The notes under the pieces are model-generated. The model was not told where the DNA came from. It saw only the letters and a program-made list of their open reading frames with translations, and made no database searches. From contig NC_068982.1 in NCBI RefSeq assembly GCF_001194135.2, positions 104,660,991-104,724,990 on the forward strand: DNA of 64,000 bases, given 5' to 3'. Both the position numbers and the translations under genes were made by a program. This DNA comes from Octopus bimaculoides. Taxonomy: Eukaryota. Below are positions 1 through 64,000 of the stretch, piece after piece (position 1 is the stretch's first letter; each line of letters begins with the position of its first letter).

Positions 1-1253
1 GAATAAACCCAACATTTCCTCAGTCTATCGTAAAAGGCAATTAAAACAGACTGAGGTAAAATCTGACCTCATAAAACCCTCGCCAACAACAACTACCCCA
101 AGCACCCATGGGCTGGAGGGTTGTCGCCTGAGTGGTGCAAAGATGTCATCTGCCACAAACAAATGGTGGATACAGTAACGTGCTATTATAGCGTATGCTT
201 CCATACTCTACTACTACTACTACTAGTTAGATCAAGAATGATTTAACTTTCCTCAGCAATTGAACTTACTTCAAACAGTAATGACTGTTTAAATATTGCA
301 ACAGCAATTTTTTATTTTTACAAAGAGATTCACAATATGAAAGCTAACTCTACAAAATATCCATCTATCTGCTCAAAATAATATCCAAATCTACCTCGTA
401 TTACGCTTTTTTTCTTGTTTAGTCAGGGAGGGAAGGATAGTACCTACAATCTTTTGAATTTTTTTCCAAGCCTCAGAGACTGGTGGGAGAAAATTCTGGA
501 ACAAGAGACCTGGTGGCTTAAATGCTTGCAACAGAATGAACTCTGCTATAATCACCCATGATCAAAATTGCCATATTATACTAGGAAAAGAACTAATGCT
601 GCCACCACACCTTCTTAACACTGGACTTTGTAGTTTCTTACATACAAAATGACTTTAACTTCTTGTCTCCTAGAAAAAAATGCCATCTCCTTCAGTACTG
701 TAGACCCACTCAGTTGAAGATCTTAGTGTTGCAATTTGTATAACAACCTCACTCATACTGGTGTTAGCTTTAGGAAGGGCATCCAATTATAGAAACCATG
801 CCAAAGCAGACAGGAGCGTAATGCAGTCTTTGGACCCATCAGATCCTGTCAAACCATCCAACTCATGCCAACATTAAATGATGATTGTTATAGCCAGAAA
901 TCCTTTTCTCATAGATCTGCTCAATTAGGAATAATCTGAAACTAAATGACATCTAGAGTATACATAGAAAATCTTCTGTAATTTCTGTCAATGCTTAGTT
1001 TGCTTATTAACATTATTTCATTATTTACTGTTAGTCTTGCTACAAAATATTGTGGATATTTAATTTCAGTGTTCCAATTTCATTTGAAATTGTTTTAAGT
1101 TGTTTGTAGATTTGCATAATGTAGTATAACCAAATATTTATGGTACCAGAGCAGAGCAGAGGTGTTGGCCTATTTCATGTTTTAGTACAGACTTTGCAAG
1201 GATTTCAGACAAGATATTAATTCTATTTCTGACAATTTTTCTATCTGGAGAGT

Positions 1254-1567
1254 GAAGGCATATGGCTTAATGGTTAGGGTATTCGGCTCATGATCATAAG
1301 GTCAGAAGTTCAATTTCTGGCAATGCGTTGAGTCCTTGAGCAAAACACTTTATTTCACATTGCTCCAGTCCACTCAGCTGGCAAAAATGAGTTGTATCTG
1401 TATTTCAAAGAGGACCAGCCTTGTCACATTCTGTATCATGCTGAATCTTCCTGAGAACTTACATTAAGGGTACACATGTCTGTGGAGTGCTCAGCCACTT
1501 GCATGTTGATTTCATGAGCAATCTGTACCGTTGATCGGATCAACTGGAATCCTCGTCGTCATAACCA
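1254..1567 (+). mobile_element. tRNA-derived SINE with a Deu/Nin-like core
   Basis: A-box TGGCTTAATGGTT, B-box GTTCAATTTC, then the gtccttgagcaaaacacttt...cactcagctg core. Confidence 0.75.
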
Positions 1568-1840
1568 GCGGAGTAGCAGTTCTATCTGGAGGATAACTAC
1601 CAAGTATTTTAGGTGATAGGATATATATTCATTAACCATTTAATAGTATGGAAATTGATAAAAGTATTTAATTACTGAATCCATATTAGACAAGAAGGGA
1701 AACAAACTTTTTGAGAGAAGGGCTGTTCATGAACATTGAAAGTGTATAAAGAAACAGATAAAATAAATATCTGATATTGTTCATTTCACCCTCTATTTTC
1801 CTTTTGTCCAAATTATTCTTTAATCTTTATTTAATGTTAT

Positions 1841-2290
1841 GTCATCGTCATCATCATCATTGTTTAACGTCCATTTTCCATGCTGGCATAGGTTGGATGC
1901 TTTGACTGAGGTCTGGAGAGCCAGTAGCTGCACCAGGCTCCAATCTGATCTGGCAATGTTTCTACAGTTGGATGCCCTTCCTAACGCCAACCTCTCCAAG
2001 AGTATAGTGGGTGATTTTTACATGCCACCAGCACAAAAACAAGTCAGGCAGTCCTGGCATCGATCACGTTCGAGTAGTGCCCTTTACGTACCACCAGCAC
2101 AGGAGCCAGTCAGCAGGTACTAGCATCAGTCACGTTCAGATGGAGCTTTTTATATGCCACCAGCATGGGAGCCGGTCAGGCGGACCTGGCATTGACAACA
2201 TTCAGATGGTGCTTTTTACATGCCGCCAGTCAGGGGGCACTGGCCACAGCTGCAATTTTGGTTTTCTCAAGCATATCCTATCACTGTCTC
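1841..2290 (-). mobile_element. 5'-truncated RTE-type retroposon 3' UTR with a (GAT)n tail and internal ~65-bp tandem units
   Basis: catcatcattgtttaacgtcc... terminus shared with many copies in the window; four gtgccaccagcac-type units; explains ORFs 1839-2123 and 2011-2304. Confidence 0.85.
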
Positions 2291-2812
2291 AGGTAATTAT
2301 TTAAATTGCACAAAGCCATCAATGTCGTTTGTAAATGTCTTTATATATAACATTAGAATATAAGAAATATTTATATCAACATAGTCTACAAACTTATCTC
2401 CCCAAAATACAAAGATTGAATGTTCTAAATAGTAATCAAATAATATCAAGGAGAATTAAACCCTAGTTAAAAATATACTGACCAACTAACCTTTCCATCC
2501 ACTTACACTCTTTTGTGAACCCTTCAAAAACAAGCTAACCGAATTTCTGTCTAGTTACAAGTCTACTGACAAACTAACCTTTTCATTTACATTCTTTTGA
2601 GAACTAGAGCAACCCAACTGTCTGAAAGTGACACACCTAAATAGACACACTTGATTACAAAGTTTTACATGCATGACTGAATCCTGAACAATAGCACAAC
2701 TCTAACTTTAAACAGTAAAGATCTTCTACATATTTCCATCAGAACCTACAACCTAATTACCATTCAACATAGCTACACCTATGCAAAAAAGAAAAAGAAA
2801 AGGCAAACTTAC

Positions 2813-2902
2813 CAGAGCCTAAATGAACTTAAATACACCTCAGTCCAATGAAGGCTAGCAAGCCGAAACTTTGAAGTCACTATCACTGCTCTGCTTGTAA
2901 AA
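2813..2902 (-). CDS. Orphan candidate exon (90 nt, phase 2-2) of an unidentified gene
   Basis: tattatag| acceptor and TG|gtaagt donor; only one frame is open (FTSRAVIVTSKFRLASLHWTEVYLSSFRL). Confidence 0.35.
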
Positions 2903-3182
2903 CTATAATAAATGTGTGTGTGTGTGTGTGTGTTCACACTGACATCTGTTTTTCATACTGATGTTCTTCTAAACTTGGATATGTTATTGACACAATGATT
3001 CAGTTATAATAATCTCCAATTGTCAACTCTGAATAAAACCAAGGATCAATTCAGGAAGTATTATTTATGATCCTGGGTCTGGCCTCAAAATACAAGTGTT
3101 GTCATTATAAGATACTTCAGAATTTTGTCTGAAGAGTGTCTAAATTTTTTTTTTTTTTTTTTATGTCTATTCTGTGCATTAG

Positions 3183-3335
3183 GCATCACCACGGAAATCA
3201 TCTCAAAATATAGACATTAGCATAGATCCAGCCTGCCTGAAGAATATGGAGACAAAATGCTTAAGTTCCTTAAAATGTCGACATTTGTCCTTTGCAACAA
3301 ATTTTGACATTTTAGAACATCAGAGGCCCAGTTGA
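3183..3335 (+). CDS. Orphan candidate terminal exon
   Basis: Long T-rich tract ending cattag|, 50 open codons (ASPRKSSQNIDISIDPACLK...HQRPS*), then AATAAA at 3339-3344. Confidence 0.3.
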   Translation, partial: ASPRKSSQNIDISIDPACLKNMETKCLSSLKCRHLSFATNFDILEHQRPS

Positions 3336-3784
3336 TAAAATAAAGCTTCTAATTTCAATCTTCGACCTAGTTAAACATTATCACCTGAAGATGATTGCTA
3401 ATTGTACCAACCAAAACATCCAAAGCAATTTTTTTTTTTTTCAATGTCTGATTTTTAGAGCTATAATGCTGGTGCTGCATGAAAGGTACTTAGTACACTC
3501 TGTAAGTGATTTGTGTTAGAAGGGCATCCAGCCAGAGAAACCATGCCAGAACTCACAGCAGAGCTTGGTACACTCCTTTAGCTTGCTGGTTTCTATCAAA
3601 CTGTCCAGCCCATTCCAGCATGGAAAAACAGACTTTAGATGGTGATCATGATAATGATGGTTTTTATCAAAGACTTATTTGTCTTAATTATATGCTGTAA
3701 ACCACTATTTCATATTGTAGGAACAAAGATAGCAAAATATTTTTAATGCTATCTATTGGTTTGAGAATGGAAAATGGATGGCTC

Positions 3785-4088
3785 ATATGGTTTTGAATTC
3801 GGTCCCACTGTGTGACACCTTAGGAAAGTCTTTCCTTTTATAACTTCAGCCCGACTAGTGCCTTGTGAGTGAATTTGGTAAACAGAACCTGTGTGGAAGC
3901 CTGTCATATATGTGTGTTTGTGTTTATCCCTCTTCTTGACAAAAGGTGTTGGTTTGTTTACATCCCCAGAACTTATCAGTTTGACAAAAAGATCAATAGA
4001 ACAAGTGCCAGACTTTAAAAATAAGTACTAGGGTTGTTTTGTTCAATTAAACATTTCAAGGTTACTGTCCAATAACTGAAACAAGAAA
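3785..4088 (+). mobile_element. CORE-type tRNA-SINE copy (octopus OR-like family)
   Basis: cccactgtgtgacacctt...ccttgtgagtgaatttggt...actgaaacaag; homologous to 14285-14649 and 52039-52371. Confidence 0.75.
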
Positions 4089-5455
4089 ACAGTAACCATT
4101 GAACTACTAATTACTGATATCAATGGTCTAACTCAATCAGTAAAATTACTTTGGACTCTAATGTCGTTCAGTTATCTCAGTCCTCATGCTAAGATATCCC
4201 AGGTGGCCATGGGCTCTGCCCCTCCACTGAAGAACAAAAAATAAAATTTATAAGATTGATTTACTATATATATCATCATCATAATCATCCATTTTTTCAT
4301 GTTAGCATGAGTTAAACACATTGCCACAATCTTCAGTTAGGTCTTATTCTCCCAGGAAGGTTGAAAATTACATCTCACTCTGTTTCATTTTTGGCATGGT
4401 GTTTATGGGTTGATACCATTCATAATGCCAACCACTTTACAGAGTTTACTGGGTACATTTTATTGTGGTACTGTATTTGAGAGATATATGCATACACACA
4501 TACTCAGTTTCTTTTCCCATGCTGGAACAGATCCATCAAAATATGTTGGTGTAGAATATATAACAACAATATATTAATTTTAATAGTCCTCTTATTTTGT
4601 ATTTACTACCACAAGTCTAGACCTAGTGGTGCTATAATTTCAAAGTAGATGAACAGCAATGCATGAATTTTACATTGCAACATGGATAAAAGCAAGGTTT
4701 ACATAAATATGTTGGATAAGGTAATTACAATCAATATGGAGATTGTTTTGTATATACACTCAATAAAATATTTTTAATCCAGTGAAGCGAACCCAGGATT
4801 TGCCATTCAGATAAAATACATTATGATTGCTTACCTTAACCCATCACCTAATAGTGATCTCATATGAGATCACTTAAAAATTACAAATTTCGTAATTATC
4901 TGTCAATATTTACACATATCTAACCTTTTTGCTATATCTACTAGGTATATTTCTCTGATATTCAAATGAGGTTTGCTAATTTTTCACCCAATATCTCGCT
5001 TATTTCTATTTAAAATGTTATTTTGATCATTCCAGCTTGTTTTATGCTAGAAATCAAAGTTTCATTTAAAAAATTCCAGTTAATAGAATTATGGGAGGTA
5101 ATGGGTTAAGTAATCCTTCAGCTCCTTACAGCTCAACACAGTTAACGATAACCTGGATTATAACTGAGTGCTTGCACAGTACCCACCTGGATACTTTATC
5201 CCTATCCATTATATGTATATAAAATATTTAATTGTAAGATCCAAGGATCTATGTGTTGGAAGTTAGTAAGCTTTGAGCAGTCCATGGTAGGTATAAAAAA
5301 CCAACTTTCAGGAACAATAATAGTTTATTGGTGTAGAAGGTTGTAGGCTGTTCCCACATCGAAGTTTGATAAACTGAAAAAAGTTTTATAGTTTATGGTT
5401 TGCAACTAGTGATGCTATGAATGTGAATAAAAATTCCAAATTGAAGGACTGGAAC

Positions 5456-5719
5456 AGGTAAAATCCAGGCTACATATGTTTCCAAGCTAGCAGATCCTCA
5501 ACAGTAATAATTACTCAACAATCCCAAGTTAACTCACTGAAGATATAATTTAAATTAAATCTCCAGCGAGTTAACTTGGGGTTCCTTAGCAACAATGCAA
5601 CCTAAATTTAACTAAGGCATCTTTAGCCTGATGAGTAGTTAGTGGAATACCCTTCATCAAGTAATTATTACTTCTGAAGATCTGCTACCTAGAAAACATA
5701 TGTAGCCTGGATTTTACCT
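5456..5719. mobile_element. MITE-like element with 60-bp TIRs and an internal hairpin
   Basis: 5456-5515 versus the reverse complement of 5660-5719 match at 54/60 positions; inner inverted repeat cccaagttaactc...gagttaacttggg (about 5523-5580). Confidence 0.85.
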
Positions 5720-5780
5720 ACTCCATTCCCTTAATTTGGCTATATATATATATAAATAAATATATATATATATATATATA

Positions 5781-6055
5781 NNNNNNNNNNNNNNNNNNNN
5801 NNNNNNNNNNNNNNNNNNNNNNNNNNNNNNNNNNNNNNNNNNNNNNNNNNNNNNNNNNNNNNNNNNNNNNNNNNNNNNNNNNNNNNNNNNNNNNNNNNNN
5901 NNNNNNNNNNNNNNNNNNNNNNNNNNNNNNNNNNNNNNNNNNNNNNNNNNNNNNNNNNNNNNNNNNNNNNNNNNNNNNNNNNNNNNNNNNNNNNNNNNNN
6001 NNNNNNNNNNNNNNNNNNNNNNNNNNNNNNNNNNNNNNNNNNNNNNNNNNNNNNN
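5781..6055. other. Assembly gap flanked by a (TA)n microsatellite
   Basis: Run of N; ORFs 5718-6116 and 5740-6126 are artefacts of it. Confidence 1.
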
Positions 6056-6290
6056 AAAGAAGCCCGTCGTATATATGTATATATATATGTGTGTTTGTGT
6101 TTGTCCCCCCCACCATCGCTTGACAACCGATGCTGGTGTGTTTACGCCCCCGTAACTCAGCGGTTTGGCAAAAAGAGACCGATAGAATAAGTACTAGGCT
6201 TACAAAGGATAAGTCCTGGAGTTGATATTCTTGACTAAAGGCGGTGCTCCAGCATGGCCGCAGTCAAACGACTGAAACAAGTAAAAGAGT
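6056..6290 (+). mobile_element. 3' half of a young CORE-type SINE (5' half lost in the gap)
   Basis: aaagaagcccgtcg...gcggtgctccagcatggccgcagtcaaacgactgaaacaagtaaaag, with CpGs retained. Confidence 0.8.
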
Positions 6291-9200
6291 ATATATAATA
6301 TTGTGGAAATAGCATTAATTATACATATGTTCTTGAATTAAAGTTTCTTTTGAGTGCTCTACTTAGTGGGTGCTGAGCCGATAATGTTGCTAAAGTTAAC
6401 CAGAAAAGAAAATAACATGAGAAGTGATGGAAAATGAGTTATGGCAAATTGATTTCTTGTTCAGTTTAAATTTTTAGTTGTTTAAGACTAGTTAAAATAA
6501 CATTTCCATACAAAGAAAGAGATTCTTCTGGTTCTTGTAGTACAATTGTTTGCCAAGGAAAAGAGAATAAAGCAGTTTGAGTTGTGTTTATATGGCTACT
6601 AGAATGCTGGTCACTGATTAGTTCAGAAAAACCAATGGAACATGGCTGGTTAATGACTAAAATCACATAATTACATGTGGGCCACTACATCAGCATAGGA
6701 AGACAAGTGAAATATTATGGCAATGATGAATATTTCAAAAGTTGATTCCTTCTCTACCAAATGCTTAATTGTAAATATTATTTTTATTATTAACATGGGT
6801 TAAATTCATAACATGATTCTCATAGTTGGCTGATAGCATTTTATTTATATAATTCCTGTTCTTGGAAAGAACATAATCATCACACCTCACTATTTTTCTT
6901 TCACTACAAGTCTAAAACCAAGTCTACATATAAAAGAAAATACATTGTTTTGACCAATATGCCAGATTTCAATTCTTGGCTAAATACATTTCACTTCCCT
7001 CCTGTCACTTAATGCCTTTGAGAAAAGTATGAACATCACATTTCATGTTTGTTCTCTAGAAAGATTCATGCTTCATGTCTATTTAACATATGATAAATAT
7101 AAAAATGTATTAGCAAATGGTAATAAAAAATTCTCTCATCTCCTTGTAGTATGTGTCTAAACCAAAGATTTATCTCTATTTGCTTTAGTCTTCATGCTTA
7201 ATTAAGAAATTTATTGTTGATATTAATTTCATTATTGCTGTGATTATTATTATTATTATTATTATTATTATCATCACTATCATTATTTCTTTTTCATCTC
7301 TTATCCTGAAATGAATAGAACATCATTTGTCAAATGGTAAGAGAAAATTTCATTTAATTTTGTTCAAAATGTAGTATGTTTTAGGGTTTTATTATTTTGT
7401 TGTTTTTTTTTCCTACAATTATCTGAATCGTAGTTATGCCAAAAAAACTGAACACTTACATTACTTCCCTAAACAAATTGTCTTGTACATACTTCAGCTA
7501 TTTTATTTTATATCTTATATTACAATCTGTGAACAATATTGGCATTGGCTGCAGGTTTCCAATAGGACAATCACCAGTTCATTCATTACATTTCTGAAGG
7601 CAAGTGCGATGAGGTAGTATCTAACCCAGTGCAGATTAAATATCTCATGACCTCATAAAACATTGCTTCTTTCTTTCTTTCTTATCTCACTAATGTTTAT
7701 ATTTCTCTCACTTATATACAACCACAGAAGAAATATATATATATAACTTATTGTTAACAAATTCCACTCACAACATATTGACCAACTTGATTTTATGGTT
7801 AAAAAAGACACTTACTGAAGGAACCACAGAAAGTGATTGAACCTGGAACCATGTGGTTGCAAAATGAACTTAACCACACAGCCATGCTTGCATAATAATA
7901 GTCACATACTTTTATTTTTGCAATAAATATTATTGTATAGTGTTTGGCTGTAGTAACTGTAGCAACAGACAACTACTATCCTCCTCCACCCATTATGGAT
8001 ATCATAATTAGTTGAGGTCCCATGGTCAAGTGATAAGCACTGGCCATTGGTAGGATTTGAATTCAGGATACAAAGATCTGGAACTGATATCACAAGACAT
8101 CTTTTTTGATACTCTAAAAATTCTTCCAATCTACTTGTTCTGGACTGGTCTGGTCTTTAATTTATTGATCCTGAAAAGAGGGAAGGTAAAGTTTATCTCT
8201 GAAGGATTTGAACTGGCACAAATACTACAAGGCATTCTATCATATGCTCTCTAACAACTTTGCCACCATAGTTTATTATTAAATAATATACTGTATATGT
8301 TTGCACTGCAGTTGAATAGTGTCAGTGACCAGGTTGTAGATGCTGAACATCTTTTGGTGGTGATTTTTAAAGGATAATTTACTAAAAAAAATACTACATA
8401 TGGTATTTATGAAGAGTTTTCTTTCTTTTATCATTCATACTTGTCATTTTTAATAATTTTCTTCATCATAGTTTTTTTTTTTTTTTAAATTTCTGCTTGT
8501 TTATTGTTTACTAAAACTAATGTTTACAAGGTTCCTTACAAGAATGTGACATATCTTTTGACAAAACATTAACGACTTAAGCATTCTGAAATAATTACAA
8601 GCAGGCATCATGTTGAGTCAGTGAGAGTTTATGCCTGCTCTTCATTAATTATGCATCTTGGGAAGGTCAATTTTCACGGTACAGTGCTAATTGACTGAAC
8701 CTTAGAATATAGCTGGTATAAAAAGTAATGTCAAACATTTATCATAATAGTTATTAAGCAAAAATAGCATTAGACATTTAGTCTGTTGCTCTATCATTTC
8801 TTCTAAATCTCTTCTCTTTTCATAACACTCTTTATTAATAAAAGTTTTTCTTTCATATCCATTACTCATATTAATGGGGTTTTTTTTTCTTTCTACTAGC
8901 ATGAAAAAAGGAAAAAATTCTTCCTTGATGTTGTCATTTTATAATTTGTTTTACCTATGTGATATTTTAGGAATGCTAGTTTCTTTGTTCTTCCATTTGT
9001 TGTTCATTGCCTCTCTCTCTCTCTCTCAGAGGAAGAAGAAGATAGCATTGTGATTGTTTATCATTTTCTTCATCTGCTCTATCTTATTAGTATCAGCTCA
9101 CTCAGAAATCCATCTTTTTTGTTACCTAGTTTTACCTGCTAATGAATTATGTTATCATTATCGGTAACATTCAGGGACCCTTGCATACCATTAATAAATG

Positions 9201-9649
9201 TTCAAATGTTGCATAGAAATGTAACATATACAGACATTTTAGCATTTTAATTCTTGATTCAAGCTAATTATTTTTCATCAAATTGCTTTCTAGTTTCTTT
9301 TTTCTTAAACTATTCTAGGTCTAACTATGTTTTCTAAGTAGCAGAACATAAATACTATTTCCAGTGAGCCATCTGAACAATCTATGATTTCTTGGGGTCA
9401 CTTCCAGCTAGAGATCCCAGTGTCAATTTTGAGTCTTATTTCCAATGGACACATTGAATTAGAACCCACACTTGATTCAGTATGTATAGTTATCTATGTA
9501 TAGTTATTCAGTATATATAGTTATCTAAAACCTGAACAAGGAATGACTCAGGATATAGAACAATAAGTTGGAAAAAAATGTCCATGATTTTAGTGGATTT
9601 TAAGTTGATTGACTTAATGCAACTGGATGTCGCATTGTTCAGTTTATAG

Positions 9650-9722
9650 AAATGGTGCAGATTCAAACTCAGTACTGTGCTCAGTAAAAGAGGTGGAACA
9701 TGAAGATTACAGTGGGATCTGT
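9650..9722 (+). CDS. Possible upstream exon of the RAP80-like gene
   Basis: tttatag| acceptor and one open frame (NGADSNSVLCSVKEVEHEDYSGIC); weak phase-0 donor gtaact, alternative donor at 9776; no homology recognised. Confidence 0.25.
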
Positions 9723-10189
9723 GTAACTGGCAGGAATTCAAAGCACACATGGATTACCCAAATAGTTCACTGGAAGTAATGCCTAAGTTCTGCTCTCTAT
9801 GGAACATAATTAATTTTATAATGGTTCTACTGAAAAGAAATTAGCTAAAGTAAGAATAGCATTGGGGAAGATTTTTATGAGTTGATAGCAATTAAGTAAC
9901 GGGCTAAGTATAACTCTTAGATGTAGAGTATCAGCCACAAGAAAGAAAGAGTTGAATTCAAATTATGCAATAGAAGCAGCTCTGTGACAAAAACACGTAT
10001 GTATGTATGTTGTTTAAATGCCAGAAACTGCATTTTTTTATTGGGGAAAAAAATTGCTTTCAAGATGTATCATGTTAAAAAAATATATATACTTCAGAGG
10101 CGATTTCTTTCATCTAGCTCTGAAGCTGATTTTGTTGTTTTTTTGTTTTTTTTTAACACTAAATATCTTTAAAGCAGTTTTTTCCCCAG

Positions 10190-10213
10190 ATGAAAAATCA
10201 CATCTTCTGGCAT
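10190..10213 (+). CDS. Candidate 24-nt microexon of the RAP80-like gene (MKNHIFWH)
   Basis: ttttttccccag| acceptor and |gtaagc donor; phase 0-0 fits the 11612 acceptor; HIFW loosely matches HYYW of the RAP80 AIR. Confidence 0.45.
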
Positions 10214-11611
10214 GTAAGCAACACACATGTGTTAAGTAAATTGTATGGAGAATGAATTGTTAAAGCTATTGAACATCAGGAACATTAGCTGATGTATGAA
10301 CAATCATAGATGCACTTGAATGGACATTTAATTCAAATTAATGATATTTAAAAATAGGTGTTGTGTGTTGACTTGGAAAAGGAAGACCAAATAAAATGTT
10401 GAAGGTGATGATACTGTAATTGAGAACATTGCTCTTCAAGGAATGGAAATAAAGTACTATACAGATATATTAATCTCATGTTAGGTTGTTAAATCCAATG
10501 TTAAATGCTAATGATGCTATGCAAATGGTACACAGTGAATGAGATAAAGACTGACAATAGCTGTGTACCGTTGTACTTAAAGAATATGAAAGTGAATGTA
10601 ATCAAATTGTTAAGAATTGTCTTTAAGAATAAGTTTACAGTAATGAAACTTGACTTCTAGACATGAATGGAGTATTATTGGGAATTGACTTCCAGAGTAG
10701 CATGTGTATTTGACTTTGCTGTAAATGATATTGAAACTCATGCAACAAGGGTGAAAAAAGAGAAGCATTAAATTGAGAAAGCATTTTTCTCTCTTTTTAG
10801 TCCTAGGGGTTTTTTCAGATCCTCTTTAAATGAGTGATAGACAGCTAAGTAAGGTTAATATGATTATTTTTTCATTTTATAAATTTGAAAATATATAAGG
10901 CAGAGGCTTAGAGTGGATGCAATAGTGAGGAGGACACAGTTGAGTGACAGGAGAAAGGAAAGCAATTATGGTGGTGTGTTTATGTGTAAGTGGTATGTGT
11001 AATCATCAACAGAGAAATAGACCATTGTACTGAAAATAGAAAAGACAGGGAAGTCAGAGTTTGACTGTGCACAAAAAGGTTGGAAGATGGAAATGTTTCT
11101 CATGCTTTTTACTTTTTTTGCAGTAAAGAATTGTCCATAATGTACATGTGTACATTGATTGCACCAACTTAGATGTGTGAGCAGTAATCTAATGGAACTG
11201 TTCCCCATTATAATAGAAAGATGTATGATGAAGAGCAGAGCAGCATAAACTATTTCATTGAAAGGTGTTCTTTCAATATGACAGGCTATAGTAGAGTGAC
11301 TATTATAGTTGTGAATGCCATTAAACAAATGCATATTAGATCCTGTTACCGTGATACTGTTACAGCTATATCTACAGAGTTATTAGAAATATAACTATTA
11401 TTTTGTTACAGGTGTGAATCTAGTACTTTTACAGTTAAGACTATAATATTATTGCAACAATATTTGTAGTACTGTGGTGCCTCTTACGGCTTCTCTCATA
11501 TCATTGTAACTGTGACTGTATCTATACTAATCTTGATAGAACTATAAGAATTTGATCTTAATGGCTGAAACTTCTTCAAATAATGATAAAATAAGACTCC
11601 TTTCTTTTCAG

Positions 11612-12862
11612 AATGTGTATGCTAACATTTTTTCCTCTGAATCAATGTCAAGTTCTGAATATGTTATGGTCTTGCTTACCTTTTGGAATAAATTTCATTC
11701 AAACTTGAGGGAGAAACAGTCCAAATGTTTAAATAAGATAAAATGGGGTGAACCCGTTTTAACTGGAAAGCATGCTCTTTCTACTCTTGATCGTAAACAG
11801 CGTATTGGGAAGAATATTTTAGATTCTGAGGAAAATACTCTATCTGGAGATGAAGAAATTAAGTCTCAAGAACAAGTTCCATCTAAAAAAGATGATGTTT
11901 CTGTTGCAGTCACTCCGATAAATATAAGTATTTCAGAGGAACGTAGTAAATGTTCAAGTCCTGATTTAATTAAATCTGTATTTAGACTTCCCGAATTGAA
12001 AATAAAGTTATCAGAAACACATAATAAGGAGCTATATATGAATATCACTGATGACAAATCAGAATCTTTTGAAATTAAAAGAAGTACGAGGCTGTCTGTG
12101 AAAAGATTGTGTAATAAGAAACAGGTTAACAAAGAGAATGTCAACAGTGGTGTACGTCCTAATTTACTACAGCGCAGGAGATTATTTAAAAACAATGAGA
12201 GTGTATCTGAAACATCACCAACTTGTTGGACTGGTATTAAATGTTCCTTATTAAAAGATACACCAAAAACTGAACCTATGCATTCAAAGTTAAGTCAAGA
12301 GATGTTGCCCCATTTTTCTGAAAATATTAGTGATATTAATTCTTCAATGGAGAAGATGGAGTTTAAGACATCACTTCCTATTCCTGGAATACAGAAGTCA
12401 CCAGTTAGGAAAAGTTTTGCTGATAAGCCATCAACATTATCACCTGTAGAATTGGTAGAATCTTCTAAACATGAATTACAAGAAAGTCAGAAATTAAGCA
12501 AATCTGTAAAAAATCATGTTTCAGATGAAGTAATTCCTTCATCCTCGCCAACATTTCCTTCAAAAACTCTTCCAAGTTACAAAGATAATTCAAGGATGGC
12601 TCAAACTGCTAAAGAACAAACCAGTGATATAGATTCAGGTTCTAAGAAAAGGAGGAAAAGGTCAAGAACAAAATTTAGAATTTCTCTTGAGGAACCTGAA
12701 ATAACAGATAAATGTGATACAAAAAACAATAATGAAGTTCTACCTCGTGTGACTGATGAAAACAACAAGGATAATGAAGTTTTAACAAACCTTCAAAAGA
12801 GAAAACGAAATATGCAAGAAAGAAGCATAAAAAACAACAAAAAGCTGAAACTTCCCCAAAAG
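11612..12862 (+). CDS. UIMC1: RAP80-like large exon (AIR-like motif plus long S/K/E-rich disordered region)
   Basis: Lies within the 448-aa ORF; ctcctttcttttcag| acceptor (phase 0) and AAG|gtaaac donor. The 5' boundary is less certain (alternative AGs at 11539, 11548 and 11652). Confidence 0.85.
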
Positions 12863-15800
12863 GTAAACAAAAGTAAAATTAAATTTCTAAATATCTGAAA
12901 TGAGCTGTTCTTGATCATATAAATTTTCAGACAATTAACTTCATCGTTAGAGATAAAATCATCATCATCATCATCATTGTTTTAATGTCCATTTTCCCAT
13001 GCTTGCATGAGTCAGACAGAATTTATTGAGGTGCATTTTTATGGCCAGATGTCCTTCCCATAACCAGCCCTCACCTGTTTCCAAGCAATGTAGTATTTTC
13101 CCATAATTAGACATTTCTTTTTCACAAAAGACTGGAATTGAACAATCTCACTTGTATGACAATGCTGATCATTTACCATTATCACATGATATCTAAGCAA
13201 AGGTATGCACATGTTCATACATATCATCATTTAACATCCATTGTCCATGTTGGAATGGGATGGACAGTGTGACCAGGGCTGGCAAGCTGGGGAGTTGCAC
13301 CAGACTCCAGTCTGGTTTGGCATGGTTTCTACAGCTAGATGCCCTTCCTAATCCCAACCACTTTACAGAGTGTGCTGGGTGCTTTTATGTGGCACCACAT
13401 GGGCATTTTTATGTGGTACTGCACAAGGGCTTTTATGTGGCACCATATGGGCACTTTTATTTGACGCTGCATTTACATGTAACCACCATAAGTCCCTTAC
13501 ACCACCAGCAGGATCAGTCTTAACACTTCTGCTGCGGGGTACAGTATACACACACAACACAGGCTTCTCTCTGTCTACTTAATCCACTCACAAGGCTTTG
13601 GTTGGCCTTAGGGTATTTATACTTGAAGACATTGCCTAAGTTGGGGCTGAACCTGAAAACACGTTTTGGAAACAAGTTTCTTACCCACACAGCCATGCTT
13701 GTGCCTAAAAATATTTTAATATATGCATCTGCATTTCAGGACAGGCATTGTTGTGTGGGTAAGAAATTTGTTTCCTAACCTCTTGTTTTGGGGTTCAGGT
13801 CTACTGTGCAGCACTTTGAACAGCTGTCTTTTATTATAGCCCTACATTGACCAAATCCTTGTGTGTGGGTTGAAAGAAGCTCTATATATGCATGCACATG
13901 TGTGTCTGTATGTTTATTTACATTTGGGCTTCAAGTGGTAAAGTTACTGTCATTTTCCCTGTCAACAAATTATCCATTAGCTTTGTGCCTTTTGAAATGT
14001 ATGAAATAGGAGTTGTTTCACTCAAAAGAGAGGTGAGGAAGGACGTTCAACTGTAAAAAAAAAATGCTTTATTGATATATATCTGACCCATACTAGTGTG
14101 GAAAGACACATAAAAACAAACAAAAAAAGTACTAATGTAAAAACTGAAAATCTTATAATCTCTAAAGATAAATTTAATAATCTGAAAAATTATCTCATTT
14201 TAGAATTTATTCAAATTATTGTAAATATTTTGTCTTTGGCATTTCTTGAATTTTAAAAATCTTGGGTAAAACATCTTTTTTATAGGTGCAGGCATAGTTA
14301 TGTGGTTAAGAATCTCACTTTGCAACTACATGGTTTTGGGTTCAGTCCTACTGTATGGCACCTTCTACTATAGCCTCAGGTCAAATGATGCCTTGTGAAT
14401 GAATTTGGTTGACAGAAACTGTGTGGAGGCCTGTCATATATGTGTATGTTATTGTATTTGATCCCACACTGCTTGACAACTGGTGTTGGTTTGTTTACAT
14501 CCCTGTTCCTTAGCAATTCAACAAAAGACACTATTGGAATAAGTATCAGATTTAAAACAATATAACTACTTGGGTCAATTTGTTCAAATAAACTTGTCAT
14601 GGTGGGGCCCCAGCATGACCACTCACCAATGACTGAAACAAGTAAAAGATATAAGGTGTTTGCAGTTTGAAGATTTTAAGGCATGAGTTGCAATGTCGCT
14701 GGTGCCAAGCTGTATCGGCCTTTGCCTTTCCTTCGGATAACATCGGTGGCATGAAGTGGGGAGGCTGATATGCATGGATGACTGCTGGTCTTCTGTAAAC
14801 AACCTTGCCCGGACTTGTGCCTCAGGGGGGGGAACTTTCTAGGTGCAATCCCATTGTCATTCATGACCAAGTGGGGTCTTTGCCCTGTTGAAAGCATTTG
14901 GGCCAGGTCTCTGGTCTAAGAATGATATCCTCCTTCCTTCACCAATCTTGGAGGCTCTAAAGTCACTGGTGCTAACCTTCCCCTTTAAGCCATGCGAAAA
15001 AATTTTTTAAAAATCAATCTTTGATAAGTCATGTTGATGCAACACAATTTTTTCACACTTTCTCCCTTATCTATCTTGAAAATGTTAAAATTGTCCTTTT
15101 CCACATGGCTTAATACAGACATTCTTTGAAAATTGTGTTGTTTAAATTCTGCTGAGGCATCTTTGCCTTTGTCTTTCTGAGGTTGATAAAAATAAAGTAC
15201 CAGTGAAGTACTAGAATTGAAGATATTGACCAACTCCCTTCCCTTCAAAATTGTTGATCTTGTGCCTAAATTAGAAATAATTATTTCATTTCATTTTAAG
15301 CATGATAGTTTTCCATTATAGTTTGACCAGTAGGAGGAGAGTAATCAGTTATGTTATTAAAGGGGCATTTTTGCATAATAAGCTATTGTTGATAGTGACT
15401 AATGTGTGCAAGATCTGTGCATTTTTCTAATACTTTCATTAGGACACCTTTTATTATGTAAGTACTTGAACAAGAGTTAGTCAACAACAAAAACTGTTGC
15501 CTTGGTGATTATTTTTATTTACATGTTTGTTGTTTAGGCTACTTATCTATTTTATAATAGTTTGCAACTGGAATATTAAGAAATATATGTTAATCACTGA
15601 CTTAAGGCTGTAAACTGTGCATTAGCAATGCATCATCTTGAAACTTGATATTCCACTGAAGAGATGTCTTTTTTCTTTTTTTTTTTTAAGGAAATAAATT
15701 GGTTTCTGTTTTTGCTGGAGTAGCATGATAGTTGTCTCCAAACTTTAGAATTATTAGAATCATATGCACCAGGAAAACTGACCTAAACAGACAAGTAGTC

Positions 15801-18800
15801 TATACACTTTACTTTGTGTCAGATGTCTAAATTTTTAGAAAAATGATATTGGTATTTTTTCTTCTGTTAGAAACCTACTGTCCAGTGTCCTCTGTGTTGT
15901 GATTGGTTCAGACCAAAAGTGATTGAGAATCATGCTGCAAATTGTGGAATGTTTACAAGGCGAGAACTTCGTACAAGTAAAGATAATTTCATCATTAAAA
16001 TACCATTTTTGTATTCACCTTATAACAGAAATTCTTTTATTGAATTGACTTTAAAGAAATTTTGGATCATTTTGGTTTGACGGGCAACACTTGTTTTCTT
16101 AACGAAACACTTTCAAACTTGGGATACTGGTAGAAGGTGTCATATAAAACATCTTTTTCTCTTAGCCTTCTTAACAAAAATTAGTTCTTAATAAGTTATT
16201 TCATGTTGTCGTATTTATGTAACTTCAACCAATCACTGACATCTATTCAGCTGAATACAGTTAGTGCTCTTTTTATAAACAATAATTTTTACCGGTGTCA
16301 AGAGTGTTATTCCCTGTTTAATTATATCATTATTCCCTAGTAAGGGTTTAGGGTTTTAGGGTTAGGGTTAGGGCAAAAATAACCCTAACCATGATCCTAA
16401 AACTAACCCTAACTCTAAAACCCTAAAGCTAAAGCCAGTACAAACGCACAAATGATGTCATAAATAAGAGTAACACAGGTAGTTGTTGTTGACAAACAAT
16501 GGCACTAATTTTATTCAAGGGAAAAGATCCCATGACACCGTTGTTTACATTCCACACCATTAATTGTTTTCACCTCAATAGACATCAGTGATTGGTTGAA
16601 ATTACCGAAATACAACAACTTTTTACATGAAATAACTTCGAATACAAAATTTTTTATCTGTTCTATAATACAAAATATACAAGTATACGAAGTTTGAAAG
16701 TGTTTCGGTACCAAAAACACTACATAAAACATTAATGAAAAATGTTGTCCGTCAAACCAAAAAGATCCGAAATTTTTTTATAGATATTATTAATTTGAAG
16801 AAAAAACATACACACAACCTTAGTTATTTTAATTGTTAATAAGCTACAGTGAAAATTTGCTGATCCTGCACTTACCTTAAAATTTAAAAGCTATTAATCT
16901 TTGCTGCTATTATTTACACCTAAAAGACACAGCTTCAAGGTGTATTCTATAAATTCAACTCTTTATCAGTAACACTTGTATAGCAACACTTTTAAAGCAT
17001 ACAAATTTTTCAAGACCTTTCTTCAAATACCAGTATGATGTTTTTCATAATTTATATTTATGAAAATGTTTTATATTATTTAATTTTTTGTTTCTATTAT
17101 TAGAAATGTCACTAATTGCTGAAATGTGACAAGACTATTTTCCTTTCATTTCTTTTTCAGCTTCAGTTTCTCAACTTTTCTCAGATAACAAACCAAGTAC
17201 TGACATGTTAGGCTGTGATGCAAATAGCAAATTATCTGAAATTAGTGAAAATTCTGCTGCTATCATATCAAATCATGAAAGAGTTGTAGATAATTTAACT
17301 CCAAATGCATTAGTCTCAGATATTAAGCAATCAGAAAATCTGCCATTTGCTAACAAAATATTGAATGAAAGTAGAAGTGAAATAAATACATTTCCAGTGT
17401 CAGCTTTAGACAGAGATCAACAGAGTCAGGGAAATGGTAATAGCTTGAAGATAGTCCAACCTGTTTTGGATCTTCCTTTCAATTCTATTAGCACTCACAA
17501 AACTAAACAGCCTGATACACCCGACAGGTAACTAACAGTGTTTTTTTTTTTTCTTCTTCAAATATGTAGGCTAGGCCAAAATTTATAAACACACACACAT
17601 ATTTAAGTTGACTGAGATTTCAAATTTCGCCTTAACAACATAAATTTGACTTTATTATTTGCTTTCTATAAGTTAACACTAACTACTATTTATATATATA
17701 TATAATCATCATTATTGTTGTCATCATTTTTTAGCGTTCACTTTTCTATGCTTGCAAAAATTACTGAGTCAGATTTTCTACAGCTGGATGTCCTTGTTGC
17801 CAACCTTTCATATGAAATATTTTCCCTTGACCCAATATATTTTTTCATGAAAGACAAGAGACAAATGACCCTTTGTTCTGAAACCCAAAGGTGTCCTCTC
17901 CATTTATCTGAAATGATATTTCTACCATCTTATCTTTCTTGAGGGTCATGAACCTACACTTTTACACCTTAAACTGAGTCCATACAACCAGCTCCTCAAG
18001 CTTTCTCCAACCTCCTTCAACCTGCTCTTCCTAGCTTGACACAATGAGGCCACGAAACCCTCAATAAAGGGGCCATAATTCCTCCATAAATGGTAATTTT
18101 TCAATATGCTTCACATGTCAAAACTTCAATCCCCATTACAAAGATGAGTGATGAGCCTAGATATCATATGGGGGTTCCTATCTCCCAGCCATAAAAACCA
18201 TGCCAAAACTGAAAGACATGGTCCTCCAACCCATCAAATCCTGTCAGATTGTCCAACCCATGGCAGCATGGAAAACAGATGGGAAATGATGATGTTACCT
18301 AACACAACAGACACCTGAAGAAGGTTGGAGAGTATAATGACTGAAACATTGTTACTATAGCAACCAAGATAAATAATTTTATAGATAACTTCATTGGGAC
18401 AGACTTTGTTTTGTGAATGTAACTTAAATGAATTTGTTTATATTTTAAGTGTTACTCCTGAATTACTGGCAGAAGATTTTACTCAAATATCTGCAATTAA
18501 CCCTTACAGTACAAAAGGTAACTAGAATGTCTTTTCTTTTTAAGTATATTGCACAAGTAAGCATAGGTGAACCAACTGAAGTGTACAACATAATACGTCA
18601 GAAAATTTGAACTTCTGACCGATTTGGTTAATAATAGTCCAACACTTCACTGCTGATTGTCAACTCCAGAGTTGTCACCATAGCTACCATACATCGGAGT
18701 TTCCTCTCATGCTTCTTTTGAAAGGTAGTCATTAACGCTAATGACATTTTTATTTTTTCTCATTATGGGAATAATTTAGAACAATTAAAAATTCTTTTTT

Positions 18801-19787
18801 GCTTATTACATCAAATGTGATGGTTTGCACTTAACTGTAAAGAAACACTTCCTAAACAATGGTGCCACAAAGTTGCCTAGGACGTGTATTTGGTTTATCA
18901 GCACTCCTCCTCTTCACCTACATCTCTGCCTTACAACCCTTCAGTTGTCACACCTCTATAATCCTTTGACTGATTTCAGATATTAATTATGTACATTTTA
19001 TGAGATTTCATATAAACTGATATTAAACTTTCTTCCAGGATTCTTTCTAGTATTCTTATGGAGAAAGGATTTCATCATCATTGTAAATCAAACTGCACAT
19101 CAAATTCTTTTTAACCCATTCTTCTAACGGAAAAATTAATTCAGAAGTGTTCAGAGACTTTGCATATTATAATGCTAAGATTACTTTTCTCATTCTAGAT
19201 GCAAACATGTTATTCACTTAGTTCCATTTTTTTTTTTATAGAAATTTCAAAATCTCTGTAATAAAATTAGATATGTGAATTCTATATATCTCTTTTCCTT
19301 ATTCCTCAATTTTAAATTCAAATTTCTAATCCTGCCAAATGTTATGAAGAAATGGTTGTCTCCCATGTAATAGCTACACCCACAGGGGGAACTGCATGCT
19401 TTTTCTGTGTGTATATGTGTATATTTTTTTTAATTATAGATTCTGTTGAACATTGGAAAACTAATTCAGAAGTTAAAGACACAAAGTAAGATTTAATTTC
19501 TGATTTTCTTTGCTTTGTTTTTATATTGGTATTGCTCTGATTTATAGTTGTAGATTATTTTGGTTATTGTAATATCTTTTTGACTTTGCAGCCTCACCAT
19601 GAAACAGAAACGTTGTTACATTTGTGATGCTACCTATGGTGATGATAGTCTTTTTACAATGCATCTGAAGAGTTGTCGGGAAAAATACAAAAAACTAAAA
19701 GAAAAGTTTGAAAATAAATACAATAATAAAGAAACTCATCGAATAACTCGTAAACGGTCAAATGGAAAGTATGAAGATGACAAATGA
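11612..19787 (+). CDS. UIMC1: BRCA1-A complex subunit RAP80 / UIMC1-like protein, 5'-partial (6 exons, 677 aa reconstructed)
   Basis: Exons 11612-12862, 15871-15976, 17161-17527, 18450-18517, 19440-19485 and 19592-19787 join in phase (0,1,2,1,2) to 2034 nt. YVMVLLTFWNKFHSNLREKQSKCLNKIKWGEPVL resembles the Abraxas-interacting region of RAP80 (Y..VIL...LLNKKGFGEPVL, from memory). VQCPLCCDWFRPKVIENHAANC is a UBZ4-type finger and RCYICDATYGDDSLFTMHLKSC is a second C2HC finger, in the same order as in RAP80. Confidence 0.8.
12956..13600 (-). mobile_element. Two adjacent (GAT)n-tailed retroposon 3' ends
   Basis: catcat termini at about 12956 and about 13223; ~24-bp ttttatgtggcacc tandem units at 13381-13460. 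Confidence 0.75.
14285..14649 (+). mobile_element. CORE-type tRNA-SINE, near full length
   Basis: tRNA-like head (atgtggttaag...gggttcagtcc), ggcacctt core, actgaaacaagtaaaag tail. Confidence 0.8.
14682..14885 (+). mobile_element. 3' half of the SINE family seen at 56635-56967
   Basis: atgagttgcaatgtcgctggtgccaagctgtatcggcc...ggggtcttt aligns by eye with 56757-56960. Confidence 0.8.
14945..15122 (-). mobile_element. Decayed pogo/Tigger-like transposase N-terminus
   Basis: MSV..HV..KD..NI..KIDKGESVKK resembles the HTH_psq start, and a downstream DFRAS resembles the CENP-B F.AS.GW motif; internally deleted. Confidence 0.5.
15871..15976 (+). CDS. UIMC1: RAP80-like exon encoding the UBZ4 zinc finger
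   Basis: ttttttcttctgttag| acceptor and A|gtaaag donor; encodes KPTVQCPLCCDWFRPKVIENHAANCGMFTRRELRT. Confidence 0.88.
16057..16775. mobile_element. ~720-bp foldback/MITE element with a head-to-head telomere-like centre
   Basis: Nested inverted segments: ggatcattttggtttgacgggcaaca/tgttgtccgtcaaaccaaaaagatcc, gaaacactttcaaactt/aagtttgaaagtgtttc, aagttatttcatgt/acatgaaataactt, ttcaaccaatcactga/tcagtgattggttgaa. Centre is (TTAGGG)-like at 16341-16373 facing (CCCTAA)-like at 16381-16426. Confidence 0.92.
17161..17527 (+). CDS. UIMC1: RAP80-like exon
   Basis: Long polypyrimidine tract ending in cag (17160) and AG|gtaact donor; contains ORF 17205-17531; phases match both neighbours. Confidence 0.85.
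18450..18517 (+). CDS. UIMC1: RAP80-like exon (68 nt)
   Basis: ttttaag| acceptor and G|gtaact donor; encodes VTPELLAEDFTQISAINPYSTK; phase 2 to 1 fits. Confidence 0.75.
19440..19485 (+). CDS. UIMC1: RAP80-like exon (46 nt)
   Basis: ttttttaattatag| acceptor and AA|gtaaga donor; encodes DSVEHWKTNSEVKDT; phase 1 to 2 fits. Confidence 0.78.
19592..19787 (+). CDS. UIMC1: RAP80-like terminal exon (second C2HC finger plus basic helix)
   Basis: gactttgcag| acceptor, phase 2; encodes LTMKQKRCYICDATYGDDSLFTMHLKSCREKYKKLKEKF...EDDK*. Confidence 0.85.
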
Positions 19788-20241
19788 TCAAGAAAGAAAA
19801 GATGTGAAAAGTTTTGTAAGAAAATGAAAGTGCCTTCATTTGATAACAGATTGTTGAAAAGACTTATTTGTTAAATTTCATGTTCATGATTTAGTTAGCA
19901 TAAAAATGAGTAATACTGGCTAACATCTAGTGGAGAAATTTGAAATTTTTCTTTGTCTCGGAGAGTGAAGGCATGAGATCTTGCCACAAAATTCTGTGAT
20001 TATTCATTGTTTAGTTTCACCAAAAGGGACCACTTGTTATTGATTTCAATTACTTTCATTATTTTATATTTTGTGCTGATTAAAATATTTTTTCTGCTTT
20101 CTGTATGTGTGCACTTTCTTTTTTCTTCTTCCAAAGTTACTAACAACATCTAACATAAACAAATGGATGTCGGAACGATAATGAGCTAAACATCAACACG
20201 ATAAATAATTTGATAACAACATTTTTATAAAGTTCTATGGT

Positions 20242-20354
20242 TTATTCAGGATTCTGTATATATTGGGGCTGAACTTTGGCTACTTTACGTTTTTCTTTTA
20301 TTAAGGTATGTGGACACTGCATTTCCTTCCAGCTGATGGGTACCATAGGATAAC
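20242..20354 (-). CDS. EXOSC1: EXOSC1 exon 8, terminal (zinc-ribbon region)
   Basis: ttttttttag| acceptor, phase 1; encodes YPMVPISWKEMQCPHTLIKEKRKVAKVQPQYIQNPE*. Confidence 0.96.
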
Positions 20355-23300
20355 CTAAAAAAAAACAATGGCCTAAGATGATTCATATATTTACAACTAG
20401 AGGATAAATGATTCTGACAATCCATAATACAGGAGGGTTTTCTTTTTCTTCATCACTATTCATATTCTTTCTATTTCTGATTTAATATATTCTTAAATAA
20501 GTTGGGATGAAGTGGAAAGTTATAAAGGAAAAAATTTAAAGCTTCTAAAGTTCTGAAGCACTGCAGTATTTCATGTTAAGGAGAGGGAGATCAATATGAA
20601 TGAAACAAATCAAGGAAACCAGAGTAGAGGCAGCTCATAATCAACCAGAAGCATAGAGCAGAGGCTACCGCAGTAGCTACAGAATAGACAAAGAGAAGTA
20701 CAAGACATCTATGAACCAGAGGTTGGAGCTGATGACTCAGTCATTTAAATGGCTTTTCTTTGGTGATTTATTTCTATTTAAAAAATCTTATTCTATAATA
20801 AAGTCTAAACAACATCCACTCTCTCAGGAAATAAATTATTCTCCTGGTGGAATAGCCAAGAGTAGTATATTGCTTTTCAATCTCCTTTCAGCTGTATAAA
20901 AGGAAAGCAAAGTGGGCTTCAATAGTATTAAGAAATAGTAAGCTAAACTAGTGTAAAGTGTCTAGTCAGTAACTTTGCTGTCTGCCACGAGTGTTCAACT
21001 TAAAGAAAATACTGATTAAACTATACTGGGATGGGGGTGGTTACATAAAAAAAAGAATAATTTAAACACTATACCTGCTTCACTGGTTGCGACTACTACT
21101 CCTAGTTCATTTTCAGCTGTGGTCAACAGATATGAATGTGCATCTCCCAGTGAGAGATAATCAAGTTAAGGATACATTAGCAGATATTCATTCACAAAAT
21201 CAAGTTATGATTACAAGACATCGCTAAAGACTTACAATTTCAAGAAAGTGATTCTAAGAAGACTCTTGAAGTAGTTTCCTGTAACCCTCTGGACTCATAA
21301 AAGGTTTTGAACTCAGTATTGCAATCTCATGATGTCCAAATACAAAGTTCATCACTGATTATAGTAGTGACCTGTACTTCTTTATTGTTAAGTGGACTAT
21401 ACCTGGAAGAAAGTTAAGTTTCTTTACTGCCAACCTTCACCTGTTTCCTAATAAGATAGTATTTCCTCATGACCAGACATATTTTTCATGGAAAACTGGA
21501 AACAAACAACATTGCTTGTATGACAGTAGTGCTTACTTACAATCATCACAAGATATCAAGACAGGGACACATATATGAAGGCTTTCTTTCAGTTACTGTC
21601 TTCCAAATCCACTCGCAGGACTTTGGTTGAACTGAGGATATAATAGGACAAGGAGCTCGGTAGAGACATTGAACCCAAGACCACATGGTTGGGAAGCAAG
21701 CTTCTTAGCCATACCTGCACCTACACATTTGTTTTCCCTGCTGGTATGGATTGGATGGTTTGACCAGAGAGGTGCACCAGGCTCCAGTCTAACTTGGTAT
21801 GGTTTCTAAGGCTGGATGCACTTCCTAATACCAACCACTGCTTTTTATGTGGCATCAGTACAGGACTCTTGCAGGCCAATCCTCTTCACCAGGGGATGCA
21901 GCCATAACACTTCTGCTGTGAAGTATAGGCCTTCTTGAGTACGATAAGGCACCAGGTATCTCAGTCCTTTGTCATCTCGTCTGAAAGGTTCAGCATTCTG
22001 AGGTCATCCCATGTCTTCCTGGGTCTCCATCTCCCATGTGTTTCATCAACTTTGAGAGATCAGCACTTTATGGAGCTGTTGCCATCCATCCACATCACAT
22101 GACCAAATGCATTTTATGCTTTGCATGAAAACTGCTGAGGTATAGACAGTGATAGCTGTTGATATTTCCTTGTCAATAAATCATTCAGTAGCTCTGCACA
22201 AGTAGAATGAAAAGTCTTACTTGAAAACAGGAAAGCGTTCGTGACAAAGAGCACATTCAGCTATAAAAACAATGCTTCTATAAATTGTAATAAAATGTAT
22301 TCATCTAACCCATGCTAGCAGGGAACAACAAAAGAAGATAACCAATGACAGAGTATATTAAATCATTTAAAATATTATGTATTATAAAGAAAAGGATACA
22401 ACTTTAGCTACAATGATATCACCAGGGCGGAAACATTGATACATTTCAACCTAGAAAGGAATATAAATGTTAGAAATGGAACATATAAGAAGTTTTTCTT
22501 CAATTCTGGAGATTAATCAACCACCTCCCTAATGAAAATTGGATATGTCAGAATAATTCACTTAAATAAGTTTTAAAATATCAGTGGTAGTATCATGATT
22601 TTAATTAATGATTATATGACATTCAAAACATTTTTAAGAGGCTGAAATGGGGTTCCTCTGAAGGACCTCTACTATAACTTTGATCAACAGGGTATGTAGC
22701 TCGGAGATCAGGTAGATTCTCCAAGTCAACCCACTACTTTTCCACATTGAGAGGTTACAGTTTCAGTATTACAAATATGGTCAGAATATCGCAAGAAAAA
22801 AATCACAAGACATTCTTCGAGTTGAGTCAACCAACAGATCACAAGCAAGACGGTTGAATAATATCTGTAGGCTCAGTTGGTCATGCTTGAGAATCCATCA
22901 GGAAATTTAATGACAGTAACTTCTGAGAGGATTCTATGGAGGAGGTACCCGAAGACGATCCTCCTAAGGATAGTGAGCAGTGAGAATAGATGGACAGATA
23001 GATTTTTAAATAATCATGTTTTATAAAAATATATTTGATAACCAGATATAGACTCAAATCAGAAAGTTGATTTACTAAGAACACAATTTAAACCATCACA
23101 AAAAGAGACAAAGAGAAATTCGGTCACCTACTTTGTCTTTCTCAGTAGCTTTCACATCTTCTTTCCTGTCAAAATTAGAGAAAAACTAATGAAATATCAG
23201 ATAGAAACATCCCAGCTATGAATCATTTTAAACTATTCAATAATTAAGAACCAATAACAATAATGTTCTAACAGTACCAGTGGAAATTCCATGATTATTT

Positions 23301-26300
23301 TGAAAATTGTATGATGAAATTGCATTTTTCTGAAACATTTGATTCTTGAGAATATGTGAAAATTCACATAGGGGCAATTAATCAATCAATCTATCTATCA
23401 TATTCTACTTACATTTCTGTCAATGTATGTATCTGTTTATAATAACAATACAAACATTTAAACCAAATAACTAAAAAAAAAAGAAATAATTAAAAAAATC
23501 TAAATAATTTCAGTGCCCCAGCCTTTGGGCTACTACACATGAAAAGGTATAAGTAACATCCACAGCTATTTGCTAAGGTTATTTCACTTTAATTTAACTA
23601 TGTATCAATATACCTAGCCAGTCATCTTTCTATCTCCTATCTGTCAATGAATATATCTATCCACAATATTCTTCTTTAACCTCTCAGCACAAACACACAC
23701 ACACTTTCTCTCTCTCTTCATTTCTTCCTTGAACTAACCATTTGACAGCATCTTAGTGTAATAACTATTACTTTACCCCCTACTTCACATCGTTAAACTT
23801 CTCTCCTTCCTTTTCTCTCTCTTCAGCTAACCACATGACAGCGTAACGCATTTTGACCTTAGCATATTAATATATAGATTCTCATAAGACACAATTCAGT
23901 TTCAATACTGCATGCAATAAAAGTAATGGTTACAATTATTCACATTTCATTCGAAGTTGCACTTAGAAATTTCATTGCTTTTATCAGGGACACAGTACAG
24001 TGCCAATAAGAAATGAATTCTTATATTCTCAAACCAGATAGCAAATATCATATCTCCTTTCCTTGCTCTTTTCTGTCTTGCAAGTTACTTGGCAACCTTG
24101 TTAGTGCTGATGGCATGATTAATGAACCCAATACACACTATAAAGTGATTGGCATTAGAAAGGGCAACCAGCCATAGAAACCATATCAAAACTGACAAGG
24201 AACACCACACTACAGCCCTGTTACTCACCAAATCCTTTCAAATTGTTCGGCCATGCAAGCATGGAAAACAGGTGTTAAATGATGATGATCTTGCTAATAG
24301 CTAATTTTATTAAAAAATTGTTGTCATTAAAACGTAAATGTCAAGATATATCCATACACCACACAATCCAATAAGGCAAAACTGCAAATTACATCTCCAA
24401 GAATGAGATATGACCTAATTTATAGAATTCTTAGCCAGGAATAAATAAATTCTCTTTTGAAATCTAGTCAAAGAGAAAAACAGAGTTAAGCTTTCATTTT
24501 GGAGCAAACAAAAGAGCCTCTATGTAGTTGCCTGACCTGCAAACAATAGCAGATGAATTTCTCCCAAACCACATCCTAAAGTTTTTAAGAGAGAAAGGAA
24601 ATTAGATAATGTAGTCCAGGATACACTAGACCTGATAGTCATGGACTGTATCTTTTTTTTTTTATTGTAGGTCTTGTCAATCAAGGCTAAGCAGTTAAGT
24701 ATCTTGTATATCATACTATAAAAATATTTAAATATTAAGGGTAAGAATCCTGTTTTCTACATAACAGAAACTGGGTAATATTTTCATGACAGATAAATTC
24801 ATATTTGATTAAGAGATATTTACTTGGAAACAAGTTCTGTTAGGTTGCCAATGATCTATCATAAATTTCTAGGAATTAAGACTGTCATACACAAATTGAA
24901 TCCATCTTCCTAACTTTGCTGCAATTGTTACTTAAATATACAAACATAAACTTGATGCAACATTCTCAGGGTGCTACATAAGACTTAACACATACATCTA
25001 GCACTTCCTGATGAATATGCAAATAATGCAGGATATATTCTTTCTATTGATTTGTTCCGATTGCAAGTCGCTTCCATGTATTTGTCTATATACCTTCATG
25101 TCATATGTCAGATCCTATCCAACCCAAGTCAGTATGGAGGATGGATCTTAAATGATAAACAAATATGAATTGGTACTATTTAAGATATTAAACCAAGTGA
25201 AGTAAATAAAATTAAAAAATAGAAATATATTTTCTTTCAGAATCATCAACTTACCGTATCATTCCTCTAAATGATTCACGTAATCTAATTTTTCCAACAT
25301 TCATTATAGAACACTTACAAAATCGAGGGTTCACATTAGTTATCTGATAAAAAAAATAAAAAAAATCATATATATGGTTATAGAAATAAATATGCGTCTG
25401 TCTATGTGTACAAAAGAAAGAAAAAGATATTCAATATTTATTAAAATTTTAAGTTTCATTGTTGCTACTTTGAAATTTTCTTTCCAAGGAACAGTAAACT
25501 TAGGAAGAGCAACAGAAGGCAGATTTTATTTTGGATATGCATTGTCTCATTTACTTTTAATTAAAAATAACAAAACAAATTTATGATATAATGCTAACTG
25601 CCATGTATCTCTTCAGAAGCAAGAAACCTGCCCTTGCCTCCTCTTTCATAACACTTGTTGGATCCACTCAAACGATCTAACCCATACCAGCATGAAAGGA
25701 CATTAAATGATGATGGTGATGATAGAATGTTTAAGGACATTTTTACCTTTGCTGTAACTAGTGCATCAACTGATGGCACAATATTTTCTGTTTTAGTTGT
25801 GCATACTTCCACCAATGTCTACAAAAAAAAATTTTTGGAAAATCAGCATTTTCAAAAATAATATATTGTGTATATTCATGTGTCTTAAATTCAAAGTTTA
25901 CATCTGAAAGCTTTGTCTTTGTATAAAATGTTAAGGAGTATTAACCACAATAAGATATGACAGCTATAAACACCAAATAATGTGAACTAGCTTGAAAATT
26001 TGATTCTACTTCATAGATTTGGTATGCAAGAAGGCTTACTACTATTCTACAGTACATGTATACATGACTCCCACACACACACACAGAGCTATATAGTTAA
26101 GTAATTAACTATCAACCTAATTTTGATAAGCATAAAGCTTACTGCTGAACTGAAAAGTAATATATTTTTGTCTTAATTTGATTGAAAATTAAATGAATGA
26201 GATAAAGCTTCTGAAGGTTTCTGACAAAATAAAAACAGGTATCTAAGAACATTTGTATTAAATGCGCTCATAATCTGGTAGCAATGTTCAGCTATCACTG

Positions 26301-28820
26301 TATTAGCTTTTAAGATTTCAAACTGGACATGACTTGATGTAATCAATTTTAGGAAAGTACAGCATGAGAATTATGAATTAACTACAAAGATCTTGATATA
26401 ACTATAACAGATATTATGAACACCAATTCGAGACAAACATACTCCTTAATATGAAAATAGGAACTACAAACACTGTAATACAATCAGTAACGCAATTATC
26501 CTACAAGTAATAGAGACTTGGTTGGAGTCACACCCGTAAGCTAACAGCTCTTTTCTATTCTATATTGTGCCTATCAGGTACAATAAGACACAGCAGATAA
26601 ATACTTAATAATGTAAAAGGGTGTTGGGTAGAATAGATTTGAAGACATATATATATACACATGTACTAAAGCTTCATTCTGTTGCTACAAGTATTTTATT
26701 GTTAGCTGTAAAACATTAGTTGCAATATTTTTTGCATCCTTCAACTTACAAGGCAATACAACACTTATGAAAAACACAGAACTGGCAAAAGAAAAACAAA
26801 ATGATTAATCATTAAAGTATAACTTACTTTATCTTCAGTGGTTTCTGTATGAAGGAAACCTGCTAGGCTTGAATAAATATAACCATTTCGGATGTAAGTC
26901 CCATTTCCACTACATTTATCATCAGTTAGTTGACAAAGCTTTTGCCCTAAAAATCAATATACATCTGGATCTTTACATATTTCAAATACACAAGCATATT
27001 TTAACACCACTAGAAACAGTTTGTTTACTTAGTACTAAAGTATATTTGCTATAATAAAAGAGAGAGAGAGAGATTAAGCTAGAAGTTTAAAGAAGGGAAT
27101 TATTACTTCTTGGCAACATATCATTTCTCATTCCATGCAAAAAGCTGGCTATTAGCAAGTGTAAGATTAATAATAATAATTATTAATTTAATTCCATTTT
27201 CCATCCTGGCATGGGTTGGATGACTTGACAAGAACTGGCCAGAGGCTGCTACAGTCATATATGCTGATAGCAAAAGATTTGCATTTGGCTACAAGAGGTT
27301 TTCTTGTTTTATTGTGATCAATGCTACAGCCAAGTGCCATATAGTGAAAGGACCTACTTCATCGATATCTCATTGAGCCAAGAGGCACCAACAAAATTTG
27401 AACTTATTAAGGAAGTTAATATGTGATACCCATCAGTTCCAAAAGACCCATTATTGATGGAAGAGATCAATCTACTAGGAACCCAGGATTGGACATCTCT
27501 CATTGAAGGATTCCTTGCATTCAACTCACTGGGGTATTATCTGAGTTCTCTATCTGGCCAGCATACCGCAGCTAGCGGACCTCCCACTTAGTGGTCAGAA
27601 CTAAATCTTGTTTCACAACCTCTCACCTTCAGGGCCTGGAACACCTGCACTCTCCGGGACAAGAGTGACATTAATCGACCAGAATGACATACAGCCCTCG
27701 TCTGCAAGAAACTTGCTCACTTCAACATCAACATGACGGCCTTGAGCAAGACTAGGCTTCTTGGAGAAGGCAGCATCAGAGAAGCTGGTTCCAAATACAC
27801 CATCTTTTGGAAGGGGAAGAATCTTAATGAACCACGCATCCATGGAGTTGGCCTTGCCATCAAAACGCAAGTTGTGGACCAACACAGACTCATCCCAACT
27901 ACCGTCAGTGAGCACCTGATGACTTCAGATCACACTCATTTGGAACCAATTCCTTACGCTGATCTCTGTGTATGTCCCTACCCTCACATCTGAAGATGAC
28001 ATCAAGGCTTCATTCTACAACCTGCTGGACTGCACCATCCAGACAGTCCCCACACATGACAAACTCGTCGTGTTGGGGAACTTTAACGGCAGAGTCGGCA
28101 GTGACTATTGTCTGTGGAATGGCATTCTTGGCCATCACAGCATTGGGAAATGCAATGGCAATGGCCAGCTCCTTCTGGGTCTTTGCACCAAGCAAGAACT
28201 TGTCATCACCAACTCCCTACCCAACAAAAAACAAACTGGAAACACCCACGGTCTAAACACTGACACATCTTCAACTATGTCCTGACATGATCTAGGGACA
28301 GACAAGATGTACGCATCAACTGCTCCATGCCTGGTGCAGATGACTGCTGGATGGATCACTGCCTTCTTATTTTTCACCTTGACATCAAGATCTGCTGCCC
28401 ACCAAAGTGGGTCTCAGCAAACATCCCTTGCTGACACTTTGACTGCGCCAAACTCTGGGACTCACGGGCATCCCAAGACTTCAAGGAATCCATTGAGAGA
28501 CACCCAATGGACCTCCCAGAGCCAACCTCCATTGAGGATCGCTGGATCAGCTTTCATGAAGCCATGACTGCTGCGGCCGAGGAAACAATTGGCTTTACCT
28601 GGAAGAAGGACCAAGACTGGTTTGACAAGAATGTCGGATCTTGGGAATTTTCCGAAAGTCCTCTCCCCACAAATTACTTTATAGTCGTAATGTATGCAGT
28701 TTCAAAGGTATTTCTATAAAATTTCATTGAAAAACCCATTTTCCTAAAAGTTATGAGGGAAAAACTTGAATTTTGTGACTTTTCCGAAGTCCTCTCAGCA
28801 CCCTCCCGTTGCTTTGCGCG

Positions 28821-28853
<33 letters not shown>

Positions 28854-29952
28854 CATATTCGTTTCCTACACATTGTTTTACACCCATTCCAGTATATTTT
28901 GGGAGATTTTCATTTCCGGGTCAGGATGTAAACATTAACCCAAATGTCTTTATAATCGTAATCTATGCTGTTTGAAAGGTATTTATATAAAATTTCATTA
29001 AAAAAAATAGAACCTTTTTTCCTAAAAGTTATGAGGGAAAAACTCGGATCTTGAGAATCTTCCGAAGTCCTCTTCCCCACCGCCGTTGTTTTCCACGCGA
29101 TTTTGTTTTCATATTCGTTTCCAGGTAATATTGCAAACATGAAGTATTATGCCCTTTTTTTTTCTTAATGTTACGTCGCCAATACAGCGCTTTGCTCCAG
29201 TTACTTGCCCTGAACCACAGAACTGATCATTGACCACAGAGTATTAAAATGATCACATTGTCCATAAATCTTTCAATATCTACTCATGTTTATCACTTGC
29301 TCTTCTCTCTCTATCCTCTCCTTGCACAACAAATGTTTTGTTTACGACTTTTACTCATTTCACATTTACCACCATCGAAACGCGTTTTCAGAAAATTTCA
29401 TAATTGGAATAAAATTGCACTAAAACAGGCAAAAGTGTAAAGTCATTTGACTTCAGTCCTTTTTTCACTCCTTCTTTTTCTAAATTAAGAAATAATGCTG
29501 TCTTCAAAAAGTTGTTTAGACATTGATGTTCAGAGATGAGTGTTGCAGTCACATTCATGTTAGATAACCAAGACATGTAGTATAGAACTGTTCAATTTCA
29601 TGAAAAACACGTGCTATTTATACAATAAGAATAAATGAAGTTGAAATTTTGACATAAAAAAAAATAAAATCTAAATTAGAGAATATCATAAATTAATAAG
29701 TTATAGTAAAGTTCTGAAAATATTAATAAAGAAATACAAGGTTCAGGTTTAAAACAGGATGAAGGAATCTAGGCATTCCTATTTATATTTTAAATGTTTA
29801 AGAAGCATTAAAATGAAATTTAAATTGCAGTTTAAATAAAAGTAGTATTTTAATATAGATAGTAAAAGAATATATTGTAGATACACAAAGCTTCATATAT
29901 AATTAGAAATAATCGGTTACTCACCAGGTAAACATATCCCTGACTTCAACAT
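20242..29952 (-). CDS. EXOSC1: Exosome complex component CSL4 (EXOSC1), complete spliced gene: 8 coding exons, 588 nt, 195 aa
   Basis: Exons 29952-29925, 26946-26828, 25818-25747, 25343-25255, 23165-23132, 22450-22400, 21156-21075 and 20354-20242 join in phase without stops. Protein: MLKSGICLPGQKLCQLTDDKCSGNGTYIRNGYIYSSLAGFLHTETTEDKTLVEVCTTKTENIVPSVDALVTAKITNVNPRFCKCSIMNVGKIRLRESFRGMIRKEDVKATEKDKVEMYQCFRPGDIIVAKVLSLGDAHSYLLTTAENELGVVVATSEAGYPMVPISWKEMQCPHTLIKEKRKVAKVQPQYIQNPE. Csl4 motifs recognised from memory: GTY.R.GYIYSSLAG, FRG.IRKEDV.ATEKDKVE, FRPGDI..AKV.SLGD, MVPISW.EMQCP.T..KE.RKVA. Confidence 0.97.
21075..21156 (-). CDS. EXOSC1: EXOSC1 exon 7 (82 nt; 5' boundary at a non-AG acceptor)
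   Basis: Encodes LSLGDAHSYLLTTAENELGVVVATSEA-G with a G|gtatag donor. An in-frame TAA at 21168-21166 limits the start, and no AG lies between that stop and the conserved SLGD. Confidence 0.9.
21157..22399 (-). other. EXOSC1: U12-type (minor spliceosome) intron 6 of EXOSC1, apparently GT-AT
   Basis: 5' splice site GTATCCTTT (22399-22391). Branch point TCCTTAAC (21172-21165) lies 9-16 nt from the inferred 3' end TAT|CTC. Confidence 0.88.
22400..22450 (-). CDS. EXOSC1: EXOSC1 exon 6 (51 nt)
   Basis: cctttctag| acceptor; encodes VEMYQCFRPGDIIVAKV; followed by the U12-type donor GTATCCTTT. Confidence 0.96.
23132..23165 (-). CDS. EXOSC1: EXOSC1 exon 5 (34 nt)
   Basis: ttttgacag| acceptor and AAA|gtaggt donor; encodes KEDVKATEKDK. 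Confidence 0.96.
25255..25343 (-). CDS. EXOSC1: EXOSC1 exon 4 (S1 domain)
   Basis: tttttatcag| acceptor and CG|gtaagt donor; 89 nt; encodes ITNVNPRFCKCSIMNVGKIRLRESFRGMI-R. Confidence 0.96.
25747..25818 (-). CDS. EXOSC1: EXOSC1 exon 3
   Basis: ttttgtag| acceptor and AAG|gtaaaa donor; encodes TLVEVCTTKTENIVPSVDALVTAK. Confidence 0.93.
26828..26946 (-). CDS. EXOSC1: EXOSC1 exon 2
   Basis: tttttag| acceptor and AAA|gtaagt donor; encodes QKLCQLTDDKCSGNGTYIRNGYIYSSLAGFLHTETTEDK. Confidence 0.95.
27615..28633 (+). mobile_element. RTE-clade LINE fragment: APE endonuclease region, frameshifted and 3'-truncated
   Basis: FRAWNTCTLRD, ALSKTRLLGEGSIRE, YTIFWKG, HGVGLAIK, SVYVPTL, KLVVLGNFNGRVG, GKCNGNGQLLLGLC...LVITNS and a linker DWFD, spread over ORFs 27733, 27968 and 28507. 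Confidence 0.93.
28634..29122. repeat. Complex direct repeat (two ~180-bp copies plus one partial copy)
   Basis: 28677-28866 and 28948-29122 share ctttat..cgtaat.tatgc.gttt.aaaggtattt...ttttcctaaaagttatgagggaaaaact...ttccgaagtcctct...catattcgtttcc; partial copy at 28634-28670. Confidence 0.9.
29925..29952 (-). CDS. EXOSC1: EXOSC1 exon 1, coding part (MLKSGICLP-G)
   Basis: caacATG start context and a G|gtgagt donor, phase 1. Confidence 0.9.
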
Positions 29953-30090
29953 GTTGTATACGAAACTATGGATCAACAAAGTTTACATATCATTATCAGA
30001 AGCCGCTTAGGAACATTCCCGCCACCTAAGGTAATTGTTTTGATTTGAAAACATTGAGTTTCGAAATTATTTCACCAAACATCCAGGTAA
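29953..30090. promoter_or_regulatory. EXOSC1 5' UTR/promoter, possibly bidirectional
   Basis: Directly upstream of the EXOSC1 ATG with local CpG enrichment. E2F-like TTCCCGCC at 30016-30023, TTTGAA at 30044-30049 and palindromic TTTCGAAA at 30059-30066. Plus-strand donor-like sites at AAG|gtaatt (30030) and CAG|gtaaca (30086). Confidence 0.5.
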
Positions 30091-30852
30091 CAAAAATGTA
30101 TTAGCTAATTTCCGTTGATTTTTTTTTTTTTTTAATATCGTTAGAAAATTCTCAGCTGTTTGCTTTACTTTTGTTTAAGTAAATAATCTATCTTTTAAGT
30201 GATACCAGCACCGGCAAGGTCACCACATAACTCGCAAGACAAAGATCCCTCGACTGAGATGGGAAGTGGTGTTGAAGGAGGTGGCTCTGTGTCAAGTAAT
30301 GAGGGTTAAATTATCATAGAGGGGCAGAAACAGGTGTCTTGCTGTAGAGGAAATACATGGTTGCCTCAGTTAGAACTAGAGAGAGATGATGGCAATGTAC
30401 CAGGGCATACTCTCGAAGTACAAGGATGTGAATATAAATGGAATGATAGAGGATTGCTTAAGGTGCATGAGTAGAGGGTTCATGAAAGTGCAAAAAGTGT
30501 GGAGAATTGTGAGTGATAAAGCATGAGTATATAACGGAACGACTGGATAGCAATGATAGTTGATAGAGGGAGGACAGTTTAATTCTATTTCTAATCAGAC
30601 TCTAACTTTCATGACCTGTTCCAACAGTTTGATACCTCTGTAGTTGTTTCTATATAAGACACCACCTTTACCCTCATAGCAACTAACTGTAATACTACTA
30701 CACTAGTTTTCTGATGTGATGCCTTCCTGGACAACCTAATGAACTATACAAGTGACTAGGCTCTAACTTACTCCACCAGATATTTTAAGCATCTCAGCAG
30801 TGATTCTAGATGGTCCCAGAGCTTAAGGTAATGGTTATGACATGAAAATGTC

Positions 30853-31262
30853 CAGAAGGTTGGAATTCCTGAGTGTGTGGAATATGTGTTTTCAATCTGG
30901 AGATGTGATACAAGATGTGAAGAAAAATCAATAGGATTTGAGTATTGTATGGCTTGTTCTGGCTAATGCTTATGGTTCTGAACCACACAGATTGTTGATG
31001 TAAGCAATGGATTTCTTTTATATACCAGGGAAGATTAAGGATCTGATGAAGAAGCACTACAACAATTTGAAAATGCAGACCACAGCAGAAAATTTCTCAA
31101 ACTAGCATCATCTTGAAATTGGAATTGTTGGAGGTTGCACAATATCAGTCAGCTGGCTTGAGCTTGTTATGGAAATGTTACTTAGATCAGCAATCTACTC
31201 AGAAGAAATGGGAAAAGTGAAATTACCTAAGAAGGCATTCATGGATGACATAACAATATTAA
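30853..31262 (+). mobile_element. Decayed HERO/R2-like (RLE-type) LINE reverse-transcriptase fragment
   Basis: QKVGIP..C.E...IW, then after a frameshift DLSIVWLVLANAYGSEPH...GI.GGCTISVSW..LVME...KAFMDDITI with two in-frame stops. Confidence 0.85.
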
Positions 31263-31951
31263 AAATAAAATATATATTGAAAAACAACACAGCTTACAAA
31301 AATAAATAGTAAAATGGTAAAAATGTTCAGAAAAGGAAAACAATAAATAAATGAAATACCAAGTTTAGAAATATTCTAAAACTATTTTGTAAGTGATTAA
31401 TGAGTGTTATCAATCCAGGAGTAAAATTTATACTCTTCCTTCAATGTATGAGGTACTCTACATCAAGCATGGACAACTATTTTTTTTTTTTTTCCTTTTT
31501 GAGAAACAGGCCACACGGCTAAGAGAATTCAAGGTAATTTTATCAATTGTCAAGCCATTCAGAAGTCTTGCAGGTTGCAGTTTACCTGTGATTACCTTAC
31601 GTGGTCATTCAGCCAGCTAGAAGTAGCAGCTGTTTTGTTTCAAACGTTACTGTCTTCTAACGGGAAAGTCATCCAACAAAGCAGTTCACTTTCTGTAATA
31701 ATAAATTTTAAAGCTGTGATTACTGTTGGAATCTTTTTATCTTAGGTTTGTTCAATCAAGGCCTACTTAGTGGGTTAAACAAATGCAAAACAATGTGAAA
31801 GTATGTTTGACAATTCCATTGCTACATGGAACAGGGGAGTTGGAAAACTTTAAGGAAAGCATTCTACCATGAACAATAAAATAAAAAATCAGTCAAGTCC
31901 TGGGTTGATTTAGTCAATGTTTGAGGTCATGTGTCAATATTAAAAATCAGT

Positions 31952-32158
31952 AAGGCAGTGGCAGAATTGTTAGCACACCAGGCAAAATGTTTAATGGCTT
32001 TTCATCCCTCACATCCTGAGTTCAAATTCCACCAAGGTTGACTTTGCCTTTCATCCTTTCAGGGTTGGTAAAACAAGTACCAGTTGAGCATTGGGGTCAA
32101 TGTAATTGACTTAACCTCTTCCCCAAAATTGCTGGCCTTGTGCCAAAATGTGAAATCA
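31952..32158 (+). mobile_element. Older copy of the aggcggcgagctggcag tRNA-SINE family
   Basis: ggcagaattgttagc...ctgagttcaaattcc...gactttgcctttcatcctttc...aagtaccagttg; similar copies at 36009-36216 (+) and about 41990-42122 (-). Confidence 0.8.
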
Positions 32159-32900
32159 GTGTTAGTCATGTTTGACACTGTTGAGCAGCCCCAATCCATA
32201 TTCCAATTGTAGCTCCAGGTCAATTCTAATAATTAAACACATTCCAACTGTGACTATTCCTTCATTTTAGTTTTATGGAACATTACATTATCGTTTTTAA
32301 AACTATTAGAGTGTAGTTTGAGGGAGATTTGGCAGGTTGGGTGGCCAGGTAGAAGCTGCATCCAATTGACAGGCTTGTTGGGAATTGATTGATAAAGTCT
32401 TTTATGATATAATTAATTCTAGTAATATGAGTTCCACTATCCTCTGACCTGAGTCTGAGGATTGAGGATCAAATTTAACTTCTGTAATTAGTTACCACGT
32501 TTCTCTCTCCATATGTAAAAGCAAGGCCTAAAGTGTGGCACTGCATAGTAGTGTAGTGTGAGCAGTGAATGCAGAGAGTATACTCAAAAAGAAATAAGTT
32601 GGATAGTCTATTGCAAGTACAATAAAAGTTGAGTGCAAGTAAAATAAAAGGTGTTAGCCAGTGTATGAAGAAGGGACTGGTGAGACTCGTCCTCTTTATT
32701 TTAACGTCCACTTTTCCATGTTTACATAAATTAGATGAAACATTCTGAAACAGGGTTTTTTTCTGTAGGCAGATGTTCTTCCTGTCACCAACCCTCACAT
32801 ATTTGTTTCCAAGCAAAGTAATATTCCTCTAGTCCTTTGAACAATGAACAGCTCAAAGGGTCAGGCATATTTTACTGGAAGACTGTAAACAAATGATACC

Positions 32901-34092
32901 ATGTGCATGAATGGTAAAACTGCAATGGGTGTAAGAGATGATCTCTATAACTGGTTGAATTCCTTCATTATTGGCCGAAAAGAGGTTGTCACAGTTCTAG
33001 GACAGCACTCTTCACCCTATGAGATGACATCTGGTGTACCACAGGGATCTGTTCTTGGCCCCCTTTTATTTGTTGCATATATTAATGACATAGATGCCAA
33101 CTTAAAGAATGCCACAGTGCTGAAATATGCAGATGACATCAAGCTGTACCTTGAAATAAAGAGGATAGATCCTGTACACTATAGATCTTTATTGCGATCA
33201 GACCTGGTCACAATGCAGCAATGGATCATGGGCTGGCAACTCAAACTGGCTGTGGACAAATGTACCACCATGCATTTTGGGAGGAAAAACCCAGTGTCTA
33301 CTTACTCCCTCCACAACACTAATCTCAAAAAGTGTTCTTGTGAACGTGACCTGGGCACTATTGCCAACAGCGATTTGCGTTGGACAAAACACATTGCTAA
33401 AATTGCCAAGAAGGCTGAGGGTGTCCTGGCATCACTTACCAAGTCCTTTGTGAACCGCTCTCCGGCTATCTATCTGAGGCTTTATATGGCTATGGTGCAG
33501 CCTCACCTGGAATTTGCATCACCGGTCTGGAACCCCTATCTTTCCCAGGATATTAATCGTCTGGAAACCGTTCAGCAACATGCAACCAAGAGAATACCCT
33601 CCATCAGGCATTTGCCATATTCTGAACACCTTACTTCCCTGGGCATGGATACATTGAAATTCCAACGTCTGGCAACTGACTTGGCAGACACCCATAAAAT
33701 TATTAACCATCTTACTAACAATAACTCTGAGCACCTTTTCAAACTTCACCTATCTAACACCCGTGGGCATGTTTACCAAGTCAGAAAACAGCACAACTCC
33801 CATGACTTTCGGAAACATTTTTTCACGCTAAGAGTTGCTGAAGTATGGAACAAACTGCTGGCATCAGTTGTTAGTTGTCGGAGCTCTGCATCCTTCAAAA
33901 CTTCCATGCTTCCTGAGATTCGCCAACACTACACATGATTTTCTCCCCTTCATACACACGCAAGCATGTATCTGATTCATACACTGTTCACTTTCCAGAC
34001 ATTTGTACATTACTGCATATGCTTTATATTTACTTTTGACAAGTTGTAGTGCACCTGAGCACTGTATACAATAATTTCATTATTATTATTAT
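32901..34092 (+). mobile_element. 5'-truncated CR1-clade LINE: C-terminal RT ORF (345 aa), 3' UTR and (ATT)n tail
   Basis: GVPQGSVLGPLLF, YADD, ERDLG, PHLEFASPVWNP, TRGH and RKHFFTLRVAEVWNKL motifs; stop at 33938; tail attattattattat at about 34080-34092. Confidence 0.96.
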
Positions 34093-34397
34093 AACTTTGT
34101 TATCTATCAATATGCAAATATCAAAACAAGAGGAAGACAAACACACACGTATATATTTCCAGCAGACACTGGAGCACAATGTAGTCCTTGGACTCATCAG
34201 ATCTTGTCAGACCATCCAACCCATGCCAACATGGAACATGAACATTAAATGATGATGATGATTTTTGTCTATCAGTTTCACCCATAAGGCATTGGTCATC
34301 CCACAGCTATAGTGTGACAGCTGTATAACAGTTCATTCCAACTGCATGTACAACATTCAGAATGAACTTTTTAACCACCTGGCCATGCCTGCACATA

Positions 34398-34613
34398 CAA
34401 GGGGGTGCTGAAAAGTTCCTGACTTTGGGTAAAAGAAAATACAGGAAAATCAGTTGATTATGGTTTTATTAAACATATTCCCCTCTTAGATTCGCATATT
34501 TATTGCAGGGGTCTTTCAGCTTTTCTAAATTTAGTAAAAGAACTCAAAGGATTGACCTTCAACCAGGCCTTTCACGCTACTATTAAAGCTAAGAACTTTT
34601 CAGCACCCCCTCA
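34398..34613. mobile_element. Tc1/mariner-type MITE (216 bp)
   Basis: TIRs (c/t)(a/g)agggggtgctgaaaagttc at both ends, with a TA dinucleotide at 34396-34397 and 34614-34615. Confidence 0.92.
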
Positions 34614-34643
34614 TATATATGTAGTGCATACTTTAGGCAAAAA

Positions 34644-34892
34644 GTGGGTATAACAAGAGTTGGAAAGAAGCTCTTCAGAAAGTATTCTCTGACTGATGGC
34701 CTAAGAATGTACACCCAGAGAGGCTGCACATGGAGATACAATGAGATCCTCAAAATTCTCTATAGTACCACTAAGAAGCATAAGGAAATGATCAATGGTG
34801 GCAAGAAACAACAGAAGAATGGCAATAAACAGTTATTTACATTTGCCCATCAAGATGGTTACCCAAAACAGAAGGGAAAAAACTGTGAATGA
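34644..34892 (+). mobile_element. Probable C-terminal fragment of a HERO-like LINE
   Basis: QRGCTWRYNEILKIL resembles the GRYTWRHN.VL segment after the zinc knuckle of RLE-type LINEs. Confidence 0.5.
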
Positions 34893-37103
34893 TGAGAATA
34901 GAGCATTAGATAAAAGGTTTTTGCTTATCAACAAATAGTCACACAGATATGCTGTCAGAAAATTCTAAATCATAACATTATTCCAAATGTAAGGAATAGA
35001 ACAGAAAGTTAACAAAAAAAAAAGTATCTGAAGAAAATTGTAAATTTTCTATGTTGAAATTTTGTAAATAAAATATATCAAACATCAGCAAGAAAACCCA
35101 GCTTATCAAGTGTAATAAATATAATGACAGCTGCAGATTAATACAAAGTCTAATGTCCAATGTATAACATAGGTTTCTGCACTTTTATGAAAGACAAGAC
35201 TAACATAAATAATGCTAATTTATTACAATGAGGTCTATTCAACTGTAATAAATTTAGTCCTAGATTTTGTAGTTGCATCTATTACATTGGACTATTCACC
35301 TTATTGCTGACTACATATCACTAATGCTTTCACCATGCAACTACTGATAAGAATACTCTTGATCTTCATTAGAAGCTGTAACATAAAAATGCCTAATTAG
35401 GATTTTGCTCTATATAACTTAGTATAACATTTCTTTTTATCTTTTATTTCTTTCAGTCATTTGACTGTGACCATGCTGGGGCACTGCCTTGAAAGATTTT
35501 AGTCAGACAAATCGACACCCCCAGGACTTATTTTTTTAAAGCCTAGTATTTAGTCTATAGGTTTCTTTTGCCAAACACACTGATACTGGTTGTCAAGTGA
35601 TAGTGGAAGACAAACAAAGACACACACATAGATACATGTGTGTATGTGTTGTATAATGAACTTCTTTCAGTTTCTATCTACAAAATCCCTCAAACACCTG
35701 ATGACTGTTATATATTGCTCTTGAATTAAGTAAATCTGGTGACACCTCTACTATATTGGAATTTGAATTTAATGGTAAAGATTTTTAGTAAATAAAAAGA
35801 ATGGTTTACTTATAAGAGTGTTGTTTAAGTTTAGATAAGAAGAGTTATATTCTTTGCGCTGTGTTGCATGGAATACAATGTTGATGGTTGAGATGGAGGA
35901 AGTATTACAGGTTAGGAAATAGAGTTTGAGAGAGACTTAAGACTGATACTAACTCAAAATTTACTTTCCACATGAAACCTTTTAGGATGGCAATAAATAG
36001 GGACAAGTAAGGCAGTGAGCTGGCAGAATCATTAGCATGCCAGGCAAGATGCTTAGTGGCATTTCATCCATCTTTATGTCCTGAGTTCAAATTCCACCAA
36101 GATTGACTTTGACTTTCATCCTTTGAGAGTCAATAAAATGAGTACCAGTTGAACACAGGTCGATTTAATCAACTTGGCCTCTCCCCGAAAACTGCTGGTC
36201 TTGTGCCAAAATCTGATATAAATAGAGACAAAGACAGGAATGTGTGTGGGCAGTGCATTGTGTTCTTGAGCAAAACACTTCATTCCATGTTGCTCCAATC
36301 TAGCAATAGCTGGGAAATTAGCCCTGCAGCAGACTGACATCCTCTTTAGTGGAGAGTGTTGTAATCTTAGAAACCAGGTTAAATTCCAGCCTAATGAGTC
36401 CTAAGGCCTACAGCAGACCTGAGCTAAGCTAAGATGGCAAAGAAACAAAAGAACCGTTTATCTAAGACAAAAAGTGAGGACAATTCAAGAGAATTTATCT
36501 GTAACAGTTTATAATTTAACTCTGAACTAGTTACATACCATCTCTAGCCTGGCCCACTCAACATACATGTCCCTTCCTCTCATTCCTATTGTGTATTACT
36601 TTCCCATACCCCAAACTAACTAACTGCCTCTCATTCCTTCCTCCCTGGTATGTACAGATATTCAAGTTGAACATAACCATATCAGTCTCAACAGTCTCCA
36701 AGAGCTCTGTGAGGTTAAATGAGCACATCATATTCCTTCTTGCTCAACTATTAAATAAAATATTTTGTTTATTTGCTAGTTTATGACAAAAAAACAAGTT
36801 TTCTTCAGGTTCACAATTATTTGCAAGGGTTTGTGTTACTGTAAATGTTCCTGTATAGCATATATGATAATGTTACACATCTATTTGGTATACCTGTGTA
36901 ATATAATTATACCATTTGTTGATTTTCTTCCCTGTTTTTTATAATTATCTGAGTCACAGCTGACTAAAACATTAGAATATTACTAGCAGAAAAGCCAGTA
37001 GTTCTTTTTTGTCACTTATACTACTGTGTGTGTCCTTTCCATAACTCGATCCTATTAGCTGTAAATGAGTATCAAAAGTTGATGCAACTTCATCCCTTTA
37101 GAC

Positions 37104-37364
37104 CAGGGATTTTCAAACTGTGGTCCACGGACCACAGGGGGTCCGTGAACAGCAAATACTTTTTATGGGCAATTTGATTTTATATATGGTTTTTAATCGA
37201 AATCTTTTAATTGACAACAAACCTATTTGTTAAATACTGTTAAATAAATAAATGTAAAAATATGTTATTTTAAACAAATATTTATGTATAAATTTCATAA
37301 GCATTTATAAGGTAAAGCCTGAAATATAAAGGGGTCCGCAAGTCAAAAAGTTTGAAAACCCCTG
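37104..37364. mobile_element. hAT (Charlie-like) MITE (261 bp)
   Basis: TIR cagggattttcaaact versus agtttgaaaacccctg (15/16) and a perfect 8-bp TSD ctttagac at 37096-37103 and 37365-37372. Confidence 0.95.
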
Positions 37365-40227
37365 CTTTAGACAGCAGAAACACTATAACAGGAAAGTTTT
37401 CATTAGCTTGCAAAGTTGAGCCCATCCTTTTTTTTTTTTTAAGGTAAAAAAAAAATTTTGAAAGATTTAAAAGAACACCAATAGAAGTATTTCTCAATAG
37501 CTTAATGCTTATAAACTTAATAGTTCAAAGTTCAAAGTCTATCAAAATCATGGTTTGAGATTTTCTGGTAATAGTGGTTGACAGAAAAAAAATAATAAGA
37601 GGTAGAAAATGCAATTTATTCTATCTCTGAGTGTATAAATGGTTTATATCAATGCTTAACAGTTTAATAATAGACATTTGAACTTCTTGAGGGACTGCAA
37701 TTAAATGACTTACTAAGTTTTCATCCAATAGTTCAAAGTTCAAAATCTATCAAAATCAGTTTAGTCTTTCATCTCTCTGGAAATGATAAAATTACTGGAA
37801 CAAGTAGTCAAAATTAGATTATAGCTGGCCTATTGAGCTTGTGGACCACTATCAAATGTTTCATTGACTACCCCGTAACTTCCTACCCTCTCACTTTTGA
37901 AATCCTCTAGCATTCTAGTTTTTGCCTTCTCGAATTTTTTTTTTTTTTTCTGGGTTCCTTGTCTTAAAAATAGAACGAACAAATGGTCTCTATTTTTAAA
38001 CCACAAGTGAGTTTGCTGAATATAAGCTTGCTATATTGAGACAGTTCAACAACATAAGCACTATTTTTCTTAGATTACTATCATTGAAATATTCTACCAT
38101 TATTAAATGTATTCACACTCATTTATTACTAAATAAGAGAATTCAATTTTTACAATACATGCTACTTCCATCATGAGAACTGAAAACTTACAAAGAGAGA
38201 GAGTGTGTATTAAATTCTTACAAACAAGCATGAAGGTTTGAATTTTCAAGAATGGAAAAATGAGATTGTAATAGTGCAAATGTCTTTCTCAGTAATTGAA
38301 AACAAAAAAAGTACAATGTCTCTCCAAGAACCAACTTTATCATAAACCTTATTAATACAAAATATTCTTTTTTCCTTTATATACAGTTACAAATTTATGG
38401 AGGGGTGGAGTGATATTGTATGATGCTCATGCCTTTATCAAAAGCATTAACAATGTAAAGTGAAATAGATTTAAATGGAAATAGAATAGCTACGAAAATT
38501 AACCTAAATTATTTCCAATAATTTGATAATTTTTCTTTGAAGAATCAAATCATTGAAAATATCTTAGTTTTAGCAATGATACTCATCTACAGGATATGGT
38601 TAACTTGCGTACGATTCAGTTTAGTTTTTTGCATGGACACGCAACTTCAGATGCCATATTTCAGTGAGAAAATATGTTTTCAAAAACTCTACACTTGATA
38701 ATTTGGATAAGATTCTTCAGAGTTCCATGTCTTGCAGTCTAGTGAGTATGAAGAAAACTAATCTCTGGAAAACAATAGTACTATGTGATGTAAGTTAGGA
38801 TTAGAAGCAATTTCAGTAATGAATTTCATGTACAGATAAATGTTTTCATAGACTATCGTTTCCCCTTCCATTCATTATATTAAGGCTATAATGCAGTTGT
38901 TGGTAACTTAATATCTTAATGGTCCAGTTCTTATAGCCTGGTTGTCAAAGGGTTGCAAAAAAAAAAAGTTAATAAAATGGTCTTTGAATATGAAAGAGAG
39001 AAATGAAGCAAGGATATATTATACACCCACTGGATGTTGAATGTTAACTTTTATGAATAGCAAAGTACAAGAGAGGTAAGTGAGCAGCTATTAAAAATAT
39101 CGGCCAATGTATGCTAAAGAGTCAATTACACTGAGCATATGCAAATGGACAATGAATGCTTGGTGAAAAGGTGAAAGGCTCTTGTGACAATGGAATACTA
39201 AGGATGTCATGGTGAGGTCAGATCTCTAGATGCTCGGCCTCACAGATGAGAGTATAAAAGATTAAAGCAATGAGTAAAATGCCTTATCTATCTCATGGCA
39301 ATATTGTAAAAAAAAATTTTTTTAAATAGCAAAACAGTGTTGTTTAGCTTTAGGTCAGCCTTGACTTAGAAGATCTACGATCAAAAGCATTTCATCATCA
39401 TCATCATCGTTTAACGTCTGCTTTCCATGCTGGCATTGGTTGGATGGTTTGACTGAGGACTGGTGAGCCAGACGGCTGCACCAGGCTCCAGTCTGATCTG
39501 GCAGAGTTTCAGTTATGATTATTCCATTCAGACACAATGCAACCAGAATCATATGCAATGTGTCTTCATCTTTAAGCCAGTTGGATGTGATTTGCAGAAG
39601 AGTTGGTTAGTTTTCCTTGCAAGCCAGGCAACCATATAAAAGTTACCTTATTAGCTCAACAATGGTTATGGTAGATCTTTTATTTCTTGCAGGTTATTTT
39701 TTTGTATTGACTTTTACAGCACTTAACTATAACTTGAAAATTTACCCTGTATATTTTGCAAATGAATGTCAATAACAATTTAGGAGGATCTTTTTTTCAT
39801 TGTATTTTGTGGTTTTCTCATTAAGTTTAAATTAAGGCACACACATTCAGTGTAACAAATTCATGAGTTTAAATTTTTTCCTCGGTTATTGGTTATACAA
39901 ATAATGTACAGAAACTGATACTATTATATCAATATTACAGACTTTCAGATAGTTTACATGTTACAAATCAGAAATACAGAAACACTTACTTATTTACAGT
40001 TTGATCATGAAGTATTCAATAGGAACCTTTGTATTTTAGTCGCTCGGTCAATAGTCATTAGAAAATATTGCGTCAACAAAAAGAATAACTTCTGACACCC
40101 GAATTTTCTGGAGTTTACTTATAACTTAAACAGACTTCACACTATAGATTCAGATCTTCCTCAACCTTTTATATAACTCAGTCATTAATGTATATTCTAA
40201 CAATACAATGGCTTTTACTTCCCGCAG

Positions 40228-40246
40228 AAGCAGATTCTAAAAACAG
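40228..40246 (+). other. Candidate 19-nt microexon of an unidentified plus-strand gene
   Basis: cttttacttcccgcag| acceptor and CAG|gtaaga donor, both strong. Confidence 0.35.
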
Positions 40247-41715
40247 GTAAGAAAAAAGAAATTATTATCACCATTGTTATATTTGTTGTAGCTCAGTGGA
40301 GCAGAATATGTAGAACTACCAAAAGATTTCTAGGGAAATTCAGTCTGTTTGGAGTATCCCAAACAGTAGCTCATTTCACTCTCTAGCATACAAACTTTCT
40401 CAACTGCTTTCTTTTCTTTAACTTACTTACTTAATATACAACTACATCTCAATGACTGGCCCTTCTCTTCAGGGGCTGAAAATATTTCAGACTCCCAAAA
40501 TTACTGACATTTTATGAAGTGTCATTGAGGTCCATAATAAAGTATTGTACATATATCTGGAATGGTATTGGTGCTGTTGTAGCACAGAGACCTCCAAGAC
40601 TACATCTACAGAAAGGTACTTGACTGAGTGACTTTATGTCACTCACAGACATTCTCTAGCCTATGGTTGATAAATATGCCATTCCTTTCTTTTCTCTAGA
40701 GCTACTACAATGGCCTCTGCTCTTCAAAGCTAGTGACTCTAGTTACTTCCACTCTTGTTACTCCCAACTCACTTGCTTCTCTTTTCATCACTAGTGTCTA
40801 CATCACTCATCTTGGCCCTACATTAACCTCTGCTCACAATCCTTCCTCTCTACAATGTTAGTCTTCTAGAATTCCCTTCCTTCTCATGTGTTTCCTGCAG
40901 GTGTCATCTTGCAACAGTTAATGCAAAACATTAATGACATTAATATTACTAGTCTTGGGAGTCCATGTGTCTTCCTCCAGACATAGTGAGTAAAAGAGAA
41001 AACAACCAATCACAAATTCTCACTTTTTCTTAAACATTTCAAAGGCAAGCTGATGGTAATTTTTCAAATTCTCTCGCTATTTTTACTCTTCAATTACCTA
41101 CATTTACTTTTAATTTTTAATCTCTAAAATTACATGCGTTTTTATGGTGGTGGTGAATTTACAATTTAAAATTTTAGCATATATTTTGCTGTCACAACAC
41201 TTCATAAGCACTACAGAGCTAAAACCCTGAATGTTATTATCATGCTAGACTTCATACCCATATCTAATAGTAGATACTTCACACATACAACGTTGCCCAA
41301 AACTGCATCCCATAGATGAAGTTTTTTTTTTCAGAAATAGAAAATACTTTGGCTCTTAAAGGCCATATCAGAGTACTGCTGACATACCTGATATCATTTT
41401 GCTGCTACACACTATCACCTTAGTATCCAAAATAAAAGGCCAGCCAGCTGATTGGCAATGTTACACTTGCTAACATGCTGCAACTACTGGTTCACTTGAG
41501 CCAAAGAGAAAACCTCTGTGTAGCTGCTTAGCATGCTAGAAATAGCAGCAAATTCTTTCTCATATCACACCTTCAGTGTGTCAGAAAAGGACACTTTGGA
41601 TAAGGTAATCTTAGATGCAACTTCAGAAAAAAAAATGATGAAATAGACAAGGCTGGAATACCTGTAATAATACCTATGATTACAGATGTTCAGTTAGGTT
41701 AACTTGGGGTTAAGG

Positions 41716-41748
<33 letters not shown>

Positions 41749-43136
41749 CACCACCACTACTACTAATACTACAACTACTACCTATTGGAACTCCCTGCCC
41801 ACATTTTTTTTCCACCTGATATAACTTACAGAAGTTTAAGCTGGATACCAACCACATCAACCTCACTAATTAAAAGCAGTTTGCAAAGGTTATGAACATT
41901 CCCCTTAATAATTTTTTTATCTAATTTTAATTTTTATTTTTTAATGATTTCTTTATTATTATTAATAATACTTATCATGGTGGGGGACTAGTCAATTACA
42001 TTGACCCCGGTGCTCAGCTAGTACTTATTTCATTGAGTTTGAAAGGATGAAAAGCAAAGTCAGTCTTGGCAGAATTAGAACTCAGAATGTAAAGACAGGT
42101 GAAATACTGTTAAGCATTTTGTCCAACTAAAACTAATAACAATATTAGTTGAATATGTAATGATGGCTACTAAGCCAAGACTAAAGTCATTGTCAACTTT
42201 TTTCTTGAAAAAATTCCTGAAAAAATATGTTCTCAACTAAAAAGTATTAAGTGATCCTTCAATTTAATGTCATGTTGATTTTATATATAATTCTATACAA
42301 AATCAAACATCAATATACAAATATATATAGTCAGATATCTATGTATGTGTGTGTGGTGAGGATTACAACCTCTGAAAAATTTCCCTTCCTATTGCCATCC
42401 CTCTTTTAGTGCTCTCTCAACAATATACAGGGACATGGTGTACCCATTATAAAATCAATATCTATCTATCTACTCATCTATCTTTGCATTCCTAGGGAAT
42501 GTTTGATTAATTTTTACACCCACTACAAAATTCATATCGCTTATAAAGATGTAAATGTTCTTCACTTACATCATTCAACTGCTTCTAGAAAGAACTGAAC
42601 TTAAAAACCTAAATTGTTCTCTTAGTATTATAGAAATTGATGAAATCATTTTCTATATATTGACTGAAATGATAAATACTTTTACTTGTATGCACAACAT
42701 TTTGGACACTAATTACTTAAGGACAAATGATCTTGCTTCTTTATAGGTACAAATACTGATAAATATCAACAAGAAATACATACATCGTGTATGAAATTTT
42801 TGAAGACGTGCAGTTTTCCCACTCGCCTAAACTAGTCAAGGGAGGCAACTTATAGGAAATTTTCAGTGTATTTAATTAAGTCCAATACTGTTGAAAACTT
42901 GCTTTCAGGTACTATCTATAAAATAAAAATTTATCCTTTATCTTTTACTTATTTCAGTCATTCGACTGCAGCCATGCTGGAGTATTGCCTTGAAGGCTTT
43001 AGTAGAATAAATAGCCCCCTATACTTATTTTGAAGTCAGATACTTATTCCATCGCTTCCTTTTGCCAGATGACTAAATTACATGAATGTAAACGAACTAA
43101 AACTAGTGGATGGGGGACAAACACAAACACACATAT

Positions 43137-44108
43137 GTTATCATCATCGTTTAACATCTGTTTTCCATGCTGGCATCAGTTGCACGGTTTGACTGAGGTC
43201 TGGAGAGCCAGGCTCCAATCTGATCTGGCAATGTTTCTTATTTCTTTACTGCCCACAAGGGGCTATACACAGAGGGGACAACAAGGACAGACAAATGGAT
43301 TAAGTCGATTATATCGACCCCAGTGCGTAACTGGTACTTATTTAATCGACCCCGAAAGGATGAAAGGCAAAGTCGACCTCGGTGGAATTTGAACTCAGAA
43401 CGTAGTGGCAGACGAAATACGGCTAAGCATTTTACCCGGCGTGCTAACATTTCTGCCAGCTCGCCACCTTCTGATCTGGCAATGTTTCTCGAGCTGGATG
43501 CCCTTCCTATCGCCAACCACTCTGAGAGTGTAGTGGGTGCTTTTTACGTGCCACGAGCACAGGAGCCAGTCAAGCGGGCATCGATCACATTCAGATAGTG
43601 CTTTTTATGTTCCACAGGCACAGGGCCCAGTCAGAGGGTACTAGCATCAGCCACATTCAGATGGTACTTTTTATGTGCCACCAGCACAGGGGCCAGTGAG
43701 ACGGTCCTGGCATCTATCACGTTCGGATAGTGCTTTTGACATGCCACCGGCATGGGAGCCAATCAGGGGTCTTCTCAAACATATCATATTGCCCGACGCA
43801 TCAGGGGTACTCTTAACTGAGCTGGACATGCATGACTGCAATCTAACTTTAGTTGTCGGGTCTTCTCAATTGCAGCATATCTCCTAAGGTCTCGGTCTCC
43901 TGTCATTGCCTCTGTGAGGCCCAATGTTCAAAGGTCATGCTTCACCATCTCATCTCATGTCTTCTTGGGTCTACCTCTTCCACATGTTCCTTCCACAGTT
44001 AGGGAGTGGCACTTCCTCACACAGCTGTCCTCATCCATACACAACACATGACCATACCAGCACAGTCGTCTCTCTTGCACACCACATTTAATGTTTCTTA
44101 TGCCCAAC
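43137..44108 (-). mobile_element. 5'-truncated RTE LINE (C-terminal ORF remnant, long 3' UTR, (GAT)n tail) interrupted by a SINE
   Basis: 44108-43853 translates LGIRNIKCGVQERRLCWYGHVLCMDEDSCVRKC...GRGRPKKT*DEMVKHDL*TLGLTEAMTGDRDL, continuous with the tandem-unit UTR and the catcatcgtttaac terminus. Confidence 0.92.
43239..43469 (-). mobile_element. Young full-length tRNA-SINE with a 20-bp TSD
   Basis: TSD tctgatctggcaatgtttct at 43219-43238 and 43470-43489; highly similar to 59684-59916. Confidence 0.93.
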
Positions 44109-44541
44109 TATATGGGGTAGGGTGTAAAGTGAGTAATTTCTGATTTCTCCGTATTTTCTCCTTATCTGTTTGAAATTATTACATTGCAAGTATTGCATTA
44201 CCATTTTGTATTACTGCATTATATTTAGGAGTGTAAATTGGTCAGCATAGTTGTTGTTGAAGTTGAGAGAGTTTGAAACATAGTCAGGTGACAGGTTTTT
44301 TTTTTTTTTTTTCAAGAAGTTTTTACTCATCATTGATCCAATTGTAATTGAGGTTGCTAATAAAATATCTGAATAATTTTTGGTATTTAACAATCAATAT
44401 TTTTTCTCTGTTGGAGTCCAAATCAATTGTTTCCCATACTAATGTCTAATATCATACTTTTCAATTTTCAAAAAATTGTGTCTAAATTGGAGCAAAATGA
44501 ACAATAACTAATTTCAGTAATTTCTTCTCTTAAACTGCATG

Positions 44542-44579
<38 letters not shown>

Positions 44580-46473
44580 ATCATAAAGAGAGCCACTCTA
44601 GCAGATTGTGAAAAAGCTATAGAGAATATTTTATGTTGAGTTTGTAGATTTAGTCAAGTTTCATTAACTTTATACCACGTCATTTTTCCATGATACTCTT
44701 TCATTTGACCAAGATATTTAAATTTTTTGATACATTTCTGATCTTTCTGGTGTCTAAGGATGGATATTAATGTATATGAGTCTTCTTCAAATGTAATGCT
44801 GGAGAACTGAAGAGACAAATTTGCTTTATTTTGTCTTACTCATTTTGCCCTGACCAAATTTGTCTTTTATATATTCAAAGATTTGTCCATATACCCCAGC
44901 TGAAAGTTATTAAAAATAACTCATGAATTTTTAAAGATTACATGCTGAAAATTCCTTTTCCCTCTTATCATTTTATTTTTATTTTTTGTGTCAAGAAATT
45001 ACATGAATTCTGTTAATGTTACACTTACATTTTATAGAGAAATTATGGGTGCATCACTTTATTTATTTTATATCAGTTTACATCAATGTGTTGGTGGAAT
45101 ATTTTTACCAAATCAATTGTTTTTATAGTTAGCAGTCCTGTCTTATTTTAATCCATAAACCAAGAAATAAGTGAGGAAACCTGTGTCTTGAGTGGGTGAA
45201 GTTACATGTTTTGTACAGGGGCCATAGCACAAAGGGTGTAGTAAGGTTTGAACTAGTTAGTAGTTCAGCACATTAACCTTACAGCTGATCCAGAATCCAA
45301 GCAAGCCAAGTAGATGTTTGTGTCAGCAAAATTAATAATAGAAGAAAAAAATAGATTTTAAAAAATGAATGAAGCAGAAAAAAAAAACAGTTAATAAAGT
45401 CAGCTATTAAACTCCATAGGAAAAGAAAAAATATTAATGTTTTGAGCATGGAAAGTGTAAAAGCATTTTATATTATTTCAAACATATGCACTGATGAAGT
45501 CTTTTCCAAGGACAACATTGTATATTGTTATCTCAGCGTCAGATCATGGAATCATCCTACCCACAGAAAAGTTTGGCTCCTGTCCACTTAGCATTATAGA
45601 AACTGAAGATCATTCTCATCCTCTCTTTTAATTGAGTGGCCATGTAGCCTCTTCTACAAGAACCTGGTTTTTCGCCTTCTCTCATTTCCTAGCATAAGAG
45701 TAACCTGCTGCCACCTCTAGATTTGTAGTCTTATAAGCTACATAGTGACCTCACTAGTGCTGTTGGCATAAAAAAAAGGACCAATACCCACTGTAAAGTT
45801 GTTGACGATAAGAAGGGTAGCCAAAGAAACCATGCAAGAGCAGACACTGGAACATGATGCAGTCCTTGAATCCATCGGATCCTGTCAATCTGTCGAACCT
45901 ATATCTGCATAGAACATAGGCCTTAAATGATGATGATAAAGATATGCACCAGCTCCATGGATCCTGTGATTTGAAAGAAAATTATTATTTATTGGAAGAT
46001 AATACATTGACATATAGTGGTAATTGCTCATTGTAGGTTGTACTCACTCTACACATTTGGTACATCCAGTATTTATTAATACATCATCAAACCCTTCTCT
46101 TTCTCTTTCTCTCTCACACCTACACACACACATAGATATTTGTAGTTGTTGTCAGATTTTGTCCTAGAGATAAATTTTTGATATGTGTCATGGCCATTAG
46201 TTACCTTTTCTTGTCAAAACTAACATAGTGTATCATGCAGATTTTTGCAAGTAAGCTGTTTATTTCGTCTCCAGATATCTGTTTGGATTGGCGTGTCCTA
46301 CACTTCGGGGCTCAAATGGAATATAATTGCTCTGAGTCGTTTTTAGTGAACTCATTCCCAACTTAGGAAATGCTACTTTCTTATAGTGTTTCTGAATAAC
46401 AAATAAGTGAATAATTATATATATTCATTTTTTTTTTTGCCTTCTTAAATAACAGTCACTATTTCCCCCCTCC

Positions 46474-46633
46474 TCCTCCTCCTCCACCACCACCATCTCC
46501 TCTTCCTCCACCACCACCATCTCCTCCTCNNNNNNNNNNCACCACCATCTCCTCTTCCTCCACCACCACCATCTCCTCCTCCTCTTCCTCCACCACCACC
46601 ATCTCCTCCTCCTCCTCCTCCTCATCATCATCA
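46474..46633. repeat. Compound (CCT)/(CCA)/(CAT) microsatellite with a 10-N gap (46530-46539)
   Basis: Seen directly; explains the poly-E, poly-G and poly-R ORFs. Confidence 0.95.
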
Positions 46634-46849
46634 TTTAATGAGCTTTTCATGCTGGCATGTTTTGAACAAGTTGCCATAGTCCAAGTCATATTTTATTTGG
46701 AATTACTGCCAACTGAGGTCAATGGTTCTTAAAGCAGGTAGTACCTCTCGGGAAGGGGGGGGGGCATATTTTATATTGGTACTGCAAATAAAAAGGTTGG
46801 TCAGCAAGTAAATAAAGAAAAAGATATATATATATATACCACACTGGGC

Positions 46850-47180
46850 CTCATGAAGGCGATGACAAGTGACTGAGACCTTTGGTGATATGCTGTGCTT
46901 GAGAAGACTCATCAAGCCCAGTGAAACCATAGGTGTGGCAGATGCTGGTGTCAAGTTACTGGCACCCATGCCAGTGGCACATAAACACACCTGTGCTGGT
47001 GGTACATAAAAGGCACTCATTACACTCACAGAGTGGTTGGCATTAGGAAGGGAATCCAGCCATAGAAACCATGCCAAATCAGTCTGGATCTTGGCACAGC
47101 TCTCCAGCTTACCAGCTGCAGTCAAACTGTCTAACCCATGCCAGCATGGAAAACAAATGCTAAAAAGATGATGATGATGA
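46850..47180 (+). mobile_element. RTE 3' end with a (GAT)n tail
   Basis: gactgagacctttggtgatatgctgtgcttgagaagac (DRDLW.YAVLEKT-like) through ccatgccagcatggaaaac...gatgatgat. Confidence 0.8.
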
Positions 47181-48039
47181 TGACCACAGTGAATGTAAAT
47201 TATAATCAATTGAGTAAAGTATAATTCAAAAGGTAATTTTGAAATTTGTGGATATGTTCATCTATGTGATAAAGATGACCACTGCACCTGTAACATTAGG
47301 TAGCATCTTGACTTGTATGTGTATGTATATATGCAGATCTACATGCTTAGACATTCTCAATTCTAGCTGTAAGTATCATCTCTTAATCTTATAATCTACC
47401 TACTGATATAAGTTGGCATATGTAAACTTGCACATAGACTGAAAAATCAAGATACATGTGTATGTGAATATATAAAAAACACACTATAAATTAAATATAA
47501 TGATAAATTTCAGTTGCTAGTTATTGGAGTATATATGAAGCACTAAGAATTCATTACCTGAGTTTGACCAAAGTCATATTAAAGGTTGAATCAATAACTC
47601 AAATCAAGCAGTTGTACTTCAAATATTCTTTTATAGTAGAGTGATGCTGTGGCAAGTAATCATTGCCTCAAATTAGTTCCCAGAATTAAATTACTTTAGC
47701 CAGATCACTGAATTGCAGCAAGAGCATGCTGAAAAAGTGTTAATGAAAAAAAATAGATAATAGTTAAAAAAAAATTTGAGAAACTCTGTCTTAGATGGAC
47801 TGCAGACCAGACCTTGCTCATACATTTAAATTATAATGTGATTTTTACGGCAAGATGCCCTTCCTATCACCAGCCACTTTATGGAGTATCTTTTATCATG
47901 GCACCAGCACTAGAGAAGTTAAGTTCTTGACAAAACTAAAAACGCCTCTTGACTCTGCATTGTTTCTGCTCATTTGCTAACGACTTTACTGAATGTACCA
48001 GATAAATTTTATCATGGTGCTAACACTAGAGTAGTTGCC

Positions 48040-48690
48040 TTGCAACTACAAGACTAAACAAACCTCACTACTTGGTTGTCTTTGTTCGCTTAAGTCAGAT
48101 ATAACTGAATGGATGAAGAGAGGACAGAGCAATAACAGAAAAAAAAAATGGAGAAGGTAAAACAAAAAAGCCTGATAGGAGAAACAAAACAAAGTAGTAA
48201 GAGGATAGTATGGATGGTATTCATGGAAGAGAAACAGTGATATGCTATATGGTGGTTGTTGGTAAGGAGATTGAATAGAAACAGAGTATGAACAGTGAGA
48301 GTTAGGGAGACTAGATAATAGAAGAAAGAGAACTGAGAGAGAGAGTGTTGTGTCAACAATGACTAACGCAGGAGGGAGTAAAGTGAGTGAGAGAAAAAGA
48401 GAGTGATTGAAAGCAACAAAGAAAGATGATAGTAAAAGAGAGTTGGTGATTGTAATAGTGATGGGAAATGGTAAGAGAGAAAGAGCATGATAGATGTCAC
48501 TAGTGAGTAACACAAAGGGGATAGATAACTGTGCTGAAGGGTGTAGCAGATATTGAATATTGACCAATCTGATGCAATCTTTCGTTGTAGACATCATACT
48601 GGGAGAGAGGTAGATTGATAACAATAATGGTTTGGAGTGGGATTGAATATGACCAGATGCAATGCCTTCATCCATAGCATTAATCAATCT
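48040..48690 (+). repeat. Purine-rich (GA) low-complexity repeat-derived tract
   Basis: Strong strand asymmetry; the mirror-composition CT-rich tract is at 56200-57400. Confidence 0.6.
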
Positions 48691-50280
48691 AATTTAAATA
48701 TTTACATTTGTACAGTTTTCTCCCTTGCCCACAACACCCACTTTACCTTTAATAGATCATCAAAGTTAACTGCAACATTAATTCGTCATTTGATTTGTGT
48801 CATACATTTTGGTACGTATATTATCTATCTGTCCTAGAACAGTGGATTGCAGAAACACTGGAGCATCAGACAAGATGCCAAGCAGTATTTTGTCATATCT
48901 ATTTACTTCCAAATTCATATCCTACTAAGATCAACTTTGCTTTCATTCTTCCGGGATTGTCGAATAAATAAAAGTCAAGAAGTGAGCTCAATGTAATTGA
49001 ATGCTTCCTGTCCTCAAATTTCAGGCAATCTGCCTTGAATGAAATTGTCCTTCATAAAGAAAATTATATGGTTGCGAATAGAAACAATTGTTCTGGAAAC
49101 TTCTTGCTCATATTCTGCATTGTAGATAATGATATAACTTGATTCACTTAGATAACATGAGACAGCAATAGAGCACTTCTACTTTGTTACTTGATCTGCT
49201 ACATACAGCAGCTAAATCCTTCTAAATAAACTTCTTACCCACTTTAAACATGAGATATATGATTTCAGTATTAAATCCTAGGACAATTTACTCCCCAATG
49301 AAATTAAAACAATGGTTAAAAGCATTTACTCACTACTTTGCTCAGTTGGCTCAACCTCTTTTGCCATGAGTCAGCATAAACATAGGTTTGAAGGGTTATC
49401 TAATACCACATCAAAAACAGCTAATAAACTTTAACTATTATTTGCAATGAAATGATAAGAACACACCATGCATATAATCTATGTTACACCAGTTATTGCT
49501 GTTTAGGTCAAAGTCAGCTCTGATCAAAGACATTCCAAACATAGCCATCTAATCTATTGTTAATTTTAAGCATACTATAGCTAGAACCAGAGTATCCAAT
49601 GTGATTTCTCCCTTTTTTTAAGAGATTCAAATGTGATAAGAGAGAGATTAAGCTGCTCTTTCTATTAGGTTGAGTGACCACATAGAGGCTTCCTCATTGG
49701 TTTGTGTTACACCTGTGTATTTCTTCTGTGAATCCCATTAATTAAATTGTTTAGATATTGCTGACTTTAACTTATCACAGTTAATTATACATTAAGTATT
49801 TTGCTTTGTTTTTTGTTTGTTTATTTGTTTTTGTTTTGTTATTTGTAAAAAAAATTATTGTTTAACTGCTAATCCAAACTAAGGAGCATTTAATTATTAA
49901 TACTACAGTTACTTCCCAGTTTCCTACATGAAACTAAGCAGTGTTATCATATCATTATATTGTCTGCTGACCTTCCTAAAGTAGTACATGTGCACCCATG
50001 ACTGCAGCAATATCAACAACCTAAAAAATAATTTACTACTAGGTAATTTTACTGTTATACCTGTTGCTTAACATCCTGTAATTCACTCATTTCATTATTC
50101 TTTAGTACCTTTATTTCTAATGTTAATTCTAAAGTGAATAGTATTATAAATGTTTAAAAGAAAAAAATGTCAAGAAAATTCAATATTTTTTTAATAATTT
50201 AGAATTATTTATTTAAAATCTTATTAAGCTTCTAGTTTTATATCACTATTTTTTGTTGTTTTTTTTGTTTATTTTTTCAG

Positions 50281-50438
50281 GGAACATGTCATCAGATATG
50301 GTCAACAAATTGCCCATGCTTTGCAGTCTTTTAAAGTCTACTACAGTTCTTAAATTTAAAGACAACATAGAAGTAAATGAAAGAATTGTTAAAGAAGACA
50401 TCACTAAATCGGATATTTTATGTAAAGATAAAGAAAAG
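50281..50438 (+). CDS. Candidate exon of an unidentified plus-strand gene
   Basis: Very strong acceptor (ttgtttattttttcag|) and AAG|gtaggt donor; one frame is open throughout (NMSSDMVNKLPMLCSLLKSTTVLKFKDNIEVNERIVKEDITKSDILCKDKEK). Confidence 0.55.
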
Positions 50439-51344
50439 GTAGGTTAGAGTAACTTTATAGAGGTCTACAGTAGCTTAGAGTACATGTTGTAAGTTGTATT
50501 TTCAACTCCTAACTCAACCTGCAATAAATATTTAAGATTCAGCTAAGAAGACTTCTATTCATTATACAAACCAACATATTTGACATGAATCTACATATTT
50601 TAAGTGTTAAGACAATCCTGAAAGTTTGTCTTTAATTGTTAAAATAATTTCTGAAATTTGGATGACAGCCAAGCAATGAAGCCATATGTATGCTGAAATA
50701 GGTTTTATGGAGAATTTGAACTAGCAACTGCAACCCAATGGCTGAGAAAAAAGGTCAAGGATGTGCTACCACTTGACCTATAAACAATACTGAATCTATT
50801 GCCAAGGAAGATGATAAATTTCTTGAAAAATTGCCTTTAGCTTCTACACATTATTTCTCTCAGCCTGTTCTTTCTGTAATTCTTCTGTTTAAACATCAAA
50901 CTTATCCGTTTCCCAATGTATCCTAAACTAAACATTTTTCCTAATTCTTTCTCTACAGGACAGTATCCTTCTTGAACTCAATTTCTCCTTTAATTTTTCT
51001 CTCAAATATAAACCAATGGCAATACAATGTAAATACTAATTGCCCTTCACTAGACTTTTGACTTAATTCAGTTGTTGAGGCATACAATTCACTGAACTAA
51101 TGCCAGAATATCACTGATATTAGTTTCGCCTACTCTTGAGGGAGTCTCTATGTTGTCACTTGAACTGCAAGAAATAGCAACCAAATCTCCATCAGACCAC
51201 ACCCTACCATCTCAAAAATGAGCACTTTGGATAATGTCATCCAAGAAAAACTATATTTAAGACTTCAACTGTGTATAGTGAGAAACCAAAGTAGAAAGAG
51301 TGAAGCAGCTATGTGACATTAACTATTCTTATGTGATTGAGTGT

Positions 51345-51917
51345 AAATTTGGTTTAACTTGCGAAGACCTGTTGAGGCAAGTGAATCGAAATTGAGTTAA
51401 ATTGGACACTAAACTCCACTTGCGAAGACCTGTTGAGGCAAGTAAAATCAAAATCGAGTTAAATTCGACGACTGGCACCCATGCCAACATCGTCTCCTTC
51501 ATTGGACACCAAACTCAGCTTGCAAAGACTTATTGGGGCAAGCGAAAGCGAAATTGTGATGGCACCTGTGCCCAGCGTCGCCTTTCTGGCACTTGTGCCC
51601 GTGGCATGTGTAAGGACTTTCGAGCGAGGTTGTTGCCAGTGCCCCTGGACTGGCTCTTGTGCGGGTGGCACATAAAATACACTATTTTGAGCGTGGCCGT
51701 TGCCAGTACCGCCTGACTGGCCTTCGTGCCGGTGGCACATAAAAGCACGCTCTACACTCTGAGTGGTTGGCGTTAGGAAGGGCATCCAGCTGTAGAAACT
51801 CTGCCAAATCAGATTGGAGCCTGGTGTAGCCATCTGGTTTCACCAGTCCTCAGTCAAATCGTCCAACCCATGCTAGCATGGAAAGCAGACGTTAAACGAC
51901 GATGATGATGATGATGA
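51345..51917 (+). mobile_element. Young RTE-tailed retroposon 3' UTR with internal hairpin repeats
   Basis: CpG-rich; ends ccatgctagcatggaaagcagacgttaaacgacgatgatgatg; three cttgc-N14-gcaag units at 51357-51543. Confidence 0.88.
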
Positions 51918-52038
51918 CTATTATGTAACTGCCTTCTAGTAAAGCTATTGTAGTCCATGTAACTATTAATAGGTATCATGGAAAGGTATTGTAGGAAATT
52001 GTATAAGTGCAAGTGTAGCTACGTGCAGCTGTGACTGT

Positions 52039-52371
52039 GTGCAGGTGTGGTTATGCGGTCGAGAAACCTGCTTCCCAGCCATGTGATCTTTGGTTCAGGT
52101 CTCGCTTCATGGTACCTTGGGCAAGTGTCCTCTACTATAGCTCCAGGCCAACCACAGCCTTATAAATAAACTTGGTCGACAGAAACTGTATGTGTGTGTG
52201 TGTGTCTTCCACTACCTCTTGACAACTGGTATTGGTTTGTTTATGTACCCATAAATTAACAGTTCAGCAAAAGAAGCCAGTTGAATAAGTACTGGAGGTT
52301 GATTTATACAACTAAATCCTTCAAGACAGTGTCCAGCATGGCTGCAGTCCAATGAGTGAAACAAGTAAAAG
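52039..52371 (+). mobile_element. CORE-type tRNA-SINE
   Basis: ggtaccttgggcaagtgtc matches the MIR/CORE hallmark ACCTTGGGCAAGT; has the tRNA-like head and gaaacaagtaaaag tail. Confidence 0.85.
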
Positions 52372-52599
52372 AAAAAAACCCCTCTGAAGATCATAAACTA
52401 CACGTTATTACTTACGAGTCTCTTAATTGACAGTGTGTTTCTCTATCTTTTTGTGCGTCCTTCCTCTAAAGGGAAATAACTCTGCTCTTATTAGATTTAC
52501 TTTCCTTGATTACTAACTAGAAAGATTCACATCTGTAATTATTTGATACTTAAATAGTATTATTGTTGTTGATAGCATATAAACGAAGGAGAAATTTGT

Positions 52600-54400
52600 T
52601 TTGATGTATTCATTTCATTATTGGAAAACAGTTCAATCATAAATATTGTATTTATGTAACATTACCCGATATTAGCCAAAAGTGACAAAGTATATTCCCA
52701 ACATTAGCCGTCATACGGCTTATTTAATATTAAACTCTCTTGAGTTCGATCCCCAGTTAAGGATATTTTTAATTCATGCATAAAACGCTCTAGGGAAAGA
52801 CGTGACTATCAATATTATTTTTTGTCACTGATAAATCTTGATGCCTTGAACTTATGTAAGAATTACATATGAAAGTTTGGAAAGTCACTTTTCTGTTGCT
52901 AATTTGGATAAAGAAGGGCTGAGATAGAGGTATTTAAGTATTTCACGTTGTAGGCAATTCTCCAACAATAAGAACTACGACTAGCATAATCACTTGTTTC
53001 TAAAGATAAATCCTGACAGACACAACTTAGTATTTTTATCAGGTGCAAAAATAAAACCAACAAATAAGATGACGCCAACAAGTCGGTAAAAGAAAAAAAA
53101 GTTGGTGAGTTGTGAGGAAAAATAAGCTACTGTTTCGAGCGAGGCCCTTTGTAAGTTAATACTCAAAATCCAACTCGGAAACGTAGCTTCAAAGCTTCTT
53201 TTCATGCAACTTTTATTTACTTATTTACTAGCTATTTTTACTTCAAGACTTAGTCCTAGTCATATTTTGTTTTATGATGATATGTATGTGTGTGTGTGTG
53301 TGTGTGTGTGCGTGCGTGCGTGCGTGTGTGCGATTTTATATATATATATTCGATTTTTAAAAATCTTTTCATAAAGTCGAATCTCAAATAAATAACTTCT
53401 TATATCTTTCCTGAAATTATGGCAGTCACGGCGGAGTTACGTAATTTCATCTTAAGTATGAAAGTTAATATGTTTTCTTTTAAATCTCAGATGTTGCACC
53501 TATGTAAAAAAAAAATCAATATTCAATCTGTATTTATTTGTTTGGTTTGTAATATTTTCTTTTCTACTTTCGTTAATTTACTCAACACTGACTGCTTGTA
53601 TGCGTGTATATGTATGTGTGTGTGCTTGCATGTGTGTGTGTGTGAGAGAGAGAGAGAGCGTGTGTCTATGTGTACGTGCGTGTGTATGTGTTTCATCTCC
53701 GCCCCTTCTTTAGACTGACAGAAATGGATATGAATTCCTTTGCTATGAGATCCAGTTTATCAGTGCCATTATAGTTTGCAAAAAAGAACCACGTTGAGTT
53801 CTAAAGGAGTATAACACGTACAAAATAAGTAAAAGAATGGCGAAAATAGGTAAAACAAATAAATTGTGTAAGATAAAAAGAAGAAGAAAATAAGAGAAAA
53901 GAAAAGAAACTTGTCGGATCACTTCTATTTGACGTAACGCAACTTCGAAATATTCAGCTCGCCCTAGCAAGTTAGTCAGCTGTTAGGACTATGCAAAGCT
54001 GATGCTGAACGAGTTGTGAGATAACTTGGCGAACTAACTGCAACATTTTATGTATCAGATGACCCAGTGAATCTTGTGTAGTATACAATTCATCAGCTGT
54101 GCCCTTGTACTGGAAACGAAACAAGCTAACGAGCAAGCAAACAAACAAATCACTATGTAAATGGGTTAAATGAGTACCATGGAATATTTTTTCGTTTCTT
54201 TTTTCTTTTTTTGTCACAGAAGAGTAACAAAACATATACACATCTCTCTCCCCTCTCCTTCTCTGTGTTATGTATGTATATATATATATTTGTGTGTGTG
54301 TGTGTATTTCATCTATATATATTTATATATTTCATATATATATGAGACATACACGTGTGTGTATGTGTAGACGGAAATAAAGAAGTCATAATTTTGGAAA
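52600..54400. promoter_or_regulatory. Promoter-like region with a possible first exon (ATG GCG AAA ATA G|gtaaaa at 53837-53849)
   Basis: CpG visibly more frequent than in the flanks, few SINEs, microsatellite clusters, several donor-like sites (53108, 53151, 53850). Confidence 0.35.
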
Positions 54401-55989
54401 ACGTGTCATATTTCATTTAAATACTAGAAATCATAGTTACAGTAAGTAAATAATATTTGAAATATCTTATCAACTGTCACTATATGATTTGTACACATTG
54501 AAAACATTACATTGCTGCGGGAAAAATAATTACGTTTTCTTTAGTTTCTGGCATAAAACAAGGTTATAAAATAATTAAATCAATACATTGAAATTTTCCA
54601 GTGACTTTCCTTTGACTTTATTATTTATCCCTAAAACCACGAACTTCTCTGAATTTCTGAAAATTACATTGAATACAATCATTCTTTAAGTCCCTAAAAG
54701 ACTTTTCCCATCTCTCCCATCTCTCCACCCCCACTCCGTAGATATTAGTTGCATGGTGAACGAAAATAGCAGCTTATGGTGAGGTGGTGGAGGATAGAAG
54801 ATAACCAAGAGTTTCTATGTGACACCTGATGCGAACCATAAACAAAATCAGTGGACGGAACACTGCTCCAACCAGGCAGAAAATGACATTCGTGATACAC
54901 TAGATAGAACCATAAAAGCTAAATGGTAGGCTTCAGAAAATCGATAGACAATGAGAAGCAAGGCACTATATCAGGTAGAAGGTTTAGAAGCAACATGTAG
55001 CAAGATGTTTGCCAGTATTTTTACAATGAAAGGATCAGAAGTATGAGATGTTTCAGACTGTAAGGCAGTAAATCAATGTAAAGATATTTTGGCAAGAAAA
55101 TACGTGTGGATTAATAGCAACAAACTTGCCTTCATTAAAAGTGAGAAAAAAGGTCCTGGAAATAATTATAAAGTTGCTGAATGAGAAAGAGGGTCTATTC
55201 CAAATAGACCTAATAGACCAGCTCTTGAAGTTTATATATATATAGTTCAACGTGATTATGGATAAGAAACTGCAGGTCTTTCACCAATAAATCACTGATA
55301 AACCTGGCAAAATAAGATACTTAATCACTTGCTTAATCAGTCAGATGTTATACTTCCATGAACATTTCCAATGATTAGCATTAGAAGTATCGCCTTTAAT
55401 TGCTACAATAGCAAAGGAAATGCTCTAAAAAAGTAAACAAACATAGAGATATCAGACTGCTGGACCAGATTATGAAAGTAGCTGTGGTTGATGCTAAGAA
55501 AGACATCCAGCCATAGAAACTATGTCAAACAGGAAATGAATAAGTAAGGTGGCAATCCCCGGACCCATTGAATAGTTAACACTATTATGAATTAAAAATG
55601 AAACATTAAAACTCAGCATAAACAAATTATTGATACAACTGTAGAAGAAAACTCTGTTCTACTACTGTTGTAACTTTACTGTTTGCATTAACTAAGAACA
55701 GCAGAAGTAGTGCTTATATATAAGGAAGATGCACATAAAGACCAAGTATACACCAGAAATTAATTCTCTCAAATGTCCTGGAGGCTCCCTAGAGATAGTA
55801 AATAGTTTCAGTCACTTAGTGACCTAATACGAAAAGGAGAAGGTTCTTTTGAAAGTGTAGGTGTTAGAAGAAGAATAGGATGGAGAAATGTCAGGAGCTA
55901 TTGCCTCTGTTGGCAACAAAAGGTCTCTCTCTCCAAATGAAAGGCAGATTATGAGACTGGTCATGTGATGCATGTGGATGAGAACAGTT

Positions 55990-56195
55990 GCATAAAGAAG
56001 TGCTGATTGCTCAAAGCAGAGGGAAGTTGTGGAAGAGAGAGGCCCAAGAAGACAGGGCAAAGTGTTGAAGGCTGATCTAAAGATGCTGCGCTTTATAGAG
56101 GAGATGACAGAGGACTGAGACAACTGGTTATTTGCTGTGCTCAAGAAAACTGTCCATTGTAACAAAGATGTAATCCTAAAACCATTTGGTATGCT
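55990..56195 (+). mobile_element. RTE C-terminal remnant followed by a CT-rich tail region
   Basis: CGRERPKKT..VLKADLKMLRFIEEMTED*DNWLFAVLKK; a homologous piece is at 59395-59560. Confidence 0.75.
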
Positions 56196-56634
56196 TGTAC
56201 ATGTGGGTGGGAGTGCTCCATTCCTCTCTCTCTCTCATTCTCTCTTTCAATCTGCCTTGTCATCCACTAACACCTACCACTCCCCTATCTATGGTATTTT
56301 TTGGCTGCTGTAATCATCTGAGGGCAGAATTGGCACATGTTACTCCCCACCCACCTTCTGTTACCACTTCTCTCCCCACTTCACAGGAGCCACTTTTATT
56401 CCTCATTATCCTCCCTACCTACACTATTTCTACCAATCACCCTCTTACTGTGCCTTCAGCCATGGCTTTTTCCTCTCCACTATTCTGTTATTAACACCTC
56501 TTTTATCTGCTATTATTCTTAATGCCCTCAAATCTCTATCATCATGCTCTACTTACTATAGCCCTTATGTACATTTATATTTCCCTTCTCTACTGATCCT
56601 ATACTTTGCATACCATACCACTACTTTCTGATCT

Positions 56635-56967
56635 GTGAGGGTGCATGGCTTAGTGGTTAGAGTGTCGGGCTCACACTCATGAGTTCTATTCCTGGACTGG
56701 GCTGTGTGTGGTGTTCTTGGGCAAGACATTTTATTTCATGTTCACTCAGCTGTAGAAATGAGTTGCAATGTCACTGGTGCCAAGCTGTATCGGCCTTTGC
56801 TTTTCCCTTGGGCAACGTCAGTAGCATGGAGAGGTGAGGCTGGCATGCATGGGCAACTACTGGTCTTCCATAAACAACTTTGCCTAGGCTTGTGCTTTGG
56901 AGAGGAACTTTCTAGGTGCAGTCCCCACAGTCATTCATGACTGAAAGGGGTCTTTACCCTTACTCTT
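56635..56967 (+). mobile_element. tRNA-SINE with a Deu/Nin-like core and a 13-bp TSD
   Basis: Head tggcttagtggttagagtg, core gttcttgggcaagacattt, (CTTTAC)-like tail; TSD tactttctgatct at 56622-56634 and 56968-56980. Confidence 0.9.
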
Positions 56968-59683
56968 TACTTTCTGATCTATTTCCCTTCCTGAGCCACT
57001 CCTATATCTCTCACCTTACCCCTCTCCATACTGATATTTCTTTTCAACCACACTTGCACCCTTCTTCATAACTCACAAAAGTAACCTCTGTCCCCATTTT
57101 TAACCATCTGTAACTCACCCTCACCCTTTTATGAAACTATCTACTCTCTCATCTCCTCTCATGGCCCACTGTCTGTATCCTCTCTTATGCTCACCTTCTT
57201 GTACTTTTGGAGTTTGCTTTAGCACTCCATTACTGCCTTCTTTTATCTCTTTCAACCATGTATTTCCTCTACAGCAAGATACCTGCACTTGTCCCACTAT
57301 CATACTTTACCCTTTCAACACCTGGTATAAAGCCGCCCACCTCCGTCTTTCTTCTTAAATACTCCCCACTTAGTTATGGGAATTTTTTCTCTTTTCTTTG
57401 TTCTTTTTCTGTCTTCCAAGTTTACACTAGTGCCAACGGCACAAAAAAGCACCCAGTACACTATGTAAAGGGGTGTTAGGAAGAGCATCCAGCCATAGAA
57501 ACCATATCAAGGCTGATGTTTAAAGCTTGACAGCCTTGCAGCTTGTCAGATCCTATCAAACCATTCAACCTATGTCAGCTTGAAAAATGGATATTAATTG
57601 ATGATGATGATGATGATATGTAGATATATATATCTATGGCAACTGAAGATATCCCACCCAACCCTGCTGAAATTGTCATTATAAGCCTAGATCTTTCCAA
57701 CTCCTGTACATCAAAAGAGATGTAGATTCTATGAGTCATGCAAAAAAGTGACCCATTAGAGGGAACACTTTCATCTTGATCCAGATTACCATTCTTGCTT
57801 CTGTAAGCTCCAAAGTAGCCCAATATCTCCCTCAAAACATGGTCTCTCACTTGTAGTATTGATAATGTGCTTAGAATGTGAGAGGTACTGGTTTCACTAG
57901 CCATTACTGAGGCATAGATAGATGTGCTCTTTAGTACTATCATAGAAACTTCTCTAACACCATGGCACAATAAAAAGTACCCAATTCATATTGTTATGTG
58001 GTTGGTGAGAGAAAATACATCTCACTGTAAAATCCAACCCAAAGTCAGAATGCATGAAGACATGGGCACAGCATTCCACAGTACAGACAACCCATCTAGA
58101 AGAGTATTAACTCTGGATGAAAGCTATTATAGTCTAGAAAGAATACTTTGGTCCAATTAAAGATAACCTCTTGAATTAGTGTCAGTGACACCAGTAATAT
58201 ATGAGGGGCAATGCAGCCATAAAACCATGCTCCCTTCCCCCAGGAAATCTTTGATATACATGACAATTACCACTACAAGGTTCAGTGTTGCAGTGTAGTG
58301 GCTTGTCTATCTTAATGGCCCTGAGAGCCATGCCAGTTGAATGCAAACTCCTGAAAAGGTTTCCTATGAGGCCAGGCCAATATGGACCATCTCTTCCTAG
58401 ATGTAAAAATAGGTTTGTGTAGGGTTGGCACCCTTATCTTGAAAAAAAAGTAAAGTTACAGAAGCATTGAGTTACAAAACCAACAAGACCTGGAAGAAGA
58501 AAGCCTTCTCTCAGGAAGGTAGGATTCTGGGTTAGAGATCAAAAAGCAAGGATCCAACAGGAGAGAAGCAGGAAAGCCCAGAAGCAAGAACAGTAGAGAA
58601 AAGTTATCAATTGCCTGTACTCCATGAGGAGCAAAGTGTTTAACACAATGTATACCACAACAAAATCCCTGGTTTTCACTATTGCTGTATGTACCAGCTG
58701 ATAAAGAACCGTTGGACACTGAGATCTGTCCAAACCATTCTAGTATGGAAAATCAGGTAAAAAAAAATGAGGATGAGGATAAAACAAGGGATTTTGTTAA
58801 TCATTTCCATCACTTCTGAAAAAATGAAAAAAAAAAAGAGCTAACTTCTCACTCTCTGTTCTTTATATGCTTTCTTCTCATCTGAAATCACTGTAAAGCC
58901 ACAGGTCAACCTCAACTGAACATAGCTGCACTCAAATGTGTTCCAGCCATAACAGTCACATCTTTCACTTCGACACTCAATATACCCATGGCCATATTTT
59001 CTCATAATATTTCTTCTTCTTCTTCTGCTGTTGTTGTTGTTTAGTCCCAAGTAAATCTGATAAATCAAAGGCATTCCAACTGCAACTGTCCCAACATTTT
59101 GGTCTGTGTTATCTAATGTGTCCTCTTTTATAAAAGAGTAGAGTGTGATTTGTGAGGGATTTGGCTGATATAACTAGCAGGTCAAGTTGGTTATTATTTT
59201 CTAAAGAAGAAAGAACGTAATTTGAAGGAATTTCACTGTTATTTCAAGCAAGACAAGATGCTTGGTGATAGTATACAGAGTTTAAAGTTCCACAGTTTCT
59301 ATTAATGCTACTAATAATTCAGACTTTCTTCTTTATAAAATAAATAAGATAGATAATTATCGTTAATTTATTGGGAGGTCAATGACTTATAGTGGAGGGA
59401 AGTTGTGGAAGAGGGGGACCTAGGAAGATATGGGATAAAGTATTGAAGGCCAATCTCAAAACTCTGAACCTTACAAAGGAGATGACAGAGGACCGCAATA
59501 TGTAGCGCATTGCTGTACTTGAGAAGTCCTGCTCACCACAGCAAAATTGAGATCCTAAAACCAAGGTGTTATGTAAAAAGCATTGGTGTGGGTGCTGGTG
59601 CCATGTAAAAAGCACTGGTGATGGTGCCACGTAAAAAACACCTGATACACTCTGTAAAGTGGTTGGCAGAAATCAAACCAAAA

Positions 59684-59916
59684 AAGGCGGTGAACTGGCA
59701 GAAACGTTAGCACGCCGGGCGAAATGCTTAGTGGTATTTCGTCTGTCTTTACGTTCTGAGTTCAAATTCCGCCGAGGTCGACTTAGCCTTTCATCCTTTC
59801 CAGATCGATTAAATAAGTACCAGTTACACATTGGGGTCAATATAATCGACTTAATCCATTTGTCTGTCCTTGTTTGTCCTTTCTGTATGTAGCCCCTTGT
59901 GGGCAGTAAAGAAATA
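59684..59916 (+). mobile_element. Young full-length tRNA-SINE with a 16-bp TSD, inside an RTE 3' UTR (host about 59395-60035)
   Basis: TSD agaaatcaaaccaaaa at 59668-59683 and 59917-59932. Confidence 0.93.
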
Positions 59917-62699
59917 AGAAATCAAACCAAAATAGACTATGGAACCTGGTGTGACCCCTAGCCTTGCCAGTTCCTGTCAAGCCATCCAACCCATGCCAGC
60001 ATGGAAAACAGGCATTAAATGATGATGATGATGATGCTGAAGTAATCGTTTTTGAAGAGAAATCAAAATGAACAATGATGTGACGGGTTGTTCAATATCT
60101 TCTGTACTATCAAAATCCTTCTTTGGATTACTGTTATTTATTGTTAAAAAATGTTTTCTTGACCTGATTCATGTAAAATATTGGAATTATTGTTTTATAA
60201 ATTATGAAAAAGTGTAATTTACAAAATTATATTGAGTTTAACTGCTTTTTAAAATGTAACAGACTTGCAAAAAGAAGTATTAATATCATCATTCATCACC
60301 ATCCGTATTTCAACACCTCTATTATTGCTGTTGTTGTTGTTGTTACAGCTGCTGCTACCATTGCTGTTGTTGTTATTGTTGGGGCAGTGGATTGGTAGAA
60401 TTGTGAAAGTGTCAGAAAAAATGTCTTGTGATATTTGTTCTGTAAATTTACATCATATGTTCAAATCCCACAGAGGTCAATCTTGCCTTTCATCCCACTG
60501 AAGTTAATAAAATAAAATATCAGTGAAGTTATAAGTGTCAATGTAATCAATTAGCTCCACCCCTCAAAATTGCTGGCCTTGTGTCTAAATTAGAATTTTC
60601 TTTTAATAGCTTTTTGTCCATATCACACATTTTATTGTCTTGTTATGACCAAACTCATTAAGAGATTTATTTGTAAAGTGTCAACTTATAGCTTGTTAGA
60701 ACATCTTAATTTCAATTCAGAAAGCTGAAATATTCAATTCGTCCTTAAGCCATTTACTATTCACATTACTCTTTCAAATTTAATGCTTATTTATTCACAT
60801 TGAATTGAATTAATCATGTATTATCTTGTAACTTTGATATTTCAATGATGTGATTGTTTAGTTTTAGAATAACATAGTAGGGAAGGTGTGAGAGGCCTGA
60901 CCTGACAGGTTTGAACATACAATGGTTAGAACCTTTGGGCTGGATATGACCAGTTTAAACGCTAAAGTGTTTAACATTTTTTATCAAGTGGAAAATATTT
61001 AATGTTCTCTTGTATATTACTAATACAATGATTTATTGACTTATACTTAAGAAAACCTCCTACCTCACTTTACATTATTTCTCTGAAATATACACAACAG
61101 AAAAAAAACTGAGAAGTGTTAGTAGCATTTATTATGTATTGATAATTAGTTATAGATATGAGTAGCAGAATTGGTTATAGATCTATGGATTGCAGAATTG
61201 GTAGATCATTGACCAAAATACTATGTGGTCTTGAATTGCATCTCTTTCCCTTCTGAATTCAAATGCTGTCCAGGTTGATTTTTGCATTTTATCCTTCTAA
61301 TATTGATAAAAAAAAAAGTACCAGTCAATATCAGATCAATATAATCAATTACATTTCAGTATGGTGTCCCAGTATGTGTACAGTTGAATGATTGAAACAA
61401 GTTTAAGACTATCTGTTACCTTCTATGTCAATTTTTAAAATATCCTCTCTCATCTATATAACACTTATTATTAACTGAAGAAATAAACCCACATTATTTA
61501 CAGTTATTTATACAAGAAATTCTTGAGAAGGTCTTTGTTTTTCATCTTTCCAGAGTTGATAAAATAATGTACCAGTCAAGTACTGGGTTGATTTAATATT
61601 CCTATAAAGCATTCCTGGTGTGAATGGGATTATAATAGAAGACTAAGGCTGTAAATGGAATATTTTAATTTATTGTTTGTTCCTGAGCAATGACCATCTT
61701 AAGTTAGGTATCTCCTATATTTATTGTAATTTAACTAGAGAGAGAGGATCACTAAATCGTTTCTACTTTAAGCTGTTATCTCGGGTTATTATTTCACTTA
61801 TTTCCTTTAATTAATGACATTTCTCATTCACATAATATAAAGGCAGATTCATTAAAGTGTTTCCTTAGGTAATAATCTTGCTATGTATATGGTTGTAGCA
61901 TAATGTTATAACTTCAATCATTAAGCACAAATGATGATTTTTCTGCATATTCCCTACTATTATTGTTTAACCTCCAAGTGGAGATGATTAAATTTATTAA
62001 TTAAAAATATAATATACAAAATAAAGAGACTATTGTAATCCATTTATTTATTAATAAAAATAATCAAAAACATACACAAACTCTCTCAATTGCATACTAC
62101 TACAAACAATACTGGTACTTCCCTCTAAAAAAAAGTTAATCTAAACCTAGCAGACCTATAATGAAAGGGTTCCATCCACGACCATCCTATCTTATAATCA
62201 ACCATAGCATTTTTAGGACTATGTAAACCAACGCATCCCTATTTTGGTAATGCCATGTCTACATAGAATTTAACAAATATTTTCCTGATCACATGAAATC
62301 CTTTATATTGAGAAGTTTCAATGAACTGAAAGTTCAACTACTTTGGAACAAATACCACCTTAAATATAAACATGACCAGTATTAACTTAATTAATATGCA
62401 TAATATGCATTATTCTCAATATACAGTATCCATAGTAATGGTTTCACTCCTTGCTATAACACTATTATCTTCACATCTCCTTAAGACTTAAGGACTTTAT
62501 AACCCGAGTAGATCAAATATTTTCAAGGATACCTTCACTATAGGTTCAATTCTGTTGTTTCACATCATCATCACAGGACTTCTTATAGCAGAGGAGGTAC
62601 CACTAGGTAAATGACCAAATCACCACTTTTGTCTCATACTTGGTTGTGTCAAGTAGCTTGAGTTTAGACTTGATTTAGTTTCATGAACCAAAATTCCAA

Positions 62700-63990
62700 T
62701 CCCATTCTTTGCAAAGTTAGCAGTGTTGTTTCCAACTTGTATCACAAAGTTTGTTACTTCTGAAGTTTAACACACTATTCTTTTTATCTCCAATTTGCTG
62801 ATCATGTGGAATGGGATACAGACTGCATGGATTCTGACATCCCATCAAAATAAAAAGACTTTCGAACCTCTTCATATGAAGAGTCTTACAATAACTGAGC
62901 AATAGTTGAAGTAGAACTAACTCAAACTTTTTTTCTATGGAGGGAAAGAGAACATCTTTAAATGCCATTTTAATTGTTTAAGCAATCCATTTCACAATGG
63001 CTTTTTAAATGGCAATATTTTGTTAGGAAAGCAGCTAGGAATGCAAACAGTTTTCTGTAACAAATAATTTTCAAATGGATAGGCTTTATATGTGACCTGA
63101 GGACTTACATACATTTGGATTAGGTCTATGTTAGTAGTACTGGATTGATGCATGTTTTAATGGATTTTTTACAGGGTGGCCAGAGGTTAATTGTGTTCCT
63201 GAAGGAGGAGCTCAATCATAAAACAGGTGTTACAAGCAATTCTCTCTTGGAATGATGAACCCATGGCCTCAGTGTCAGGCTGTATCATGGAATTTCATGA
63301 TAATCTTTGTTCTTTGTCACAGAAAATTGTTTGCATTCCTGGTCCTTGATATCACATGAATAGCCACGCCACCAAACTTCAAGCAGCATAAATCAGTAAT
63401 GCCACAATAGATATCACCACAAACACGTTTTAATGATTTTCTGCCTAGATACATTTGGAGAACATTAAAACCACCATTGTGAAAAATGTTGTTAATCTAT
63501 GTTTAACATGCTTATTGGGTCTTTCAGCATTTGGACCAGTTACTTCAGACACTCCTTTGCATTCTGGAAATGATTTTGCCCAGTATCTGAAGCTAATCAA
63601 TCAAGATGCAATTAGTCAGTTCCTATCCAGTGTATGAATTTATTAACATTATCGAAACTAATGTCTTCTGTTGCAATCTAAAACATAATTGTGAGAGTAT
63701 GTTGATGTGAGGAATATTTCCTTTAACATATGTGATATGAAAATCAAATGCTATGAGCTGCATGGCCCATCTCAGTATACATCTGATGTTCATTACACTG
63801 GTTAAAGATGAATTCAAATGCTCTGATTAATATAAGTAGGTATTTTCTACCAAGTAGAAGAATGATAGGCATGGTTTGTGGGCTATACAGTTGCTAAAGC
63901 CTTTCTCTTAATACTCAAACAATTTGACTCATCAGAAGTTAACCTCCTTGATGAATATAGCATGAGGTAGTTTTCTGGCATAGAATTTTC
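62700..63990 (-). mobile_element. Decayed Ty3/Gypsy pol (RNase H end, integrase zinc finger, integrase C-terminus)
   Basis: LRWAMQLIAFDFHITYVKG..PH...LS (RNase H C-terminus), GDIYCGIT...LEVWWRGYSCDIKD (integrase H2C2 region), LLQLLLSY...H..RFES...LMG.Q (post-rve); Gypsy domain order; many stops and frameshifts. Confidence 0.85.
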
Positions 63991-64000
63991 ACTAACATCA

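Follow-up and report, generated by a model that had tools for sequence, protein, structure and literature searches.

The EXOSC1 locus and the splice signals of intron 6

The window, by which we mean the whole 64,000-nucleotide stretch of Octopus bimaculoides DNA analysed here, is 100% identical across 8.5 kb to chromosome CM046602.1 of O. bimaculoides assembly GCA_001194135.2. Using tblastn with human EXOSC1, we placed the EXOSC1/CSL4 coding region on the minus strand at 20242..29952, in eight coding exons. Exons 1-4 lie at 29952-29925, 26946-26828, 25818-25747 and 25343-25255, and exons 5-8 at 23165-23132, 22450-22400, 21156-21075 and 20354-20242, the last including the stop codon. Exon 6 encodes VEMYQCFRPGDIIVAKV and ends with the codons GCT AAA GTT. 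Exon 7 opens with CTC TCA CTG GGA GAT GCA, encodes LSLGDAHSYLLTTAENELGVVVATSEA(G), and is closed by a GTATAG donor at 21074. The protein contains the Pfam domains PF14382 (ECR1_N) and PF10447 (EXOSC1, S1/zinc-ribbon-like), and its identity to the listed metazoan CSL4 proteins is 56-83% (~57-60% for the vertebrate ones); domain content and CSL4 orthology identify it as the EXOSC1/CSL4 cap subunit of the exosome.

When the eight exons are joined with an AT end for intron 6, they give 588 nt and a 195-aa protein, identical to the RefSeq entries XP_029658035.1 (O. sinensis) and XP_014788727.1 (O. bimaculoides isoform X2). This is the product that the earlier note had expected from splicing after TAT, which keeps phase 0. 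The current O. bimaculoides RefSeq protein, XP_052834509.1 (228 aa), has a different first exon and an unchanged AKV/LSLGD junction (a slash marks exon-intron or exon-exon junctions throughout). Given these three models, the NCBI pipeline already annotates the AT junction in two species.

EXOSC1 has two alternative first coding exons on the minus strand, 29140-29014 versus 29952-29925. The one with MLKSGICLPG, which leads to the 195-aa isoform, resembles the CSL4 N-termini of other animals; the one with MFAILPGNEYENK...FRKKG, which leads to the 228-aa XP_052834509.1, has no similarity to other CSL4 N-termini. A convergent neighbour on the plus strand (below ~19787) encodes a 734-aa product with no Pfam hit on record and ends ~450 nt downstream of the EXOSC1 stop codon. 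Rfam and tRNA scans of the 64-kb window returned no matches.

Six of the seven EXOSC1 introns are GT-AG introns with U2-type donors. The sole exception is intron 6 (21157..22399, minus strand), a 1243-nt, phase-0, U12-type intron with the termini GT...AT. Its 5' splice site GTATCCTTT (22391..22399, minus) directly follows the last codon of exon 6, and its branch-point sequence TCCTTAAC lies at 21165..21172 (minus). These correspond to the U12 donor consensus /RTATCCTTT and to the branch-site consensus TCCTTRAY at ~10-20 nt from the 3' end; both are perfect matches, located exactly at the exon boundaries, and both motifs had been pointed out in the earlier note. The intron ends TTGATTAT, with A at 21158 and T at 21157 (minus) as its non-canonical terminal dinucleotide, and exon 7 begins at 21156; the longer minus-strand context is ...AATGTATCCTTAACTTGATTAT/CTC TCA CTG GGA GAT GCA. 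The presumed branch A is 21166, the second A of TCCTTAAC, from which it is 9 nt to the last intron base and 10 nt to the first base of exon 7. The 10-11 nt given in the earlier note presuppose branching at the first A, a position at which the other three octopods described below have G.

Minor introns require neither a pyrimidine tract nor U2AF, and the U11/U12 di-snRNP recognises their 5' splice site and branch site together. Intron 6 has no pyrimidine tract: within its last 40 nt, pyrimidine runs reach 5 nt at most, as they do in intron 1, compared with 8-9 nt in the remaining five introns. Across the 64-kb window, U12 motifs are not above chance level, with GTATCCTTT found once (0.97 expected) and TCCTTRAY found 14 times (12.5 expected). 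What is non-random is the exact placement of these motifs at boundaries fixed by protein homology, together with their conservation in orthologues from three phyla. We infer that intron 6 probably depends on the minor spliceosome. Exon 6 and intron 6 both end in T, which leaves one ambiguity: a TG...TA intron shifted by one base would yield the same mRNA. GT...AT is the sensible reading of the two, since the conserved /GTATCCTTT donor favours a cut in front of the G.

The branch site is embedded in GTATCCTTAAC (21165-21175, minus), where a U12 5'-splice-site-like GTATCCTT overlaps the branch-point sequence. The G of GTATCCTT is found in three Octopus species and is absent in Argonauta (TTATCCTTGAC) and in cuttlefish (GAATCCTTAAT). 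The overlap is probably due to chance, the two consensus sequences sharing TCCTT.

Where the 3' junction falls

The earlier note had observed that no AG separates the branch site from the SLGD codons at the start of exon 7, and this is correct; the nearest AG upstream is ~70 nt off. Any acceptor further upstream is blocked, as that note had also argued, because it would bring in a stop from inside the branch site: read in the frame of exon 7, TCCTTAAC contains TAA, and the other octopods have TGA there. On the other side, an AC and an AG lie 7 and 13 nt into exon 7, which puts them 16 and 22 nt away from the branch A. From the GTATCCTTT donor, splicing after CAC (21150) or GAG (21144) shifts the frame and runs into TGA within 9 codons, in agreement with the earlier statement that the AC of CTCAC would frameshift. 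An alternative in-frame AT at 21159, three bases upstream of the annotated end, would be just 6 nt away from the branch A, and Argonauta has no AT there. Within the permitted window, the site after TAT is the only one that keeps the frame.

We also enumerated donor/acceptor pairs. The donors covered 20 nt before and 24 nt after the end of exon 6, and the acceptors 60 nt before and 39 nt after the start of exon 7. A total of 627 pairs preserved the frame and were free of stops, and none of these 627 combined canonical termini with retention of the conserved DIIVAKV-LSLGD segment. The few pairs with canonical termini were all AT-AC, and each deletes or replaces residues of FRPGDIIVAKV-LSLGD, a block conserved from cnidarians to vertebrates.

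Exon 7 of Octopus and Argonauta differs at 11 positions, all of them third-position and synonymous, with 0 non-synonymous changes; the second codon, for example, is TCA in O. bimaculoides and TCC in Argonauta. In exon 6, which is identical in three Octopus species, eight of the nine codons changed between Octopus and Argonauta are synonymous. The synonymous-only change of exon 7 between two AT-ended lineages argues that the frame starting at CTC is translated and under purifying selection. A protein search with the C-terminal 92 aa returned no transcript-derived cephalopod fragments spanning the junction, and the spliced-junction sequence had 0 matches in metagenome contigs. The predicted junction after TAT is supported by protein homology, by selection on the frame and by the RefSeq models.

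An AT-AC-like donor, ATATCATTG, is present inside exon 6 (22419-22411, minus) and pairs with the AC of CTCTCAC (21151-21150). The product of this pair is in frame, 9 aa shorter, and lacks DIIVAKVLSL; the pair is not kept in Argonauta. It could give rise to a minor by-product isoform in Octopus.

Intron 6 in octopods and other animals

We compared the orthologous loci of three further octopods and one cuttlefish and extracted the intron ends. The 5' end is GTATCCTTT in all of them. The 3' end is TCCTTAACTTGATTAT/CTC in O. bimaculoides, TCCTTGACTTGATTAT/CTC in both O. sinensis and O. vulgaris, TCCTTGACTTATATAT/CTC in Argonauta hians, and TCCTTAATTTTTCTCAG/TTG in the cuttlefish Acanthosepion pharaonis. 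The penultimate A is invariant in the alignment, and the last base is T in 4/4 octopods and G in cuttlefish, limpet and catfish. The genomic GT start and AT end recur in four octopod assemblies (GCA_001194135.2, GCA_006345805.1, GCA_951406725.2 and GCA_054771915.1), and the flanking bases vary among them (TTGATTAT versus TTATATAT at the intron end, TAAC versus TGAC in the branch site). Because four independent assemblies agree on the terminal AT while neighbouring bases differ, the AT is not a shared artefact.

Beyond the cephalopods, U12-type GT-AG introns interrupt the gene at this phase-0 codon boundary in the limpet Lottia gigantea (98 nt; GTATCCTTT...TTCCTTGACAAATGTTTATCAG/) and in the catfish Silurus meridionalis (GTATCCTTT...CCCTTGACCCCTGCGCTCAG/). 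Thus GTATCCTTT stands at this codon boundary in six other species (O. sinensis, O. vulgaris, Argonauta, Acanthosepion, Lottia and Silurus), and in cuttlefish, Lottia and catfish it is followed by a branch-point sequence and a terminal CAG at the same phase-0 position. The branch site is TCCTTGAC in the other three octopods and in Lottia, TCCTTAAT in cuttlefish and CCCTTGAC in catfish, and the branch A lies 9 nt from the last intron base in octopods, 10 in cuttlefish, 14 in Lottia and 13 in catfish. Lingula has the donor GTATCCTTG, and its acceptor falls in an assembly gap. The Nematostella vectensis orthologue (2656-2790) has no intron at AKV/SLGD, the two exons being contiguous, so the U12 intron was either gained in bilaterians or lost in this cnidarian. 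The alignment across cephalopods, limpet and catfish that the earlier note had proposed shows an orthologous intron that is U12-type throughout and ends in AT only in octopods.

In human EXOSC1, the intron between exons 7 and 8 is a U12-type GT-AG intron, confirmed with a minigene (PMC10853781). It is retained upon removal of the minor-spliceosome factors ZCRB1 or DDX59 (PMC12095793), and the EXOSC1 U12 intron is affected in SMN-deficient mouse spinal cord (PMC8848931). The human and mouse intron thus resides in the orthologous gene and is of the same type. As judged from the catfish orthologue, the vertebrate intron occupies the same AKV/(I/L)SLGD phase-0 position; it ends in AG, which in catfish is at 13 nt from the branch A, whereas the octopod intron ends in AT at 9 nt. 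The suggestion in the earlier note that intron 6 could make exosome assembly sensitive to U11/U12 activity is reasonable, such sensitivity having been shown for human EXOSC1; it applies to any U12 intron of EXOSC1, and nothing in it is specific to the AT end.

Taken together, these orthologues indicate that intron 6 is a U12 intron of old bilaterian origin that at first ended in AG. Since the cuttlefish, limpet, catfish and human introns are GT-AG, the change ran from AG to AT in the octopod lineage, after the octopod-decapodiform split and before the split of Octopus and Argonauta.

Several public gene models depart from the RefSeq junction here. The O. vulgaris and Argonauta hians proteins CAI9717169.1 and GAB1604809.1 (174 aa each) skip 21 residues, and the UniProt O. 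bimaculoides entry A0A0L8FLQ2 (136 aa) and a 169-aa entry run past the donor into the intron (AKVVSFSL*). In these models, the non-canonical 3' end seems to have led the annotation astray.

Interpretation of the AT end

We consider it very probable that intron 6 is an ancient bilaterian U12 intron in which the terminal G became T in octopods after their split from cuttlefish and squid, giving a GT-AT intron. The central claim of the earlier note, that this is a natural GT-AT minor intron and not an error, is upheld by the four assemblies, the RefSeq junctions, the U12-type orthologues, the selection on the frame and the pair enumeration. The octopod ancestor would have fixed the terminal T, which has apparently been kept since then in a seemingly single-copy, essential exosome gene.

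Introns of this kind are on record. Four human and three mouse GT-AT U12 introns have been catalogued, DEADC1 and SLC24A6 being GT-AT in both species, and U12 introns switch frequently between canonical and non-canonical ends (PMC1557818). In the mutational experiments that Sheth et al. summarise, the combinations GT-AG and AT-AC were the most efficient, and AT-AN and GT-AT were productive as well (PMC1557818). According to one account, distance from the branch point is the main factor in the choice of a U12 3' site, and 11-13 nt is optimal (PMC3584512); the 9-10 nt of intron 6 are at or just below that optimum.

In the mechanism that we favour, the U11/U12 di-snRNP would recognise /GTATCCTTT and TCCTTRAC jointly, and 3' cleavage would be set mainly by the short distance from the branch A (9-10 nt) and not by an AG and a pyrimidine tract. 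Use of the junction after TAT would restore phase 0 and yield the full 195-aa exosome cap subunit. The G-to-T change was probably tolerated, as a neutral or slightly deleterious one, for two reasons: in introns that begin with G, the second step of U12 splicing can proceed with a terminal U, and the permitted window upstream contains no AG to compete with the site. The likely cost would be reduced efficiency, perhaps with a share of splicing going to the AC or AG inside exon 7, so that part of the transcripts could carry frameshifted products.

Several other explanations need to be weighed against this one. If the true last base were G, intron 6 would be an ordinary U12 GT-AG intron like its cuttlefish, limpet and catfish orthologues, and an error at a single base in base calling or assembly would be enough to hide this; however, T is present in four octopod genomes that were sequenced and assembled separately, with flanking substitutions that show their independence, and the probability of such an error is next to nil. 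A true T could still be undone before splicing if RNA editing restored a canonical site, and cephalopods edit RNA heavily. In humans, A-to-I editing repairs some non-canonical sites, from AA to AG and from AT to GT (PMC4176328). The odd base here, however, is a U, which A-to-I editing cannot turn into G, and editing of the penultimate A would destroy an invariant base; we see hardly any chance that editing is the answer. Removal of intron 6 by the major (U2) spliceosome, as a non-canonical U2-type GT-AT intron, has precedent in rare introns such as that of DGCR2 (PMC1557818). We nevertheless regard it as highly improbable. The donor, gtt/GTATCC, does not have the features of a U2 donor, as G is missing at both -1 and +5; the pyrimidine tract is absent; a perfect U12 donor and branch site are conserved between catfish and octopus; and experiments have shown the human orthologue to be U12-type.

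The annotated junction would be wrong if most transcripts used another 3' site, which could be the AC at 21151-21150, the AG at 21145-21144, or the ATATCATTG (22419)-AC 21150 pair. U12 3' site choice is error-prone (PMC3584512), the AC and AG are within 16 and 22 nt of the branch A, joining 22419 to 21150 keeps the frame and brings in no stop, and the two non-RefSeq models of O. vulgaris and Argonauta skip residues here. Yet the AC and AG shift the frame when used with the GTATCCTTT donor, and the AT-AC-like pair would cost the protein DIIVAKVLSL, a segment whose conservation extends from cnidarians to vertebrates; both sites of the pair are unconserved in Argonauta (GATATTATC and CTCTCCC). 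Codons 1-5 of exon 7, moreover, evolve synonymously (TCA to TCC; TTG TCA TTG in cuttlefish) and so are translated. A different main site is quite improbable. A further reading accepts the GT-AT intron and gives it a role: the AT end would be a selected throttle on CSL4 supply, with inefficient or regulated removal of the intron and with retention or cryptic AC/AG use leading to non-productive transcripts, or else the octopod minor spliceosome would be generally relaxed on the last base. We think this unlikely, and prefer the tolerated G-to-T change described above.

The closest known systems are the mammalian GT-AT U12 introns of DEADC1 and SLC24A6 (PMC1557818), which share with intron 6 the U12 GT donor, the branch site near the 3' end, the terminal AT, and the conservation of the non-canonical end between species. 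They reside in other genes and another phylum, and in the octopod case outgroups reveal both which way the change went (AG to AT) and between which splits of the phylogeny it falls. The AT-AN ('A-type') minor introns (AT-AA, AT-AT, AT-AG), described in PMC1557818 and in a pan-eukaryotic survey, show the same relaxed last base. These begin with A, whereas the octopus intron begins with G and so belongs to the G-type class, in which last-base variants are rarer. Our literature search found no paper mentioning octopus EXOSC1 intron 6.

On genomic and comparative evidence, intron 6 is a real example of the rare, already catalogued GT-AT type, not a new kind of intron. It opens no new question, since GT-AT U12 introns have been described before and EXOSC1 is known to depend on the minor spliceosome, and it would not surprise a specialist. 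Its value is as an annotation and evolutionary example: a clean, dated natural case of a canonical U12 intron turning into a non-canonical subtype in an essential gene, which supports the view that the 3' sites of minor introns are set by position and not by the last base. It is also of practical use to annotators, as several public gene models break at this intron.

Among the cephalopods compared, the orthologous intron measures between 347 nt (cuttlefish) and 1681 nt (O. vulgaris). Within intron 6 of O. bimaculoides, ~77 nt (~21763-21839) have ~79% identity to two further places in the O. sinensis locus, one of them reversed, which suggests that this stretch is an interspersed repeat.
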